Translations under genes and position numbers: made by a program
Notes under the pieces: generated by a model
The model's input: only the letters and a program-made list of their open reading frames with translations
Told to the model about the DNA's origin: nothing
The model's database searches: none
Shown here: piece by piece, positions 1-64,000 of the stretch
How the letters are laid out: each line of letters starts with the position of its first letter
Numbering within the stretch: the stretch's first letter is position 1
Assembly (NCBI GenBank): GCA_965230295.1
Contig: OZ246001.1
Location: 1,920,001-1,984,000 of the forward strand
Origin: Marinicella sp.
GTDB lineage: Bacteria; Pseudomonadota; Gammaproteobacteria; Xanthomonadales; Marinicellaceae
DNA length: 64,000 nt
Direction of reading: 5' to 3'

Positions 1-93
1 AATGCAGTGGCTGACCGACGTTCAGAAAATCGGGCAGAAGATGACAACAAATCTGATCGCCGTCAACAAGCTGATCGCCGAAAAAAGAAGTAA
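1..93 (+). CDS. 3' end of a gene truncated by the window edge (…NAVADRRSENRAEDDNKSDRRQQADRRKKK*)
   Basis: Frame 1 is open from base 1 to TAA at 91-93, with repeated DRR motifs, and converges on the next gene. Confidence 0.5.
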   Translation, partial: NAVADRRSENRAEDDNKSDRRQQADRRKKK

Positions 94-100
94 TTATCTG

Positions 101-1216
101 TTATAAAACAGTGGTTTGAATTTTTTCTGGGTTGAGTGCTGACAGGTACTCATCCAAGGTGATGATATCGACACAGGGTTGTACACCGCAGCCGATCTTT
201 TGCGACAAAATTTTTTCTGAGATGATCACGGCTGGAATGGCAGGGATTTGAGGCCCGTGATTGTCAAATGCTTCAATATACCAAGTTTTGTTGGCCTGTC
301 TCCGGGCAGAAGTCGAACCAGTTATTGTTACATGCATACCGCCGTCTGTACTTCCTAATGGATCGAACCATCGACTGATTTTCAGTAATACAGCAGCATG
401 ATTGGCTAATTTGACAGGCAACCCCAACCTGACCAACCAAGAAGCCAACCAGATCGATACATGCAGTAATTTGCTTTCCATTCCAGCTGAAAAGGTCAAT
501 GTCTTGATGTCATAAAAATCAGAGAACAGGTCTAAGTCAGGTGCTTCACAGTTGCCCATCATCCTTGATTTAATATTGGGGTATTTTTGTAAATAGGTGT
601 TTTGCCAGCCAAAGCGTTTGCTGCGGCTCCCTGACCACGGCTGCAATGCTTTGCCGACATAAGACAACACCGCTTGGGTGGTGGCCAACCCGCGATCGGT
701 TCTCTGGCCTGGCGAAATGCCAATGTTGACTTGCTCAAAGCCATCGATATCAAATTGACCCTTTAAATGAGTCAGTACAGCTGAGGACAAAGCAGGGACT
801 GTGCTGGCAGCTGTGATGGCGGTGACGTTATGGTGTTCGGCCAATTGACCCAATTTGAGCATCTGTTGTACATAATCTCGACCATCTGCCAAATCAATGT
901 AATGGCAGCCTGCGCTGATGATGATTTTGGCGATGTTGGTATCTTGCCCCTGGAAAGGGCCGCAGGTGTGGATCACAATTTTGGGTGCAAGTTGCTTGAG
1001 TTGAGCTTTCAGTTCTGATTTAACATCAAAACAAGCCACCGAAACTTGCGCGTTGGTTTGTTGGCTTAGGATGGTGTTTTTTAGAGCGTTTGCTTTGTTT
1101 AAGTTCCGGCCGTTGATGATGACATGGATGTTTTTGGCACACAGGCGCTCAGCCATCCGACTGCCAAATGTGCCGTAGCCACCTAAGATCAAAACCCGGT
1201 CAGTTAAGTCGCTCAT
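101..1216 (-). CDS. Saccharopine dehydrogenase-like NAD(P)-binding oxidoreductase
   Basis: Rossmann motif VLILGGYGTFG, plus IHTCGPF and HYIDLADG. Start placed at ATG 1216 (MSDLT), overlapping the DUF4166 gene end. Confidence 0.8.
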   Translation of the reverse strand: MSDLTDRVLILGGYGTFGSRMAERLCAKNIHVIINGRNLNKANALKNTILSQQTNAQVSVACFDVKSELKAQLKQLAPKIVIHTCGPFQGQDTNIAKIIISAGCHYIDLADGRDYVQQMLKLGQLAEHHNVTAITAASTVPALSSAVLTHLKGQFDIDGFEQVNIGISPGQRTDRGLATTQAVLSYVGKALQPWSGSRSKRFGWQNTYLQKYPNIKSRMMGNCEAPDLDLFSDFYDIKTLTFSAGMESKLLHVSIWLASWLVRLGLPVKLANHAAVLLKISRWFDPLGSTDGGMHVTITGSTSARRQANKTWYIEAFDNHGPQIPAIPAVIISEKILSQKIGCGVQPCVDIITLDEYLSALNPEKIQTTVL

Positions 1217-1805
1217 GAAAAATGCCGGTTTGATAAAATGTTTGTTGTAACCATGAATGGTCCATCGAGATGGTGAACCGGAATTCCCCACCGCCTAAAT
1301 CCTGGTGGATCACATGGGTTTCGCCTGGGCTGAGCCAATGAGGTAAAGGTAAGTACCATTTGATGAATTTCCAAAAATAGCGGGTACTTTTAAAATGTAG
1401 TTCGCCGTTTTCTGCAAACACATCCAAAAACATACCAAAACCGCCGCCCACCATCTCCATCATCTGACCCTGATCGTCTTTTTTTACAGAGGTCACACTG
1501 AATGGTTTTTTTCCTGGAAAAAAATAGGTTCTGCGCCAATACACGCCGGGTTGGTTTTTACGTGTGGTGAGTTCCACTTTCATTTCAATATTTTTACCTT
1601 GGTATGGGCTTAAGGGGTTACCGATGACCTTGGTTAACAAAGCGAACAACCAGCCCGCTTTGGAACAGCGAACCACCTCCATGATGCCTTCATAAACAAT
1701 GGGCTGATCTTCAGTAGGCAAGCGATTAAAGCGCCGCTGAACATTCGGATGCAGTTGGTGCCAATGTGCACCTAATTGCCATTTGATGGTGTTGTGGTCT
1801 TGCAT
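1200..1805 (-). CDS. DUF4166 domain protein
   Basis: Motifs WHQLHPNVQRRF, YWRRTYFF, LPLPHWLSPG and FRFTISMDH. This family is typically adjacent to saccharopine-dehydrogenase-like genes. Confidence 0.75.
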   Translation of the reverse strand: MQDHNTIKWQLGAHWHQLHPNVQRRFNRLPTEDQPIVYEGIMEVVRCSKAGWLFALLTKVIGNPLSPYQGKNIEMKVELTTRKNQPGVYWRRTYFFPGKKPFSVTSVKKDDQGQMMEMVGGGFGMFLDVFAENGELHFKSTRYFWKFIKWYLPLPHWLSPGETHVIHQDLGGGEFRFTISMDHSWLQQTFYQTGIFHERLN

Positions 1806-1871
1806 TATTGATGTCCTTTTCCCTGAGCTGACATTATACTATGGAAGCGCCATTAACCCCATCTTATTCGC

Positions 1872-2474
1872 ATGATTGAAGCCTACATCAACTTGATTTT
1901 GTTTGCCTTTTTGATGCTCGGTACACCAGGGCCTGCGACACTTGCGGTGGCAGCTATTGGTGCTGTTTTTGGGATCAGACAAGGCATGTTGTTTGTGGCT
2001 GGTTTGTTGTTGGGTTTTGCTTTTGTGCTGATCATTGAAAGCTGGGGTTTATCAAAGCTGTTTACACAATATCCTCAAGCCAAACAATACTTACAGTGGT
2101 TCGGTTTGGCCTATGTGATTTATTTGGCCTTTAAAATCAGTACTGCTGATTCCGGATTAAAACAGGGGAAAATGAGTCAAGCCCCTGGTTGGCTAGATGG
2201 ATTTATTTTGAATGTCACCAACCCCAAGGCTTATGTAGCGGTTTTGGTGATTTACACCCAGTTTTTATTGCCACATGACAACACCATCACAGCCTATATG
2301 ATCACTGGCGTGGTTTGTTTTGTGTTGGTGTTGTTGATTGATTCGGTTTGGTTGTTTTTGGGACAGTTGCTGCGGCCATTGTTCAATCGACCCAAAACCG
2401 CCAAAATCATTCGATGGGTGTTTGCTGTTTCAATGGTATTGGCAGTGGTGTTGATTGTGTTGTTCAGTGAATAG
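1872..2474 (+). CDS. LysE/RhtB family translocator
   Basis: TPGP and NVTNPKA motifs with several hydrophobic helices. Confidence 0.85.
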   Translation: MIEAYINLILFAFLMLGTPGPATLAVAAIGAVFGIRQGMLFVAGLLLGFAFVLIIESWGLSKLFTQYPQAKQYLQWFGLAYVIYLAFKISTADSGLKQGKMSQAPGWLDGFILNVTNPKAYVAVLVIYTQFLLPHDNTITAYMITGVVCFVLVLLIDSVWLFLGQLLRPLFNRPKTAKIIRWVFAVSMVLAVVLIVLFSE

Positions 2475-2524
2475 GGTAACGATCAGGTTTGACTGAGAAT
2501 CAGATTTAATGTGACAATGAACAC

Positions 2525-3211
2525 ATGTACAAGGAACTTAAGGTTGAAAAAATATCAGGGACCGTCCTGAAACTCAAAACCCGCATCAATGACCGTTTTC
2601 CGAACTCCGGAATTAAAGGCGTGTGTGAAGAGTTGCTACAGTGTGGCAAAGGGATTGAAGCCAAAATTGACTATATTTCAAAGCCCAACCGTTGGATTCA
2701 AGCAGCAGTTTTGTTGGTGGTGCTGACGTTTGTGGCCACTTTGGTCTACACAATCAGTGTCATTGAATGGGAGTTCAGTAAGCCATCATTGTCTGAGGTC
2801 ATTCAAATCACTGAAGCCCTGATCAACGACATTATTTTGGTGGGAGCTGCGTTGTTTTTTATCTTCACCATTGAAAATCGCATCAAACGAGACAAAGCCA
2901 TGAAAGAACTGCATAAATTGCGGTCATTGGCCCATATCATAGACATGCACCAATTGACCAAAGATCCGTCAATCGTACACTCAGACTATACCAAAACAAA
3001 GCATTCTCCAGACCGCACAATGAGTGCATTTGAATTACAAAGGTATTTGGATTACTGTGCAGAAATGTTTTCTTTGATTGGCAAACTGGCCGCTTTGTTT
3101 CCAGAGAAATTACCTGAACCTGCCATCATCTCTGCAGCCAACAACATCGAGTCACTGTGTACGGGCTTGAGTCAAAAAGTCTGGCAAAAAATGGATTTTT
3201 TGCGTCGATGA
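2525..3211 (+). CDS. Hypothetical membrane protein with two TM helices
   Basis: 228-aa ORF with two hydrophobic segments and a conserved-looking LRSLAHIIDMHQLTKDP stretch. No function recognised. Confidence 0.7.
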   Translation: MYKELKVEKISGTVLKLKTRINDRFPNSGIKGVCEELLQCGKGIEAKIDYISKPNRWIQAAVLLVVLTFVATLVYTISVIEWEFSKPSLSEVIQITEALINDIILVGAALFFIFTIENRIKRDKAMKELHKLRSLAHIIDMHQLTKDPSIVHSDYTKTKHSPDRTMSAFELQRYLDYCAEMFSLIGKLAALFPEKLPEPAIISAANNIESLCTGLSQKVWQKMDFLRR

Positions 3212-3243
3212 AAATATTTCTGAAAAAAATTGATAAAAATTTA

Positions 3244-3269
3244 TAACCAAACCCAATTCAGCTGCGTTT
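3244..3269 (+). promoter_or_regulatory. Candidate ECF-type autoregulatory promoter (AAC-N17-CGT)
   Basis: TAACC at 3244-3248 and CGTTT at 3265-3269, directly upstream of the ECF sigma ATG at 3278. Confidence 0.5.
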
Positions 3270-3277
3270 AAGCTGAC

Positions 3278-3829
3278 ATGATGAATGAAATCGATGACAA
3301 AACGGTTGCCAGAGCAACCCAAGGTGACAAAAATGCCTTTCGCCTGATTGTGCTGCATTATGCACAAGCGGTGAACCGCATGGCTTATCGATACACGGCA
3401 GATGCCAGTTATGCAGAGGACATTGCTCAGGAAACATTCATCAAGGCTTTTCAAGCCATCAGTAGGTACCAGGCACAGGCCAAGTTTTCCACTTGGTTGC
3501 TGCGCATCACCACCAACACATCGATTGACTATTTACGGAAAACGAACCGGCAAATGGCCCATTCATTGGATGACGAGGACAATCAATTGGACATACCTGA
3601 TGATGGCATGGAAGCGGTGGATCAACTCGATCTGAATCAACGGTTGATGCAGGCGATGTCAGATTTAAGTGATGTTGAAAGGCTGGCCATTACCATGAAA
3701 CATCACCAGGGCTATTCTATCGATGAGACTGCCAAGGTCCTGAAACTCAAAAACAACGCCTGCAAACAAACCATATTCAGAGCGGTGCAAAAGCTCCGCA
3801 AACAACTGACCTTAGAGGTGAGCGCATGA
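3278..3829 (+). CDS. ECF-family RNA polymerase sigma factor
   Basis: Region 2 (AEDIAQETFIKAF, FSTWLLRITTNTSIDYLRK) and region 4 HTH (YSIDETAKVLK). Confidence 0.93.
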   Translation: MMNEIDDKTVARATQGDKNAFRLIVLHYAQAVNRMAYRYTADASYAEDIAQETFIKAFQAISRYQAQAKFSTWLLRITTNTSIDYLRKTNRQMAHSLDDEDNQLDIPDDGMEAVDQLDLNQRLMQAMSDLSDVERLAITMKHHQGYSIDETAKVLKLKNNACKQTIFRAVQKLRKQLTLEVSA

Positions 3830-4569
3830 AACGCACAGATGATGAAAAATTATTGATGATTTATTTCAATGAAGCCGATCAAAAAACAGTCGATGACTGT
3901 CTCAAGTCGGCGGAAACATGTGAACAACTGAACCAACTGGAGGCAGACATGAATGCCATTAACAGCGCCCCTGAACAACATGAACTACCGGCTGATTATG
4001 GCCAACAGTTGTGGAACCAAATAGCCGATCAACTGGAATCTCCAGAGCCAAACACGGTAAGTCATACATCCTGGTGGCAGAAACTCATCAACAGTTTGAT
4101 GATGCCGCAATATTCTTTGGCCAGTTTCGCCCTGGTCATGGGTTTGGTTATGGTGGCTTTTTACGCCGGCCAGCGACAAACTGGAGTCACGATAGATAAC
4201 CAGCTGCAAGAACAGCTGCTGGCCCAAAACATTCAGTTACACCTGACTCAAAGTGAAATCTTTTTGACCCAGGTTAGTAACGGCAATGGCGCTTTTAATT
4301 CACAGGCCACAGCCCAACGCTTGCTGTCATCGAACCGAATTTTTAAACAAGCATTGGCCAATCACGACGGCCAATTCACCAGCCAGCTACTGCAGGATCT
4401 GGAACCGATTTTATTGGAACATGCCAATGGTGAACACACTGGCAGTCCAAACCAAACCCATGGCCAACAACCCCAACCCAACTGGGTCAATGATTCCAAG
4501 TCAAATGACCTGATGTTTCAAATCAAAACCATGAAGCAGCAGTTGGCGCAGAAAAACGACATTATTTAG
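3826..4569 (+). CDS. Putative membrane-anchored anti-sigma factor
   Basis: ATGA overlap with the sigma gene. Has an N-terminal cytoplasmic domain, one TM helix (YSLASFALVMGLVMVAFYAG) and a helical C-terminal domain. Confidence 0.7.
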   Translation: MKRTDDEKLLMIYFNEADQKTVDDCLKSAETCEQLNQLEADMNAINSAPEQHELPADYGQQLWNQIADQLESPEPNTVSHTSWWQKLINSLMMPQYSLASFALVMGLVMVAFYAGQRQTGVTIDNQLQEQLLAQNIQLHLTQSEIFLTQVSNGNGAFNSQATAQRLLSSNRIFKQALANHDGQFTSQLLQDLEPILLEHANGEHTGSPNQTHGQQPQPNWVNDSKSNDLMFQIKTMKQQLAQKNDII

Positions 4570-4579
4570 GAGCACTCAA

Positions 4580-6130
4580 ATGCTGAATAAAATTAAAAAC
4601 ACATTATTGATAGGACTGATGGTATGCCAATTCAGTGCCTTTGCTGATGACAAAAGATCAGGCAACAACCGAGATCAGGATGCCAAAGAAGCTTATGATT
4701 TTGGTAAATCATCCATGCAAAGCAAGGACTGGCGTGATGCCATAGAAGCGTTTCGCAAAGCCGCCAGAAACAAACGCTTGAAAGCGGCATCTAATTATTG
4801 GGAAGCGTATTCATTGTATCAAATCAAGCAAAGGGCCCAGGCCAAGCGTTTGTTGGAAAGACTGATCAGAAATCATCCGGAAAGCGAATGGGTAGATGAT
4901 GCCCAAGTGTTGTTGTTTGAACATGGCGACGGCGGAGAAAATGCCAGCCACCAAGCAGCCTTGGATGAAGAACTGAAGTTGTTTACCCTCCAACAAATCA
5001 TGTTCAACAATCCAGAAAAGGCTTTGCCTAAAGTGTATGAAATGTTGGAGCAAAGCAATTCTGAACGTGTCAAAATGAACGCCATTCAATTGCTCGGCAT
5101 CAGTGACAGCGAAGCTGTGGTTGATTATCTGTTCCGATTCATCGAGCAGGAAGAAAATGAAGGCTTACAACACCAGGCCATTCAGATGTTGAGTTTGCGT
5201 GGTGGTCAAGCCAGCCGCCAAAAACTTAAGCAACTGTACAGCAACAGCCAAAGCCGAGATGTTAAGGCAGCCATCATTCAAGGGTTTATCCACCATGATG
5301 ACAGCAATGAACTGATCGCTCTGTTGAAGCAGGAAAAAGACCCTGATTTGAACATCAATATGATCCGCATGCTGGGAATCAAAGGTGAATCTGCGGCATT
5401 GAAAGACTTGTATAAAAACTCACAAGGCAAGGCCAAAAGAGCCATCTTAGAAGCACTGGCTTTATCTGGTGATGCCGAATATTTGTATTACGTCATCGAT
5501 AATGAAAGCAACCAAGACATCAGGAACCAGGCGATCCACTCATTGATCATGGTGGATGACGACAACATGGGTGATTATCTGGCCAGACTGTATGAGAAAG
5601 CCAGCGATTCATCAGAAAAAGACGCAATCGCCAGTGTTTTTATTGCCACCGATGTGGATGACGATGTGATTGTTAAAATTTATAAAAGTGAAAACGACCG
5701 GGAACGTAAACACAGCTTGTTGAACACACTGATGGCGATGGATTCAGTGGCTGGGTTACAAGAGTTATACGCGATTGAAACAGATCAAGACACCAAGTCT
5801 GACATCATCCGTCTATTCGGTGTGATGGATGCCACTGATGTGTTGATGGGCTTGTATGAGTCGGATCCGGATTTGGCCAACAACCGCACCTTCTTTGAAG
5901 CCTTTGGCATGTCTTCATCTGAATTGAATGTAGATTTCTTAAAGGATCGCTTCAAGGCCGGTGATGAGGATGTCAAAGCAGGTGTATTACAGGCCCTGAT
6001 GATGCAAGATAATTCCACAGCCATGGTTGAATTACTTAAATCAGAAAAAGACCATGAAGTGAAAAAAATGATCATAAAAATGATTGGTATCACCAATCCT
6101 GATGCGCTGATTGAAGCCATCGAAGACTGA
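4580..6130 (+). CDS. Exported TPR + HEAT-repeat protein
   Basis: Signal peptide ending AFA, TPR-like segment (ASNYWEAYSLYQ…HPESEWVDDA) and many HEAT-like repeats (RVKMNAIQLLG, DIRNQAIHSL). RBS AGGAG. Confidence 0.75.
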   Translation: MLNKIKNTLLIGLMVCQFSAFADDKRSGNNRDQDAKEAYDFGKSSMQSKDWRDAIEAFRKAARNKRLKAASNYWEAYSLYQIKQRAQAKRLLERLIRNHPESEWVDDAQVLLFEHGDGGENASHQAALDEELKLFTLQQIMFNNPEKALPKVYEMLEQSNSERVKMNAIQLLGISDSEAVVDYLFRFIEQEENEGLQHQAIQMLSLRGGQASRQKLKQLYSNSQSRDVKAAIIQGFIHHDDSNELIALLKQEKDPDLNINMIRMLGIKGESAALKDLYKNSQGKAKRAILEALALSGDAEYLYYVIDNESNQDIRNQAIHSLIMVDDDNMGDYLARLYEKASDSSEKDAIASVFIATDVDDDVIVKIYKSENDRERKHSLLNTLMAMDSVAGLQELYAIETDQDTKSDIIRLFGVMDATDVLMGLYESDPDLANNRTFFEAFGMSSSELNVDFLKDRFKAGDEDVKAGVLQALMMQDNSTAMVELLKSEKDHEVKKMIIKMIGITNPDALIEAIED

Positions 6131-6203
6131 CCACCCACTCAATTAATTAATAATCCATTTAACCAGCGCTGGGTCCTGTGACTCAGCGTAACAGGAGATT
6201 CTT

Positions 6204-7415
6204 ATGTCTAAAATAAAGCAAAAATTTACAACAATGATCAGGTCTACAGCCTTGATCTCTGTTGCTTGGAGTGCCACAGGTTTGGCACAGTTTCAACAAC
6301 TTGATGTCAATACAATTGATACCAGCTTAGACCAATACACCGATTCAATCAATCATGACGGTTGGTTTGCTTACAGCGTTCCGGCTGCCAAAGGCACTGC
6401 CTCCATGTGTTGTTATAACAAAGGCAAACAATCGGTTTGTGATTTGAACAAAACTCAACACGGCTATGGCTCATCGAATCACAGCCCAGATACCGATAAC
6501 ATCCATGTGTTTGTTCATGTAGATGATGGGCAGGTTGATCGCATGATGCCCGTGGGAGATCATTGTGAAGTCAAAGCAGAAGGGGTCACTGTCGATTGGT
6601 TAACCGGTGTCAGCAGTCGAGACAGCATCGAATGGCTGCAAGGTCAAATTGTTAACAACAACGAAGGTGACCACAATGGTGGCTTGTATGTGTTAAGTCT
6701 GCATGCAGGTAATCAAGCGGCAAAAGCCATTTATGATTTGGTCAAAGAGCAGGCCGGTGAATATTCGGAACAAGCGGTGTTTTGGCTTGGTCAAAGGCAG
6801 CAAGATGGTTTTGCTTACTTACAAGACTTATACCAGGAGCTACCAGTAGGTGATGTCAGGCGCAAACTCAATTTTGCCTTAAGCCAGAATCGCACCGCCG
6901 AGGCGGTGGCTTTGCTCAAGAAAATTGCCCAACATGATCAAGATGACGGACAACAAGCAGACGCCATTTTTTGGCTCAGTCAAACCGATGATGTGGCTGA
7001 CTTACCCAAGTTTTTGATTGATTTGATGAGTACGTCAAACAACGATGAAGTGAAAGACAAGGCCGTTTTCTCACTGTCGCAAATCGACAATGAAGAGGCC
7101 AATCAGGCAATGGCCAAATTGGTCAAAGACCACAAAGATGCTGAGGTTCGCGAAAAAGCCTTGTTTTGGTTGGCCCAGAACAGTCCGCAACAGGCACAAA
7201 AAGCAGCCATGGACTTATTACAATCAGGCCATGACGAAGGTGAACAAGAAAATGCTGTCTTTGTCTTGTCCCAGTTGCCCAGTGAACAGTCAGCAGCAGC
7301 TCTGTTGAAAATTGTCAAAGGCAACTATGCCCGTGGGGTTAAAAAGAAAGCCCTGTTCTGGTTGAGTCAGTCTGACGATGAACAAACCTTAAAACAATTG
7401 GAAGACCTGCTTTAA
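6204..7415 (+). CDS. Exported HEAT-repeat protein with a Cys-containing N-terminal domain
   Basis: Signal peptide, MCCY…VC…HC segment, and repeats of (A/V)xFWL(S/G/A)Q. RBS AGGAG. Confidence 0.75.
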   Translation: MSKIKQKFTTMIRSTALISVAWSATGLAQFQQLDVNTIDTSLDQYTDSINHDGWFAYSVPAAKGTASMCCYNKGKQSVCDLNKTQHGYGSSNHSPDTDNIHVFVHVDDGQVDRMMPVGDHCEVKAEGVTVDWLTGVSSRDSIEWLQGQIVNNNEGDHNGGLYVLSLHAGNQAAKAIYDLVKEQAGEYSEQAVFWLGQRQQDGFAYLQDLYQELPVGDVRRKLNFALSQNRTAEAVALLKKIAQHDQDDGQQADAIFWLSQTDDVADLPKFLIDLMSTSNNDEVKDKAVFSLSQIDNEEANQAMAKLVKDHKDAEVREKALFWLAQNSPQQAQKAAMDLLQSGHDEGEQENAVFVLSQLPSEQSAAALLKIVKGNYARGVKKKALFWLSQSDDEQTLKQLEDLL

Positions 7416-7431
7416 TTGTTAGATTCATCAG

Positions 7432-7473
7432 TTGCAAAAGCCACAATATATTGCCAGCATTGTGGTTTTTGCA
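7432..7473 (+). terminator. Hairpin downstream of the ECF/HEAT operon
   Basis: Inverted repeat TTGCAAAAGCCACAAT…ATTGTGGTTTTTGCAA. Confidence 0.55.
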
Positions 7474-7565
7474 ATAAAAAGCACCAATAATATGTGAACT
7501 AATTCACGCTTTTTTGATGATTTCTGTGTTAGGGTAAAGGTGATTGAGACAATTTCAGATCTGTA

Positions 7566-7892
7566 ATGAGCCACACTTTTGCCATACAAGTTACCTTAAA
7601 AGCCGTGAAAGGCAAAGGTGATTACTTGGCACAAATCATGTTAGAGGCTGCAGACATCATCGAAAACCTTCCAGGTTGTCAAACTTATATTGTGATTCGT
7701 GCCATGTCTGATCCGGACCAGGTGATGATCACTGAAATATGGGACAGCCAACAATTGCATCAAGCATCCATGGCCAATAAAGAAGTACTCAATTTAATCA
7801 ACTCAACCCGATCTCTGATCACCCACATGGAACACCACGCTGGTCGCCCCATCAACCGAGAGACCAGCATTCTCAGACCAATTTGTGCTTGA
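7566..7892 (+). CDS. Antibiotic biosynthesis monooxygenase (ABM) family protein
   Basis: PGCQTYIV and ITEIWDSQQLHQAS motifs; 108 aa. Confidence 0.8.
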   Translation: MSHTFAIQVTLKAVKGKGDYLAQIMLEAADIIENLPGCQTYIVIRAMSDPDQVMITEIWDSQQLHQASMANKEVLNLINSTRSLITHMEHHAGRPINRETSILRPICA

Positions 7893-7999
7893 TTTTCGAA
7901 TTAAATAATCAAACAAAACCATCTGTATTCGACGTAATCCCAGTAGAAGATCCACATAACTCTGTTATAAAATAATGACTTTCAACTCAGCAATAACGA

Positions 8000-8351
8000 A
8001 TGTCGATTATGCCCGTTTGTGGTGTGATAATGACTCCGAAAGTCCCCAAATGTCTGGCTGTATTTTTTGGGACCACACAGGGTTTGAAAGTTGAAAAAGA
8101 ATATCGTGGTGATTAGCAGCTGCATTATGGGGTAGACATGGGTGGGGTTCATTTTGGAATCCATCCTCCAGAGAACATGAAAGTGTACAGCGTTGGTTGT
8201 GCAAATACCCGGTTGATGTTTAAAACAACCACAAGCGAGACAATTAACCGCCACGCATGATGAAGGTTTTGGTTTATTGACCAACTATGAACACCCGGAA
8301 GGCAATACATGTAATATTGTCAAATTAGAATATGAATTTAGCAATCATTGA
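8000..8351 (+). pseudogene. Degraded VOC/glyoxalase-family gene
   Basis: Reads MSIMPVCGVIMT…EKEYRGD*QLHYGVDMGGVHFGIHPPEN…, then in a second frame HDEGFGLLTNYEHPEGNTCNIVKL, matching the VOC DPxGN C-terminus. Contains internal stops and a frameshift. Confidence 0.55.
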
Positions 8352-8929
8352 TGATGAAAAAATCAACCAAAGCCAATGAGCTCATTGATAAAGCTTGGTC
8401 TTTAAGGTGCCAAGCCATGGTGTCATCCACAGGGTTGACGGAACGACAAAACTTGATGGAATCGGCCCACTTAAAATTGCTTGAAGCGGTGGTCATTTGT
8501 CGAGCCATTGGTGCTCAATTTGAATTGGTGGATGCCATGCGAAAATTGGGTCATATTGAACAAGACTTGGGCCAAATTGAAGAATCAAAAAAGTGGTACG
8601 AAGATGCCGTAGAAGAGGCTCGAGAATTGAACGACAACATGTTGGTGGCACACTCGGTCAGGCATTTGGGTGATATTCACTTGAGTCTAGGTAGCACAAA
8701 AGTTGCTGACATGTGTTATGCCGAGGCATTGATGCTGTATAGAAATCATGAACCCGTCCCCACACTTGATTTGGCCAATGCCATCAGACCTATGGCCATA
8801 CTGAAAGAAGAAGCGGGGTTAACTGAGGAAGCCAAAAACCTGTGGCATGAAGCGCGAGATCTATATGCCAACGCTGGGATACAAGCGGGTGTGATCGAAT
8901 GTTCAAATCATTTGAACCAGTTAAGCTGA
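8351..8929 (+). CDS. Tetratricopeptide-repeat protein
   Basis: TPR-like helical repeats (AMRKLGHIEQDLGQIEESKKWYEDA, SVRHLGDIH…YAEALMLYR). Confidence 0.75.
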   Translation: MMKKSTKANELIDKAWSLRCQAMVSSTGLTERQNLMESAHLKLLEAVVICRAIGAQFELVDAMRKLGHIEQDLGQIEESKKWYEDAVEEARELNDNMLVAHSVRHLGDIHLSLGSTKVADMCYAEALMLYRNHEPVPTLDLANAIRPMAILKEEAGLTEEAKNLWHEARDLYANAGIQAGVIECSNHLNQLS

Positions 8930-8973
8930 TTATGAAATGTACAGGCTGATCCTATAGCGAATGCCAAATCCGT

Positions 8974-10194
8974 ATGAAGGTGAACAGAACAATAAAACAA
9001 CGTGATTTGAAACATCTACGGCGTATGGCTTTAGATGGCCAAGGGTTGATCAAGGCACAGCCATTTGGCAAAGGTATCCATGCTGCACATCGGGTGATCC
9101 GGCATTTAGGTTACGTGCAACTGGACACTGTTTCGGTGGTAGAGCGGGCACACAACCATGTGTTGTATTCAAGGGTACCAGACTTTAAACCTGAGATGAC
9201 CAACCAGTTGTTACAGAAGAGAGACATCTTCGAATACTGGTCACATGCGGCCGCCTTTTTACCGATTGAAGATTTTCGTTTCAGCTTGCCTTATAAACAG
9301 GCCATCAAAAGTGGTCAAACCCATTGGTTTAAAAACCCCGATAAAAAATTGATGGCTGAATTGATGATGCGGATTCAGGCAGAAGGTCCGCTTTGTTCAC
9401 GAGATGTAGAAGCCAAGAGGGAACGAAAATCCAACGGTTGGTGGGACTGGAAACCAGCCAGGAAAGCTTTGGAACAATTGTTCATGCAAGGTGATTTGAT
9501 GGTCTGTGATCGCAGCGGATTTCAAAAAACCTATGACCTCACTGAACGGGTGTTACCTTCACACATCAACACCGAGGTTCCTGGTATCAATGAGATGGCA
9601 GCGCATTTACTGCAACAGCAATTGCACTGTCATGGTGTGGTGTCACTCAAAGGACTGACCTACTTACGCCGCAACGCCCCATTGCGCCAAGCCATGAAAA
9701 ACAGGGTCAATGAACTGTTGGCAGAAAACACTTTAGAAACGGTGGTCTTGAATAGTGGAGAACGCTTTTTTATACCAGCAGGGGCTTTGGATCTACCCAT
9801 GACACGAACCGGTAACAGGGTCAAAATCATGTCTCCATTTGACAACGCAGTGATTCAGCGTGAGCGCCTGAAATCCGTGTTTGATTTTGACTATCAAATT
9901 GAATGCTATGTACCTGCTGATAAAAGAAAGTACGGTTATTTTTGTTTGCCCATACTCTACCGAGATCAATTCATTGGTCGCATGGACTGTAAAGCCCACC
10001 GCAGAGAAAAACATTTGGAAATTAAACATTTGTATTTGGAGCAGACCATAAACGACCAAGACGCCTTTTTAATTGCTTTCGAGAGAGCCATCAAGGATTT
10101 TTGTTTATTTCAGCAATGTTTAAGTGTGTCATTCAGAAAAGTAAAACCAGAGCATATACACCATCAGCTCAATACCCTATTCAACGGAGCATGA
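8974..10194 (+). CDS. ycaQ: YcaQ/AlkZ-superfamily (HTH_42) DNA glycosylase, interstrand crosslink repair
   Basis: QLDTVSVVERAH (QxD motif), FEYWSHAA, WWDWKP, SPFDN and YVPADKRKYGYF. Confidence 0.85.
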   Translation: MKVNRTIKQRDLKHLRRMALDGQGLIKAQPFGKGIHAAHRVIRHLGYVQLDTVSVVERAHNHVLYSRVPDFKPEMTNQLLQKRDIFEYWSHAAAFLPIEDFRFSLPYKQAIKSGQTHWFKNPDKKLMAELMMRIQAEGPLCSRDVEAKRERKSNGWWDWKPARKALEQLFMQGDLMVCDRSGFQKTYDLTERVLPSHINTEVPGINEMAAHLLQQQLHCHGVVSLKGLTYLRRNAPLRQAMKNRVNELLAENTLETVVLNSGERFFIPAGALDLPMTRTGNRVKIMSPFDNAVIQRERLKSVFDFDYQIECYVPADKRKYGYFCLPILYRDQFIGRMDCKAHRREKHLEIKHLYLEQTINDQDAFLIAFERAIKDFCLFQQCLSVSFRKVKPEHIHHQLNTLFNGA

Positions 10195-10227
10195 TAAAAT
10201 ATAGATTCAACAAAACCATAAAGATTG

Positions 10228-10581
10228 ATGAATCAATTGTTTCGCTGGCAACCAGGACCACAATTGTCGGGTTACGACAAAATGCTGTTGTTGGGCAGCC
10301 GTTGGTTGATCAAGTTTGATGTCTATTTATTGCGATTCAATCCGGGCAGTGAAATCAAACCACACACCGATCAGGTCAAAATTGGCAGACATTACCGTTT
10401 AAATTGGGTTCTGAAAAAAGCCAAACAAGGCGGTGAATTTGTATGCGCAGATCCCATCTATGCCAGTAAACGCATCAAACTCTTTCGTCCTGACATCAGT
10501 GAACACAGTGTCACAAAAGTAATCGAGGGCAAGCGGTATTTATTGAGTATCGGCTGGGTAAGAAGACCAAAACAGGAATAA
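10228..10581 (+). CDS. Small 2OG-Fe(II) oxygenase-like protein
   Basis: HxD…H triad (PHTD, EHSV), GGEF, and a distal R-x-x-x-S (RYLLS). Confidence 0.7.
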   Translation: MNQLFRWQPGPQLSGYDKMLLLGSRWLIKFDVYLLRFNPGSEIKPHTDQVKIGRHYRLNWVLKKAKQGGEFVCADPIYASKRIKLFRPDISEHSVTKVIEGKRYLLSIGWVRRPKQE

Positions 10582-10583
10582 TT

Positions 10584-10985
10584 ATGGCTAAATTAATAAC
10601 ATGGGGATGCGGTTTGTTTTTTATTGCGTATGGCATCGGGTTCGTGTTTTTTCCTGAGCTCCTGTCACAATGGATCACTGAAAGTGTTCCTGAAACAAGT
10701 TCAGGGGTCACTGACATGCGAGCCACTTACGGGGGGATGTCTGTTGCCATGGGTCTGACCATCCTGTTGTTGGCAATGCATGAGGGTCAGTTAACCCTGG
10801 CATTGCTGGTCACAGGGCTGGTGTTGTGGTCGATGGCCATTGGACGAATCATTGGCATGGTCATAGATGGAGAACCCAATTGGGTGATGACTATTTACCT
10901 GGTGACTGAATGCCTGTTTGGAGGCCTGGCTTTGTGGTTGTTTGGAGTCGAAAAGAAGAAGGCACCAGGAGGGGACCAAACATGA
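10584..10985 (+). CDS. DUF4345-like membrane protein
   Basis: TDMRATYGG and GRIIG…DG motifs with four TM helices. Confidence 0.7.
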   Translation: MAKLITWGCGLFFIAYGIGFVFFPELLSQWITESVPETSSGVTDMRATYGGMSVAMGLTILLLAMHEGQLTLALLVTGLVLWSMAIGRIIGMVIDGEPNWVMTIYLVTECLFGGLALWLFGVEKKKAPGGDQT

Positions 10986-11389
10986 AAAAAGTCTTTTTTT
11001 ATGGCCTGTTTATGGATCCTGACTTCCTTGAGGAAAAGGGCCATAACCCCAAAAATGTTCAGCTGGTTTATTCAAATGGTTATCAATTGATCATTGGTGA
11101 AAAAGCATCACTCCTACCAAAAGCAGGCGCCAAAGCCTATGGCACAATTATGGATTTGCAGACTGATGAATTAAACCTGTTGTATGCCGCTGAGGGTGTG
11201 CAAGATTACGTCCCTCAAGCGTTGCACGTTCACACCATGTCAGGTAAAAGATTGGAAGTTCTTTGTTACATTTTACCCAAGGATAAAATGGCAGGCAGTA
11301 ACAGTGAATATGCCAGGCAACTTGCAAAAGTGGCTGAACAATTAGGCTTGCCAGAAAGTTACATTGAAGAAATCAAAACATGGGTATAA
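10982..11389 (+). CDS. Gamma-glutamylcyclotransferase family protein
   Basis: VFFYGLFMD N-terminal motif. ATGA overlap with the upstream stop; RBS GGAGG. Confidence 0.75.
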   Translation: MKKVFFYGLFMDPDFLEEKGHNPKNVQLVYSNGYQLIIGEKASLLPKAGAKAYGTIMDLQTDELNLLYAAEGVQDYVPQALHVHTMSGKRLEVLCYILPKDKMAGSNSEYARQLAKVAEQLGLPESYIEEIKTWV

Positions 11390-11429
11390 GTGGGTCACTG
11401 AGGTATGAAATTAATTGGAGGGTAATCGC

Positions 11430-11855
11430 ATGATCAATGAAACCAATCAAGGGGGTTGTCTTTGTGGGGCTGTTCGTTACGAAGTCAAAGGGCCCTTGCG
11501 TGATGTGGTGAATTGTCATTGCTCCATGTGTCAAAGGTTGCATGGTAATTTTGGTCCTCACAGCAAAGCGCGCAAAGAGCACATAACAGTCACCAACGAC
11601 GAAGGGTTGGCTTGGTACAAAACATCCGATACAGCCAGACGCGGCTTTTGTCGCAAATGTGGTTCAAGTTTGTTTTGGGAACCTTTCGAGCTGGATGCCA
11701 CGGGCATCATTGCCGGAACTTTGGATGTGCCAACAGGATTGAAAACCATGGGACATATTTTTGTCAGTGAAAAACCGGATTTCTATGACATCGCTGACGA
11801 CCTGCCACAGTTCGAACAATCCTCTGAAGGTCAGTTAAAGGATGATTACAAATAG
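11430..11855 (+). CDS. GFA (Mss4-like, Zn-binding) family protein
   Basis: GGCLCGAVRY, CHCSMCQR and RGFCRKCGSSLFW. Confidence 0.9.
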   Translation: MINETNQGGCLCGAVRYEVKGPLRDVVNCHCSMCQRLHGNFGPHSKARKEHITVTNDEGLAWYKTSDTARRGFCRKCGSSLFWEPFELDATGIIAGTLDVPTGLKTMGHIFVSEKPDFYDIADDLPQFEQSSEGQLKDDYK

Positions 11856-11925
11856 TTACAGGATGCAAACAAAAAAATAACTTTGTGGTTGTTACCATTG
11901 AGGTCCATCAGAAAAGGAACATTCA

Positions 11926-13605
11926 ATGTACATCAAAGCGTTTATTTTATTGGTGGTGGCAGCCACCCAGACCCATGGACTTTCACTCAGTCATGTATTT
12001 CAAGACCCCGAAACATTCGACCCCAAAGCTTTTGATATGGGGAACTCCCAAACTGTTTTGTTGAATGATCGCATCCTGTTTGCTGGACGGTCTGACCAAG
12101 GTTCTGCCTTGTGGGCACTGGACATCAACACCCTGGAAAAAACCGTGTTGCAAACCGGTTATGCCACCAACGGTCGCATTGAATTCATTCGATTAGGTGA
12201 TGAAGTGTTTTTTAAATTCAACACTGATGTCAACTCAGGCGCCCAGCTTTGGCATTCAGACGGCACTGTGGCAGGAACACAATTGTTCGCAGAAGGCATG
12301 ATGAGCGATTTTGTGCCATTAAAAAAATCAGGTGATGTTTTGATAGGGGTAAGACAAGAGTTTGGTGGCCAAGCCCAGTTGGTGGTGACTGATGGCATTG
12401 ATCTTGTGGTGCATGCTGCAGAACCCACTTATTCTGAGCAAATATGTGCATACAGCCCTGACTTGATCTTGATGCATGACAGCACTGGTGATTTTCCGGT
12501 GTATCGTCGATCGACTTCAACCACATCTGAAGTGTTGGACATACCAGTGCCTGATGATTTTATCAGCTATCAGACCGACCTGGTTTCGCACCATGGAGCT
12601 TGTTATGTGATTGCCTACGATGGCAGCTCCAATCGTGGTGGTGAGTTGTGGGAAATCGAGGCATCAGGCCAGATCAACAACATCAGTGAACGTTTGGATT
12701 TGGACGATCCAATCAAAAATGTGGTCTCCCATGACGGTGGCTTGTACATCAAAACCACAGGCATCAACGCCAAAATCCATTTGTTGAATAACCACCTGAA
12801 CAAAATTTTGGCATCACGAGATTTTTATTTCAGTACTTTTTTGTTTTCTCGTGGGCCTTATCTGGTCAGTATGGCCTTTCCAACCACTTCACCACCGACC
12901 ATCACTTTGGATTTTTTGCGCAGTGATTTATCTGAGTCAGTAGAAACATTTAGCGGGTATCGAGGTCCATCGCCACGTAACCCACCAGATTTTTTTGACA
13001 GCAATGGTCAATGGGTGATGGCCAAGACCACCAGAACAGGTCAGCTTGAACCAATCGAGTCAGTGGTATTTAACCCTTTCGAGACAACCGAAAAAACATT
13101 GAATTTACCGCAAATGACCCGGCATCAAGTGATCTCAGCTACAGATCAGGATCGGCTGTTCGTGTTGTCTTTGGATCAGGAATACAGGGGTACTTTGTTT
13201 GAAGTAGAGGACACACCGAGTATAGGGCCTTCCATTGATGGTAGTTGGATAGACCCAAATCTCAAAAACCAGGGTTTGATGCTCAGAACGGGAGAGCGAC
13301 AAGATGGTTCGGAATACTTGATAGCTACGGTATATACTTTCCAAAACGGACACCCATTCTGGTTGGCTGGTGTGGCCAACATTGAACCCTTGATGAAAAC
13401 CATTTCGGTAGAAATGTTCTCTTTTGACGGTATTGATTTTTTTGAACCTGAAATTCAGCCGGAACAATCGGCATTTGGTCGATTGACTTTGGAGATGACT
13501 GCCTGTCATACATTGGACATGGTGTTAATAGGTGAAAACACCTCAGAAGTACATACCCTTTTGCGGGTGGATGATGTCAAAGCCACGAAGTATTGTACAG
13601 ACTAG
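11926..13605 (+). CDS. Secreted beta-propeller-like protein (one ELWxxDGT-like repeat) with a C-terminal GSW-type domain
   Basis: Signal peptide, QLWHSDGTVAGT, GGELWEI, and C-terminal GSWIDP…QGLML…YTFQNGHPFWL. Confidence 0.65.
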   Translation: MYIKAFILLVVAATQTHGLSLSHVFQDPETFDPKAFDMGNSQTVLLNDRILFAGRSDQGSALWALDINTLEKTVLQTGYATNGRIEFIRLGDEVFFKFNTDVNSGAQLWHSDGTVAGTQLFAEGMMSDFVPLKKSGDVLIGVRQEFGGQAQLVVTDGIDLVVHAAEPTYSEQICAYSPDLILMHDSTGDFPVYRRSTSTTSEVLDIPVPDDFISYQTDLVSHHGACYVIAYDGSSNRGGELWEIEASGQINNISERLDLDDPIKNVVSHDGGLYIKTTGINAKIHLLNNHLNKILASRDFYFSTFLFSRGPYLVSMAFPTTSPPTITLDFLRSDLSESVETFSGYRGPSPRNPPDFFDSNGQWVMAKTTRTGQLEPIESVVFNPFETTEKTLNLPQMTRHQVISATDQDRLFVLSLDQEYRGTLFEVEDTPSIGPSIDGSWIDPNLKNQGLMLRTGERQDGSEYLIATVYTFQNGHPFWLAGVANIEPLMKTISVEMFSFDGIDFFEPEIQPEQSAFGRLTLEMTACHTLDMVLIGENTSEVHTLLRVDDVKATKYCTD

Positions 13606-13608
13606 GGT

Positions 13609-14265
13609 CTAGTTAACAGGCTTGTCTTTGTTCTGACAGCTGCACTTAGGCCCCATAAACAACCGTTCAACAATAATCTCAGCCGCTTTCTGGCTACCGG
13701 CTCTGGAAGGGTGAAAACGGTCTGAAGAATAATATGAATAATCGCCGGTGTTATCGATGTGTTGTTTCCAGTGGTAGCCAACAGGTATCAAGATCGCATT
13801 GTTGGCGTGGGCACCGGCGGTGTAATTGCTGATGACTCCGGGGAAACTGAAATACCTGGGAATTGAAGGCCACACCATAAAATAGGCCAGCTGCGCATTG
13901 TTCTCGGCACACAATCGGGCGTAATCAGCACCGCCATTGACCAACATCTCATAGCCATCAATTTGCGAAGAGGGGCCTTGTTGAATCACCACAAAATCAA
14001 ACGAATTGTTGCGCACCAGGTTTTGTACCCGGCCATCAGCCCAGTGATCGACAATTGCATAGCCATTCTTGACCACCTTCTGGGTATTCACCGTGATCCC
14101 CAAAGTTGCGGCATGCTGCCGCACCAATTTAGGCAAATCATTCGAACCGGTTAAACTGTTGCCCACAAACAGCACATGGTATTCAGGTTGTGTCGATTTT
14201 TTCAAAGCCACATCGGCATATCCCAAATTCCAGATAACCACCAAAGCCCAAAACCAAATTTTCAT
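13609..14265 (-). CDS. Secreted SGNH/GDSL hydrolase
   Basis: LFVGNSLT block I, DRFHPS catalytic DxxH, and a signal peptide. Confidence 0.85.
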   Translation of the reverse strand: MKIWFWALVVIWNLGYADVALKKSTQPEYHVLFVGNSLTGSNDLPKLVRQHAATLGITVNTQKVVKNGYAIVDHWADGRVQNLVRNNSFDFVVIQQGPSSQIDGYEMLVNGGADYARLCAENNAQLAYFMVWPSIPRYFSFPGVISNYTAGAHANNAILIPVGYHWKQHIDNTGDYSYYSSDRFHPSRAGSQKAAEIIVERLFMGPKCSCQNKDKPVN

Positions 14266-14496
14266 ATCTCAATCCACAATAAAAGTATGACAACCAAGAT
14301 ACCGATCAGGAACAAAAAATACCTTCGGGAAAGTTCCTTTTTGATGGATTGCTTCGCAAATGCTTCTTTCCCCTTCGGGAAAAACCGCAATTGCTGTGCA
14401 GAATAAGATGAGCTTTCTGCTGACAAGCTTGCTTGCGAACTGAAAACATGGTGTTCATGTTCGACCTTCTTGCTAATGCCTTTTGGTTTGCTCTTT

Positions 14497-14664
14497 CGTC
14501 ATACCGGCGAAGGCCGGTATCCAGTATCTTTCAGAATGAACACAGAATCATAAAGTCATTCCAATATAGCGATAACCTAACAGACATTGGCAGCAGTTGT
14601 TCCCTACAATTTACTGCATTTCTCATATCCATGTGGGCTGATTGCGGTCTGTGCCGCAACGACG
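14497..14664. repeat. CGTC-type REP arm with a degenerate opposing arm
   Basis: CGTCATACCGGCGAAGGCCGGTATCCAG at 14497 and GATTGCGGTCTGTGCCGCAACGACG at 14640-14664. Confidence 0.7.
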
Positions 14665-15109
14665 ATATTAGTGTACTTTTGAATCATTCAGAAATATTGA
14701 GAAGTATAAGCATGATCAAAATGCACATTAATACCCTTATTATTGAGATAAAAAGCATTGGTGCACATCTAATAAATTGTTCTGCGTAAGATAGAGAGTG
14801 ACTGATTTACCTGAAAATTTACTTTTAAATATTGCAGATTCTGAAATTGAAGTTCTTTATGTTCCACATGAGTCATGGGTACTAAATTTGGCAACGTTGC
14901 CGAATCAATTGAATATAGGAAAAATGCATAACAAGTAAAGGCCACGGATAAACTGCTGTTTTAGGCTTCGTTAGGGCCTTAAAACCATATGAAAGAGCAT
15001 GATCGAAACTGCCCAAAATATGAGGGCAGAGTCGTTGAGCAAAAACGAAGATACATGGGGTTTTTCAACTATACAGGGACATATCTAGCAGGTGGAATAT
15101 CCACGTGAT

Positions 15110-16714
15110 TCACTTTTGTGGTTGATCCTCATAGCCATTCCTAAACACAGTATCATTACCAAACACTATATAGCTGGCTCCCGAATTGGAGTTACCGTTT
15201 ACGTCTGCACGAAAAGCGCCAATAATCACATCATCGATGCCATCACCATTGACATCACCAGCTGCGCTGACAGAAGCACCACTTTCATCACCTGCTGCTG
15301 CACCATTCAGTGCAAAACCATCCCTTCCATCAAGAGCAGACAAATCTACAGGGCCTGAAAGATCACTGGCCCCAAATACCACATAGCTAGTACCAGCATT
15401 GGAATCATTATTTGGATCTGCCAAAGGAGCACCAATAATCACATCATCGATGCCATCACCATTGACATCACCAGCTGCGCTGGCAGAAGTACCACTTTCA
15501 TTATCTGATGGACCGCCGTTGAGTACGAACCCATCAGTTGCATTAAGGTTAGAAAGGTCTATAGAAGCCGAAAAACTACTGGCCCCAAACACCACATAGG
15601 CTTCACCGGCCTCAATCATGCCATTTGGGTTTGCCAAAGGAGCACCGATAATCACATCATCGATGCCATCACCATTGACATCACCAGCTGCGCTGACAGA
15701 AACACCACTGTAATCACCGGCTGCGACGCCATTGATGGCAAAACCATTGCTTCCATCAAGAGTGGTTAGGTCTATTGAAGCAGAAAATCCACCGGACTTT
15801 CCAAACACCACGTAGCTGCTGCCAGCATTGGAATTATTGTTGGGGTCTGCCAAAAGAGCACCAATAATCACATCATCGAAACCATCACCATTGACATCGC
15901 CTGCTGTGTCTACAGAAGCACCACTTTCATCGTAACTACCGGCACCATTGATGACAAAACCATTGCTTCCATCAAGGGTGGTTAGATCTATTGAAGCAGA
16001 AAATCCACCGGACTTTCCAAACACCACGTAGCTACTGCCAGTATAGTAATTATTATTTGGGTTTGTGTAAGGCGCGCCAATAATCAAGTCATCAAAACCA
16101 TCACCATTAACATCACCAGCAGCGCTGACAGAATAACCGCTTTCATCATAAGCTTCCTCACCATTGAGGACAAATCCATTACTCCCATCTAGGCTGGACA
16201 GATCCATAGAAGCAGGAAAATCAGTTCGGCCTAACACCACATAGCTGCTCCCCGAACGGCTACCATTCGGATCTGCCAAAGGAGCACCAATAATCAGGTC
16301 ATCAAAACCATCACCATTAACATTACCAGCAGCGCTGACAGAATAACCGCTTTCATCATTAGCTGCCGCACCATTCAGGACAAAACCATTGACCCCATCA
16401 AGGGTGGAAAGATCCGTGGAAAAAGAAAATCCACCCGTTGTTCCAAACACCACATAGCTTCTCCCCGAACGGCCACCATTCGGAGCTGCGCTAGGCGCTC
16501 CAATAATCAGATCACCAATCCCATCACCATTAACATCACCAGCAGCGCTGACAGAATAACCGCTTTCATCATTAGCTGCCTCACCATTCAGGACAAAACC
16601 GTTGGACCCATCAAGATCAGATGGGTCCAGTTCAGGCAGAAACTGTGCACAGACCGATTGGTGAACCAAGGCCAAAGCGACTGATGCCACCAGCTTTTTA
16701 CGTTTTACTTTCAT
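15110..16714 (-). CDS. Secreted integrin-alpha-like FG-GAP seven-repeat protein
   Basis: Seven repeats of about 69-70 aa, each with AG(D/N)VNGDGxxDxIIGA. Signal peptide, RBS GGAGG, and C-terminal DTVFRNGYE. Confidence 0.9.
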   Translation of the reverse strand: MKVKRKKLVASVALALVHQSVCAQFLPELDPSDLDGSNGFVLNGEAANDESGYSVSAAGDVNGDGIGDLIIGAPSAAPNGGRSGRSYVVFGTTGGFSFSTDLSTLDGVNGFVLNGAAANDESGYSVSAAGNVNGDGFDDLIIGAPLADPNGSRSGSSYVVLGRTDFPASMDLSSLDGSNGFVLNGEEAYDESGYSVSAAGDVNGDGFDDLIIGAPYTNPNNNYYTGSSYVVFGKSGGFSASIDLTTLDGSNGFVINGAGSYDESGASVDTAGDVNGDGFDDVIIGALLADPNNNSNAGSSYVVFGKSGGFSASIDLTTLDGSNGFAINGVAAGDYSGVSVSAAGDVNGDGIDDVIIGAPLANPNGMIEAGEAYVVFGASSFSASIDLSNLNATDGFVLNGGPSDNESGTSASAAGDVNGDGIDDVIIGAPLADPNNDSNAGTSYVVFGASDLSGPVDLSALDGRDGFALNGAAAGDESGASVSAAGDVNGDGIDDVIIGAFRADVNGNSNSGASYIVFGNDTVFRNGYEDQPQK

Positions 16715-16891
16715 AGTTAACCTCCAAATGACATCCTGAAAAGGTTTGAATGTTCACTCTGCATCTATTGCAGATGGTATGAATTTTCAGCACAAAATTT
16801 TCAGTATCAGAATCAGATTCACCCTAATTATGTAAGTTGCAAATAAAAAACACCTGATGAAGGTCTATGCTTTTCCTGATTTCATTGTTGT

Positions 16892-17206
16892 GTGATCAAA
16901 ATTGAATGTCCACTGGTCTATGGAATGTATGACTTGGTATTGGGGCCGTATTCCAAACAATGGAAAAAAGTGAAGTTCCTGGTGGATCATGGCTTTAATT
17001 TTCAAAAAGTGTATCGTAAAGGAGGGGCTGTTTGGTCGCGCGAACGGTACCCACAAAACCTAGAACAGGCCAAAGAATTTGTTATTAAATTCAAGGGTCA
17101 GGCTTTTGATTTTGGTTGGTGGGTCTTGTTGAAAAGAGTTCTGGTTAATCCAAATCCTGATGCCAGAAAAACGTGTCATCCTGAGTGCAGCCAAAGGATC
17201 TCCTGA
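16892..17206 (+). pseudogene. Probable truncated hypothetical gene whose 3' end runs into a REP
   Basis: Protein-like core QWKKVKFLVDHGFNFQKVY…YPQNLEQAKEFV. GTG start with no clear RBS; the stop is supplied by a REP arm. Confidence 0.35.
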
Positions 17207-17275
17207 GTCTGGAGCGTTGTTTAAAAGAAATGCTGGAACGTGTTTGGGAGATTCCTTCACTCGTTCGGAATGACG
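17175..17275. repeat. CGTC-type REP doublet of the GIY-YIG-associated family
   Basis: GTCATCCTGAGTGCAGCCAAAGGATCTCC…GGGAGATTCCTTCACTCGTTCGGAATGACG, similar to 23770-23879 and 24289-24397. Confidence 0.85.
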
Positions 17276-17338
17276 GCATTCATATAGGTGTGTCTATCAA
17301 ATTAGTTTGATTCTTTTGCAAGCTGTTACATCACGCAC

Positions 17339-17368
17339 CTGGATCCCGGATCGGGGTCCGGGATGACG
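17339..17368 (-). repeat. Solo CGTC-type REP arm
   Basis: Reverse complement is CGTCATCCCGGACCCCGATCCGGGATCCAG, the same family as 35413 and 46976. Confidence 0.85.
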
Positions 17369-17548
17369 ATGTTTGGGTTTGTAATAATTGCGGTTTCCCT
17401 GGATGGAAAAGAATTATTAATATTGAGTATTGATCATATGGCAGCTGCCAAATGGAGCTTGTCAGCTGTAGACTCAATTTAAGCTTGGGGAGAGGTTACG
17501 GTTTTAAATTGAATTTGCGTCATAAGCATAAAAAATACCCTTATGACG

Positions 17549-17648
17549 CTGGTTGGCGAGCTTGCGAGCCAGATAAGCGGCTCATCAATGTCTAAGTAGG
17601 GAGTGCGGTTTTCAGCTTTGCTGAAAGAAGCGCTCCCGAATTAAACAT
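17549..17648. other. Structured intergenic element downstream of slyD
   Basis: CTGGTTGGCGAGCTTGCGAGCCAG hairpin, then GGGAGTGC-GGT-TTTCAGC-TTT-GCTGAAA-GAA-GCGCTCCC. Confidence 0.55.
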
Positions 17649-17649
17649 C

Positions 17650-18111
17650 TCAATGGGCGTGCTTATGCTCCATCTCTTCAGCCGTCGCTTCGCGAACTTC
17701 TTCGACTGATACCTTGAAGTGCAGGCGTTGACCGGCCAATGCGTGGTTGCCATCGACAGTGACGACATCATCAACCACTTCGGTGATGGTGACTGGTACA
17801 GGACCTTGTTCAGTTTCGGCTTGGAATTGCATGCCGACTTTGATGTCATCGACGCCTTGGAAAGCAGAACGGGGCACTTTTTGGATCATTTGTTCGTGTC
17901 TTACACCGTAGGCTTCTTCAGGTTCAATCGATACTTCGAATGAATCGCCAACGGCTTTTCCTTCCATGGCTTTTTCTAAGCCGATGATGATGTTGTGTGC
18001 GCCTTGCAAAAATTTCAGTGGGTCGCGGCCTTCAGATGAATCAAGGACTTCGCCCTGGTCGTTGGTTAAGGTGTAGTGCATGGCAACCACACAATCGTTT
18101 TTAATTTGCAT
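17650..18111 (-). CDS. slyD: FKBP-type peptidyl-prolyl isomerase SlyD
   Basis: MQIKNDCVVAMHYTL, VSIEPEEAYG, VDGNHALAGQRLHF and VREATAEEMEH. ATG at 18111 with AGGA RBS. Confidence 0.93.
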   Translation of the reverse strand: MQIKNDCVVAMHYTLTNDQGEVLDSSEGRDPLKFLQGAHNIIIGLEKAMEGKAVGDSFEVSIEPEEAYGVRHEQMIQKVPRSAFQGVDDIKVGMQFQAETEQGPVPVTITEVVDDVVTVDGNHALAGQRLHFKVSVEEVREATAEEMEHKHAH

Positions 18112-18181
18112 GTTATGTCCTGTTTGTATAGTAATCGTGCTGGCCGAATGGCTGAGCCATTCATTCAACGATGAACCCATC

Positions 18182-18209
18182 ATATAGGGGCAACTGCTGA
18201 TTTTTAAAG
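18182..18209 (-). promoter_or_regulatory. Possible sigma32-like promoter of slyD
   Basis: CTTTAA-N13-CCCCTATAT on the minus strand. Confidence 0.35.
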
Positions 18210-18255
18210 GACAGTCCGGTTTTCAGGGTCAATTAATCATAAATAATATGGTTTT

Positions 18256-21200
18256 TTATAGGGCCATGGCATTTTCCTTCAACACTGTCCTCAGTCTAAG
18301 CAACAGTTCATCGGCATGTTGTTGGTTGAAAGTGATGGGAGGCTTGATCTTGATGACGTTGTGATCGGGGCCATCGGTGCTGATCAGGATACCCAATTCT
18401 CGCATGCGGTTGGCCAGGTAGTCAGCTTGCCTGGGCAATGGGTTGAGCTCATCATCACACATTTCAAAACCCAGAAACAAACCTTGGCCACGCACGTCTT
18501 TAATGATTGGAAACTCAGTCATCAGTTGGTCCAGTTCTTGTTTGAGGTAATGACCGGTTTGTTGGGCGTTGTGTTGTAGGTTTTGATCTTTGATTTCCTG
18601 TAATACGGCATGACCAATGGTGGCTGAAACGGGGTTGCCGCCAAAAGTGTTGAAATACTCCATGCCATTGGCAAAGCGATCGGCCACTTCACGGGTGCAG
18701 ACCACCACGGCCAATGGGTGACCATTACCGATCGGTTTACCGATGCACAAGATATCGGGCACCACACCATGGGGTTCAAAAGCCCAAAAGTGACTGCCAA
18801 TGCGACCACAACCAACTTGAACTTCATCGGCAATACAGACGCCTCCAGCTGCACGCACAGCCTGGTAGGCCAGGCTTAAATAGCCTTCCGGCAATTCAAT
18901 CTGGCCACCACAAGAAACAATGCTTTCAGCAATCAATGCCGAAACTTGTTGGCCATTGGCTTTGAGTTGGTTGATTTGTTGGCTGACGTATTCAGCATAG
19001 GCAGGTCCCGCATTTGCGCCGCGATGGCGTCCGCGGAAGGCATCGGGCAGGGGTACGATGTGGGTGTTGGTTGGGGCACCTTGACCGCCTTGGCCATCGA
19101 ACTTATAGGAGCTGATGTCAATGCAGGCGTTGCTGTTACCATGGTAGCCGGATTCCAGGGCGATCACGTGATCACCTCCAGAATAGGCTTTGGCCATGCG
19201 CAAGGCCAATTCATTGGCTTCAGAACCTGAGTTCACCAAATGCACCACCGACAGTTCTTCAGGTAGGGTAGCCAACAAGGCTTGGGTGAACTGATTGATC
19301 GCTGGGTGCAGGTATCGACTGTTGGTGTTCAGTACAGCCATTTGTGCCTGACCGGCAGCCACCACACGTGGGTTTTCATGCCCCACATGGGCGACGTTGT
19401 TACAGGTGTCGAGGTATTTCTGGCCCCATTGATCGATCAGATAAACATCATCACCACGCAACATTTGGATGGGTTCTGAATAGGACAGACTCAGTGATTT
19501 TCCCAGGTGTTGGTGACGATAATCAATCAATTCCTGATTGTTGGCCGGTTGTGTGGTGTTGATTCTGGCATCAAACAACAGCATCGGATTTGGGCACAAG
19601 TCGGCGTACACTGTTGCTTCTTTCGGGGTACAAGCACCAGGGAAATCATGTTCATGGCCTAACATGTCATGCATGATCTGAAAATGCAGGTGCGGACTCC
19701 AGCCACCGTTTTCATGCGGTTCACCCACCCAGGCCAACAGTTGCCCTGAAGACACCAAGTCGCCCAAAGTTAAATGGTCAAGGGTCTGTCTGCTGAGGTG
19801 TCCATACAAAGTAAAAAAGGTCCCACCAGGATATTCATGTTGCAAGATGACTGTGGGGCCATAGTTGCGTTGAGAATCGTTGTCTTTCAGCCCAACCACT
19901 GTACCTGTTAGTGGTGCATGGATGGCGGTCTTGGCAGGTAGCCACACATCCAAACCCAAATGTATGGTGCGGTATTCTTTGCCATTATTGCCCTCACTGC
20001 TGAAGGCGTCAGCGGCATAAAACGAACGGGCTTCTAAATAGCCGCCGGCCAGGAATTTTTCAGGTTGTTGACGTTGTGCGCGCTCAAGTTTAAAAGCTTG
20101 TTCAGCATGGCTTTCATAATCGGCTGCAGCGCCTAACAAGGTACTGGCCACGCTGAGGTCAACCGCAAAGACGTCATGCTTATCAGGGTGTTCTGGTAAC
20201 AGGGTGGACAGGCGGATACGTTGTGCAGACAGGTGATCTTGTAGGGCTTGGGTGTTGGGATGCGCGCTGAAGCCGCAGGCTGCCCTGAATGAATAATGTG
20301 CCATTTGTGCTGGGATGTTTTGCCACAAGGCCAGTAAATCCCAGGCGGGTTGTTCGCTGACAGATTTGTAAGCGTTGTCCGGATCAGTGTCTCTGGCCAA
20401 TGCTGAATGGGTGACACTGACCACCAAACGCATGCCAATCAAATGATACAAGTGCAGTAATTCTTGTTCTTGCAACGGCAGAATCTGATGGTACCCTCTG
20501 ATGATTTCAACCGCTGCATACAGTGGATCCGGTTTTTTCATCATGGCGTATGCACAGGTGATGGCCAGTTCGTTGATCAATTGGGTGCTGATGGCGTCGC
20601 CAAAGTCAATGAAACCAGTCACGACATCCTGTGCCACCAACACATTGTTGTCGTTCAAGTCATTGTGGATGACCTGTTTTCTTAAGTTTTGGTAGCCTTT
20701 AAGCAGTGATTCAAACAAAGCAATGAAATGAGACAGGGTGTTTTGTTGTGCAGTTGAGAATCGCTGCAGGTGATCTTTGGTCCACAAACATTGCGCCAAA
20801 TCCCAACTGAATTTACGGTTGGCTTCCGGGTGATGGAAAGTGCTCAATGACAAGTCCATGGCCGCGGTCTGTTGGCCCAAGTGCAGCATCATGCGTTGGC
20901 TGTGTGGCAGAAAGCCCGAGATCAATGAACCATCCACCCAGGTCAAGATCCGCATCACAATCAGTTGCTTTTCTGCCGGAATTTCGCAAACAGTCAGCCA
21001 TTCACCCTCTTGGTTTAACACGGGTTCAGGCAAGGCCAACCCGGGTTGAGGGTGTTGTTTGACATGTTGCATCAAGGCCGCTTCAAAAGCAAAATGATCG
21101 AGGGTGTCGACCTGACTGATTTTAACCGTGTATTGTGCTGTCTGTGTGGCCAATCTGAAGTTGACATCGACATCACCAACCAAGCGGGTGAGTTCACCAC

Positions 21201-21267
21201 TGAGATGGTGGTGTTTTTCTAGCCAGTCAACCACTTGCGTGGCTGTGATTGAAGCTGCTTTTTTCAT
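18256..21267 (-). CDS. Fusion of APH/hydroxylysine-kinase-like phosphotransferase, M23 peptidase-like domain and class-III PLP aminotransferase/phospho-lyase
   Basis: Kinase IHNDLNDNN and IDFGD; M23 HLGLD, LYGHL and PHLHF; AT-III NSGSEANELA, IADEVQVG, IGKPIGNG and FNTFGGNP. Confidence 0.88.
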   Translation of the reverse strand: MKKAASITATQVVDWLEKHHHLSGELTRLVGDVDVNFRLATQTAQYTVKISQVDTLDHFAFEAALMQHVKQHPQPGLALPEPVLNQEGEWLTVCEIPAEKQLIVMRILTWVDGSLISGFLPHSQRMMLHLGQQTAAMDLSLSTFHHPEANRKFSWDLAQCLWTKDHLQRFSTAQQNTLSHFIALFESLLKGYQNLRKQVIHNDLNDNNVLVAQDVVTGFIDFGDAISTQLINELAITCAYAMMKKPDPLYAAVEIIRGYHQILPLQEQELLHLYHLIGMRLVVSVTHSALARDTDPDNAYKSVSEQPAWDLLALWQNIPAQMAHYSFRAACGFSAHPNTQALQDHLSAQRIRLSTLLPEHPDKHDVFAVDLSVASTLLGAAADYESHAEQAFKLERAQRQQPEKFLAGGYLEARSFYAADAFSSEGNNGKEYRTIHLGLDVWLPAKTAIHAPLTGTVVGLKDNDSQRNYGPTVILQHEYPGGTFFTLYGHLSRQTLDHLTLGDLVSSGQLLAWVGEPHENGGWSPHLHFQIMHDMLGHEHDFPGACTPKEATVYADLCPNPMLLFDARINTTQPANNQELIDYRHQHLGKSLSLSYSEPIQMLRGDDVYLIDQWGQKYLDTCNNVAHVGHENPRVVAAGQAQMAVLNTNSRYLHPAINQFTQALLATLPEELSVVHLVNSGSEANELALRMAKAYSGGDHVIALESGYHGNSNACIDISSYKFDGQGGQGAPTNTHIVPLPDAFRGRHRGANAGPAYAEYVSQQINQLKANGQQVSALIAESIVSCGGQIELPEGYLSLAYQAVRAAGGVCIADEVQVGCGRIGSHFWAFEPHGVVPDILCIGKPIGNGHPLAVVVCTREVADRFANGMEYFNTFGGNPVSATIGHAVLQEIKDQNLQHNAQQTGHYLKQELDQLMTEFPIIKDVRGQGLFLGFEMCDDELNPLPRQADYLANRMRELGILISTDGPDHNVIKIKPPITFNQQHADELLLRLRTVLKENAMAL

Positions 21268-21337
21268 GCAATCATTCCAACAATGAGACGGATTTTTTGG
21301 TATTGTAGTGCATGCCAATTATCTAGCGGGAGCTTAT

Positions 21338-22345
21338 ATGAAAAAGTTATTTTTAATGATGTGTTTATTCGGAGGCTTGGCCATGGCAGCAGAACAAAAT
21401 ATTTCAATCGTGATTCATGGTGGTGCCGGTACCATCAAGCGTGATCAACTATCCAGTCAACAAGAACAAAGCATTCGTCATGATCTGCAAGCGGCTTTGG
21501 ATGCAGGCTATGCAATCTTAGAACAAGGTGGTGATTCTACCCAAGCCATCATCGCAGCGATCAAAGTGATGGAAGATTCACCCCACTTTAATGCCGGCAA
21601 AGGTGCCGTTTACACCAAACCGGGTCAACACGAACTGGATGCGTCCATCATGCGCGGCAGTGATTTAGAAGCCGGGGCGGTGGCTGGCGTGTCATTCACC
21701 AAAAACCCAATCTTGGCAGCAGAACAGGTGATGCTCAACTCACCGCATGTGATGTTGGCTGGTAGCGGTGCCGATACTTTTTCAAAGCACAAAGGGCTCG
21801 AACAAGTTAAAAATGATTACTTTGACACCGAAGCTCGACACAAAGCCTGGCAAGAAGTGGATGCCAAAACGAAAGCCAAAAAACAGGAACAGGCATCAGA
21901 ACAGGATGTGCTGGATGCAGAATTCAAATTTGGCACAGTGGGTGCTGTGGCAGTGGATAAAAAAGGTGATTTGGCCGCAGGTACTTCAACAGGAGGCATG
22001 ACCTACAAGGCTTGGGGGCGCATCGGCGATTCTCCTGTGATCGGTGCAGGTACGTATGCCGATAACCGCAGTTGTGGAATTTCAGCCACCGGTCATGGTG
22101 AATTTTTCATCCGCTATGCAGTGGCCCATGACATCTGTGCACGGGTTCGTTATCAGAACAAATCTCTGCAACAAGCAGCCGATGAAGTGATCATGGGTGA
22201 GCTCAAAGCAGTGGGTGGCTCAGGAGGGATCATTGGTATGGACCCCGAAGGCAATCCAGTGATGGTGTTCAACACCCCTGGTATGTATCGTGGTTATAAA
22301 ACCGCTGAAACCTCCCAGGTGGGTATTTATGGGGATGAAGACTAG
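21338..22345 (+). CDS. iaaA: Isoaspartyl peptidase/L-asparaginase (Ntn hydrolase) with signal peptide
   Basis: IVIHGGAG, FNAGKG, G-TVGAVA (catalytic Thr), TSTGG, GRIGDSP and SATGHGE. Confidence 0.9.
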   Translation: MKKLFLMMCLFGGLAMAAEQNISIVIHGGAGTIKRDQLSSQQEQSIRHDLQAALDAGYAILEQGGDSTQAIIAAIKVMEDSPHFNAGKGAVYTKPGQHELDASIMRGSDLEAGAVAGVSFTKNPILAAEQVMLNSPHVMLAGSGADTFSKHKGLEQVKNDYFDTEARHKAWQEVDAKTKAKKQEQASEQDVLDAEFKFGTVGAVAVDKKGDLAAGTSTGGMTYKAWGRIGDSPVIGAGTYADNRSCGISATGHGEFFIRYAVAHDICARVRYQNKSLQQAADEVIMGELKAVGGSGGIIGMDPEGNPVMVFNTPGMYRGYKTAETSQVGIYGDED

Positions 22346-22388
22346 GGCCTGTTAACAAGGCCCTAAGCTGATTTTAGAGGCAAAAAAC

Positions 22389-22420
22389 AAGGCTGTGGAT
22401 GGTGCATCAACACAGCCTTT
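22389..22420. terminator. Hairpin between convergent genes
   Basis: AAGGCTGTG…CACAGCCTT with an A-tract on the left, giving a U-tract on the minus strand. Confidence 0.55.
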
Positions 22421-22438
22421 AACGAGGTAAAAATGAAA

Positions 22439-22840
22439 TTATTTGACTTTGTAAACCACCGTTTGCCAATCATCTGATTGGTTGCTGGAGGCATCAAAAG
22501 CCACGTAATAGGATTTGTCTGCTTCCACAGTGATCTTCATGGTGGTTTTTAAATCTTTCAAGCCACGACGTTCTTTCAGTCCCATGACTTGTTTGGTGTA
22601 GTCGCTGTTGATTTGGGTGCTGAATTTCAATTCATACTCACCAGGTGCCAACCAAACAGCGCCATCGCGAACGATGACATTTTCGCCATTAACCATTTGC
22701 AGCTTCACCGGGAACAACTGTTTGGCATTGTTGGCATGACTCATCACGATCTTGGCAGATGGATCACTGGGCGATGCAAAATTAAATGCAAAAGCCGCAC
22801 TAGAGAGGATTAAGGTAAAAAATAATGTGATTGTTTTCAT
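22439..22840 (-). CDS. Secreted hypothetical protein (beta-sandwich-like)
   Basis: Signal peptide ending AFA, LAPGEYEL and VEADKSYYV. RBS AGGAG. Confidence 0.75.
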   Translation of the reverse strand: MKTITLFFTLILSSAAFAFNFASPSDPSAKIVMSHANNAKQLFPVKLQMVNGENVIVRDGAVWLAPGEYELKFSTQINSDYTKQVMGLKERRGLKDLKTTMKITVEADKSYYVAFDASSNQSDDWQTVVYKVK

Positions 22841-23038
22841 GGTCTGCTCCTGAATTTTTATGTCTATAAGTTTCGTTCATACACTTTGGGTTATTAAATG
22901 TTACACCTACGAAACTGAATGTAGTCTGAATTTTTGCACGTCATACCCAAGTATTCAAGAAAATTTGAACTCAATCACTGGCTTGTTAATCGAGGGAATT
23001 TGAATTATGATTCGAGTTCACTATTGATAAAAGGAATT

Positions 23039-23779
23039 ATGATGTCAAAACCAATCAACATTGGTGAAATTTTTGAGCGCACCAACACCACGTTTCAAAC
23101 ACACTTTTCATACCTGGCAGCCTTGGCCGGTATTTTCATTGCACTGGGCTATTTGATATCGACAGTTGGTGAATCCTTGATCATGAAATTTGAGATGTCA
23201 GCCCTCATCATAGTGATGCTGATTTCAATCACTGTTTATGCCAAATTAGCCATCATGGTTCATCGGTTGGTGATACTGAATGAAAAGGGGTTTGGTTATA
23301 TTTTTCAATGGCGAAGTGTTGAATTGAAATTCATTGGCTGGATTTTGGCCATCATCGGTGTTCTGGCGGTGTTGATGTTTTTCACCATCAGAATCAGCTT
23401 GTCTGGTTCGCCTTCCCACACCGGAGGCGGTTTTGGATCTGGCCTACTGGTGGTATTGGCACTTATGGTTGTTTTAGGGGTCATATTCTCACGCTTTGCT
23501 TTGATTTTCCCAGCCACTGCGGCGAACAAAAAACTGACTTTGGGTGATTCTTGGCAATTGACTTCGCAGCATAAATTCTTCATGTTTTTTCTGGCCATTC
23601 TGGTGCCCTATGTCACCAACCGAATCTTTCAAAAAATATCAACAGAACAATGGCTTTTGGTGTTGTTGGTTGAAGTGTTGGCAGTTTTGGTCATCATCTA
23701 TGAGGTGGGTTTGATTTCACATGCTTATGAGGCATTGGGCAATGTCAAAGAAGACAATCACAGTGATCAGTCATCCTGA
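23039..23779 (+). CDS. Hypothetical multi-pass membrane protein
   Basis: About six TM helices, RFALIFPA and DSWQLT. AAGGA RBS before ATG 23039/23042. The stop lies inside a REP. Confidence 0.75.
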   Translation: MMSKPINIGEIFERTNTTFQTHFSYLAALAGIFIALGYLISTVGESLIMKFEMSALIIVMLISITVYAKLAIMVHRLVILNEKGFGYIFQWRSVELKFIGWILAIIGVLAVLMFFTIRISLSGSPSHTGGGFGSGLLVVLALMVVLGVIFSRFALIFPATAANKKLTLGDSWQLTSQHKFFMFFLAILVPYVTNRIFQKISTEQWLLVLLVEVLAVLVIIYEVGLISHAYEALGNVKEDNHSDQSS

Positions 23780-23915
23780 GTGCAGTCGAAGGATCTCCTG
23801 AATACAGCAGGCTTCTGGTATTACAGTAATTGGCAGTCGTTGGGAGATTCCTCCGCTCGCTTCACTCGGTCGGAATGACACGGGATTGTCACCCTAAGTG
23901 CAGTCGAAGGATCTC
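23770..23915. repeat. CGTC-type REP doublet plus an extra arm, on the 3' side of the GIY-YIG gene
   Basis: Arm A GTCATCCTGAGTGCAGTCGAAGGATCTCC (23770-23798), arm B GGGAGATTCCTCCGCTCGCTTCACTCGGTCGGAATGAC (23842-23879), and arm A' (23888-23915). Confidence 0.9.
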
Positions 23916-23931
23916 ATTAATTATGGAGTTG

Positions 23932-24219
23932 CTAGTATAAATCGGTGCCTAAATCTTTCCAGTCAGGATTGTGTGTGTTGATAAGATTGTCTTTTTTTCT
24001 TCGAGTCCACTTCTTTAGCTGCTTTTCTCTCGTTATGGCATTTTCGGGGTCATCGAATGTCTCATAATAAACCAGAAGATGTACGTTGTATTTACTGGTG
24101 AACCCTTTGGTTTGCTGCTGTTTGTGTTGATAAATCCGTTTGACTAAATTGCCAGTAATGCCGATATATAAAACGTTTTTATGCTTATTAGTAAGGAAAT
24201 AAACCCAATAATTTTTCAT
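23932..24219 (-). CDS. Small stand-alone GIY-YIG nuclease
   Basis: YWVYFL…LYIGIT…KRIYQHK, FTSKY, LVYYE, AITREKQLKKW and NPDWKDL. Confidence 0.93.
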   Translation of the reverse strand: MKNYWVYFLTNKHKNVLYIGITGNLVKRIYQHKQQQTKGFTSKYNVHLLVYYETFDDPENAITREKQLKKWTRRKKDNLINTHNPDWKDLGTDLY

Positions 24220-24287
24220 GGATTGAGCTTATCTAAAATTTATGTGGTTATTAATCCTATAAATTCTGAAAGTGGTGTAAAAAAAGT

Positions 24288-24397
24288 CGTCATCCTGAGC
24301 GCAATCGAAGGACCTCCTGACTTTGGTGATTACTTTGGGTGCTGAATTGGTTAGTCGTTGGGAGATTCCTCCACTCGCTTCACTCGGTCGGAATGAC
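24288..24397. repeat. CGTC-type REP doublet on the 5' side of the GIY-YIG gene
   Basis: CGTCATCCTGAGCGCAATCGAAGGACCTCC…GGGAGATTCCTCCACTCGCTTCACTCGGTCGGAATGAC, a direct repeat of the 23770-23879 arms. Confidence 0.9.
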
Positions 24398-24404
24398 ACT
24401 TGGC

Positions 24405-25544
24405 CTACTTAAACCATGGAACGGGATTGGTGGGGTCGGCGGCTTTGCGGATTTCAAAATAAACCCCGGGTGGATCGATGTTACCTGAGTTGCCAGCGGT
24501 GGCGATGACTTGATCGGCTTGAACCCAGTCGCCCACTTCAGCCAACAGGCTCTCGTTGTGTCCATATAGAGTCATGTACTCATCACCGTGGTCAATAACA
24601 ATCAGCAACCCATAACCACGCAACCAATCGGCAAAGGCCACCCGGCCATAAGCGGTGGCCAACACGTTCTCGCCAGCTTCGTCACCAATGACCACACCAT
24701 CCCAACGGCTGTAGCCTGCCCGCAATGAACGGTAAGAACGGATGATGTCACCAGAAAGGGGTTTGGTCAATTGGCCTTTTAGGCGAGCAAATGAAATGTT
24801 CTCACCCAGGTTTTCAGGGAGGTCATCCAGGTATTGGGTGATTTGTAACAACAGTTGATTCAGTCGAATGCTGTCTTGTTCCAGGGTTTCATTTTCTGAT
24901 TGATAGGCTTTGATGGTGTCACGTAAATTGGAGAGCACCACAGCCCGTTGTCGTTTTTTTTCCAACATGGCATCCTGTTCTGTTTTGAGCTGTGATTGTT
25001 CGCGTTCCAAATCGGCCTTTTGTTCGGTGATTTGAGCTTGATATTGCTCCAGTTGATTGATCTGCACAGCAATGCTTTCGATCAAATCATACAATTTATA
25101 TTGTAAATATTTGATCTGGTGCTGGGTGATTTCAGCATTGCGGGTGTTGGGGTTGAGCAGCATCATTTTCAGGATGCGGTCATGGTTGATAAAAATGTGT
25201 AACCGCAACAGTTCAGCCATTTGGTTTTTTTGTTCACTGATGCTGTCATTTTTCTGTTGGATTTCTAGCCCCAACACATTGATTTGTTGTTCAGCGGTGG
25301 CCACTTTGCTTTTGATGTCCCGAATTTTACGGCCTTGTAAGTTGATGCTCTGGTCTTGTGCTTCCAACTCCTTGATCAATTTGGCTTCTTCACCGGTGGC
25401 TTGATTCAGTTGATCTTTCAGGGCAATCAGTCGCTCCCGGATGTCAGCCAGTTGATTGTTGATGGCTGCTTCATCGACATCTTCCTGGGCTTCAACCGGA
25501 GTTGATACAGACCAGAAAATGAACAGAACAATCAATAAGCGCAT
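24405..25544 (-). CDS. envC: Murein hydrolase activator EnvC
   Basis: Signal peptide, long coiled coil and degenerate M23 (WDGVVI, LRGYGLLIVIDHG, LYGHN, VYFEIR). Divergent from yibN-secB. Confidence 0.85.
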   Translation of the reverse strand: MRLLIVLFIFWSVSTPVEAQEDVDEAAINNQLADIRERLIALKDQLNQATGEEAKLIKELEAQDQSINLQGRKIRDIKSKVATAEQQINVLGLEIQQKNDSISEQKNQMAELLRLHIFINHDRILKMMLLNPNTRNAEITQHQIKYLQYKLYDLIESIAVQINQLEQYQAQITEQKADLEREQSQLKTEQDAMLEKKRQRAVVLSNLRDTIKAYQSENETLEQDSIRLNQLLLQITQYLDDLPENLGENISFARLKGQLTKPLSGDIIRSYRSLRAGYSRWDGVVIGDEAGENVLATAYGRVAFADWLRGYGLLIVIDHGDEYMTLYGHNESLLAEVGDWVQADQVIATAGNSGNIDPPGVYFEIRKAADPTNPVPWFK

Positions 25545-25672
25545 GGGGTAATGGGGCACAACTTCAACTGACAACAGCGGCTCATGTTATCAAACTCATT
25601 GAACAGAAAAAACTGTTTTACTGATGATTCTGTTTCAAAGTCAGGTATATCCTCAGTTTTTCAGGGTTTAGA

Positions 25673-25700
25673 CTTGATTTTTTGTGCTGATACCTTATAT
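25673..25700 (+). promoter_or_regulatory. Possible sigma32-like promoter of yibN-secB-gpsA
   Basis: CTTGAT-N14-CCTTATAT. Confidence 0.35.
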
Positions 25701-25731
25701 TGTCCCTTTTTAATTTTTAGGCAGGAAAGCA

Positions 25732-26157
25732 ATGTCACAATTGGTCGAGTTTGTTGGTAACCACCCATTTATGGTGACGTTGTTCTTGGTGGTTTTATTC
25801 TTGTACTTAACGACTTTGTACAAGGAAAAGAGCAGGGCCTTTAACAATGTGACAGTTGACCAGTTAACCAGATTGGTCAATCAGGAAAATGCCCAAGTGA
25901 TCGATGTCAGACCCAAAGACGCTTTCGTGCAGGGTCATATTGTTAATGCCATCAACATGCCTTTAGAAGACCTCAAAGCAGGCAAAGTTAAAACTGATAA
26001 GCTGAAGAAAAAACCGGTGGTGGTTTACTGCCAAATGGGCAGAAGCTCAGTCACCGCGAGCCAACACCTCACTGAAGCCGGTTTTGAACAAGTGTTCAAC
26101 CTTCAAGGTGGTATCAATGCCTGGATCAGTGACAAACTGCCTTTGAGCAAAGCATAA
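25732..26157 (+). CDS. Membrane-anchored rhodanese-like protein (YibN-like)
   Basis: IDVR, GHIVNAIN, VYCQMG and LQGGINAW; lies upstream of secB. Confidence 0.88.
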   Translation: MSQLVEFVGNHPFMVTLFLVVLFLYLTTLYKEKSRAFNNVTVDQLTRLVNQENAQVIDVRPKDAFVQGHIVNAINMPLEDLKAGKVKTDKLKKKPVVVYCQMGRSSVTASQHLTEAGFEQVFNLQGGINAWISDKLPLSKA

Positions 26158-26216
26158 CTAACAACCATTTATTTGATAAAGGATCAATTGGTCCATTTTT
26201 TTATTAGGAAGCAATC

Positions 26217-26702
26217 ATGACAGAAGAAAATCAAGCAGCAGCCAATGCTGAAAACCAAGGACCAACCATGTCTTTGCAAAAAATTTATACCAAAGACGTT
26301 TCATTTGAGGCACCCAAAGCGCCACATATTTTCAATGAAAAAGGTCAACCTGAAATCAAATTAAACATGAACCAAAAAGTCAACAAGTTGGACGATGCGA
26401 CTTTTGAAGTGGCTTTAACGGCGACAGTCACTTGTACTGTCAATGAAAAAACCGCTTATCTGGTAGAAGTGTGTGTGGCCGGTGTCTTCTCGATGCAAGG
26501 ATTTGATGACCAAGCATTACACCAAACTTTGGGCGTTTACTGCCCTAACGTATTGTTCCCTTACGTTCGCCAACAAGTCAGCGACATGGTCATGGCTGGT
26601 GGTTTCCAACCTTTGATGTTGCAACCGGTAAACTTTGAGCAAATGTACGCCCAACAAATGCAACAGGCACAAGAACAAGCTGCTTCAAGTACCAAGCAAT
26701 AA
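26217..26702 (+). CDS. secB: Protein-export chaperone SecB
   Basis: QKIYTKDVSFEAP, CPNVLFPYVR and GGFQPLMLQPVNFE. Confidence 0.97.
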   Translation: MTEENQAAANAENQGPTMSLQKIYTKDVSFEAPKAPHIFNEKGQPEIKLNMNQKVNKLDDATFEVALTATVTCTVNEKTAYLVEVCVAGVFSMQGFDDQALHQTLGVYCPNVLFPYVRQQVSDMVMAGGFQPLMLQPVNFEQMYAQQMQQAQEQAASSTKQ

Positions 26703-27694
26703 TGAAATTTTCTGTACTAGGTGCAGGTTCCTGGGGAACGGCATTGGCGATGCAACTGTCGCGCAATCATGAAACCGTTCTCTGGGGACGAAACAAAGCT
26801 GGCATGGAAGCCATGCAACAAAGCAGAAGCAACGAACAATACCTTCCAGGTATCAAATTCCCCGAAAAACTGATCATCGAAACTGACTTGAACGCTGCCA
26901 TAGAGCAGTGTGAAGCGGTGTTGGTGGTTTGTCCCTCTCATGCATTTGGCGACATTCTGGAACAAATTAAACCGATGTTGGCACACCGGCCATTGGCTTG
27001 GGCCAGTAAAGGGTTTGAACCTGGAACCGGTCGGTTTTTGCATGAAGTGGCTGAAGACATCATAGGAAATTCTGTACCCATGGCCCTGGTTACAGGTCCT
27101 TCATTTGCCAAAGATGTGGCCATGAATAAACCAACGCTGGTGGCTGTGGCTTCTAACCATGAAGATTTTGCCATGCAAGTCAGTAAAGCACTGCACACCG
27201 ATAATTTTCGTGCCTACATTTCAACCGATGTGATTGGCGCAGAGTTGGGCGGTGCGGTGAAGAATGTCTTGGCATTGGCCACTGGAATCGCTGATGGTAT
27301 GCAACTGGGTGACAACACCCGTGCTGCATTGATGACTCGTGGCATGGCAGAAATGATGCGCTTGGGAGAGGCTTTAGGCTGTCGTCCTGAAACTTTGATG
27401 GGCTTATCCGGTTTGGGTGATTTGGTATTGACCTCAACCGGTGACTTGTCCAGAAACCGCCGCATGGGTTTGGCTTTGGGTCGTGGTGAAACCATCGAAC
27501 AAGCCAAACAAACGATTGGCCAGGTGGTTGAAGGCATAGGTACCACCGATGAAGTGATGCGGTTGGCCAGGAAACATGATGTGGACATGCCGATTACAGA
27601 GCATGTGTGGAAAGTGGTTCACGGTGAAATGACCACCATTGAAGCTTTGTCCGCTTTGATGGATCGAGACATCAGGCCAGAATTCACCAACTGA
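26702..27694 (+). CDS. gpsA: NAD(P)H-dependent glycerol-3-phosphate dehydrogenase
   Basis: GAGSWGTALA, GPSFA, GGAVKNV, GLSGLGDLVLT and SRNRR. Confidence 0.97.
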   Translation: MKFSVLGAGSWGTALAMQLSRNHETVLWGRNKAGMEAMQQSRSNEQYLPGIKFPEKLIIETDLNAAIEQCEAVLVVCPSHAFGDILEQIKPMLAHRPLAWASKGFEPGTGRFLHEVAEDIIGNSVPMALVTGPSFAKDVAMNKPTLVAVASNHEDFAMQVSKALHTDNFRAYISTDVIGAELGGAVKNVLALATGIADGMQLGDNTRAALMTRGMAEMMRLGEALGCRPETLMGLSGLGDLVLTSTGDLSRNRRMGLALGRGETIEQAKQTIGQVVEGIGTTDEVMRLARKHDVDMPITEHVWKVVHGEMTTIEALSALMDRDIRPEFTN

Positions 27695-27720
27695 TAATGG
27701 CCTATAGTTAAGTCAGACTC

Positions 27721-27748
27721 AAGGAAGACCTCCGTGTCTTCCTTTTTT
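27721..27748 (+). terminator. Rho-independent terminator after gpsA
   Basis: AAGGAAGAC-ctccgt-GTCTTCCTT followed by a T-tract. Confidence 0.8.
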
Positions 27749-27759
27749 GTGTCTGGTAA

Positions 27760-28773
27760 TTATTTTATTGGCTGATATATGTAGGTCATGATTTCAGCTT
27801 CAGACACAGTGGTCGGGTCGTTGGCATAGATTTCCCAGATGTTGCCATTGGTTTCCAGTTCATGCTCTTCGATATAGGCCCTGATCAGTTCATGAGAAGC
27901 ATCGCCCTGGTCATACGGGCCCATTTGGATGTACTTGACCGCCTTGCCGGCATAAGTCTGCCCCAGTTGAATCTCGCCGGTTTCACCTTCAACGCTGTCA
28001 ATCAGTACAGGTATGGCGGCATCAAACGCCCAAGACTCATTATCAAAACTGCGTGTTAATGTCATTGGCATGCCGGCAAAATCGATGCCGTTGGTTTGCA
28101 TGAAGGCGGTGATTTGGCCATAGGCTTGGCCCATGATGGCGCTGACATCTTCATCCATTTTGGCTTCCGTGGCCACATAGAGGATGTTTTGCGCGGCGAC
28201 TTCTTCTATACTGAAACCGGAAAAATCGTAAACTTTTTGTGCTTCAACCAAGGCTTTTAAATTACCCAATCCAGCTTCATATTGAGGACCTAACATGCGG
28301 TCCATCATTAAGCCGAAATACCGGCCCAAGACATTGCCATTGAAATCGGCATTAAAAATCCATGACACATCAGATGAGTCGCCCTTGTCAACAATTTTTA
28401 TGGTGGCCCATGAAGGGTCGTCACCTTGGCCATCAAAATACAATTCAGTTTTGATGCTTTCATATGGGTTGGATTCTATGATTTCTTGTTTACCACTGCC
28501 GACTTCTTCATTGCCTGACCATGACATTTTAGAGCCGACGCCTTTGGCCGGACCACTGAATTCATAGGTCGCATTCGGGTCCACTTTGACCCAGGGTGAC
28601 CATTGGTTGAAAGTGTGCATGGAATTAACGGTTTTGAAAACCATTTTGGCTGGTCGATCAATGGTGATAGAGCGACTGACTTGAACTTTGTCTTCGAGGA
28701 AGAAAAAACCATACGCAAAGAATGCAATCACTAAAAACAGCAATGCAAAGAATAGATACTTAAAAACTCTCAT
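27760..28773 (-). CDS. SRPBCC (polyketide cyclase-like) + GyrI-like effector-binding domain protein
   Basis: N-terminal TM, then VSRSITI…WSPW…GVGSKMSWSGN, and C-terminal GPYD…WEIYANDP. ATG at 28773. Confidence 0.8.
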   Translation of the reverse strand: MRVFKYLFFALLFLVIAFFAYGFFFLEDKVQVSRSITIDRPAKMVFKTVNSMHTFNQWSPWVKVDPNATYEFSGPAKGVGSKMSWSGNEEVGSGKQEIIESNPYESIKTELYFDGQGDDPSWATIKIVDKGDSSDVSWIFNADFNGNVLGRYFGLMMDRMLGPQYEAGLGNLKALVEAQKVYDFSGFSIEEVAAQNILYVATEAKMDEDVSAIMGQAYGQITAFMQTNGIDFAGMPMTLTRSFDNESWAFDAAIPVLIDSVEGETGEIQLGQTYAGKAVKYIQMGPYDQGDASHELIRAYIEEHELETNGNIWEIYANDPTTVSEAEIMTYIYQPIK

Positions 28774-28917
28774 ATTGAATTCCCTAGGTTTTATTTGGCT
28801 TAAATGATAGCATATTACTGAAGAAATAAATGAAGTCACATTCAGTATTTTTGGAATGTAAATCAAACCATAAAAACAGCAGCCAAGTGGCTGTTGAAAC
28901 AAACATGACAGGGGGTT

Positions 28918-30354
28918 ATGGATACCATGAACACCATCTTGACTTATGCTGAAAATTACTTGCTCGAAAGTTTGATTCTGAGCCTGTTTCTGGGCATCCT
29001 GATCACAGTTCTTGCGGCTTGGTATTGGTGGCGACGCAACAAACAGGCAGTCATTGATGCGGCTGCAGAAAAACACCTGGGCGTAGAACAACTACAGGCT
29101 CAACAAATGGAACAGCTCCAAGCCACAAATGATGAAATGGTGGGCGAAATTGAGGCCAACGAAGAAGAGCTGTTGAGGTTGAATAAGTTGGCAGTGAAGT
29201 TGGGCGAACAATACAAATACAGCCAACAAAAAGCAGGTCATGCCGAACAACTGCAAGAAGAATTGAGTAAAGCGGAAATCAAGTTGACCCAGATGCGTTC
29301 AGAAGTTGAGCACCAACAACAAAGGTTTGAGCAACAAAATGAATTTCTGGAACGTTCTAAAACCTTGTTAGCAGATCACTTCACCACGTTGAGCCAAAAA
29401 ATTCTGGAAGAAAAGACGGCCAAGTTCTCAAATAAAAACAAAGAACAAATGGACCAGGTGGTTAATCCGCTGAGCAAACAATTGAAAGAGTTTCAGGAGT
29501 TGGTACAAAACACCAGCACCCAAGGCTTGGCGCAGCAGAAGTCATTAAAGATGGAGATCGAGCGGATTTACCAGCTCAACCAGGAGCTCAGTCAAAAGGC
29601 TGAGAACCTGACCAATGCCCTGACTTCGGAAAGCAAAACCCAGGGTAACTGGGGTGAATTGATCTTACATCGCTTGCTGGAAGTGGCTGGTTTGGAACAA
29701 GGTCGTGAGTACGAAACTGAAATGAGCTTCACCAATGAGGATCAAAAACGTTTTCGTCCGGATGTGTTGATTCATTTGCCACAAGAAAAATCGTTGATCG
29801 TGGATGCCAAAGTTTCACTGACTGCTTTCGAACGGTATGTGAATGCCGAGTCGGATCAAGAACGGCAGGAGCAGTTGAAACAACATGTTCAGTCCATGCA
29901 AACCCACATCAAAAATCTGTCAGAAAAAGCCTACCAAAACATCGAACAATTGGATTCATTGGATTTTGTCTTGATGTTTGTGCCGGTTGAATCGGCCTTT
30001 CTAGAAGCGGTCAATTCACAACCCAGTTTACTGGAAGATGCCTACAAGAAAAATGTGTTGATCTTGTCGGCAAGTAATTTACTGGCCACCTTAAGAACTG
30101 TGATGGTGTTGTGGCAGAACGAGAACCAAAATAAAAATGCCCAAGTGATTGCTGACAAGGCCGGTAAAATGTATGACAAGTTGGTCGGCTTTGTCGATGA
30201 TTTGAACCAAATCAAACAGCGCATCGGCCAGGCCGATGATGCCTGGCATGCCGCGGAAAACAAACTGAAAAGTGGCCGAGGTAACCTGATCCGTCAAGCA
30301 GAAAACCTCAAACAACTGGGCGCCAGAAATTCTAAAAATTTACCTGCAGATTGA
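28918..30354 (+). CDS. rmuC: DNA recombination protein RmuC
   Basis: N-terminal TM and coiled coil, QGNWGELIL, RPDVLIHLP, IVDAKVSL and DFVLMFVPVE. Confidence 0.93.
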   Translation: MDTMNTILTYAENYLLESLILSLFLGILITVLAAWYWWRRNKQAVIDAAAEKHLGVEQLQAQQMEQLQATNDEMVGEIEANEEELLRLNKLAVKLGEQYKYSQQKAGHAEQLQEELSKAEIKLTQMRSEVEHQQQRFEQQNEFLERSKTLLADHFTTLSQKILEEKTAKFSNKNKEQMDQVVNPLSKQLKEFQELVQNTSTQGLAQQKSLKMEIERIYQLNQELSQKAENLTNALTSESKTQGNWGELILHRLLEVAGLEQGREYETEMSFTNEDQKRFRPDVLIHLPQEKSLIVDAKVSLTAFERYVNAESDQERQEQLKQHVQSMQTHIKNLSEKAYQNIEQLDSLDFVLMFVPVESAFLEAVNSQPSLLEDAYKKNVLILSASNLLATLRTVMVLWQNENQNKNAQVIADKAGKMYDKLVGFVDDLNQIKQRIGQADDAWHAAENKLKSGRGNLIRQAENLKQLGARNSKNLPAD

Positions 30355-30366
30355 TTCAGTGGTGGC

Positions 30367-33300
30367 TTAGACCACCACTGATCCATCTTTGTCTTCTTGC
30401 GGAACTGGCGCCGTGGTTCCGCCTTGTCTTTGGTAGCCATAGATTCTGATGAACCTGTATTTCATGTTTTCTAACAAAGCGTACAAAGCAGGAATCAGTA
30501 TCAAGGTGATGACGGTGGCGAACAAAATGCCAAAAGCCAATGACACGGCCATCGGGATGATGACTTTGGCCTGTAATGATTGTTCGAACATGATGGGTAA
30601 CAAACCAAAGAAGGTGGTCAGGGAGGTCAATAAGATGGCACGGAATCTTTTGCTGCCTGCATGCTTCACCGCTTCGATGATGTTGACCCCGTGGGCACGT
30701 TCTTTGTTGATGTAATCCACCATCACCAATGAATCATTGACCACCACACCAGTCAGGGCAATCACCCCGAAAATCGACATCATGCTGAAGGTCATGCCCA
30801 ACAACAAATGGCCCACAATGGCACCGGTGATGCCAAAAGGGATCACCGTCATGATGATCAGTGGTTGGGCATAGGACTTTAATGGTATGGCCAACAACAC
30901 AAAGATCAACAGCATGGCAAAGCCCATGCCCACTTGTAAGTTGTTCAGCAAATTGGTCATTTCTTTACTGGTACCGTCCAAATCAAAAGTGATGTCCGGG
31001 TATTCAGGCACGATGGGTTGGCCTGGTTGTGGCATCAACTGACCAATGATGGCTTGCGGATCGCCAATGGCTTTGTCCACCATGGCGGTGATGCGGGCGG
31101 CCCGTTTGCGGTTGACCCGCTCAATGGAGTTGGCGGCCTTGCCTAAATTGACTTCGGCCACGGTGTGCAGTGGTAATTCATCGCCGGCACTGGTGCGAAT
31201 GCGCAATTCATCCAAAGATTTCAAAGATTCTCTGGTGGCACGGTCATAGCGCAACATCACTTTCACTTCATCATTGCCGCGTTGTAGGCGTTGTACTTCT
31301 TCACCGTAATAAGACTGTCTGATTTGACGGGCCAAATCTGATTGGCTCAAGCCCAAATTGCGACCAACTGGTTTGATCGATAATTCAATTTCGTCCTTAC
31401 CGGCTTCGATCGAGTTTCTGACATCAGAAACACCTTTGAATCCTTTCAATTTTTCGGCCAATGTCTCAGCGGCCAAACGCAATTCTTCGGTGTCACTGCC
31501 CACCAGCTTCAGGCTGACATCCGGACCCTGTCCTGGGCCCGTGAGTGACATGGTACCAATGTGGGTGGCGCCTGGAATTTCGCCGATGTATTCCGTCCAA
31601 CGCTTGAGCATTTCCTTGCCATCGATGACGGTGTTTTCTTCCTTCACCAGTTCGACAATGACTTTACCGGAAATTTGGGAATCCAGAAATGACAGCCGGT
31701 GGGTGAACACCGCACCACTTTCTTTACCCACTTCACGGCTGACATCGGCATCCAATCGAATCAAAGCTTGTTCAACCCGCTGTAACACCTCTTCGCTGCG
31801 TTCCTGTGGTGTGCCCTGTGCCATGGCAAAGTCTGCCTGCACAAAATCAGCGACAAAATCTGGCATCATTACAAACCTGACAATGCCATTGGCCATCAAG
31901 CCAATACTGAGCACCAAAATGCCAAAAAATGCCGTGAATGTCACCCCGGGTCGCCTGATGGCTTTTTCCATGATCGGTTTGTAATGGTGTTTGATGATGT
32001 ATTCCAAGCCATGATTGACTTTTCTTTGTAGGCGTAGCAAGGGTCCCGGGTTCTTGGTACCAATGTCATCAGAACGCATGTGGGCCAAATGGGCCGGCAG
32101 GATCAACTTGGATTCAACCAGTGAGAACAACAAGCACAAAATCACCACCCAGCCGATGGCTTCAAAAAACGAACCAAACAAGGTCCCAACAAACAACATC
32201 GGTGCAAAAGCCGCTATGGTGGTCAACACGCCAAAGGTGGCTGGTGTGGCCACCCGTTGCGCGCCCACCACCACATTTTTCAATGAATGTCCATGATGCT
32301 GGATTTCATAATAGGAGCTTTCGCCAATCACAATCGCATCATCAACCACGATACCCAAAACCATGATGAACCCAAACATACTCAACATGTTGATGCTGAT
32401 GCCGGTCATGGGTAAAAACATGAATGCGCCCAAGAAGGCCACAGGCAATCCCAGCATCACCCAGAAAGCCACTTTCAGCCGCAAGAACAGCGTCAAAATC
32501 AGCAGTACCAATACGGCACCTTGTAACATGTTGCGCTCCATCATGTCCAAGCGACCACGCACATAGTGGGAGGTGTCAGACCAGGTAGCCACCGACATGT
32601 TGGGCGGCATTTTGTCTCGCATGCTGGCCACATAGGCTTTGACTTGATCAGAGATGATCAACACCGATTCATTTTCTACCGCGTTGACTTGGATGCTCAT
32701 GGCCGGCTTGCCATCAAAGGTACCGATACCCCCGGTTTCAACAAAGCCATCTTTGATTTCAGCAAGGTCCGATAACAACAACCTTGAACCATCGGGGTTG
32801 GTACGGATCACCGTTTGGGCAAACTCTTTGCCTGTATAGGATTGACCTACAGATCGCAACAGCACATCGCCCCGATCGGTTTTGATGGAGCCACCCGGCA
32901 GATCGATGGAAGCCGCTCGCAATGCCGCTGCAATTTCATCAAAAGTGATTTGGTACTGGCGCAAGGTGTTTTCTTTGATTTCAATGGCTATCTCATAATC
33001 ACGACCACTGACCAAGGAGGCCATGGACACATCAGGTAAATCAATCAGGTCATCTCTGACATCGCGAGTGGCTTGCAGTAGATCATCTTCAGGCACATTG
33101 CCATAAACAGACAGGAACAGCACCGGTTGTTGGATCAAAATTTCACTGATGATGGGTTTTTCGGCTTCCTCGGGGAAGGAGTTGATGCCATCCACTCGGT
33201 TCTTGATTTCGGCCATGACATTTTTAACTTCATATTCACTGCCTATTTCAATGTTGGTTCTGGCAAAGCCTTCATTGGCCACACAGGTCGTTTTGTCTAT

Positions 33301-33546
33301 CCCTTCCAGTCCGGTAACGGCATCTTCGACTTTCACACAAATGCCTTTTTCCACTTCATCAGGTGCCGCGCCTGGATAGGTCATGCTGACCAGAACTTGA
33401 TTGACAGAGGTGGCTGGAAACATCTCTTTTTTTAAATTCCAGGCTGAATAAATCCCGCCAATCAGTAGTACCATCATCAATAAATTGGCCGCCACAGAGT
33501 TGCTGGCAAACCAATAGATGATCCCTTGATCCCATGACTTTTTCAT
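30367..33546 (-). CDS. RND efflux transporter permease (AcrB/AcrD/AcrF family)
   Basis: 1059 aa with GIVVDDAIV, GVVVNDSLV and RFRAILLTSLTT. Confidence 0.93.
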   Translation of the reverse strand: MKKSWDQGIIYWFASNSVAANLLMMVLLIGGIYSAWNLKKEMFPATSVNQVLVSMTYPGAAPDEVEKGICVKVEDAVTGLEGIDKTTCVANEGFARTNIEIGSEYEVKNVMAEIKNRVDGINSFPEEAEKPIISEILIQQPVLFLSVYGNVPEDDLLQATRDVRDDLIDLPDVSMASLVSGRDYEIAIEIKENTLRQYQITFDEIAAALRAASIDLPGGSIKTDRGDVLLRSVGQSYTGKEFAQTVIRTNPDGSRLLLSDLAEIKDGFVETGGIGTFDGKPAMSIQVNAVENESVLIISDQVKAYVASMRDKMPPNMSVATWSDTSHYVRGRLDMMERNMLQGAVLVLLILTLFLRLKVAFWVMLGLPVAFLGAFMFLPMTGISINMLSMFGFIMVLGIVVDDAIVIGESSYYEIQHHGHSLKNVVVGAQRVATPATFGVLTTIAAFAPMLFVGTLFGSFFEAIGWVVILCLLFSLVESKLILPAHLAHMRSDDIGTKNPGPLLRLQRKVNHGLEYIIKHHYKPIMEKAIRRPGVTFTAFFGILVLSIGLMANGIVRFVMMPDFVADFVQADFAMAQGTPQERSEEVLQRVEQALIRLDADVSREVGKESGAVFTHRLSFLDSQISGKVIVELVKEENTVIDGKEMLKRWTEYIGEIPGATHIGTMSLTGPGQGPDVSLKLVGSDTEELRLAAETLAEKLKGFKGVSDVRNSIEAGKDEIELSIKPVGRNLGLSQSDLARQIRQSYYGEEVQRLQRGNDEVKVMLRYDRATRESLKSLDELRIRTSAGDELPLHTVAEVNLGKAANSIERVNRKRAARITAMVDKAIGDPQAIIGQLMPQPGQPIVPEYPDITFDLDGTSKEMTNLLNNLQVGMGFAMLLIFVLLAIPLKSYAQPLIIMTVIPFGITGAIVGHLLLGMTFSMMSIFGVIALTGVVVNDSLVMVDYINKERAHGVNIIEAVKHAGSKRFRAILLTSLTTFFGLLPIMFEQSLQAKVIIPMAVSLAFGILFATVITLILIPALYALLENMKYRFIRIYGYQRQGGTTAPVPQEDKDGSVVV

Positions 33547-34745
33547 TGTTCTGCCTCGGTGTTTTGAATCGAGGTTTGTTGATTGGATTCAGGTCCTGAC
33601 AAGCGCAACAGCATACCTATTTCAGGCGCTTGAATGGGCGTGGTGATGATTTGGTCACGGCTGTTAAGGCCTTGGTCAACATAAAAGAAATCATTGGTTT
33701 TGTGTGCCACATGCACTGATTTGATCGCCAATACGCCACCCTCTGCATAGACAGACAATTGATCATTGGGCATCATCCAAGCGGTGGGAATGGCATAGAC
33801 GCCTTGATATTCCATGCCCGTGATTTGGGCTTGTAGAAAGGTGTTGAATAACAGCTTATTGGCAAAAGGATCATCCACTTCAGCAACCGCATAATTCATC
33901 AGGGTGCGGCTGTCTTTACTGGATTCAAGGCGCTTGATCCACCCAGTGGTGACCTTTTGATCCTGATCATCATAAAAGGCCACTTGTAGGGGGCTTTGGT
34001 CCAAGGCCAAATCTTTGAGGTTTAATTTGGTGATGTCCTGGTTTGATAGTGGCAGCCTCACTTCCGCCACTTCGGTGCCAGCAATGTTGCCTAATTGCCC
34101 TGAGATTCCAACAAACTGGCCCAAGTCGATCGACTTGGTCAACACAGTCCCGGTAAAGGGGGCCTTGATTTCTGTTTTTTCTAAATCGCGTTTGGCCTTC
34201 ATCAGATCGGCTTTGGCAGCCCTTAAACTGGCTTTGGCGCCATCCAGTTGTGGGATGTTCAGCAGCAGGTCACTGGGTTTACCCGCTTTGCCAAAGGATT
34301 TCCAGTCTTTCAATGCCTGGTCAGATTTCGCTTGATCTAAATCCACTTGTGCCTGGGCACTGGCCAAATTGGCCTCAGCACGGGCCACAGCCACTTGATA
34401 ATCAGCCGGGTCAATTTGTACCAATAAGTCGCCTTGTTCAAAGGTGCCGCCAGCGGTAAAAGCCGGGCTCAATGACACCACTTTACCACTGATTTCAGCC
34501 AGTAAAGCTATTTGGCGTTTCGGCATCAAGATGCCTTGTGATTGAATTTGTAAAGTCAGGTCCGAGGGTGATACAGTGGTTGTTTCAACCAAAAAGCCCT
34601 TGGGTTTTTCCGGAATTTTCGCCGGCTCTGTTTTCATGCCCCCCATGATGTTTAATAGTACGATAACAACAATCAGTATCAATACAAAGGGCAGGAGTCG
34701 TTTTAACAGGGTCGGCTTGGGATGTTGGTGGCTGATTTTTTCCAT
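33543..34745 (-). CDS. RND periplasmic adaptor (membrane fusion protein)
   Basis: AEISGKV, GDLLVQID and TEIKAPFTG; overlaps the start of the RND gene. Confidence 0.92.
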   Translation of the reverse strand: MEKISHQHPKPTLLKRLLPFVLILIVVIVLLNIMGGMKTEPAKIPEKPKGFLVETTTVSPSDLTLQIQSQGILMPKRQIALLAEISGKVVSLSPAFTAGGTFEQGDLLVQIDPADYQVAVARAEANLASAQAQVDLDQAKSDQALKDWKSFGKAGKPSDLLLNIPQLDGAKASLRAAKADLMKAKRDLEKTEIKAPFTGTVLTKSIDLGQFVGISGQLGNIAGTEVAEVRLPLSNQDITKLNLKDLALDQSPLQVAFYDDQDQKVTTGWIKRLESSKDSRTLMNYAVAEVDDPFANKLLFNTFLQAQITGMEYQGVYAIPTAWMMPNDQLSVYAEGGVLAIKSVHVAHKTNDFFYVDQGLNSRDQIITTPIQAPEIGMLLRLSGPESNQQTSIQNTEAEQ

Positions 34746-34876
34746 GATTTTATCTGGTTTTATTGTAGATGTATTGTCTCAACAGCGGCCCCCTGATGCT
34801 GTACAGATCTTGTGATTCTAACGGTGTTATTTTAAGCGATTTCATACTTTGTAACCATAGATCATATGGCATGATG

Positions 34877-35311
34877 TTAAGCGGATAAATTCAATCCTGT
34901 CAGGTAACCTGAAAGTTGCTCTACATCAGCGGTTTCCAAGCTTAGCATGACATTTGTCGAAATTTGGTTAAGGGTGTTGCTGGCTTGCTGATAGGTTTTC
35001 AATCCACGGGCGGTTAATTTAACCAAGCTGACACGCGCATCTCTGGGGTTCACTTCTTTGCTGACCAAACCAATTTTTTCCATCGGGTTGAGCATTTTGG
35101 TGATGCCAGAAGCTGATCGGCACAACAGACTGGCCAAATCAATGCGTCGTTGCATCAGTTGCGGAGAGGCGTTCAAGTGGTGTAAGACCATGAACTCGGC
35201 AAGCCCAATCCCATGGACGGCGCCCAGGTTGGCATCCAGTTTTCTGTTGATGGCGGTGTTTTGGGTCCACATTTGGATCAGTGTCGTACTTTGTTGATTG
35301 ATGGTTGTCAT
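34877..35311 (-). CDS. MarR-family transcriptional regulator
   Basis: RIDLA…SASGITKMLNPMEKIGLV and RDARVSLVKLT. Confidence 0.9.
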   Translation of the reverse strand: MTTINQQSTTLIQMWTQNTAINRKLDANLGAVHGIGLAEFMVLHHLNASPQLMQRRIDLASLLCRSASGITKMLNPMEKIGLVSKEVNPRDARVSLVKLTARGLKTYQQASNTLNQISTNVMLSLETADVEQLSGYLTGLNLSA

Positions 35312-35339
35312 TTATATTTCACAAGTATTTTACTGGTGC

Positions 35340-35367
35340 AGTATATGTGAAATAAACCATTTGTCAA
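35340..35367 (-). promoter_or_regulatory. Sigma70 promoter of the MarR gene with a possible operator
   Basis: TTGACA-N16-TATACT on the minus strand. Inverted repeat ATTTCACA…TGTGAAAT overlaps it. Confidence 0.55.
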
Positions 35368-35412
35368 TGATAATTAGCTATGTGAGTTGTTGATCTGAGA
35401 TTTAGTTAGTAT

Positions 35413-35447
35413 CGTCATCCCGGACTTGATCCGGGATCCAGTGTCTT
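35413..35447 (+). repeat. CGTC-type REP arm, left boundary of the DUF262 islet
   Basis: CGTCATCCCGGACTTGATCCGGGATCCAGTGTCTT. Confidence 0.9.
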
Positions 35448-35557
35448 ACTGTTTTTGTCTGGTTTTTCATAATAACCAGACACATACATCTCATTAGTTA
35501 TAGTAAGATGTACAATTAATTTTAATATAAATGTTAATGCTTTATTAGTTTTTTCTT

Positions 35558-37106
35558 ATGGCCAAAATAAATTTAGATGCATTAATTCCGAGAGAAGATT
35601 TTGAAATAATCGGAAGCAGTACTAACTCAGCACAAATTGATAGACTTTCAGCAAATGATTTGTCTAATGAAATGATTTACCAATTGTTGCGAAAACCAGA
35701 TTTTCAAAGAGAAACAAATGAATGGGACGCCAAAAAAATTTATGAATTTATTGACAGTTTTCTAGAGGGTGATTTAATCCCGTCGATTATTTTATGGAGG
35801 AGTCAATCAGGATTAATTTTTGTTATTGACGGTGCCCATAGACTTAGTGCATTAATTTCATGGATAAATGATGATTATGGTGATGGAAAAATATCACAAA
35901 AATTTTATGAGAACAATATTACTGAAGATCAACTTGAAATAGCTGATAAAACAAGAAAACTAATAAACAAAAAGATTGGTTCGTACAGTGAGATTGCAAA
36001 TGCGCATATTAATGATAACTCAACACAAAGACATCTAAGCAGGGCAAAAAACATGGGTGTTATTGGCATTCAGGTTCAATGGGTTCCAGGAGATGCAACA
36101 AAGGCAGAGAATTCTTTTTTTAAGATTAACCAGAAAGCTTCAAAGATTGATCCAACAGAATTAAAACTTTTGGAGTCCAGAAAAAAGCCAAATTGTATTT
36201 CAGCAAGAGCAATTATACGAGCAGGTAAAGGACATAAATATTGGTCAAGTTTTAATGCAGAAAATCAAAACAGGGTTCAAGAGTTGGCAGAAGAAATTAA
36301 TACAATTTTCTTTACACCTCAACTAAGAACTCCAGTTAAGACGATGGACATTCCAATAGGTGGAAAAATATCTAGTTCTCAAACATTGCCATTGATCTTA
36401 GAATTTGTTAATCAAGTTAATAAAATACCAAATAATTTTAAAGAACATTTGGATGATGATATTTCTGGAAATGAAACTGTTAAATGTTTAATCAACGCAA
36501 GAAAAATTGCATGGCGAATTAATAGTGTTCATGCTTCATCATTGGGTTTACACCCGTTAATATATTTCTATTCTAAGGAAGGAAAATATAAAACAGCTTC
36601 ATTTTATTCAATTAACAAATTTATACTTGATTTAATTGATAGAAACAAACTGAATGAATTTATTTCTGCAAGAGAAGAATTCGAAAAATTAATCATAGAA
36701 TATGACTATTTGCCAATACAAATAAATAGAAAGTTTAGATCAGCTATTAAAGGGCTGCCTTATGTATCAGATTTCTATTTGACAGCTATGAAATTGATAA
36801 ATGATGGTCTAAATTATAAAGAGGCTATCAGACATATTATCAAGTTACATGAATATGATTATCTTGTTTTACAAGAAGAGAAGAATGAACAAGATTTTTA
36901 CAGGCGAAATTTTGACAAACTCAAAGTCAGCTGTTTTTATCGAAGAAGCATTAAAGACTGGAATAAAATGTAAGATCTGTAATGGATTTATTCATCAAAA
37001 CTCTATGACTACTGATCATATAATTCGTAAAGAAGATGGTGGACTTGGAAGCCCAAATAATGGACAGTTATCACATCCCTATTGTAATACAACATATAAA
37101 AACTAG
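35558..37106 (+). pseudogene. DUF262 (ParB-like/GmrS) + C-terminal HNH nuclease, split by a +1 frameshift (ORFs 35558-36973 and 36849-37106)
   Basis: DUF262 motifs PDFQR…W, IDGAHRLSAL and FFKIN. The HNH (CKIC…DHI…GG…NGQLSHPYCN) is in the +1 frame. AT-rich. Confidence 0.75.
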
Positions 37107-37171
37107 TAATCTAACTAAAGTATTTAGAAGCCTAAATTTCAAAATTCATGGAAAAAGAATTGTGTTGTCTC

Positions 37172-37206
37172 AAAGACACTGGATACCAGCCTTCGCCGGT
37201 ATGACA
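37172..37206 (-). repeat. CGTC-type REP arm, right boundary of the DUF262 islet
   Basis: AAAGACACTGGATACCAGCCTTCGCCGGTATGACA. Confidence 0.9.
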
Positions 37207-37213
37207 GAGCAAA

Positions 37214-38017
37214 TTATCGGTATTGATTCACCAGATTCTTCAAATCAACACAAGCCTGTTCAGCGGCTTGGGCGTAATTCTCTTGGTTGTCGCCGGCATA
37301 AATGATGCCGCGTGATGAAGAAATGATCAGGCCTTTGCGATCTTGTCGCAGTCCGGCTTTTAAGGTGGCTTCAACATCACCACCTTGGGCGCCGATGCCC
37401 GGAATCAACAAAGGCATGTTGCCAACCAATTGCCTGATTTGCGCCAGTTCTGATGGGTAAGTGGCACCCACCACCAACAGTAAATTGTGGTTGCTGTTCC
37501 AATCGCTGCTGGCTTTTTGTGCCACCGCCTGGAACAAGGAACCACCATTGGCCAATGTCAGGTTTTGTAATTCACCTGATCCTGCATTGGAGGTTTTACA
37601 CAGCACCACCACACCTTTGTCAGCGAACTTCGAATAAGGCTCGATGGTGTCACCACCCATATAGGGGTTAACCGTCACGGCATCAGCCTGGTAACGATCA
37701 AAAGCTTCTGCTGCATATTGTTCGGCGGTACTGCCAATGTCGCCACGTTTCGCATCCAGAATCACCGGAACCGCAGGGTATTGATCATGGATATAGCTTA
37801 TGATGTCAGTCAATTCCTGTTCAGCGCCCATGGCAGCAAAATAGGCAATTTGTGGTTTGAAGGCACACACATGGTTGGCGGTGGCATCAACGATGCCTTT
37901 CAACCAGGTCAATAAATTCAGATCCAAAGCAGCGATTTTTTCTGGATTGGGATCCAGGCCCACACAGACCAGTGAGTTGTTGTTCTCTTGTGCTAGTTCT
38001 AATTGCTCGATAAACAT
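37214..38017 (-). CDS. pyrF: Orotidine-5'-phosphate decarboxylase (long type-2 form)
   Basis: VCVGLDP, ILDAKRGDIGST, VNPYMG, VVGATYP, LIPGIGAQGG and SSSRGI. Confidence 0.95.
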   Translation of the reverse strand: MFIEQLELAQENNNSLVCVGLDPNPEKIAALDLNLLTWLKGIVDATANHVCAFKPQIAYFAAMGAEQELTDIISYIHDQYPAVPVILDAKRGDIGSTAEQYAAEAFDRYQADAVTVNPYMGGDTIEPYSKFADKGVVVLCKTSNAGSGELQNLTLANGGSLFQAVAQKASSDWNSNHNLLLVVGATYPSELAQIRQLVGNMPLLIPGIGAQGGDVEATLKAGLRQDRKGLIISSSRGIIYAGDNQENYAQAAEQACVDLKNLVNQYR

Positions 38018-38089
38018 GGACTTGAAAATAAAAAGAATGCGTCTATTTTACAGTAAGGGAACTTTGTTTGAGTCAGTGAATCAGAACAG

Positions 38090-39433
38090 ATGATGAAAAA
38101 AACAGCATTTATATTCTTAATGGCCATGCTCGGTACAGCACAGGCTACCTTACCAGCAGCGGTCAATGGTCAAAAGGTACCATCTTTGGCACCCATTTTG
38201 GAACAGGTGACGCCAGCAGTGGTTAACATCAACACCCAATCAGTACAGTATGTGCGTTCGCGTAACAGTGATTTTTACAATTGGTTTTATGGTTTACCGA
38301 ACACACCTCGGGAACGGGTAACCCAGTCACTGGGTTCCGGTGTGATCGTTGATGCCATCAAGGGTTACATCCTCACCAACCACCATGTGGTCAATGAAGC
38401 CGATGACATTTCGGTGGTGTTGCATGATGGCAGGACTTACAGCGCGACCCTGATCGGTTCCGATGATGGCACCGATGTGGCAGTGATTCAAATTGAAGCA
38501 GACAACTTAACGGCTTTGCCCTTGGCAGATTCCGAACAATTGCGGGTTGGTGATTTTGTCGTGGCCGTTGGTAATCCCTTTGGTTTGGGGCAAACTGTCA
38601 CCTCAGGCATCATCAGTGCCCTGGGCCGAACCAGCCTGAGTGGTTTGGGGTATCAGAACTTCATTCAAACTGACGCCTCCATCAATCCAGGCAACTCAGG
38701 CGGTGCCTTGATTGATTTGAACGGTTCATTGGTGGGTATCAACACGGCCATTTTTTCACCCTCCGGTGGCAACGTGGGTATAGGTTTTGCCATTCCGTCA
38801 TCTTTGGCACAGCGGATGATGCGTCAATTGGTTGAATATGGCACGGTGCGCCGTGGCTCGTTGGGCATGGGTGTCCAAGACATCACTGAACGTCTGGCCA
38901 GGGCTTTTGATGTGGGGCAGAAACAAGGGGTTTTGGTGACCTCAGTCGACCCGGATTCGCCGGCCGATCGGGCTGGTTTGAAAGTGGGTGACATCATCAC
39001 CGAACTCAATGGTGACCGGATCAGCAGTCAAAAGCAATTTCAGAATTACGAGGGTTTGATTGAGTTGGACAGTCAGGTCAATATTGACTATTTACGCAAT
39101 GACCGTTCAAGACAAGTCAAGACCTTGATCACCGAAGCCGATCGCAATGAAATCAAGGGCAATGAGTTGCACCCATTGCTCAAGGGCACCTTGCTCAGTA
39201 ACTTACCGGTGCAATACCGAGATCGCTTTCAAGGTGTTTTGATCGAAGAAATCGAAAGGGGCTCGTCAGCTTGGGAATTGGGCTTGCGGGCTGGAGATTT
39301 GATCACCGCAGTCAACAAAGCTGAGATCAACAGCCTGAAGCAACTGACCCAAGGTGTCGAGCGGTCAAGAAAAGAACCTTTGTTGAACATATATCGAAAT
39401 GGTCGCAACTATTTGTTACCATTGGAAGACTGA
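38090..39433 (+). CDS. degQ: Do/DegQ family periplasmic serine protease with two PDZ domains
   Basis: LGSGVI, TNHHVV, FIQTDASINPGNSGG and two PDZ domains. Confidence 0.88.
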   Translation: MMKKTAFIFLMAMLGTAQATLPAAVNGQKVPSLAPILEQVTPAVVNINTQSVQYVRSRNSDFYNWFYGLPNTPRERVTQSLGSGVIVDAIKGYILTNHHVVNEADDISVVLHDGRTYSATLIGSDDGTDVAVIQIEADNLTALPLADSEQLRVGDFVVAVGNPFGLGQTVTSGIISALGRTSLSGLGYQNFIQTDASINPGNSGGALIDLNGSLVGINTAIFSPSGGNVGIGFAIPSSLAQRMMRQLVEYGTVRRGSLGMGVQDITERLARAFDVGQKQGVLVTSVDPDSPADRAGLKVGDIITELNGDRISSQKQFQNYEGLIELDSQVNIDYLRNDRSRQVKTLITEADRNEIKGNELHPLLKGTLLSNLPVQYRDRFQGVLIEEIERGSSAWELGLRAGDLITAVNKAEINSLKQLTQGVERSRKEPLLNIYRNGRNYLLPLED

Positions 39434-39828
39434 TGCCAGGCGTGGAAGACCTCAATAAGCTATTAAGCCACATGGAGCCCCGTTGTATCGATGGTGAGTT
39501 CGTCTTTTGTTCGGTTGCCGGGCCAGTTTCGGACTATTTGGATTTAGTACCTTTGGCCACCTGCCAGGAGCAAGAAGGCTTGACTTTGGTGTTGCCTCGT
39601 GATCAGGCTGATCAAGCAGGTTTATCGTATGCCGGCGTTTTCAAACAAATCACCCTGTCTGTTCATTCATCACTGCACGCAGTGGGGTTGACGGCTGCGG
39701 TTGCCACACAACTGGCAACAAAAGGCATCAGTGCCAATGTGATCGCGGCTTATTACCATGATCACATTTTTGTACCTGCTGATAAAGCCAACGAAGCCTA
39801 TTTGGCATTACAAGCATTATCAGATTGA
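39433..39828 (+). CDS. ACT domain protein (DUF2241-like)
   Basis: EQEGLTLV, ITLSVHSSL…VGLTAAV and ISANVIAAYYHDHIFV. Confidence 0.85.
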   Translation: MPGVEDLNKLLSHMEPRCIDGEFVFCSVAGPVSDYLDLVPLATCQEQEGLTLVLPRDQADQAGLSYAGVFKQITLSVHSSLHAVGLTAAVATQLATKGISANVIAAYYHDHIFVPADKANEAYLALQALSD

Positions 39829-39831
39829 TTT

Positions 39832-41886
39832 TCACTGTTGACGGAATTCTGCTGCTTTGCTAGCCAGATCATTAACCACTTGTGATGGCGCATTTCCAGC
39901 AGCAATCAAATCGGTGTTTTCATACGGATCGATGGTTAAATCATATAACTCTTGTTCACCAGTTTCAGATTCGAATAACTTGTAAGATCCATCAGAGATG
40001 ACCCATTCTTCGGTGTTGTTGGTCTTGCGTTCGGAGAATTGGAATTGACGGGTACTGGCGGATTCATTCAACAACGGTATAAAAGATGTGCTGTCATTGA
40101 TCTGGTCAACGTTTACCCCTGCCAATGCTGCAAGGGTGCTGAATAAATCAGTGGTGTTCAGCAGGGCGTTTTCGCGTTCACCCATGCGGCCCACACCAGG
40201 ACCAGAAATCATAAAGGGTATGTTGATTCCGCCTTGGTTCAATGACCCTTTCACTTGCCCCCTTTGGTAAGGTGATTGAGCCACTTCACTGGGTGTTCCA
40301 TTGTCTCCGATAAACACCACAATGGTATTTTCAAAGCTGCTTGGGTCCAATGAATCCAAAAGCCGGCCAATTTCAGTGTCCATCGCTTCAATGGCAGCAA
40401 AATAGTAGGGCATGGGGTTGGCGTCAATGTCTGCTGTTGTGCCAGACAGTTGGCGGTTGTGTAAGTGTTCCGGCGGCAAGTGAAAAGGCGTATGTGGTGC
40501 ATTGAAAGCCAACCACAAAAACCATGGTTGGTTTTGCTCATTGGTCCAATCGATGGCCAAATCGACTAATTTTGAAGTGACGTATTCGGTTTGGGCTGTT
40601 TGGGTGCCATTGGTGGTCAAGTCCCAATCGAAATAACTCGGGACACCGCCAGATATAATTCCTGCATAGTGGCTGATACCAAGTTTGGCAGGGTGGTTTA
40701 AATCATTGTTTCCAGGGCCTACATGCCATTTGCCGATGATGGCATCTGAATACCTATTGGGTAGGAGTTGATGGATGTATGATTGTAAGGAAGTCTCATC
40801 TTCAGACAGCACGTTACCGGGAAAGAAAACCCCAGTCCTGTTGCTGTATTTGCCTGTTAAGATGCCTGCTCGTGTCGGGCTGCAAGTTGGGCTGGACCAA
40901 GCATTCTCAAACACCAGACCACTGTTGGCCAGACCATCAAGAGTGGGCGTGCTGGGTTGTTGCGCAGAGATGTTGTACAGCGAAGATGCATCTTTTCCCA
41001 AATCATCGGCAATCAACAACAATATATTCGGGGCAGGGGCTTCATCACAAAGCGGATTGCCCACACGGGTTAAACGCGTTAGGGTCTGTTTACCTTGTCC
41101 AAACCCAGTGAGTTGTGATTGGTAATCCAGTTTACCGTATTCACACCCCAGTTCGATTTGTATGTTGCCCCATGGTTGTACCTGGACATCTTGGGGATCA
41201 AAATCTGCACCAAAACGTCCCCCGCTGGTGACATACACATCTGTTATGTCGATGGCTTGGCCATTTTGCTCACCAGAACCAAAAAACCAGGCCTGATCGC
41301 CATTGACATCATAGCTGAACCAATAAACCAGGACTCGATCATCTATCAGTTTCTCGATCACCAACCCTTCGCCGTTGTGTGTTTGATCAAACCAAGATCC
41401 TGTAACTGCTGATGATGTAGCCGATGGGTTGGTACAGTCCAAGCCTGCAAGCGTGGTGATGCGGGTCAGGGCTTGGCTGCCCTGGATGCCATCAATGGTA
41501 TATGTTGCATTGGCTGAGAAACAATCAAACCAATTGATGGTCAAAGAACCGGATGACGACACCTCTACATCTTCAGAATTGAATTGATCGCCAAACGCTG
41601 CACCTCTTGCCAACAGTACCTCGTTGAATACAATCGAATCCTCTATCACTGTACCCACAGCAAAAAACCAACGCTGTGCCCCTGATTCATCATAGGTAAA
41701 CCAATAGGCTAATGCCGTATCATCTTGCAAAACTTGAAGCACAAACCCCTCACCGTTGTGGCTGGCGTCATACCAAGATCCGCTCATGTTGGCGTCGACT
41801 ACAACCTGCTCTTGTGCAAAAACATGGAAGCAGCAGGTCAACATGTATGAGTAAATCCAAATTTTTTTTAGAATCACTTTATTCAT
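39832..41886 (-). CDS. Secreted sulfatase with two N-terminal GSW-type repeat domains
   Basis: PNILLLIADDLG, CSPTRAGILTG (FGly motif), GKWH, APHTP and GDNG. Two GSW(Y/F)D..HNGEG repeats precede the catalytic domain. Start is uncertain. Confidence 0.88.
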   Translation of the reverse strand: MNKVILKKIWIYSYMLTCCFHVFAQEQVVVDANMSGSWYDASHNGEGFVLQVLQDDTALAYWFTYDESGAQRWFFAVGTVIEDSIVFNEVLLARGAAFGDQFNSEDVEVSSSGSLTINWFDCFSANATYTIDGIQGSQALTRITTLAGLDCTNPSATSSAVTGSWFDQTHNGEGLVIEKLIDDRVLVYWFSYDVNGDQAWFFGSGEQNGQAIDITDVYVTSGGRFGADFDPQDVQVQPWGNIQIELGCEYGKLDYQSQLTGFGQGKQTLTRLTRVGNPLCDEAPAPNILLLIADDLGKDASSLYNISAQQPSTPTLDGLANSGLVFENAWSSPTCSPTRAGILTGKYSNRTGVFFPGNVLSEDETSLQSYIHQLLPNRYSDAIIGKWHVGPGNNDLNHPAKLGISHYAGIISGGVPSYFDWDLTTNGTQTAQTEYVTSKLVDLAIDWTNEQNQPWFLWLAFNAPHTPFHLPPEHLHNRQLSGTTADIDANPMPYYFAAIEAMDTEIGRLLDSLDPSSFENTIVVFIGDNGTPSEVAQSPYQRGQVKGSLNQGGINIPFMISGPGVGRMGERENALLNTTDLFSTLAALAGVNVDQINDSTSFIPLLNESASTRQFQFSERKTNNTEEWVISDGSYKLFESETGEQELYDLTIDPYENTDLIAAGNAPSQVVNDLASKAAEFRQQ

Positions 41887-42087
41887 TAGGTAAGAATTCA
41901 TGATTAATCATACCGTATTTTTAACGGGTCATGGTATTCCAACGCTGGGGTCGGAAATGCGTTGACACAGAAATAAAAAATTTCATTTGAGGGCCCAATG
42001 CCGCCTATTTCACTGATGTTATTTACTGTCGAAAAATAAGCTGTTGTTGCTGTCAATTGACCCATTGGACAGGGAACATGAAGAATG

Positions 42088-42236
42088 AAGGAATGTTCTT
42101 GGGGCTTCATTCACTTTTGTTCCAGACAAAAGTGAAAACGACCACGGCGAACATGACTTGCTACCTCGCGCTCTTCGCCTCTGATTCGCATTGCTCACCA
42201 ACCGGCTCGGCGGGTCAAGCTGCTCAGCAGCTTTCC
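42088..42236. repeat. 149-bp structured intergenic repeat, copy 1
   Basis: Near-identical to 43549-43784 apart from an insertion there. Contains the hairpins TTCACTTTTGT/ACAAAAGTGAA and AAGCTGCT/AGCAGCTT. Confidence 0.88.
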
Positions 42237-42288
42237 CCCGCTGAATCAGTTATAATCATTTCTGTTGAGCACAAAACATTTAATCAAT

Positions 42289-42681
42289 ATGAAAGAAGAC
42301 CTCAAAGCAGAACTCAAAGATAAACTGGATCCGGTCAGTTATGAAGTGATAGTGAACAAAGCCACAGAGCGACCTCACACGGGCGAATACAACCTCAATT
42401 ATCAAGACGGCCAATACACCTGTAAAGCCTGCGGGGAGGTGTTGTTTGACAGTTCGTCGAAATTTGATGCGGGTTGTGGCTGGCCCAGTTTTGATCAAGA
42501 AATAGAAGCCGGTAAAATCAAAGAAGTGTTTGATGAATCTCACGGCATGCGCCGCACAGAAATTGTTTGTGCCAACTGCGAAGGCCATTTAGGACATGTG
42601 TTCAATGATGGCCCAACAGAAACGGGCCTGCGCTATTGTGTGAATTCCGTTTCGCTGGATTTTGCAGCCAGCGAATCATGA
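42289..42681 (+). CDS. msrB: Peptide-methionine (R)-S-oxide reductase MsrB
   Basis: [34 protein letters not shown] and RYCVNS. Confidence 0.96.
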
Positions 42682-42872
42682 AGGCATGGCTTAAAATCGT
42701 ATTGACGTTAGCGGCACTGACGTTGGCTGAGCCTGGTCGGGCCATGACGGGTATAGATTCGGTGGCTTATTTGTGGGTGATTGGCTTGATATTAATGGGC
42801 ATTTTGGGCTTGCTGGTGTGGGTGATTAAATTTCTGAACCGTGTAAAAGAGGATTCAAAAAAACATGAATGA
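42678..42872 (+). CDS. Small membrane protein (64 aa) between msrB and the GST gene
   Basis: ATGA overlap with the msrB stop and overlap with the GST start. Signal-like N-terminus plus a TM helix. Confidence 0.6.
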
Positions 42873-43527
42873 AACCATTAAATTAATCATCGGTAACAAA
42901 AATTATTCATCTTGGTCTTTGCGACCTTGGCTGCTGCTGTCTGCTCACAACATTCCATTTGAGGAAATTGTTGTGCCTTTGTATACTGACCAATCAGCTG
43001 CTGAATTGGCCCGTTATTCAGCCGCTGGAAAAGTCCCTGTTTTGCACCATGGTGATGTGGTCATTTGGGATTCGCTGGCCATTTGTGAATATGTATCAGA
43101 ACAGTTCTTGGATGGTAGCGGTTGGCCAAATGACCCTGTTGCCAGGGCATATGCCCGCTCATACAGTGCGGAAATGCATTCTGGTTTTTTTGCCATCCGT
43201 GAAAATTTACCAATGAATTGCCGGGCATCGGATCGGAAGGTTACATTGACGGATGACATCAACAAAGAAGTGTCGCGATTGGATCATATGTGGACTGAAC
43301 TGCGTAACAAATATGCTGCTCAGGGACCGTGGCTATTAGGAAAATTTTCCATCGCAGATTGCATGTTCGCCCCTGTGGCCATTCGGTTCCATACCTACAA
43401 CATTCAGGTGTCTGAAACAGCTGGTCAATACATGCAACAGGTTCTAGAGTACCCAAAAGTTCAACAATGGATGGCCGAAGGTGAAGAAGAAACAGAGGTC
43501 ATCGAAGGATTTGAAGTTGGCCAGTAA
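42865..43527 (+). CDS. Glutathione S-transferase family protein
   Basis: GNKNYSSWSLRPW, GKVPVL, WDSLAICEY, AEMHSGF and SIADCMFAPV. Confidence 0.92.
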   Translation: MNETIKLIIGNKNYSSWSLRPWLLLSAHNIPFEEIVVPLYTDQSAAELARYSAAGKVPVLHHGDVVIWDSLAICEYVSEQFLDGSGWPNDPVARAYARSYSAEMHSGFFAIRENLPMNCRASDRKVTLTDDINKEVSRLDHMWTELRNKYAAQGPWLLGKFSIADCMFAPVAIRFHTYNIQVSETAGQYMQQVLEYPKVQQWMAEGEEETEVIEGFEVGQ

Positions 43528-43548
43528 AGAATTGAGTCAATCTATAGA

Positions 43549-43784
43549 AAGGAATGTTCTTGGGGCTTCATTCTGGTTCATGGTCTGACAGGTCTTCATA
43601 TTTGCTGCGCAAATAAACCGACCTTTACAGACTATTGTCTGAGCAGTTGCTTCGCACTGCATGTCTGTTCTAGACAAAAGTGAAAACGACCACGGCGAAC
43701 ATGACTTGCTACCTCGCGCGCTTCGCCTCTGATTCGCGATGCTCACCAGCCGGCTCGGCGGGTCGAGCTGCTCAGCAGCTTTCC
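43549..43784. repeat. Structured intergenic repeat, copy 2, with a 92-bp hairpin-rich insert
   Basis: Matches 42088-42236, with 43574-43665 replacing ACTTT. Confidence 0.88.
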
Positions 43785-43859
43785 TGTGTACACTTTTTTG
43801 CCATTGATTGATTGACAGATCCGCCTTATGATTCTTCATTTTCAATGCTGATCAATTTT

Positions 43860-44558
43860 ATGAGTAAAAATATAAAACATGTTTTCACCCTTTTAAAAAC
43901 GATTGCGATCATATTTTTATCAGTGGTGGTGTTCAATTTTTTCTTCGATCGTGCCAACCAGCCCACTGAAGAAGAACAGATAGAAGCCATGCTGGGTGAA
44001 CTTGAGAAACAAGTCAAAACAGTTACCACCAGCAAAGACTCATTTGAGTATCCCATCCAGCGCCGCCCAGCAGCTGAGTATAGGGTGACAGAAAAATCAA
44101 TAGAGGATGCGAGGGGTGATCAGTACCTGTTTATCTGTGCAGTATCTTCGGCAGTTGGCATGGTTCAGAGGGCCCAGACACTGGTGAATCTGGGATTGGA
44201 TCATCAAAATGAATTAACGGTTGATGTGGATAAAATGGTGTTGATGCTGGCCCCCGCTGAGACACTGTGTGAAGAAAGCCGGGTCATTGCCATAGGCTAT
44301 TTTGTACCTGCAGGGACTGGTTGGACAGGCATTTCATCCGGAGACTGGCAATGGTTGGTTCGTACGTCCCATGCCAAAGTGAGTGCCGATGAGATTGAAG
44401 CGACACAGCTATATATGTCAAAAAAGGCAGAATTTATTGCTGATTTTGGCATGATGGACTACCCCGATAAGCTGGATGAGTTTGTGGCTGAGCAATTAGG
44501 CAGAGACCCCAAGTACGTGACGGCTGGTATGTGGAACGATGATTTTGTGAAGCGATGA
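43860..44558 (+). CDS. Hypothetical membrane-anchored protein
   Basis: N-terminal TM helix. Upstream TTGATT-N17-TATGAT promoter-like sequence at 43804-43832. Confidence 0.65.
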   Translation: MSKNIKHVFTLLKTIAIIFLSVVVFNFFFDRANQPTEEEQIEAMLGELEKQVKTVTTSKDSFEYPIQRRPAAEYRVTEKSIEDARGDQYLFICAVSSAVGMVQRAQTLVNLGLDHQNELTVDVDKMVLMLAPAETLCEESRVIAIGYFVPAGTGWTGISSGDWQWLVRTSHAKVSADEIEATQLYMSKKAEFIADFGMMDYPDKLDEFVAEQLGRDPKYVTAGMWNDDFVKR

Positions 44559-44628
44559 AGTGCCTAATGCATACATGTGGCCAACCACAAAACACCACAG
44601 GCTACCTGAGCAACAGGAAAGTGGCGCT

Positions 44629-45051
44629 ATGAAACAAACCATCGTACACATCGCTTTGGTGGTTAAAGATTACGATGAAGCGATTGAATTTTATACCCAG
44701 AAACTGAACTTCACCTTGCTCGAAGACCAGTACCAAGCCGAGCAAGACAAAAGATGGGTGGTGGTGGCGCCACCTGGCTCTCATGGCACCACAATCCTGT
44801 TGGCCAAAGCATCCAAACCGGAACAACAGCCGTTCATTGGAAACCAGTCAGGAGGCCGGGTGTTTTTGTTTCTGAACACCGATGATTTTTGGCGAGACTA
44901 CCATGCGATGGTGGCCAAAGGCATACATTTTGTGCGAGAACCCAAGCAGGCTGATTATGGCCTGGTGGCGGTGTTTGAAGATTTGTATGGTAACTTGTGG
45001 GATTTGTTACAACTCAACGATGATCACCCCATAAGCAAAAGATCCGGATGA
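44629..45051 (+). CDS. VOC/glyoxalase family protein
   Basis: HIALVVKDYDEAIEFY, KRWVVV and VAVFEDLYGNLWDL. Confidence 0.9.
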   Translation: MKQTIVHIALVVKDYDEAIEFYTQKLNFTLLEDQYQAEQDKRWVVVAPPGSHGTTILLAKASKPEQQPFIGNQSGGRVFLFLNTDDFWRDYHAMVAKGIHFVREPKQADYGLVAVFEDLYGNLWDLLQLNDDHPISKRSG

Positions 45052-45115
45052 TCATCACCTCAGTATAGGGCAGTGGTTTATAATTGTTGTAACGACAATT
45101 AACAGGAGCCTAACC

Positions 45116-45517
45116 ATGTCTACCAATTTCATTGCCTGGGGGATCTATTTTTTATTGGCCGCACTGGCTGTCTACTTCAATTGGCACGCAGAAATTCTTC
45201 AGTTTTCAGGTCAGCTGGGACTGGTTAAGTTGGTCATTCTGTTGATTTATATAGGCTTTGTCATTTACAGCTATTATTGCAGTAAGCGTGAAAACATTTT
45301 TCGATCAGTGAAATCAATGGGCCAACTACATTGGGGTCGTCAGATCATGATAGACCTGTATCTGGGCTTTTTGCTGAGTTTATTCATCATATTTTTGCAC
45401 CAAGGACTGCTTGTGATGGCCTTGTGGGCCTTACCTATTCTGTTGTTTGGCAACTTGGCAACTTTGTTGTATTTTGTCATTCATTTTGAATCATTGGTCA
45501 GTCATTTTATGGCCTAA
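45116..45517 (+). CDS. Hypothetical membrane protein
   Basis: Four hydrophobic segments, WGRQIMIDLY and FGNLATLLY. RBS AGGAG. Confidence 0.75.
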   Translation: MSTNFIAWGIYFLLAALAVYFNWHAEILQFSGQLGLVKLVILLIYIGFVIYSYYCSKRENIFRSVKSMGQLHWGRQIMIDLYLGFLLSLFIIFLHQGLLVMALWALPILLFGNLATLLYFVIHFESLVSHFMA

Positions 45518-45585
45518 CCAGCCATCAGTTGTCCAAAGTACGACATCAATAGTATAATGGCTTGTCCAAACATCAGGAGCATCCC

Positions 45586-46041
45586 ATGCGCACATTATTG
45601 ATCATTTTTACTTTGGTAAACATCACACTTTTTAAATCGGTTGAAGCAGCACCAGAGATACCTGATCCAAAGTTGCGAGCAGCGGTGGAAGCACTGTCAG
45701 CTTCAACCTTAGTTGATGGCAAAGGCTGGGAAGCCTACGATCGACTGGTTCACCCAGGTTATTCTCGATGGGCCATGGGACAAATTTACGAAGGTCGAGA
45801 AAAGTTTATCAGAAGCCTTGAAGAATGGTGGAACTATGGTATGCGAGTGGCCAAACGCGATATTGAAATGATTGGTGTTGATGTGGTTGGTAACTTGGCT
45901 TTTATACGTTTCAAAACCACTGAGTCATTTACCGGTCCAAACGGTCCAACGGCAGGATTTTCTGGCTATGTATCCAATGTCTGGATCAAGGAAAACGACA
46001 ATTGGCTGTTGTTGTCAGCGGAGATCTCATCGACAGAATAA
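45586..46041 (+). CDS. Secreted NTF2-like (DUF4440) protein
   Basis: Signal peptide, LVHPGY, and VWIKENDNWLL C-terminus. Confidence 0.7.
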   Translation: MRTLLIIFTLVNITLFKSVEAAPEIPDPKLRAAVEALSASTLVDGKGWEAYDRLVHPGYSRWAMGQIYEGREKFIRSLEEWWNYGMRVAKRDIEMIGVDVVGNLAFIRFKTTESFTGPNGPTAGFSGYVSNVWIKENDNWLLLSAEISSTE

Positions 46042-46081
46042 ATCGGCATAAGTTATTTGCTGTTCGAACAAAGTTGATTTC

Positions 46082-46936
46082 ATGAGAACTCTCAGCCAGG
46101 AACTGATGGTTTTGATTGTATTGCTTAGTGTATTTTCTCATTCAGTGGTGGCAGAAACAAATGAACCTGACAGCTCTAATTTCATCAACATCAACAAAGA
46201 TCAATTCGCAGCCAACCTTCACCTTCCCAAGAATCAAACAAACTTGTCTGTTGTTATCGTGATTGGTGGCTCCAGTGGCGGGATGCGAAGTGAAAGAGGT
46301 GAATTGTTGGCATCACAGGGTATTGCGGCTTTGACCTTGGCTTACTTCAGGTATAAAGACCTGCCAAACACTTTAGATAACATCCCGGTTGAAAGTGTGT
46401 TGGATGCGATCGACATCCTAGAAACCATTCCAGGTATTGATGCCAACCGAATTGGCATTTGGGGCGCATCACGAGGCAGCGAATTGGCTTTTTTGGCAGC
46501 AACACACGATCCTCGCATAAAGTCTGTAGTAGCAACCACGCCCAGTTTGGTCGCGTGGCACGGGCAAACCGGTTCAACAGCATGGACCTTAAAAGGCCAG
46601 CCTATCACTGCTTTGAGCTTTGATCGAAGCAGTGATCAATCCTTTTATGCAAGAGCCAGCCGTGCATTGGCAGACAAAGACCAGGTAGCCAAAGCCCAAT
46701 TCAAGTTCAATCAAATCAATGGTCCTTTATTACTTATTTCAGCAGAACAAGATCAGATTTGGCCTTCATACGAGATGGCACAGACCATCAGGAAGCAACT
46801 CGAAGATCAGGATTTTAAACACGCTGTAGAGCACCGTTCTTTCCCGACAGGTCATACCTTCAATGCTGAACTGATGCCTGAAATTAACACCATTGTCATC
46901 AGGCATTTTTTAATATCATTAGCCACATCACAGTGA
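46082..46936 (+). CDS. Acyl-CoA thioesterase/BAAT-type alpha/beta hydrolase, secreted
   Basis: IGGSSGG, LAYF, GASRGSE (nucleophile), DQIWPS and GH. Confidence 0.82.
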   Translation: MRTLSQELMVLIVLLSVFSHSVVAETNEPDSSNFININKDQFAANLHLPKNQTNLSVVIVIGGSSGGMRSERGELLASQGIAALTLAYFRYKDLPNTLDNIPVESVLDAIDILETIPGIDANRIGIWGASRGSELAFLAATHDPRIKSVVATTPSLVAWHGQTGSTAWTLKGQPITALSFDRSSDQSFYARASRALADKDQVAKAQFKFNQINGPLLLISAEQDQIWPSYEMAQTIRKQLEDQDFKHAVEHRSFPTGHTFNAELMPEINTIVIRHFLISLATSQ

Positions 46937-46975
46937 AGATACAAGGAATTGGTTCATGCTGACGGTTGTCACTAC

Positions 46976-47069
46976 CGTCATCCCGGACTCCGATCCGGGA
47001 TCCAGTGTCTTTGTCGTATATGAAGCAACCATTTAAAGACGCTGGATACCAGCCTTCGCCGGAATGACG
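46976..47069. repeat. CGTC-type REP heterodoublet, empty form
   Basis: CGTCATCCCGGACTCCGATCCGGGATCCAGTGTCTTT, a spacer of about 22 bp, then AAAGACGCTGGATACCAGCCTTCGCCGGAATGACG. Confidence 0.9.
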
Positions 47070-47158
47070 TTCGTACTTTAGCCTGAGTACGGGTACATTT
47101 AAAGTCACATGATATTGCCTTGGTGTTAAAATAAGGTGACAAACCTCAAAGTGCAAAC

Positions 47159-47689
47159 ATGAACAAGAAGATCTTGACCACATTATTGCTGCTTGTAACC
47201 TGTCTGTTCGCATTGGATGCCAGCGCCATGAGTTTTAAGCTGCCCAAACCCGCTGATTTTGGACCTGAGTGGCAAGGAGGTACGGGTGTGGTGATTGAAG
47301 ACATGAGTAACCCGCCGGCATTTTTTGTTCAATCGATGGGGCAGGTGATTGAACAATACCAATCCATGGGGGTGATCAGTATGGCCAATCTGGCCTACCG
47401 GAAGCAAGCCAATGTGATGCATCAGGTTGAACTCAAAATTTTTGAATTTGATTCGGTTAAAAATGCAGTGCTGTGGAAAAAGAAAAAATACGGCCATGAC
47501 AATTGGCAGCAACATTACACCAGCACCAAAAAAGACGCGATAACCATCTTCGACAGCCTTGAAGCCAACAAACGCATTGTGTTTTATCAAAATTACTGGG
47601 TCACTGCATCGGTTTTGAATGGTGAAGATGATCATCTGTTGTTCCTGGATCATGTGATCAAATTGATTCGCACCCGCCATGAAAATTAA
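47159..47689 (+). CDS. Secreted hypothetical protein
   Basis: Signal peptide ending ASA; 176 aa. Confidence 0.7.
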   Translation: MNKKILTTLLLLVTCLFALDASAMSFKLPKPADFGPEWQGGTGVVIEDMSNPPAFFVQSMGQVIEQYQSMGVISMANLAYRKQANVMHQVELKIFEFDSVKNAVLWKKKKYGHDNWQQHYTSTKKDAITIFDSLEANKRIVFYQNYWVTASVLNGEDDHLLFLDHVIKLIRTRHEN

Positions 47690-47948
47690 AGACATCAAAA
47701 CTGAATTAGGTAATCAAATCATAGATGACCTGCTCAAAGATGGTTGGAAGAAAGTCAAAGAGTACAGTCTGCTCGCCTTTGATAAAGGCATTGATTATGA
47801 CAGTTACACCTTGAAAAAGGGATGGTCAAAGTTGAAGTTTGTGTGGGACAATTGGTTCGAGTGGGAAATTAATGGATCTGCCAAGGACATCAATGCATTG
47901 ATTGATCGTTACCAGTTAATGACCAAACACGAGCAAGGATCTTTATGA
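47679..47948 (+). CDS. Hypothetical protein
   Basis: 89-aa ORF overlapping the previous stop, with DKGIDYDSY…FVWDNWFEWEI. Confidence 0.65.
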   Translation: MKIKDIKTELGNQIIDDLLKDGWKKVKEYSLLAFDKGIDYDSYTLKKGWSKLKFVWDNWFEWEINGSAKDINALIDRYQLMTKHEQGSL

Positions 47949-47999
47949 GGATGGTGGTTAAGAAGTCATTCTTGATGATTACATTTAGAGGAGAAAATA

Positions 48000-48428
48000 A
48001 TGGCAAATCAAACCATGACTCGATTTGGTTATCCAGAGACATTGATTCGAAACTATGAACATTGGGTTGTGCTCTTGCGAGAACAACAGGTGACACTGGG
48101 TTCTTTGGTGTTGTGCGCCAAATCCGAGGTGACCGCATTTTCAGCACTTTCACCGAGTGCCTTCAATGAGATGGATCAGGTGATCAAAGACATTGAGCGG
48201 GTATTAAAAGCGGCATTTGACTATGACAAGATTAATTATCTGATGCTGATGATGGTTGATCCCAATGTGCATTTTCATGTCATACCGAGATATGCGGAGC
48301 CGCGCAGTGCTTGTGGGTTGACAGTGTCGGATGCGGGTTGGCCGATGGCGCCAGAGCTGGGTGTCGTCACAGCACTGTCGGCAGCAGAACGCGATGCCTT
48401 GCGTTCACATTTGGTTGAATTTTGGTGA
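48000..48428 (+). CDS. HIT family hydrolase
   Basis: QVTLGSLV, KINYLMLMMVD and VHFHVIPRY. RBS GAGGAG. Confidence 0.88.
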   Translation: MANQTMTRFGYPETLIRNYEHWVVLLREQQVTLGSLVLCAKSEVTAFSALSPSAFNEMDQVIKDIERVLKAAFDYDKINYLMLMMVDPNVHFHVIPRYAEPRSACGLTVSDAGWPMAPELGVVTALSAAERDALRSHLVEFW

Positions 48429-48603
48429 ACACACTCGAAACAAGCGTCATGACCCGGTTGTCCGAAAGGCCCCATACTGCTGTAGGCCGCATGGTGGATC
48501 AGAACTCAGTCCGAAAATAAGGTGTTTTTGTGATAATCTGTGGTCATAATCATCAATGTGCTCCAAAGACACCACGGGTGAATTGATGACATAGGAGAAA
48601 CAA

Positions 48604-49218
48604 GTGGAAGGTTATTTGCTGTTTGCCATTGTTGCTGTTGCAACCATATCAAGTCCTGGGCCTGGTGTGTTACTGACTTTAACCAATGCCATGCGATATG
48701 GTTTTTCTGGCGCCATTGGTGGTATTGTGGGCATCGCTTTTGGCACGTTGATCGTTGCGGGTATTGCTGCCACAAGTGTGGGTGTGATCCTGGCCACGTC
48801 ATCTGTTGCATTCACTGTCATTAAATACGTGGGTGCGGTCTATTTGATATTCCTGGGGGTCAAACTGTGGCGCTCGCCTGTCGCTGACGTGAATGCTGTC
48901 AAACCAAAAAACAGGGGCATTAAAACTCAGTTCGCAGAAGGTCTGATGATTCAATTAACCAACCCCAAAGCGGTTTTCTTTTTTATTTCTATTTTTCCAC
49001 AATTTGTTGATTATTCATCACAACAATACGTCGCCCAATTCATCTTGCTGGTGGTTACATACAGTGGCTTGAATTTAATCATACATTGTCTTTATGCCTA
49101 CCTGGCGAAGTCCGCTCGTGTTTGGTTGTCATCAGAACGAGGTGGTCGGCTGGTTAATCGGACCGGTGGCGGTGTATTCGTGTGTTTCGGGGTCGGCTTG
49201 GCATCAGCCAATAAATAA
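48604..49218 (+). CDS. LysE/RhtB family translocator
   Basis: SPGPG, KYVGAVYL and TNPKA…FPQF. GTG start with AGGAG RBS. Confidence 0.9.
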   Translation: MEGYLLFAIVAVATISSPGPGVLLTLTNAMRYGFSGAIGGIVGIAFGTLIVAGIAATSVGVILATSSVAFTVIKYVGAVYLIFLGVKLWRSPVADVNAVKPKNRGIKTQFAEGLMIQLTNPKAVFFFISIFPQFVDYSSQQYVAQFILLVVTYSGLNLIIHCLYAYLAKSARVWLSSERGGRLVNRTGGGVFVCFGVGLASANK

Positions 49219-49251
49219 AAGCCAGAGAGGAGTTGTTGGTATAACAGGTGT

Positions 49252-50271
49252 TCACAAACCCAATGCCGCTGCCCATTGTTGGTAAATGGCAGGTCCATTG
49301 AATTCATGGCGATAGCTTACTTCTGGTAATTCACGCTGCCATTGGGCCAGGGTCTTGGTGATTTGGTAGTTATCTTCGGCATTAATCAGGGCGTTGTTTG
49401 GGTGTAGGATTTCACGCGCAGCACCAATGTCATGTGCCATCACAGGTGTTCCCAGGGCGTTGGCTTCGGCATAAATCAGACCAAAGGTTTCAGCAAAGGT
49501 GTCTTGTGGGTAGAACACACACAAACTGGTTGCCAGGTGGTGTTTAACCTGATCGCCAGGTAAAGCACCCAAGTAATGGACATTCGGTATGTCTTGTCGA
49601 TGATCTTCTCGGTAACCTGGGTTAGCGACAAATAATTGCAAATCTTTCAGGTGGCGGTTGATTTGTTGAAAAGTCCTCAGGACCTGTTTTAAACCTTTAT
49701 TGGGTGCCGAGAGAAACAACAGTTTATTGGGATCTCGCTTGGCGGATACCGCATCGCCTAACCTTGATGGGATGGGGTTGTAGCAGGTTTTGATGGCCAC
49801 CGGTTTTTTAAATAAATTGTAAATGCGACCAATAAAACTGCGATTGAGAATTTTGTCACAATGTTCGGCATGGGTTTTTGAGTTGGTGATCAACTGCCAG
49901 GGACGTTTGGTGCGAATGCCGCGTTTGAACACATATTCCCAATTCTTGTAGGTGTGAATCCACAAATGGAGCTGTGCATCGGGGAATTGTTCCTGAAACA
50001 CCAACAGCTGTGGGAATTTCCTCAGTATGATGACGTGTTGAGGTGGTTCTTGTAAGTTATCAAGTTGTACAGGACCGATGAAATCAATGTTGTTCTGTCG
50101 GGTGGCCTGGGTCCGGCGTTGCTGAAAGATGGTGATGGTGTGGCCATTGTTTTTCAGGATGTGGGCGGTGCGCAAGAAGCTGGATTCGGTGCCGCCCATG
50201 GCATAGGTGGCTAAACTGACAAAATCATAAGGTTTGGGGTGTGAGGTGTCCGCTAATAGTATATGTGCCAT
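49252..50271 (-). CDS. GT-B glycosyltransferase (family 4-like)
   Basis: MGGTES, SAPNKGL and ETFGLIYAEANALGTPV. Confidence 0.85.
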   Translation of the reverse strand: MAHILLADTSHPKPYDFVSLATYAMGGTESSFLRTAHILKNNGHTITIFQQRRTQATRQNNIDFIGPVQLDNLQEPPQHVIILRKFPQLLVFQEQFPDAQLHLWIHTYKNWEYVFKRGIRTKRPWQLITNSKTHAEHCDKILNRSFIGRIYNLFKKPVAIKTCYNPIPSRLGDAVSAKRDPNKLLFLSAPNKGLKQVLRTFQQINRHLKDLQLFVANPGYREDHRQDIPNVHYLGALPGDQVKHHLATSLCVFYPQDTFAETFGLIYAEANALGTPVMAHDIGAAREILHPNNALINAEDNYQITKTLAQWQRELPEVSYRHEFNGPAIYQQWAAALGL

Positions 50272-50295
50272 CTCAATGTGTTCCGGTCAATTCAA

Positions 50296-50958
50296 TCAAT
50301 TGGCTTTACAGATCACTTCGTTTTGACTGATGTCTTGGTAAGTGTCTTTGAGGTCGGGCAGTGAATTCAACTGAGATTCTGTAACGCTGAAATCCAGCCA
50401 AAACTCTGGCCATTGTTCTATGCGTATTTCTTTATTGACGTTGAAACCTTTTTTCGACAATTCTGCGATGCGGCTATCGGCATTATAGGGTTCACGGTAC
50501 AGGCCCAGAGAGATGGAGTTCTCATTGTCTCCAGAAGTGACCACATAATAGTCTTTGACAAAAGCCGCGGCCAACTCACGGCCTTTTTTCAATGCTTCAG
50601 CGCGGCTGGCCAAGGCCGGAAGATAGACCCAGTAGCCTGCTTCCTGTGTCGTGGTGATCTTGCGGATGTTGGTTTTTAATACCACCTGTTCCAAAGACTC
50701 TTTGGCAGCATGTACGTTGGCTTCTACATCGAAAGGACCCGCTGAATAACACATCTGCTGAATGTTGGTGTTAAGAGAAGTGGTGGTGTCGATGTTATTG
50801 GCAAGGTTTTTTTCAGGTTCAGCTTCCGCAATCAAAGCCAGTTTGGTGACTCCTTCATCGACCACTTTGAAGGTGCTTTTAGGCTGCGGAGACAAGCGTT
50901 TGGCCCACACAAAAAAGGCAACGTTAGCCAATAAAAATATGATGAACAAATATCGCAT
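50296..50958 (-). CDS. SPOR-domain protein
   Basis: LLANVAFF anchor, CYSAGPF, YWVYLP and NSISLGLY; lies downstream of birA. Confidence 0.8.
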   Translation of the reverse strand: MRYLFIIFLLANVAFFVWAKRLSPQPKSTFKVVDEGVTKLALIAEAEPEKNLANNIDTTTSLNTNIQQMCYSAGPFDVEANVHAAKESLEQVVLKTNIRKITTTQEAGYWVYLPALASRAEALKKGRELAAAFVKDYYVVTSGDNENSISLGLYREPYNADSRIAELSKKGFNVNKEIRIEQWPEFWLDFSVTESQLNSLPDLKDTYQDISQNEVICKAN

Positions 50959-50999
50959 GTAGATAAAATCAGCCTAAGTGGATAGTAACCAGCTGTGAA

Positions 51000-51752
51000 T
51001 TATAAGGCCTTGACGCTGACTTCGCCACTGGAGAAATGTTTGATTCCCAGATCGGTCTGCATCATCAATTCACCTCGGTTTGAAATACCGAGGTACTGGC
51101 CAGTTTGGTTCAGATTGACACCGGTGAGGTGAATGTTTTGACCTTTTAAGTAATCATGCTGTTGCCACTGTTGAAGGCAGTTGACTAAACCATTGGCTAT
51201 GAAGTCTTGGTTCAGTGCATACAAATGTGTCATTAATATACAGATGTATTCAGTGCGACCAGGTAAGGGATCTAAAGGCACGTTACACACTGGCTGATCG
51301 ACTTGATGGAGGTGTTTTTGGGTGAGCTGCCAGTTGATGCCGATCCCCACAATCACTTCTGTGGTTTGCTGTTGCGGCATTAAATTAATCAAGATCCCTG
51401 CAAACTTTTTTCCCTGGTGGTACACATCATTGGGCCATTTCAACTGGACTGAGGCCGCAGCATCAAAATGTTTGATGCTGTTGGTGATGGCCATAGCAAC
51501 CATCATTTGGTAACCGGCCATGTGCTCCAGTGCCATAGGCAGGATAAATCGATGGGACAAACAGATCGACTTTCCTTTGGGTGTTAGCCATTGGTTGCCA
51601 CGTCGACCAACGCCAGCCGTTTGGTGGTCTGCCACCAGCAAGCTGTTCGGTTTGACAGCATCTTGAGTGGAGGGCGTACTTTCAACATAGGTACAGTTGA
51701 TATCCGGCCAGGCAGCCTGGATGGCGTTGATGTCAATGTTCATGTCAGTCAC
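51000..51752 (-). CDS. birA: Biotin--acetyl-CoA-carboxylase ligase, lacking the N-terminal HTH
   Basis: QTAGVGRRG, LKWPND, KKFAGIL, GIGIN and GEVS. Confidence 0.9.
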   Translation of the reverse strand: MTDMNIDINAIQAAWPDINCTYVESTPSTQDAVKPNSLLVADHQTAGVGRRGNQWLTPKGKSICLSHRFILPMALEHMAGYQMMVAMAITNSIKHFDAAASVQLKWPNDVYHQGKKFAGILINLMPQQQTTEVIVGIGINWQLTQKHLHQVDQPVCNVPLDPLPGRTEYICILMTHLYALNQDFIANGLVNCLQQWQQHDYLKGQNIHLTGVNLNQTGQYLGISNRGELMMQTDLGIKHFSSGEVSVKAL

Positions 51753-51760
51753 GGTATTAA

Positions 51761-52411
51761 CTACAGTGACAAAATAAAGCGTTTGATGTCTTCCAGCTCG
51801 TCCATCGACACCCCATGCTGTAAGGGGTATTCATGCCAGCTGACTTGATAACCAGCTTGTTTAAGGTTTTTAAAAGAACTTTCGCCCAGTTCATAAGGTA
51901 CCACTGGATCATAAGTGCCATGTCCCATAAACATGGGCGTTTCAAGGTTGTTCCCGGACTGTTCATCGGTGAGTTTTTCCGAAATGGGTAAATAACAACT
52001 TAAGGCAACGATGCCAGCAAACCGATGTTGAGATCTGGTAGAAGTATGTAAGGAAATGGCACCACCTTGTGAAAAGCCTGCCAGTACAATTTGTTCGGCT
52101 TTGAAGCCGGCTTTGATTTGTGCCTCAATCAATTCGAGGACGCTGGCTTCTGATTTTCTGATGCCAGCTTCATCGGGCATTTTTCCAATGTCCATCATTT
52201 TGATGTCGTACCAGGACCGCATTTCCATGCCGCCATTGATGGTCACAGGTTGTATCGGTGCGTGCGGAAATATGAACTGAATGTCTTTTTCGGGATTTTT
52301 GAACATGGGTACCACAGGTTCAAAATCGTGACCATCTGCGCCCAATCCATGCAACCAAATGACCAAAAGTTGAGGATTTTCACCTGTTTTGCGGGTAATG
52401 AATTCTAACAT
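51761..52411 (-). CDS. Phospholipase/carboxylesterase (alpha/beta hydrolase)
   Basis: WLHGLGADG, FIFPHAP, WYDI, GFSQGG and HGTYDPVV. Confidence 0.92.
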   Translation of the reverse strand: MLEFITRKTGENPQLLVIWLHGLGADGHDFEPVVPMFKNPEKDIQFIFPHAPIQPVTINGGMEMRSWYDIKMMDIGKMPDEAGIRKSEASVLELIEAQIKAGFKAEQIVLAGFSQGGAISLHTSTRSQHRFAGIVALSCYLPISEKLTDEQSGNNLETPMFMGHGTYDPVVPYELGESSFKNLKQAGYQVSWHEYPLQHGVSMDELEDIKRFILSL

Positions 52412-52496
52412 AGGGCTTGTGACTTGTTATCCAATTAAAAGCGTTCTATTATAGCGCCAATAAAGCGTAAAACACGATAAGACCATAACAATCATC

Positions 52497-52709
52497 ATGA
52501 ACAATATACAGACCTGTAAAACCAAGGTAAGCAACAAGCATAAACGAACCACCTTCGAAGGCAGACCATGGGTTCTTCTGGTGATGATGACTTGTTTATT
52601 TGGCCTGAGTGCATGTGGCAACAAAGGTGACCTCTACCTGCCTAATGAAACAGCTACCGAAGAGGCCACGGAACAAGATCTGGAAAACCCCGAGCAAGCG
52701 ATTGAGTAA
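52497..52709 (+). CDS. lptM: Small lipoprotein LptM (YifL-like); start uncertain
   Basis: Lipobox LSAC followed by GNKGDLYLP, upstream of dapF. Confidence 0.8.
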   Translation: MNNIQTCKTKVSNKHKRTTFEGRPWVLLVMMTCLFGLSACGNKGDLYLPNETATEEATEQDLENPEQAIE

Positions 52710-53478
52710 AGCATTAAATTTCGAAAAATTACATGGATTAGGCAATGATTTTATGTTGCTGGATTGTCGTGCGGAACCGTTGTACATTTCAGCGATGCAA
52801 ATTGCTGAGTGGGCCAATCGACGCACAGGAGTGGGTTTTGATCAATTGATTATTATTGGCACCCAAGGAGACGACCTCACTTACCGGTTTTTTAATGCCG
52901 ATGGTGGAGAACCTGAGCAGTGCGGCAATGGACAGCGAGCGATTGCGCACTATTTACACCGTCAAGGTGTGTCTGTAGACAATTTGTGCCTGGTGGGCTT
53001 GGGCGGAGAAGTTCATTTGACATACAAAGATGAAGACCACATCTCTGTCACTTTTGATCAAGCCGTCAAATTTCGAGAGCAAGTGATTGCTGGTGTCGAC
53101 GGGTATTTTGTTGACATTGGGAACCCGCATTGGGTCTATCATGAACCTGAACTGACGGTCAAGGATTTGGAGCCATTCAGTCACATCGTGGCCAATCAAT
53201 TTCAATCCGGGGTCAATTTTGAAGCGATCAAAAAAATTGACGACCACCACATTCAGTTGCGAGTGATTGAGCGGGGAGTGGGCGAGACACAAGCCTGTGG
53301 CAGTGGTGCTTGTGCAGCGGCCATTGCCAGTGCCACCTTGTTGGGCACCACCACACCTTTGACTGTATCCATGCTGGGTGGTGATGTTAAAGTCAGTTAT
53401 GATTTGGCCTGTGATAAAATCACCCTGACCGGACCTGCGCGAACATGTTACCAAGGCCAAATAGATTTGCCTGAATGA
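52702..53478 (+). CDS. dapF: Diaminopimelate epimerase
   Basis: FEKLHGLGNDF, GVGFDQ, EQCGNG, GNPH and ERGVGETQACGSGAC. Probable TTG start at 52702. Confidence 0.93.
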   Translation: MSKALNFEKLHGLGNDFMLLDCRAEPLYISAMQIAEWANRRTGVGFDQLIIIGTQGDDLTYRFFNADGGEPEQCGNGQRAIAHYLHRQGVSVDNLCLVGLGGEVHLTYKDEDHISVTFDQAVKFREQVIAGVDGYFVDIGNPHWVYHEPELTVKDLEPFSHIVANQFQSGVNFEAIKKIDDHHIQLRVIERGVGETQACGSGACAAAIASATLLGTTTPLTVSMLGGDVKVSYDLACDKITLTGPARTCYQGQIDLPE

Positions 53479-53490
53479 AACCAATAAATT

Positions 53491-54180
53491 ATGAGTGATG
53501 ATCTAAAAATCCAAAAAGCGATTAAAAATTACCTGTTAAAAAACCCGTCTTTTTTTACCCAACATTCAGAATTGATGGCCGAACTTGAGGTGGTTACGCC
53601 CTCAGGTGAATTGACTGATTTCACCACCCACCAATTGCGCACTTTGCAAAAAGACAATCAAAAGCTGAAAAGCCAAATCGCTCAACTCATCAAAAACGCC
53701 CAACAAAGTGAATCTTTGATGGACCGTTTGTTCAACCTGCTGACCGAGCTTTCGGTGGTTAAGCAAAGTGAGTTTTTGCCAGAGTTTGTGGCTTTTGTTG
53801 CAGAGAACTTCACCAGTGATTATTTCAAGCTGCTGGTAGCGGAAGGTTTGACTGAATTGCCCGACAGTGCATTGTTAGACACTTTGACGGCCGCTCAGAT
53901 CACTCAGTTTTCTGTGTTTCAGGCCAAATCAGAACCCCTTTCTGGGCGATTGAAACAAGAGAAGATTCAAAGCATTTTCCCGCAAGTCGATGACATCAAG
54001 TCTGCCGTGGTGTTGCCGGTGGGAACACATGCTGAATATGGTTTGATGGCATTTGCCAGTCGGGATGAAGAAAAGTTTCACCCCAACCTGGCCAGTGACT
54101 TGTTACAAAAGCTGTGCCAAATATTGAACACCTATTTTTCTCAACTGCAGCCACAAGATGAAAATCAAGCCATGTCTTGA
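53491..54180 (+). CDS. DUF484 (YigA-like) protein
   Basis: YLLKNPSFF and GLMAFASRDEEKF; lies between dapF and xerC. Confidence 0.85.
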   Translation: MSDDLKIQKAIKNYLLKNPSFFTQHSELMAELEVVTPSGELTDFTTHQLRTLQKDNQKLKSQIAQLIKNAQQSESLMDRLFNLLTELSVVKQSEFLPEFVAFVAENFTSDYFKLLVAEGLTELPDSALLDTLTAAQITQFSVFQAKSEPLSGRLKQEKIQSIFPQVDDIKSAVVLPVGTHAEYGLMAFASRDEEKFHPNLASDLLQKLCQILNTYFSQLQPQDENQAMS

Positions 54181-55069
54181 TGCTTATTTAGATCATTTGG
54201 CATCACATCGACAGCTGTCACCGAAGACCGTAGAGGCCAATCACCGTGATCTGAATCATTTCCTATGTTCACTGACTGCAGACAAAGCCAACAGCCTCAA
54301 AACCATCAAAGACACAGACATCCGGACCTATTTAATGCGGCGTGCCGCTGAGGGTGCGGCTCCTAAATCCCTGGCCCGTTACCGTTCACATTTGAAAAAC
54401 TTTTTTGCCTATTGCCACGAGCGTTATCCCCAGTTGGTGTCTAACAATCCAGTTGAATTGGTCAGCACACCAAAAATCAGGCGCAGTTTGCCAGAAGTGC
54501 TGGATGTCGATACCTTGTTTAAATTGCTAGACATTCCGGCCACCACAGAGATCGCGATCCGCGACAAAGCATTGTTGGAATTGTTTTACTCATCAGGATT
54601 GAGGTTGTCAGAACTGGCCAATTTACAATGGCATGATTTAGACCTGGAACAAGGGATGGTACGGGTGTTGGGCAAGGGCAGTAAGGAGCGCATGGTGCCT
54701 TTGGGTAAAATGGCCAAAGCCGCTTTACTACAATGGTACCCCATATCATTGTTATGGAATCAAAGCCAGACACCTCATGTGTTTATCAGTAAAAGGGGTG
54801 CCCAATTAAAAAATCGCAGCATCCAGGCCAGGGTCAAACATTGGGCCCAACAACAAGGCTTGTGGGAACGGATTTATCCTCACTTGTTACGTCATTCTTT
54901 CGCGTCCCACATGTTGGAGTCGTCCGGTGATCTTCGAGCCGTTCAAGAGATGTTGGGGCATGCCGATCTGTCAACCACTCAAATTTATACCCATTTGAAT
55001 TTTCAACACCTCGCCAAAGTTTATGATCAGGCTCACCCGCGAGCCAAAAAGAAAAAAACTGATGTTTGA
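54158..55069 (+). CDS. xerC: Tyrosine recombinase XerC
   Basis: ELFYSSGLRLSEL, GKGSKER, PHLLRHSFASH and LGHADLSTTQIYTH, in the dapF-yigA-xerC context. Confidence 0.95.
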   Translation: MKIKPCLDAYLDHLASHRQLSPKTVEANHRDLNHFLCSLTADKANSLKTIKDTDIRTYLMRRAAEGAAPKSLARYRSHLKNFFAYCHERYPQLVSNNPVELVSTPKIRRSLPEVLDVDTLFKLLDIPATTEIAIRDKALLELFYSSGLRLSELANLQWHDLDLEQGMVRVLGKGSKERMVPLGKMAKAALLQWYPISLLWNQSQTPHVFISKRGAQLKNRSIQARVKHWAQQQGLWERIYPHLLRHSFASHMLESSGDLRAVQEMLGHADLSTTQIYTHLNFQHLAKVYDQAHPRAKKKKTDV

Positions 55070-55231
55070 GCCAAATGGATGTTGTCAGAATGACTGGTAG
55101 CCCCCACATATATCAAGAGGATTCATACGAAAGTTATGGGTATAAACCCACCGATATAATTTTGTTAACAGGGTGTTAAATGACCATCGATTGTGTTCTT
55201 CGAAAACACCGGTATTTTTGCCCTAAAATCG

Positions 55232-55260
55232 TTGCTTTGCTAAGGTTTAACCATTATAAT
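55232..55260 (+). promoter_or_regulatory. Sigma70 promoter of the atp operon
   Basis: TTGCTT-N17-TATAAT. Confidence 0.6.
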
Positions 55261-55334
55261 GCACCCGCTTTTAGTTGAGGCAATCTGATTGACTCGTTTT
55301 TTCAATTCAATTTGAGATTGACTCCAAGCCAACA

Positions 55335-55712
55335 ATGACCGAACAACTGACCTTGAAAGAGGTGAAGAAAACCGTAGTTAAAATACCCATATATCAAGTT
55401 TTGATTGGTGTTCTGATTGCCACTGTTTTTTACTTTTTTAAGGATGGATCAGCTGCTTTTTCAGCCGGTTCTGGCGCTTTGATCAGTGCCCTGGGTTCAT
55501 TGGCATTTGCCCTCATCGTTATCTGGCCTTTTGGTAACACTGAGTCATTGGTTGGCAGAATGTTTAAAGGCGAAATCATGAAATTTGTGGTTATTGGTTT
55601 GTTGTTTTATGTAGCAATCACCAATTTCTCGTTCCAATTGATGCCTTTATTGATTGGATTTATTGCCACCTTGTTAGCGTTTTGGGTGGCTTTGTTAACA
55701 TCTTTTAAGTGA
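55335..55712 (+). CDS. atpI: ATP synthase protein I
   Basis: Four-TM protein with GEIMKF, first gene of the atp operon. Confidence 0.85.
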   Translation: MTEQLTLKEVKKTVVKIPIYQVLIGVLIATVFYFFKDGSAAFSAGSGALISALGSLAFALIVIWPFGNTESLVGRMFKGEIMKFVVIGLLFYVAITNFSFQLMPLLIGFIATLLAFWVALLTSFK

Positions 55713-55718
55713 GAGTAA

Positions 55719-56588
<870 letters not shown>

Positions 56589-56612
56589 CTTTTTAAAACT
56601 TTAATTATTTAA

Positions 56613-56912
<300 letters not shown>

Positions 56913-56951
56913 TTCTAGGCACTTTCAAACAGATTAAGGCGGAGTACAAAC

Positions 56952-57422
56952 ATGAATATTAATGCAACTCTAATCATTCAAGCACTTGTGTTCTTTGTTG
57001 TGATTATCATCACCATGAAGTACATCTGGCCGCAAATCTTGGGCGCCATGGAAGAGCGTGAGAAAAAGATTGCTGACGGTTTAGCCGCCGGTGATCGTGC
57101 TGAAAAAGAATTGAACCAAGCCAAAGCCAAGGTTGAGACCTTGATTGTGGAAGCCAAAGAGCAAGCCAGTCACATCAAAGACCAGGCAACTCAAATGGCC
57201 ACCAAGATCAAAGACCAAGCCAAATCAGACGCCCTTGCTGAAAAAGAGCGTCAGTTGAATGCGGCCAAGGCTGAAATTGAACAAGAAGCGAATCGTGCCA
57301 AAGAAGCCTTGCGTCAGCAAGTGTCTGCTTTAGCCATTGCAGGTACTGAGCAACTGCTTTCAAAAGAAGTGGATGCCGGTAAACATGCCGATTTGTTGGA
57401 CGATTTAATTAAAGAGATCTGA
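56952..57422 (+). CDS. atpF: F0F1 ATP synthase subunit b
   Basis: MNINATL, KYIWP and KIADGL. Confidence 0.98.
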   Translation: MNINATLIIQALVFFVVIIITMKYIWPQILGAMEEREKKIADGLAAGDRAEKELNQAKAKVETLIVEAKEQASHIKDQATQMATKIKDQAKSDALAEKERQLNAAKAEIEQEANRAKEALRQQVSALAIAGTEQLLSKEVDAGKHADLLDDLIKEI

Positions 57423-57424
57423 AC

Positions 57425-57952
57425 ATGAGTGAATTAATCACATTAGCAAGACCCTATGCCAAAGCGGCATTTGAGTTCGCCAAAAGTGAGTCTGCTGTAG
57501 ACCAGTGGTCTAAAGACTTGTTGGTTGCTGCCGGATTAGCTCAAAACGAAGAGATTCTTAATTACTTCGGTCGCCCAGATGTTCTGGCCGACGATCTGGT
57601 TCAATTGGTGAGCGGTGATAACAACAGCGAACAATATAAAAACTTTGTTCGGTTGTTGATTGAGAATGACCGCTTGAGCTTGTTGCCAGAAGTGGCTGAG
57701 CTGTACCAATACTACAAAGAACAAGATTCACAGTCGCTGACTGTTGATGTCTATTCAGCCGTAGCATTGACAGCTGACCAACAACAAGCCATGACAGCAG
57801 CTCTCAGCAAGAGAACCGGAAAACAGATCAGCTTGCAAACGCACATCGATGAAAACATGATGGGCGGTGCCAGAATTCACTGTGGAGATTTGGTGATTGA
57901 TGGTACTTTACGCGGCAAAGTAGATCGCTTGAAGACACAACTTGGAGCATAG
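57425..57952 (+). CDS. atpH: F0F1 ATP synthase subunit delta
   Basis: TLARPYAKAAF and GDLVIDG. Confidence 0.98.
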   Translation: MSELITLARPYAKAAFEFAKSESAVDQWSKDLLVAAGLAQNEEILNYFGRPDVLADDLVQLVSGDNNSEQYKNFVRLLIENDRLSLLPEVAELYQYYKEQDSQSLTVDVYSAVALTADQQQAMTAALSKRTGKQISLQTHIDENMMGGARIHCGDLVIDGTLRGKVDRLKTQLGA

Positions 57953-57957
57953 CGACC

Positions 57958-58070
57958 CGATAAGTTGGTTGGTGAGCTTCGCGAATCAGAAGCTTATCGT
58001 TAGAACTAAAGTTTCGAGTGAAGTCGATTTTCACAACTTGATGTGAAAGCAGAGAAACGAGACACATTTA
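57958..58070. other. Structured element in the long atpH-atpA spacer
   Basis: A CGATAAG…CTTATCG stem encloses TTGGTTGGTGAGCTTCGCGAATCAG. A second hairpin is TTTCACA-ACTTGA-TGTGAAA. Confidence 0.55.
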
Positions 58071-58115
58071 TAACTAATTTAAGTCAGCAGACTTAAGAGA
58101 ATACGAGGAAATGCA

Positions 58116-59663
58116 ATGCAAACGACATTGAATCCATCAGAAATCAGTGAACTGATTAAAGATCGAATTAAGGACTTTAAAGTTCAGTCAGAGGCCCGTA
58201 CAGAAGGTACTGTAGTCAGTACTTCAGACGGTATTGTACGTATCCACGGCTTAGCCGATGCGATGCAAGGCGAAATGATCGAATTACCAGGTGACACCTA
58301 TGCTTTGGCATTGAACTTGGAAAGGGATTCGGTTGGTGCGGTGATCTTGGGTGATTACGGCCACATCTCTGAAGGAGATAAAGCCAAATGTACCGGTCGT
58401 ATTCTTGAAGTGCCTGTAGGACCTGAATTGATTGGTCGTGTGGTTGACTCTTTGGGTAACCCCATTGACGGTAACGGTCCCATCGAAGCCAAAATGACTT
58501 CTCCGATTGAGAAAATTGCACCGGGTGTGATCGATCGTCAATCAGTTGACCAGCCTGTACAAACCGGTTTGAAATCAATTGATGCCATGGTGCCCATTGG
58601 ACGTGGACAACGTGAGCTGATCATTGGTGACAGACAAACCGGTAAAACGGCTGTGGCCATTGATGCGATCATCAACCAAAAAGGTACTGGCGTCATCTGT
58701 ATTTATGTGGCTGTTGGCCAAAAACGTTCTTCTGTTGCGGCGATGGTTCGTAAACTGGAAGAGCACGATGCCATGGGTCACACCATCATCGTTGCAGCGA
58801 CCGCTTCTGATTCTGCTGCGATGCAATACATTGCACCTTACTCTGGTTGTGCCATGGGTGAGTACTACAGGGACCGTGGTGAAGATGGTTTGATCATTTA
58901 TGATGATTTGACCAAACAAGCATGGGCTTACCGTCAGGTGTCTCTGTTGTTGAAACGTCCTCCAGGTCGTGAAGCCTATCCTGGTGATGTATTCTACTTA
59001 CATTCACGTTTGTTGGAACGTGCAGCACGTGTTAATGCTGATTATGTTGAACGATTCACCAACGGTGAAGTGAAAGGTAAAACCGGTTCTTTGACTGCTT
59101 TACCGATCATTGAGACCCAAGCGGGTGACGTATCGGCATTCGTACCAACCAACGTTATTTCGATTACAGATGGTCAGATCTTCCTGGGAACTGACTTATT
59201 CAACTCAGGTATTCGTCCTGCGATTGATGCTGGTTTGTCAGTATCTCGTGTGGGTGGCGCCGCTCAGACCAAAGTCGTTAAGAAATTGGGTGGTGGTGTT
59301 CGTTTGGCCTTGGCTCAATACCGTGAGTTGGCAGCATTCGCTCAGTTTGCTTCAGATTTGGATGAAGCCACCCGTGCTCAGTTAGAGCGTGGTCAACGTG
59401 TAACCGAGTTGATGAAACAAAAACAATATGCTCCGATGAGTGTGGCTGAAATGGCCTTGTCTTTGTATGCGATTGATCGTGGTTACATGGACGATGTTGA
59501 GATGAACAAGATTGGTGCTTTTGAAGGTGCCTTGATCGATCACATGAACAGCACCCAATCTGCATTCATGAACGAATTGAATGAATCAGGTGATTTTAAT
59601 GAAGAAATCGAAGGCAAGCTGAAAGCTGGCGTAGAAGACTTCAAAAAAACAGGCAGCTGGTAA
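58116..59663 (+). CDS. atpA: F0F1 ATP synthase subunit alpha
   Basis: GDRQTGKT and [21 protein letters not shown]. Confidence 0.99.
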
Positions 59664-59688
59664 ATCAACCCAATAACAGGTATTAACT

Positions 59689-60549
59689 ATGGCAGTCGGT
59701 AGTGAAATTGTAACCAAAATCAAAAGCGTCAAGTCCACCCGTAAGGTGACCACCGCTTTGGAAATGGTTTCAGCGAGTAAGATCAAGAAGGCACAGGATC
59801 AGATGAATGCCTCAAGACCTTACACGCGAAAAATTAAACAAATGATTGGTCACTTGGCCAAAGCAACACCCGAGTATAAGCACCCATTCATGAACGAACA
59901 AAAAGCGGATCGTGTGGGTTACATCATCATTTCTACAGACCGTGGATTGTGTGGCGGCTTGAACTCAGGTTTGTTCAAGAATGCAGTGATCCACATGCGT
60001 GATTGGGAAGCCAAAGGCGCCCAAATTGATGTGGTTACCATCGGTAACAAAGCAGCCAGTACTTTTAAAAACACCAATGTGAATTTCAAAGCCAACATAT
60101 CGGCTTTGGGAGACAAGCCTGAACTGGCGAAACTGATTGGTGTGGTTAAAGTGATGTTGGATGCTTATGCCAATGGTGAGTTGAGTCATGTATATTTGGT
60201 CTTCAATGACTTCATCAACACCATGACACAAAAGCCAACCATTGATCAGTTGTTGCCTTTGCCTGCTACAGATGAAGAGGAAATCTCAGACAACTGGGAT
60301 TACCTGTATGAGCCAGAAGCCAAAGATGTTTTGGATCAATTGATGAACCGTTACATTGAATCTTTGGTTTACCAAGGTGTTTTAGAGAATTTGGCCTCCG
60401 AGCACGCGGCCAGAATGGTGGCCATGAAATCAGCCTCTGACAATGCATCAGACCTGATCAAAGACTTGCAGTTGATTTACAACAAAGCAAGACAAGCAGC
60501 CATTACCCAAGAAATTTCAGAAATTGTCGGCGGCGCAGCCGCAGTATAG
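59689..60549 (+). CDS. atpG: F0F1 ATP synthase subunit gamma
   Basis: [16 protein letters not shown] and RQAAITQEI. Confidence 0.99.
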
Positions 60550-61977
<1,428 letters not shown>

Positions 61978-61988
61978 GGTAAATAATC

Positions 61989-62411
61989 ATGTCAACCATT
62001 AAGTGTGATATCGTCAGTGCAGAAAATGCCATCTATTCAGGTGAAGTGACCATGGTCATCGCCAGTGGTGTGGCCGGTGAATTGGGTATTGCCCCAAGAC
62101 ACGCGCCTTTGATCACACAGTTGAAACCAGGCCAGGTCCGGGTGCTGTTGGAAGACGGCTCAGAAGAGGACTTTTATGTGTCAGGTGGTATTTTAGAAGT
62201 ACAACCATACCTGGTTTCCGTGTTGGCCGACACCGCTTTGCGTGCCGATGACATCGACGAAGCGGCTGCCATCAAAGCCAAAGAAGAAGCCGAGGCTTTG
62301 TTGAAAGACAAAACCAAAAAGCAAGACTTGGCCATGGTACAAGCAGACCTCGCCAAAGCAGTGGCACAAATCCAAGCCATCACGCGTTTGAAGAAACAAC
62401 TCAAACGCTGA
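61989..62411 (+). CDS. atpC: F0F1 ATP synthase subunit epsilon
   Basis: DIVSAE, GELGIAPRHAPL and VSGGILEVQP. Confidence 0.98.
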   Translation: MSTIKCDIVSAENAIYSGEVTMVIASGVAGELGIAPRHAPLITQLKPGQVRVLLEDGSEEDFYVSGGILEVQPYLVSVLADTALRADDIDEAAAIKAKEEAEALLKDKTKKQDLAMVQADLAKAVAQIQAITRLKKQLKR

Positions 62412-62435
62412 TTGTTGGATTGCATTGAAAGCATC

Positions 62436-62465
62436 AAAAAGTCGACCTTTGGGTCGGCTTTTTTT
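62436..62465 (+). terminator. Rho-independent terminator of the atp operon
   Basis: AAAAAGTCGACC-tttg-GGTCGGCTTTTTTT. Confidence 0.9.
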
Positions 62466-62550
62466 GTGCTTTAAATTTTTTAAAAATATTAAATGTTACA
62501 ACAAGAATGGTATGTTAAGTATAATTAAAAAATAACACAATGGTATTACT

Positions 62551-63408
62551 ATGTCGGACGAAAAATCATTAATTAATTTGGGTGATTTAACTAAACCAGT
62601 AACAGTTTTAATTGAAAAAGTTTCAAATGCTATTGGTGTTTTATACGAGCCACGAAGAATTAAAAAGATAGGCCAAGCAAACGCTGCTGTTAAAAAGATT
62701 GAAGCTATTACAGAATTGGAAATTAGTGACCTTCAAAGAAGAGGGCTGGAAAGGATTGTTAATCAATCTGCAAGAAAACAAAACAATATTGAAAACATAA
62801 TATCAAATGCAATTGTTGATATTCCTGATGATGCTGAAACTGAAAAGATTGAGGAAGATTGGATAGCGCACTTTTTTGGAAAATGTGAGAATGTTTCTGA
62901 TAAAGAGATGCAATCACTTTGGTCTAGAATATTAGCTGGTGAAGCTCGAAAACCTCAAACATTTTCTAAAAAAACGTTAAATTTGGTAGCTTCTTTAGAT
63001 AAGTCTGATGCTGAACTATTTACTTCTTTATCTCGTTTTGTTTGGATGGTATCTGAGAAGCCTGTTCCAATATTTTTCGATACTGATCATGAGATTTATA
63101 TTGACAATAAAATTAGATTTATTGATTTAAAGCATTTAGATTATCTTGGCCTAATCTCATTTGATGCCACATCTGGATACAAGCTTGATGTAAAAGAAGG
63201 TAATAGATTAATGGGATATTTTAGTAGATCAATATTGATCAATTTTCAAAACTCTAAAAAAAATGAAATCCAATTAGGCAAAGTAATGCTAACCAAAGCC
63301 GGTGAAGAGCTTTTTAAAATATGTGCGGTGGAATACAATTCTGATTTTTATTTTTATGTCATACAAAAATTATTTGATCAAGGACTGTGTATTTCTTCAC
63401 GTTTGTAA
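62551..63408 (+). CDS. DUF2806-like protein, AT-rich and probably horizontally acquired
   Basis: KQNNIENI, EDWIAHFF, EMQSLWSRILAGE…FSKKTL and LTKAGEEL. Confidence 0.75.
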   Translation: MSDEKSLINLGDLTKPVTVLIEKVSNAIGVLYEPRRIKKIGQANAAVKKIEAITELEISDLQRRGLERIVNQSARKQNNIENIISNAIVDIPDDAETEKIEEDWIAHFFGKCENVSDKEMQSLWSRILAGEARKPQTFSKKTLNLVASLDKSDAELFTSLSRFVWMVSEKPVPIFFDTDHEIYIDNKIRFIDLKHLDYLGLISFDATSGYKLDVKEGNRLMGYFSRSILINFQNSKKNEIQLGKVMLTKAGEELFKICAVEYNSDFYFYVIQKLFDQGLCISSRL

Positions 63409-63479
63409 AAAAACCAAGTGTTTATCTTTATGGGTCATAAACATAAAGAGGTCAGTTCCCTTTTAATATAACTAAAGAG

Positions 63480-63991
63480 AATCAATCGAGTCAGAGGTGC
63501 TTGATTTATATTGTGTTGGGATTTTTGGCGATCAGCCTGACTCACAATTTATTATCGTTCGAATTGCCGGCGTAGGCCGGCATCCAGCCAGGTAGGTTGG
63601 GCTGAACAACGTGAAGCCCAACAGGGATCTGCAATTAAGGTTTGTTGTTGGGCTTCGCAAGCTCAGCACCAACCTACGTTAATAGCCAGACATCGTCAGA
63701 CCAGTTAAAGTCGGAATCAATGGGGTCAGAGTCATTAATCAGATAGTAACCACCATCAAAAAGGCGCTGGATCCCGGATCAATGACGATAGTAGAACAAT
63801 GTCATTGCGAGCGGAGCGTGGCAATCTCATGAACCTGTAAAATGTTTGGAGATTGCCGCGGTCGTTCCTCCCTCGCAATGACGGAAGCACAAAGGAATAA
63901 CTCCGTTATGTGTGGTGGGCTATTCCCTCCATATGTATTGTTTAAAACCTCAGTTCCGTCTTACCGGCGCAGGCCGGTATCCAGTGTCTTT
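63480..63991. repeat. Dense mosaic of REP-like repeats of several families
   Basis: AATCAAT..GTCAGA..GATT/TAAT units (63480, 63715), CGTC arms (63565, 63767, 63957), a GTAG doublet (63592-63677) and a GTCATTGCGAG/CTCGCAATGAC doublet (63800-63883). Confidence 0.85.
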
Positions 63992-64000
63992 TTACATTAT

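Follow-up and report, generated by a model that had tools for sequence, protein, structure and literature searches.

Two short palindromic repeats that occur together both as a nearly closed doublet and, elsewhere in the same genome, parted by a foreign gene raise the question of whether the repeats captured that gene, carried it to its site, or came to lie on either side of it by separate routes. We address this question for a locus of Marinicella sp. in a window of 64,000 nucleotides (assembly GCA_965230295.1, contig OZ246001.1, positions 1,920,001 to 1,984,000), where two different arms, A on the left and B on the right, enclose 1,724 bp of AT-rich DNA with a DUF262-HNH gene (Table 1; positions are those of the window unless given as genome positions). 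The first-pass annotation had read the arms as a capture site or as the ends of a cargo-carrying non-autonomous element, a cassette system with no integrase or transposase in cis; no integrase-like reading frame lies between 30367 and 39828. Our best explanation, to which we assign a probability of roughly 0.5, is that the arms are resident Ssn-related motifs (SRMs) of the CGTC-tagged repetitive extragenic palindromic (REP) class and that a 1.72-kb low-GC foreign segment with a broken DUF262-HNH gene lodged in or beside a tail-to-tail doublet of them, giving an instance of the SRM-gene-SRM layout. The locus is a further case of this known arrangement and not a demonstrated gene-cassette system; the lodging of foreign DNA in a resident doublet is its most likely origin, and a cassette system mobilised in trans is possible.

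Table 1. Features of the locus and its surroundings, in window positions.
Feature	Position	Strand	Description
Further tail-to-tail pair	14497..17368	.	Arms 14497-14531 (+) and 17332-17368 (-), 2.8 kb apart; 547-aa repeat protein, ordinary GC 0.43
Small ssn-like GIY-YIG gene, candidate trans-acting nuclease	23938..24219	-	PF01541, E 2.1e-18; flanked by another palindromic repeat family
marR-family regulator, native left flank	34877..35311	-	Pfam MarR
Left arm, A type	35413..35447	+	CGTC-tagged REP / SRM; 35 nt
Cargo 5' non-coding DNA	35448..35557	.	AT-rich; unique in genome
Truncated DUF262-HNH reading frame	35558..36973	+	471 aa; GmrSD_N (PF03235) at residues 38-202, Pfam E 1.3e-13
Frameshift	36915..36917	+	2-nt overlap of the two aligned pieces, directly following ...RRNFD; HNH domain cut off
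HNH segment (PF01844)	36915..37106	+	+1 frame; Pfam E 1.9e-8; residues 454-516 of intact relatives
Cargo 3' non-coding DNA	37107..37171	.	Unique in genome
Right arm, B type	37172..37206	-	CGTC-tagged REP / SRM; 35 nt; TGTCAT head variant
pyrF, orotidine-5'-phosphate decarboxylase, native right flank	37214..38017	-	Pfam OMPdecase, E 1.1e-30
Empty heterodoublet	46976..47069	.	A arm 46976-47011 (+), 22-bp spacer, B arm 47035-47069 (-); both match SRM

Structure and class of the arms

Both arms read letter for letter as first described, and they lie tail-to-tail with their heads outward, the CGTC head of the left arm facing marR and the right arm ending 7 bp from the pyrF stop codon. The left arm, with stem ATCCCGGA/TCCGGGAT, loop CTTGA and tail CCAGTGTCTT, folds as DNA into an 8-bp hairpin (-8.4 kcal/mol, z -3.25), matches the SRM pattern at 35413-35441 and scores E 1.1e-6 with nhmmer. 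The right arm (stem ATACCGGC/GCTGGTAT with one G-T pair, loop GAAG, tail CCAGTGTCTTT; fold -5.4 kcal/mol; SRM match at 37179-37206) is an inverted member of the same superfamily, sharing GTCAT, an 8-bp stem, ATCCAG and TGTCTTT and differing in the letters of its stem. The same ordered, inward-facing pair recurs 11.5 kb away in the doublet at 46976-47069, which folds as one strand with -18.8 kcal/mol (z -3.75); here too the annotation was accurate, and two further A/B heterodoublets lie at genome 2857898-2857987 (20-bp spacer) and 2769825-2769997 (107-bp spacer).

The assignment to the CGTC REPs, already made by the annotation, holds for head, stem, loop and tail. Di Nocera et al. (2013; PMC3733652) define the class, in the portions drawn on here, by an unpaired CGTC (or TGTC or CCTC) head, a stem of 8-9 bp with A-T in the first two positions, a loop of 4-5 nt and a short CCA tail. 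Among the four arms of the loaded and the 46976-47069 doublets the head is CGTC in three and TGTC in one, and the DNA folds of three have an 8-bp stem starting AT, a loop of 4-6 nt and a CCA tail (seen as CCAG), the arm at 47035-47069 folding weakly and not in the 8-bp form because of a stem mismatch. The published SRM pattern, HGTCWYN(0-2)YYVSBRHN(0-5)WNVSBRGN(0-2)RNCYNB (PMC11893778), is matched by all four arms and by 46 of the 71 repeats of the family, with 64 matches genome-wide against 23 in a reversed control.

The stem variant of the right arm, GCTGGTATCCAG, has only two copies in the genome, one here and one in the B arm of the 46976-47069 doublet. The variant reflects a C-to-T substitution within CCGG, and since the same change is found in the arm at genome 2335065, the shared variant could have arisen more than once. 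The A arm has its nearest twin at genome 2336247 rather than in the empty doublet, a finding that counts against our best explanation.

The enclosed gene and its origin

Only DUF262/HNH reading frames lie between the arms, as the annotation had said; the gene is split by a frameshift, which it did not notice. Its 471-aa frame corresponds to residues 1-453 of intact 516-aa relatives (tblastn frame 1) and then runs out of frame to its stop, and the HNH segment, contained in the mechanically called ORF 36849-37106, is 87% identical to residues 454-516 of one such relative (P0002). The letters at the frameshift are identical in an independently built Logan contig of public run X1, which agrees with the window over 35418-42113 with 0 differences.

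GC between the arms is 0.25-0.35 (about 0.30), as against 0.44 in the genome and 0.49-0.52 in marR and pyrF. The reported shift in composition is thus real. On the left, GC already falls from the marR start codon (35311), some 100 bp outside the arm, since the promoter region of marR, though native, is AT-rich as well. Within the segment, a weak promoter-like site (35477-35504) and a small hairpin (GTCTGGTT..AACCAGAC) are present in the 5' non-coding DNA, which is unconserved relative to the closest relatives' loci, in which DNA similarity begins at the ORF and spans about 35557-37122.

The single cargo gene belongs to a 516-aa family of wide distribution, whose closest members are a metagenomic protein of 516 aa (83% identical) and one from Lewinella (74%); the closest locus is 77% identical to P0002 (Algibacter), and most named matches belong to Bacteroidota. 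The 43 other genomes of the host's taxonomic family contain no homologue at E<=1e-10, and this genome has no second copy of the cassette. PADLOC gave no GmrSD match for the cargo, only a weak N-terminal match to NsnA, and NCBIfam, applied to a cargo relative and to the ssn-like proteins, returned nothing but one sub-threshold match. Judged by composition and relatives, the cargo is foreign and horizontally acquired, and its gene is predicted to be inactivated by the frameshift that uncouples the HNH nuclease. Near the relatives of the cargo, none of 141 loci (80 from genomes and 61 from metagenomes) has a repeat of the arm family at E<=1, so arms and cargo do not travel together between genomes.

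The marR-pyrF gap in relatives and public contigs

The flanks of the locus are native and the gap between them is variable. pyrF occurs in 17 of 18 same-genus relatives and in 19 of the 20 regions fetched, the 20th having the MFP gene only; MFP lies on the same contig in 13, and marR orthologues adjoin it in three relatives. In the present genome a promoter-like site for marR (35367-35340; 11 of 12 in the scan) stands between that gene and the left arm. Across the 18 relatives (20 regions) the gap has other content or none: a MerR/TipAS-like gene in two, one of which also has a 365-aa protein; an 87-aa ORF in one; other repeat families and contig breaks in three; and, among the remaining relatives, five listed gaps of 109-182 bp. 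The annotation had proposed aligning this interval in the expectation of an empty doublet or of different cargo between the same arms, and that expectation was not borne out, as relatives have other genes there, without arms. None of the 18 has an empty doublet at the site, a negative of little weight, the closest being only 78% identical in DNA and too distant to show one.

A search for excised or empty forms, likewise proposed, found no empty-site joint among the contigs of run X1, which break in the left arm; this run, the sole public one that contains the stretch, is available as contigs only, which cannot show rare empty forms. Contig joints at 35439-35444 / 47042-47045 were considered as traces of excision and rejected: 27-31 other letters stand between the joined parts, so these joints belong to other doublets of this or co-occurring organisms. 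A joint of 47012 to 37170 carries the spacer of the doublet at genome 2857898.

Repeat pairs across the genome

Scans of the 4.0-Mb genome with exact motifs, a hairpin-filtered regular expression and an nhmmer profile gave 71 members of the repeat family (profile, E<=1), including single repeats of both types. The tail motif GNATCCAGYGTCTT has 22 copies, as against 0 for the pattern read backwards, and is found in 15 of 24 genomes of the genus. Neighbouring repeats under 150 bp apart are tail-to-tail in 16 of 20 pairs, and tail-to-tail dimers have mutually unrelated spacers. At distances of 150-3000 bp there are 12 neighbour pairs in any orientation where about 3.4 would be expected at random, the repeats clustering generally and in variable regions; six of the 12 are tail-to-tail (about 0.9 expected), three head-to-head and three tandem, and the DNA enclosed has a GC of 0.30-0.43 in the tail-to-tail pairs and 0.37-0.48 in the others. 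A second loaded tail-to-tail pair lies at genome 2335065-2336190, with 1,061 bp and two small ORFs between its arms. For three small ORFs inside other tail-to-tail pairs Pfam gave only sub-threshold matches (ABM, Peptidase_S78). A 4-kb tail-to-tail pair in a related genome, tried as a further loaded example, was set aside as it encloses genes of ordinary GC.

The genome scan proposed in the annotation thus yielded three short A/B doublets and a second loaded pair, and on enrichment for foreign cargo it disappointed: among 53 AT-rich islands of at least 1 kb, only the present one has family repeats at both edges. Under random placement 0.016 bracketed islands would be expected, and in 15 of 1000 random placements at least one island had a repeat no more than 400 bp from each edge. 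These figures make it highly improbable that two abundant repeats came to bracket the cargo by pure coincidence, with no biological tie to it; 71 repeats in 4.0 Mb are few for such an account. The clustering of repeats in variable regions speaks for it all the same, as does the post hoc character of the statistics, the locus having been picked for its bracket.

We regard as somewhat unlikely an account in which the foreign gene was already in place, brought in from a related strain, for instance, by recombination through marR and pyrF, before single repeats settled independently in both new gaps. It would fit the single repeats of both types, the other repeat families found in the same gap of relatives, and the mutually unrelated dimer spacers, as expected for partners arriving separately; it would fit, too, the report that such REPs are found chiefly on the downstream side of coding regions (PMC3733652), the right arm being only 7 bp past the end of pyrF. 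Set against this are the inward orientation of both arms and their A-left, B-right order, repeated in all three short doublets, the rare B-arm variant common only to this locus and the empty doublet nearby, and the low random expectation for a bracketed island.

Ssn-like genes and the question of mobility

A candidate trans-acting enzyme can be named from gene content: the genome encodes three small, single-domain GIY-YIG genes resembling ssn, and the product of the one in the window (Table 1) is 50% identical to an arm-flanked GIY-YIG protein of a sister species. The three lie at genome 3082096-3082386, window 23938-24219 and genome 1617935-1618168. Arms with the TGTCTT tail flank none of them: one has flanking arms whose tails differ, and the other two are bordered by other repeat families. 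In a PDB search the only true relative of the ssn-like protein was UPF0213 BH0048; matches to WD-40 structures were taken as spurious.

Among 30 small GIY-YIG loci of the host's taxonomic family, a convergent arm pair is set tightly around the ORF in 10, five have one-sided or other arrangements, and 15 have no arms detectable with a profile built from this genome only and may thus bear diverged ones; the spatial association with ssnA-like genes that marks SRMs is therefore present in the family. Two copies of the ssn unit in one genome (G036) and one in another (G004) share 88-94% DNA identity; the similar stretch starts and stops no more than about 5 nt from the CGTC heads, and the DNA beyond it is dissimilar. 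In a third genome (G015) a broken second copy adjoins the first. Because tail-to-tail pairs bound discrete, repeated GIY-YIG units in sister species, such pairs can be unit ends.

This opens a reading in which tail-to-tail SRM pairs are IS-like ends, the autonomous form carries ssn, and the present locus is a non-autonomous unit in which DUF262-HNH has replaced ssn and which Ssn moves in trans. The ssn units, the excess of tail-to-tail over other pairs with their lower enclosed GC, and the second loaded pair all speak for it, and the authors of PMC11893778 themselves liken NTS-ssnA-NTS to an insertion sequence. We nonetheless hold it to be unlikely. The cassette is single-copy, its relatives lie in loci free of arms, and only one AT-rich island is bracketed; the arms here form an A/B heterodimer, whereas those of ssn units pair like with like; no direct repeat indicating target duplication was seen outside or inside the arms, and the contigs gave no excision joint. 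SsnA, moreover, is known only as a single-strand nuclease, the portions of PMC11893778 drawn on here reporting no strand transfer, and since a tail-to-tail pair has one cuttable arm per strand, excision of a strand by a pair of Ssn cuts is not possible.

The general form of the idea, that tail-to-tail SRM pairs are the ends of an unrecognised class of single-strand mobile units, with an autonomous form encoding a 95-aa GIY-YIG nuclease and with derivatives empty or loaded with cargo, seems to us decidedly doubtful. If true, it would give CGTC REPs their missing "dedicated transposase" and make them a vehicle for gene cassettes. The short doublets were also considered as deletion remnants of ssn units and rejected: in a comparison with the 27 ssn loci, out of 30, that are not under 2 kb, neither their spacers nor the inner flanks of the cargo showed similarity beyond the tails.

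Proposed history of the locus

Our preferred reading, foreign DNA lodged at a resident doublet, takes the empty doublets at 46976-47069 and genome 2857898 as models of the resident state, the doublet presumably preceding the cargo. The 1.72-kb AT-rich segment would have been taken up from a low-GC donor lineage and would have landed between the promoter of marR and the pyrF stop codon, in a gap that varies across the genus. Its entry into the doublet or immediately next to it, through recombination that was illegitimate or assisted by repeats, would account for the present layout, and the segment has probably remained since then as a single copy; no recognisable remnant of the 22-bp or 20-bp doublet spacers is present at the inner edges of the cargo.

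By analogy, the arms would belong to a class of motifs bound and cut as single-stranded DNA by small GIY-YIG Ssn nucleases. The neisserial SsnA acts on single-stranded DNA, cleaving only the motif strand, at a point a few nucleotides to the 5' side of the motif (Chenal et al., 2025; PMC11893778), and the NTS-gene-NTS arrangement is described there as lowering transformation. If the same holds in Marinicella, an Ssn enzyme would cut either single strand a few bases outside one head; incoming DNA so cut would lose one homology flank, and the segment may therefore be exchanged less by transformation. The mobile-unit reading, too, is fitted by two of our findings, the orientation bias of arm pairs around other AT-rich DNA and the ssn units of sister species.

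Comparison with known systems

GmrSD-family type IV enzymes combine a DUF262/GmrSD_N N-terminus with a C-terminal His-Me finger nuclease. The GmrSD-like architecture claimed for the cargo holds only for its N-terminal PF03235 domain. The cargo shares the general order of that domain followed by a nuclease; unlike GmrSD, it ends in a PF01844 HNH domain, in another frame, with no DUF1524 (GmrSD_C) found in it, and its protein is not intact. MITEs and mobile insertion cassettes are defined by terminal repeats equal to the ends of a transposase-bearing IS, with a target duplication; no such duplication was seen at the locus, and a search for transposases of the IS110 type, the one IS family covered, found none in the genome. 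In the neisserial dRS3/NIME regions and minimal mobile elements, conserved flanks surround content that differs between species, with repeats of the same class at the borders. The Marinicella locus resembles them in its conserved flanking genes, variable content and same-class border repeats.

In REPtron or REPIN-RAYT systems a gene lies between two inverted REPs with GTAG heads, and short inverted doublets are spread across the genome. The present locus is like these in having a gene between two inverted repeats and short doublets genome-wide (PMC3116915, PMC3337134) and unlike them in its CGTC heads; the REPs do not flank a Y1 transposase, as the single RAYT (Y1_Tnp, genome 1669300-1669863) lies between unrelated 21-nt inverted repeats.

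The likeness to the CGTC REPs of Di Nocera et al. (2013; PMC3733652) is closer, extending from the CGTC/TGTC head through the 8-bp AT-start stem and 4-5 nt loop to the CCA tail, and the portions of that study drawn on here describe heterodimers, tail-to-tail dimers with variable spacers, and DNA insertable between dimer partners. Head-to-head dimers predominate and tail-to-tail dimers are rare in that study, whereas tail-to-tail prevails here; the same portions conclude that these REPs are without a dedicated transposase and report no dedicated enzyme. In the collection of papers searched, none mentions both GIY-YIG proteins and repetitive extragenic palindromic sequences.

The system closest to the locus is NTS/SRM-SsnA, for which the repeat-gene-repeat layout, also around a non-ssn gene in Neisseria, was described in 2025 (PMC11893778). 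The present case differs from the Neisseria NTS in its host, a marine gammaproteobacterium whose PyrF has its closest named relatives in Marinicella, and in its bracketed gene, a foreign and broken DUF262-HNH; it differs from NTS-SsnA also in that no ssn gene of this genome goes with the TGTCTT-tailed arms. Taken by itself, the locus is one more case, from a harmless marine bacterium, of CGTC REPs/SRMs framing an accessory gene, and it bears on a question raised in the discussion of PMC11893778, whether the motif-gene-motif layout is a domesticated mobile element. A more useful lead on that question is offered by the ssn units of sister species, whose mobility is testable, since they occur as discrete units in multiple copies and have their ends at the CGTC heads. 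The likeness itself rests on arms that fit the SRM pattern and resemble the NTS consensus CGTCAT-stem-loop-stem-ATCYRG (PMC11893778), and on small single-domain GIY-YIG genes that are present in this genome and, in sister species, flanked by arms on both sides.

Arms and cargo at the marR-pyrF site

All four arms that the first-pass annotation had placed at the DUF262-HNH locus and at the empty heterodoublet are present at their positions (see table), and the sequence at both loci bears out its observation that loaded and empty forms carry identical arm types in the same order and orientation. With the right arm reverse-complemented, both arms share one build, (C/T)GTCAT, an 8-bp stem, a loop of 4-6 nt, the return stem, ATCCAG and TGTCTT(T); the stem distinguishes them (CCCGGA in A, ACCGGCG in B), and they stand tail-to-tail with the CGTC heads outward. 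Single-stranded DNA folding gave the expected 8-bp hairpin in three of the four arms and not in the B arm at 47035-47069, and offered one long hairpin as an alternative fold of the whole empty doublet. CGTC-tagged REPs are described as having a CGTC/TGTC head, stems of 8-9 bp starting AT, loops of 4-5 nt and CCA tails (Di Nocera et al. 2013, PMC3733652), and the search pattern for Ssn-related motifs (SRM) of Chenal et al. (2025, PMC11893778) is matched by all four arms. The arms are SRM/CGTC REPs; the annotation had named them CGTC REPs.

The 1,724 bp between the arms have a GC content of 0.25-0.35; that of the flanking genes is 0.49-0.52 and that of the genome 0.44. The reported shift in composition close to the arms holds on the right, where 7 bp separate the arm from the pyrF stop codon. 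On the left the transition begins as early as the start codon of marR, since the native promoter region of that gene (35312 to ~35390), whose operator-like words are common to relatives, is itself AT-rich. The lone gene between the arms does encode both domains, but its reading frame is broken: the GmrSD_N (DUF262) domain lies in a 471-aa frame and the HNH domain follows in a different one, where intact relatives have 516 aa. Aligned to the DNA, the best relative among the candidates scored (83% identical) occupies one frame with residues 1-453 and the next with residues 454-516, the pieces overlapping by 2 nt near 36915, directly after ...RRNFD. The break is not peculiar to the assembly, because a contig of the sole public run with this stretch has identical letters there (0 differences over 35418-42113). 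PADLOC returned a weak N-terminal NsnA match and nothing more, and the defence role read from domain architecture is therefore putative.

The cargo family is large: of 8,000 candidates scored, at least 5,058 proteins pass E<=1e-10, with Bacteroidota the majority of the named matches among those listed. At that threshold a homologue is absent from all 43 other genomes of the host's family. This is a foreign cargo, present in one copy and with its gene broken. At E<=1, the repeat profile found no arm in 80 species-representative genome loci and 61 metagenome loci encoding cargo relatives, and DNA similarity to the closest cargo loci (72-77%) spans ~35557-37122, essentially the reading frame, with the cargo's non-coding edges outside it. 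The closest named relatives of the host PyrF are Marinicella species. In this lineage the arms are native and the cargo is foreign, and the two do not travel together. A DUF262-HNH gene 74% identical to the cargo, in a gammaproteobacterial metagenome bin (L036), is likewise AT-rich (GC 0.31); CGTC arms are absent at that locus, and GC is 0.48 upstream and 0.315 downstream, a pattern suggesting a larger foreign island.

The site was compared in 18 same-genus genomes among 30 relatives; pyrF was found in 17 of the 18, and 13 carry the neighbouring MFP gene on the pyrF contig, on the same side as here. No marR-pyrF region fetched from relatives holds a DUF262-HNH gene. In two species the gap contains a MerR/TipAS-like gene, accompanied in one of the two by a 365-aa protein; another species has an 87-aa ORF there, and three have other palindromic repeat families and contig breaks. 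The remaining species are without marR, and the five gaps listed for them measure 109-182 bp. Contents thus differ among species and the site is variable; the nearest relative (78% DNA identity) is too distant for this alignment, which had been proposed as a check, to recover a pre-insertion state.

Feature coordinates (window positions unless marked genome or with a locus handle)
Feature	Location	Details
Left arm, cargo locus	35413-35447 (+)	type A
Right arm, cargo locus	37172-37206 (-)	type B
A/B heterodoublet, cargo	35413-37206	spacer 1,724 bp
A/B heterodoublet, empty	46976-47069	spacer 22 bp
A/B heterodoublet	genome 2857898-2857987	spacer 20 bp
A/B heterodoublet	genome 2769825-2769997	spacer 107 bp
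Second gene-bearing tail-to-tail pair	genome 2335065-2336190 (L158:1566-2691)	1,061 bp enclosed, GC 0.32-0.45
GGGGATCCAT sub-type tail-to-tail pair	genome 3332889-3333374	426 bp enclosed, GC 0.31
Small GIY-YIG gene	genome 3082096-3082386	inside convergent arm pair of CGTC family, other tails
Small GIY-YIG gene	23938-24219 (-)	different palindromic family on both sides (23700-24420)
Small GIY-YIG gene	genome 1617935-1618168	flanked by yet another palindromic family (genome 1617785-1618375)
~415-bp arm-GIY-YIG-arm units	L116:367-781, L117:379-792	G036 (sister species), contigs C9 and C37
~415-bp arm-GIY-YIG-arm unit	L115:345-758	G004 (another species), contig C66
RAYT-type Y1 transposase gene	genome 1669300-1669863 (L033:1300-1863)	sole copy
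~150-nt non-coding repeat	42087-42240, 43548-43790	two copies

Repeat pairs across the genome

The genome is a single contig of 4,008,074 bp, in which the window occupies positions 1,920,001-1,984,000. Searched with an nhmmer profile from 41 hairpin-filtered seed sequences, it gave 89 matches at E<=10 (71 at E<=1). There are 22 occurrences of the tail motif GNATCCAGYGTCTT, versus 0 for the pattern read backwards, and 15 of the 24 genomes from the genus contain the motif. Neighbouring repeats less than 150 bp apart are tail-to-tail in 16 cases, head-to-head in 3 and tandem in 1; at gaps of 150-3000 bp the counts are 6, 3 and 3, and the enclosed DNA has a GC content of 0.30-0.43 in the six tail-to-tail pairs and 0.37-0.48 in the six of other orientations. 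The four A/B heterodoublets have mutually unrelated spacers.

The second gene-bearing pair encloses two small ORFs, one ABM-like (102 aa) and one of no known family (125 aa), between argH and a hydrolase/OsmC gene, a gap that varies in the genus from ~190 bp to 7.6 kb and holds an ssn-like (small single-domain GIY-YIG) gene in one species. The GGGGATCCAT pair contains a 64-aa ORF fragment alone, without a Pfam match, and may be what is left after a cargo was lost.

Bracketing is not a general route of foreign-DNA capture in this genome: family repeats lie within 400 bp of both edges in one of the genome's 53 AT-rich islands (>=1 kb, GC under 0.33), the DUF262-HNH locus, and of one edge in one more. 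Random repeat placement brackets a mean of 0.016 islands, and at least one in 15 of 1,000 trials, a post hoc figure since the locus was picked for its bracket; coincidence is highly improbable.

We give about even odds to foreign DNA having lodged in or at a resident tail-to-tail doublet. This reading is favoured because the arm types are identical in order and orientation, because the only other copy of the rare B-arm variant is in the empty doublet, at a distance of 11.5 kb, and because the chance expectation is low. Against it, spacer remnants are missing at the cargo and the closest twin of the A arm lies elsewhere than in the empty doublet. A later, separate colonisation of the site by single repeats is rather unlikely.

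Repeat-flanked GIY-YIG genes

Small single-domain GIY-YIG genes (ssnA) are flanked by the neisserial NTS, CGTCATTCCCGCGMAVGCGGGAATCYRG, and by the wider class SRM; on single-stranded DNA the SsnA cut falls a few nucleotides 5' of the motif and on the motif strand only, DNA with an NTS-gene-NTS layout transforms less well, and the insertion-sequence look of NTS-ssnA-NTS has been noted (Chenal et al. 2025, PMC11893778). Apart from uvrC and a 117-aa gene that lacks repeats, our genome encodes three small GIY-YIG genes. Around the gene at 23938-24219 the repeats read GTCATCCTGAG.GCA.TCGAAGGA.CTC, and a partner repeat has the end ...CGGTCGGAATGAC; the third gene (110-aa frame) lies between long hairpin repeats, GGCTTCGACTCCG...CGGAGTCGAAGTGAAC. 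Within one genome, distinct small GIY-YIG genes thus seem to have distinct repeat families as partners.

Across the family, 31 of 44 genomes have an ssn-like match, with up to six per genome. Among 30 loci fetched, a convergent arm pair sits tightly around the gene in 10, which include arms with the TGTCTT tail and B stem of the cargo's right arm; other arrangements occur at 5, and the profile built from our genome found no arms at 15. Three units of ~415 bp, each an arm, a 95-aa GIY-YIG gene and an arm, share 88-94% DNA identity that starts and stops within ~5 nt of the CGTC heads; beyond these limits they are dissimilar. In sister species, therefore, tail-to-tail arm pairs do bound a discrete unit that is repeated and looks like a small insertion sequence.

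These units and the orientation bias of repeat pairs are what speaks for a cargo-bearing unit mobilised in trans, close to the cassette system first proposed, in that arm pairs do bound such units elsewhere. At the DUF262-HNH locus this is unlikely: the cargo is known from neither a second copy nor a junction, its relatives are armless, no strand-transfer chemistry is known, and a tail-to-tail pair has one cuttable motif per strand. The sole RAYT gene lies between 21-nt inverted repeats, GGAACGTTGACTTCAGTCAAC / GTCGACTGAAGTCGACGCTCC, unrelated to the CGTC arms, and no IS110-type transposase was found in the genome. Separately, the ~150-nt repeat, GGAATGTTCTTGGGGCTTCATTC ... GACAAAAGTGAAAACGACCACGGCGAACATGACTTGCTACCTCGCG..., has a summed contig depth of 229-546 in run X1 versus ~17 around it, and so is a multi-copy element.

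Comparison with known systems

The more interesting lead is the ssn units, whose ends fall at the CGTC heads and which recur both inside one species and from one species to another. Repeat class, enzyme and motif-gene-motif layout are already published for the Neisseria NTS/SsnA system (PMC11893778); what is new is the instance of that layout in a marine gammaproteobacterium, whose genus the supplementary tables of that paper may already list.
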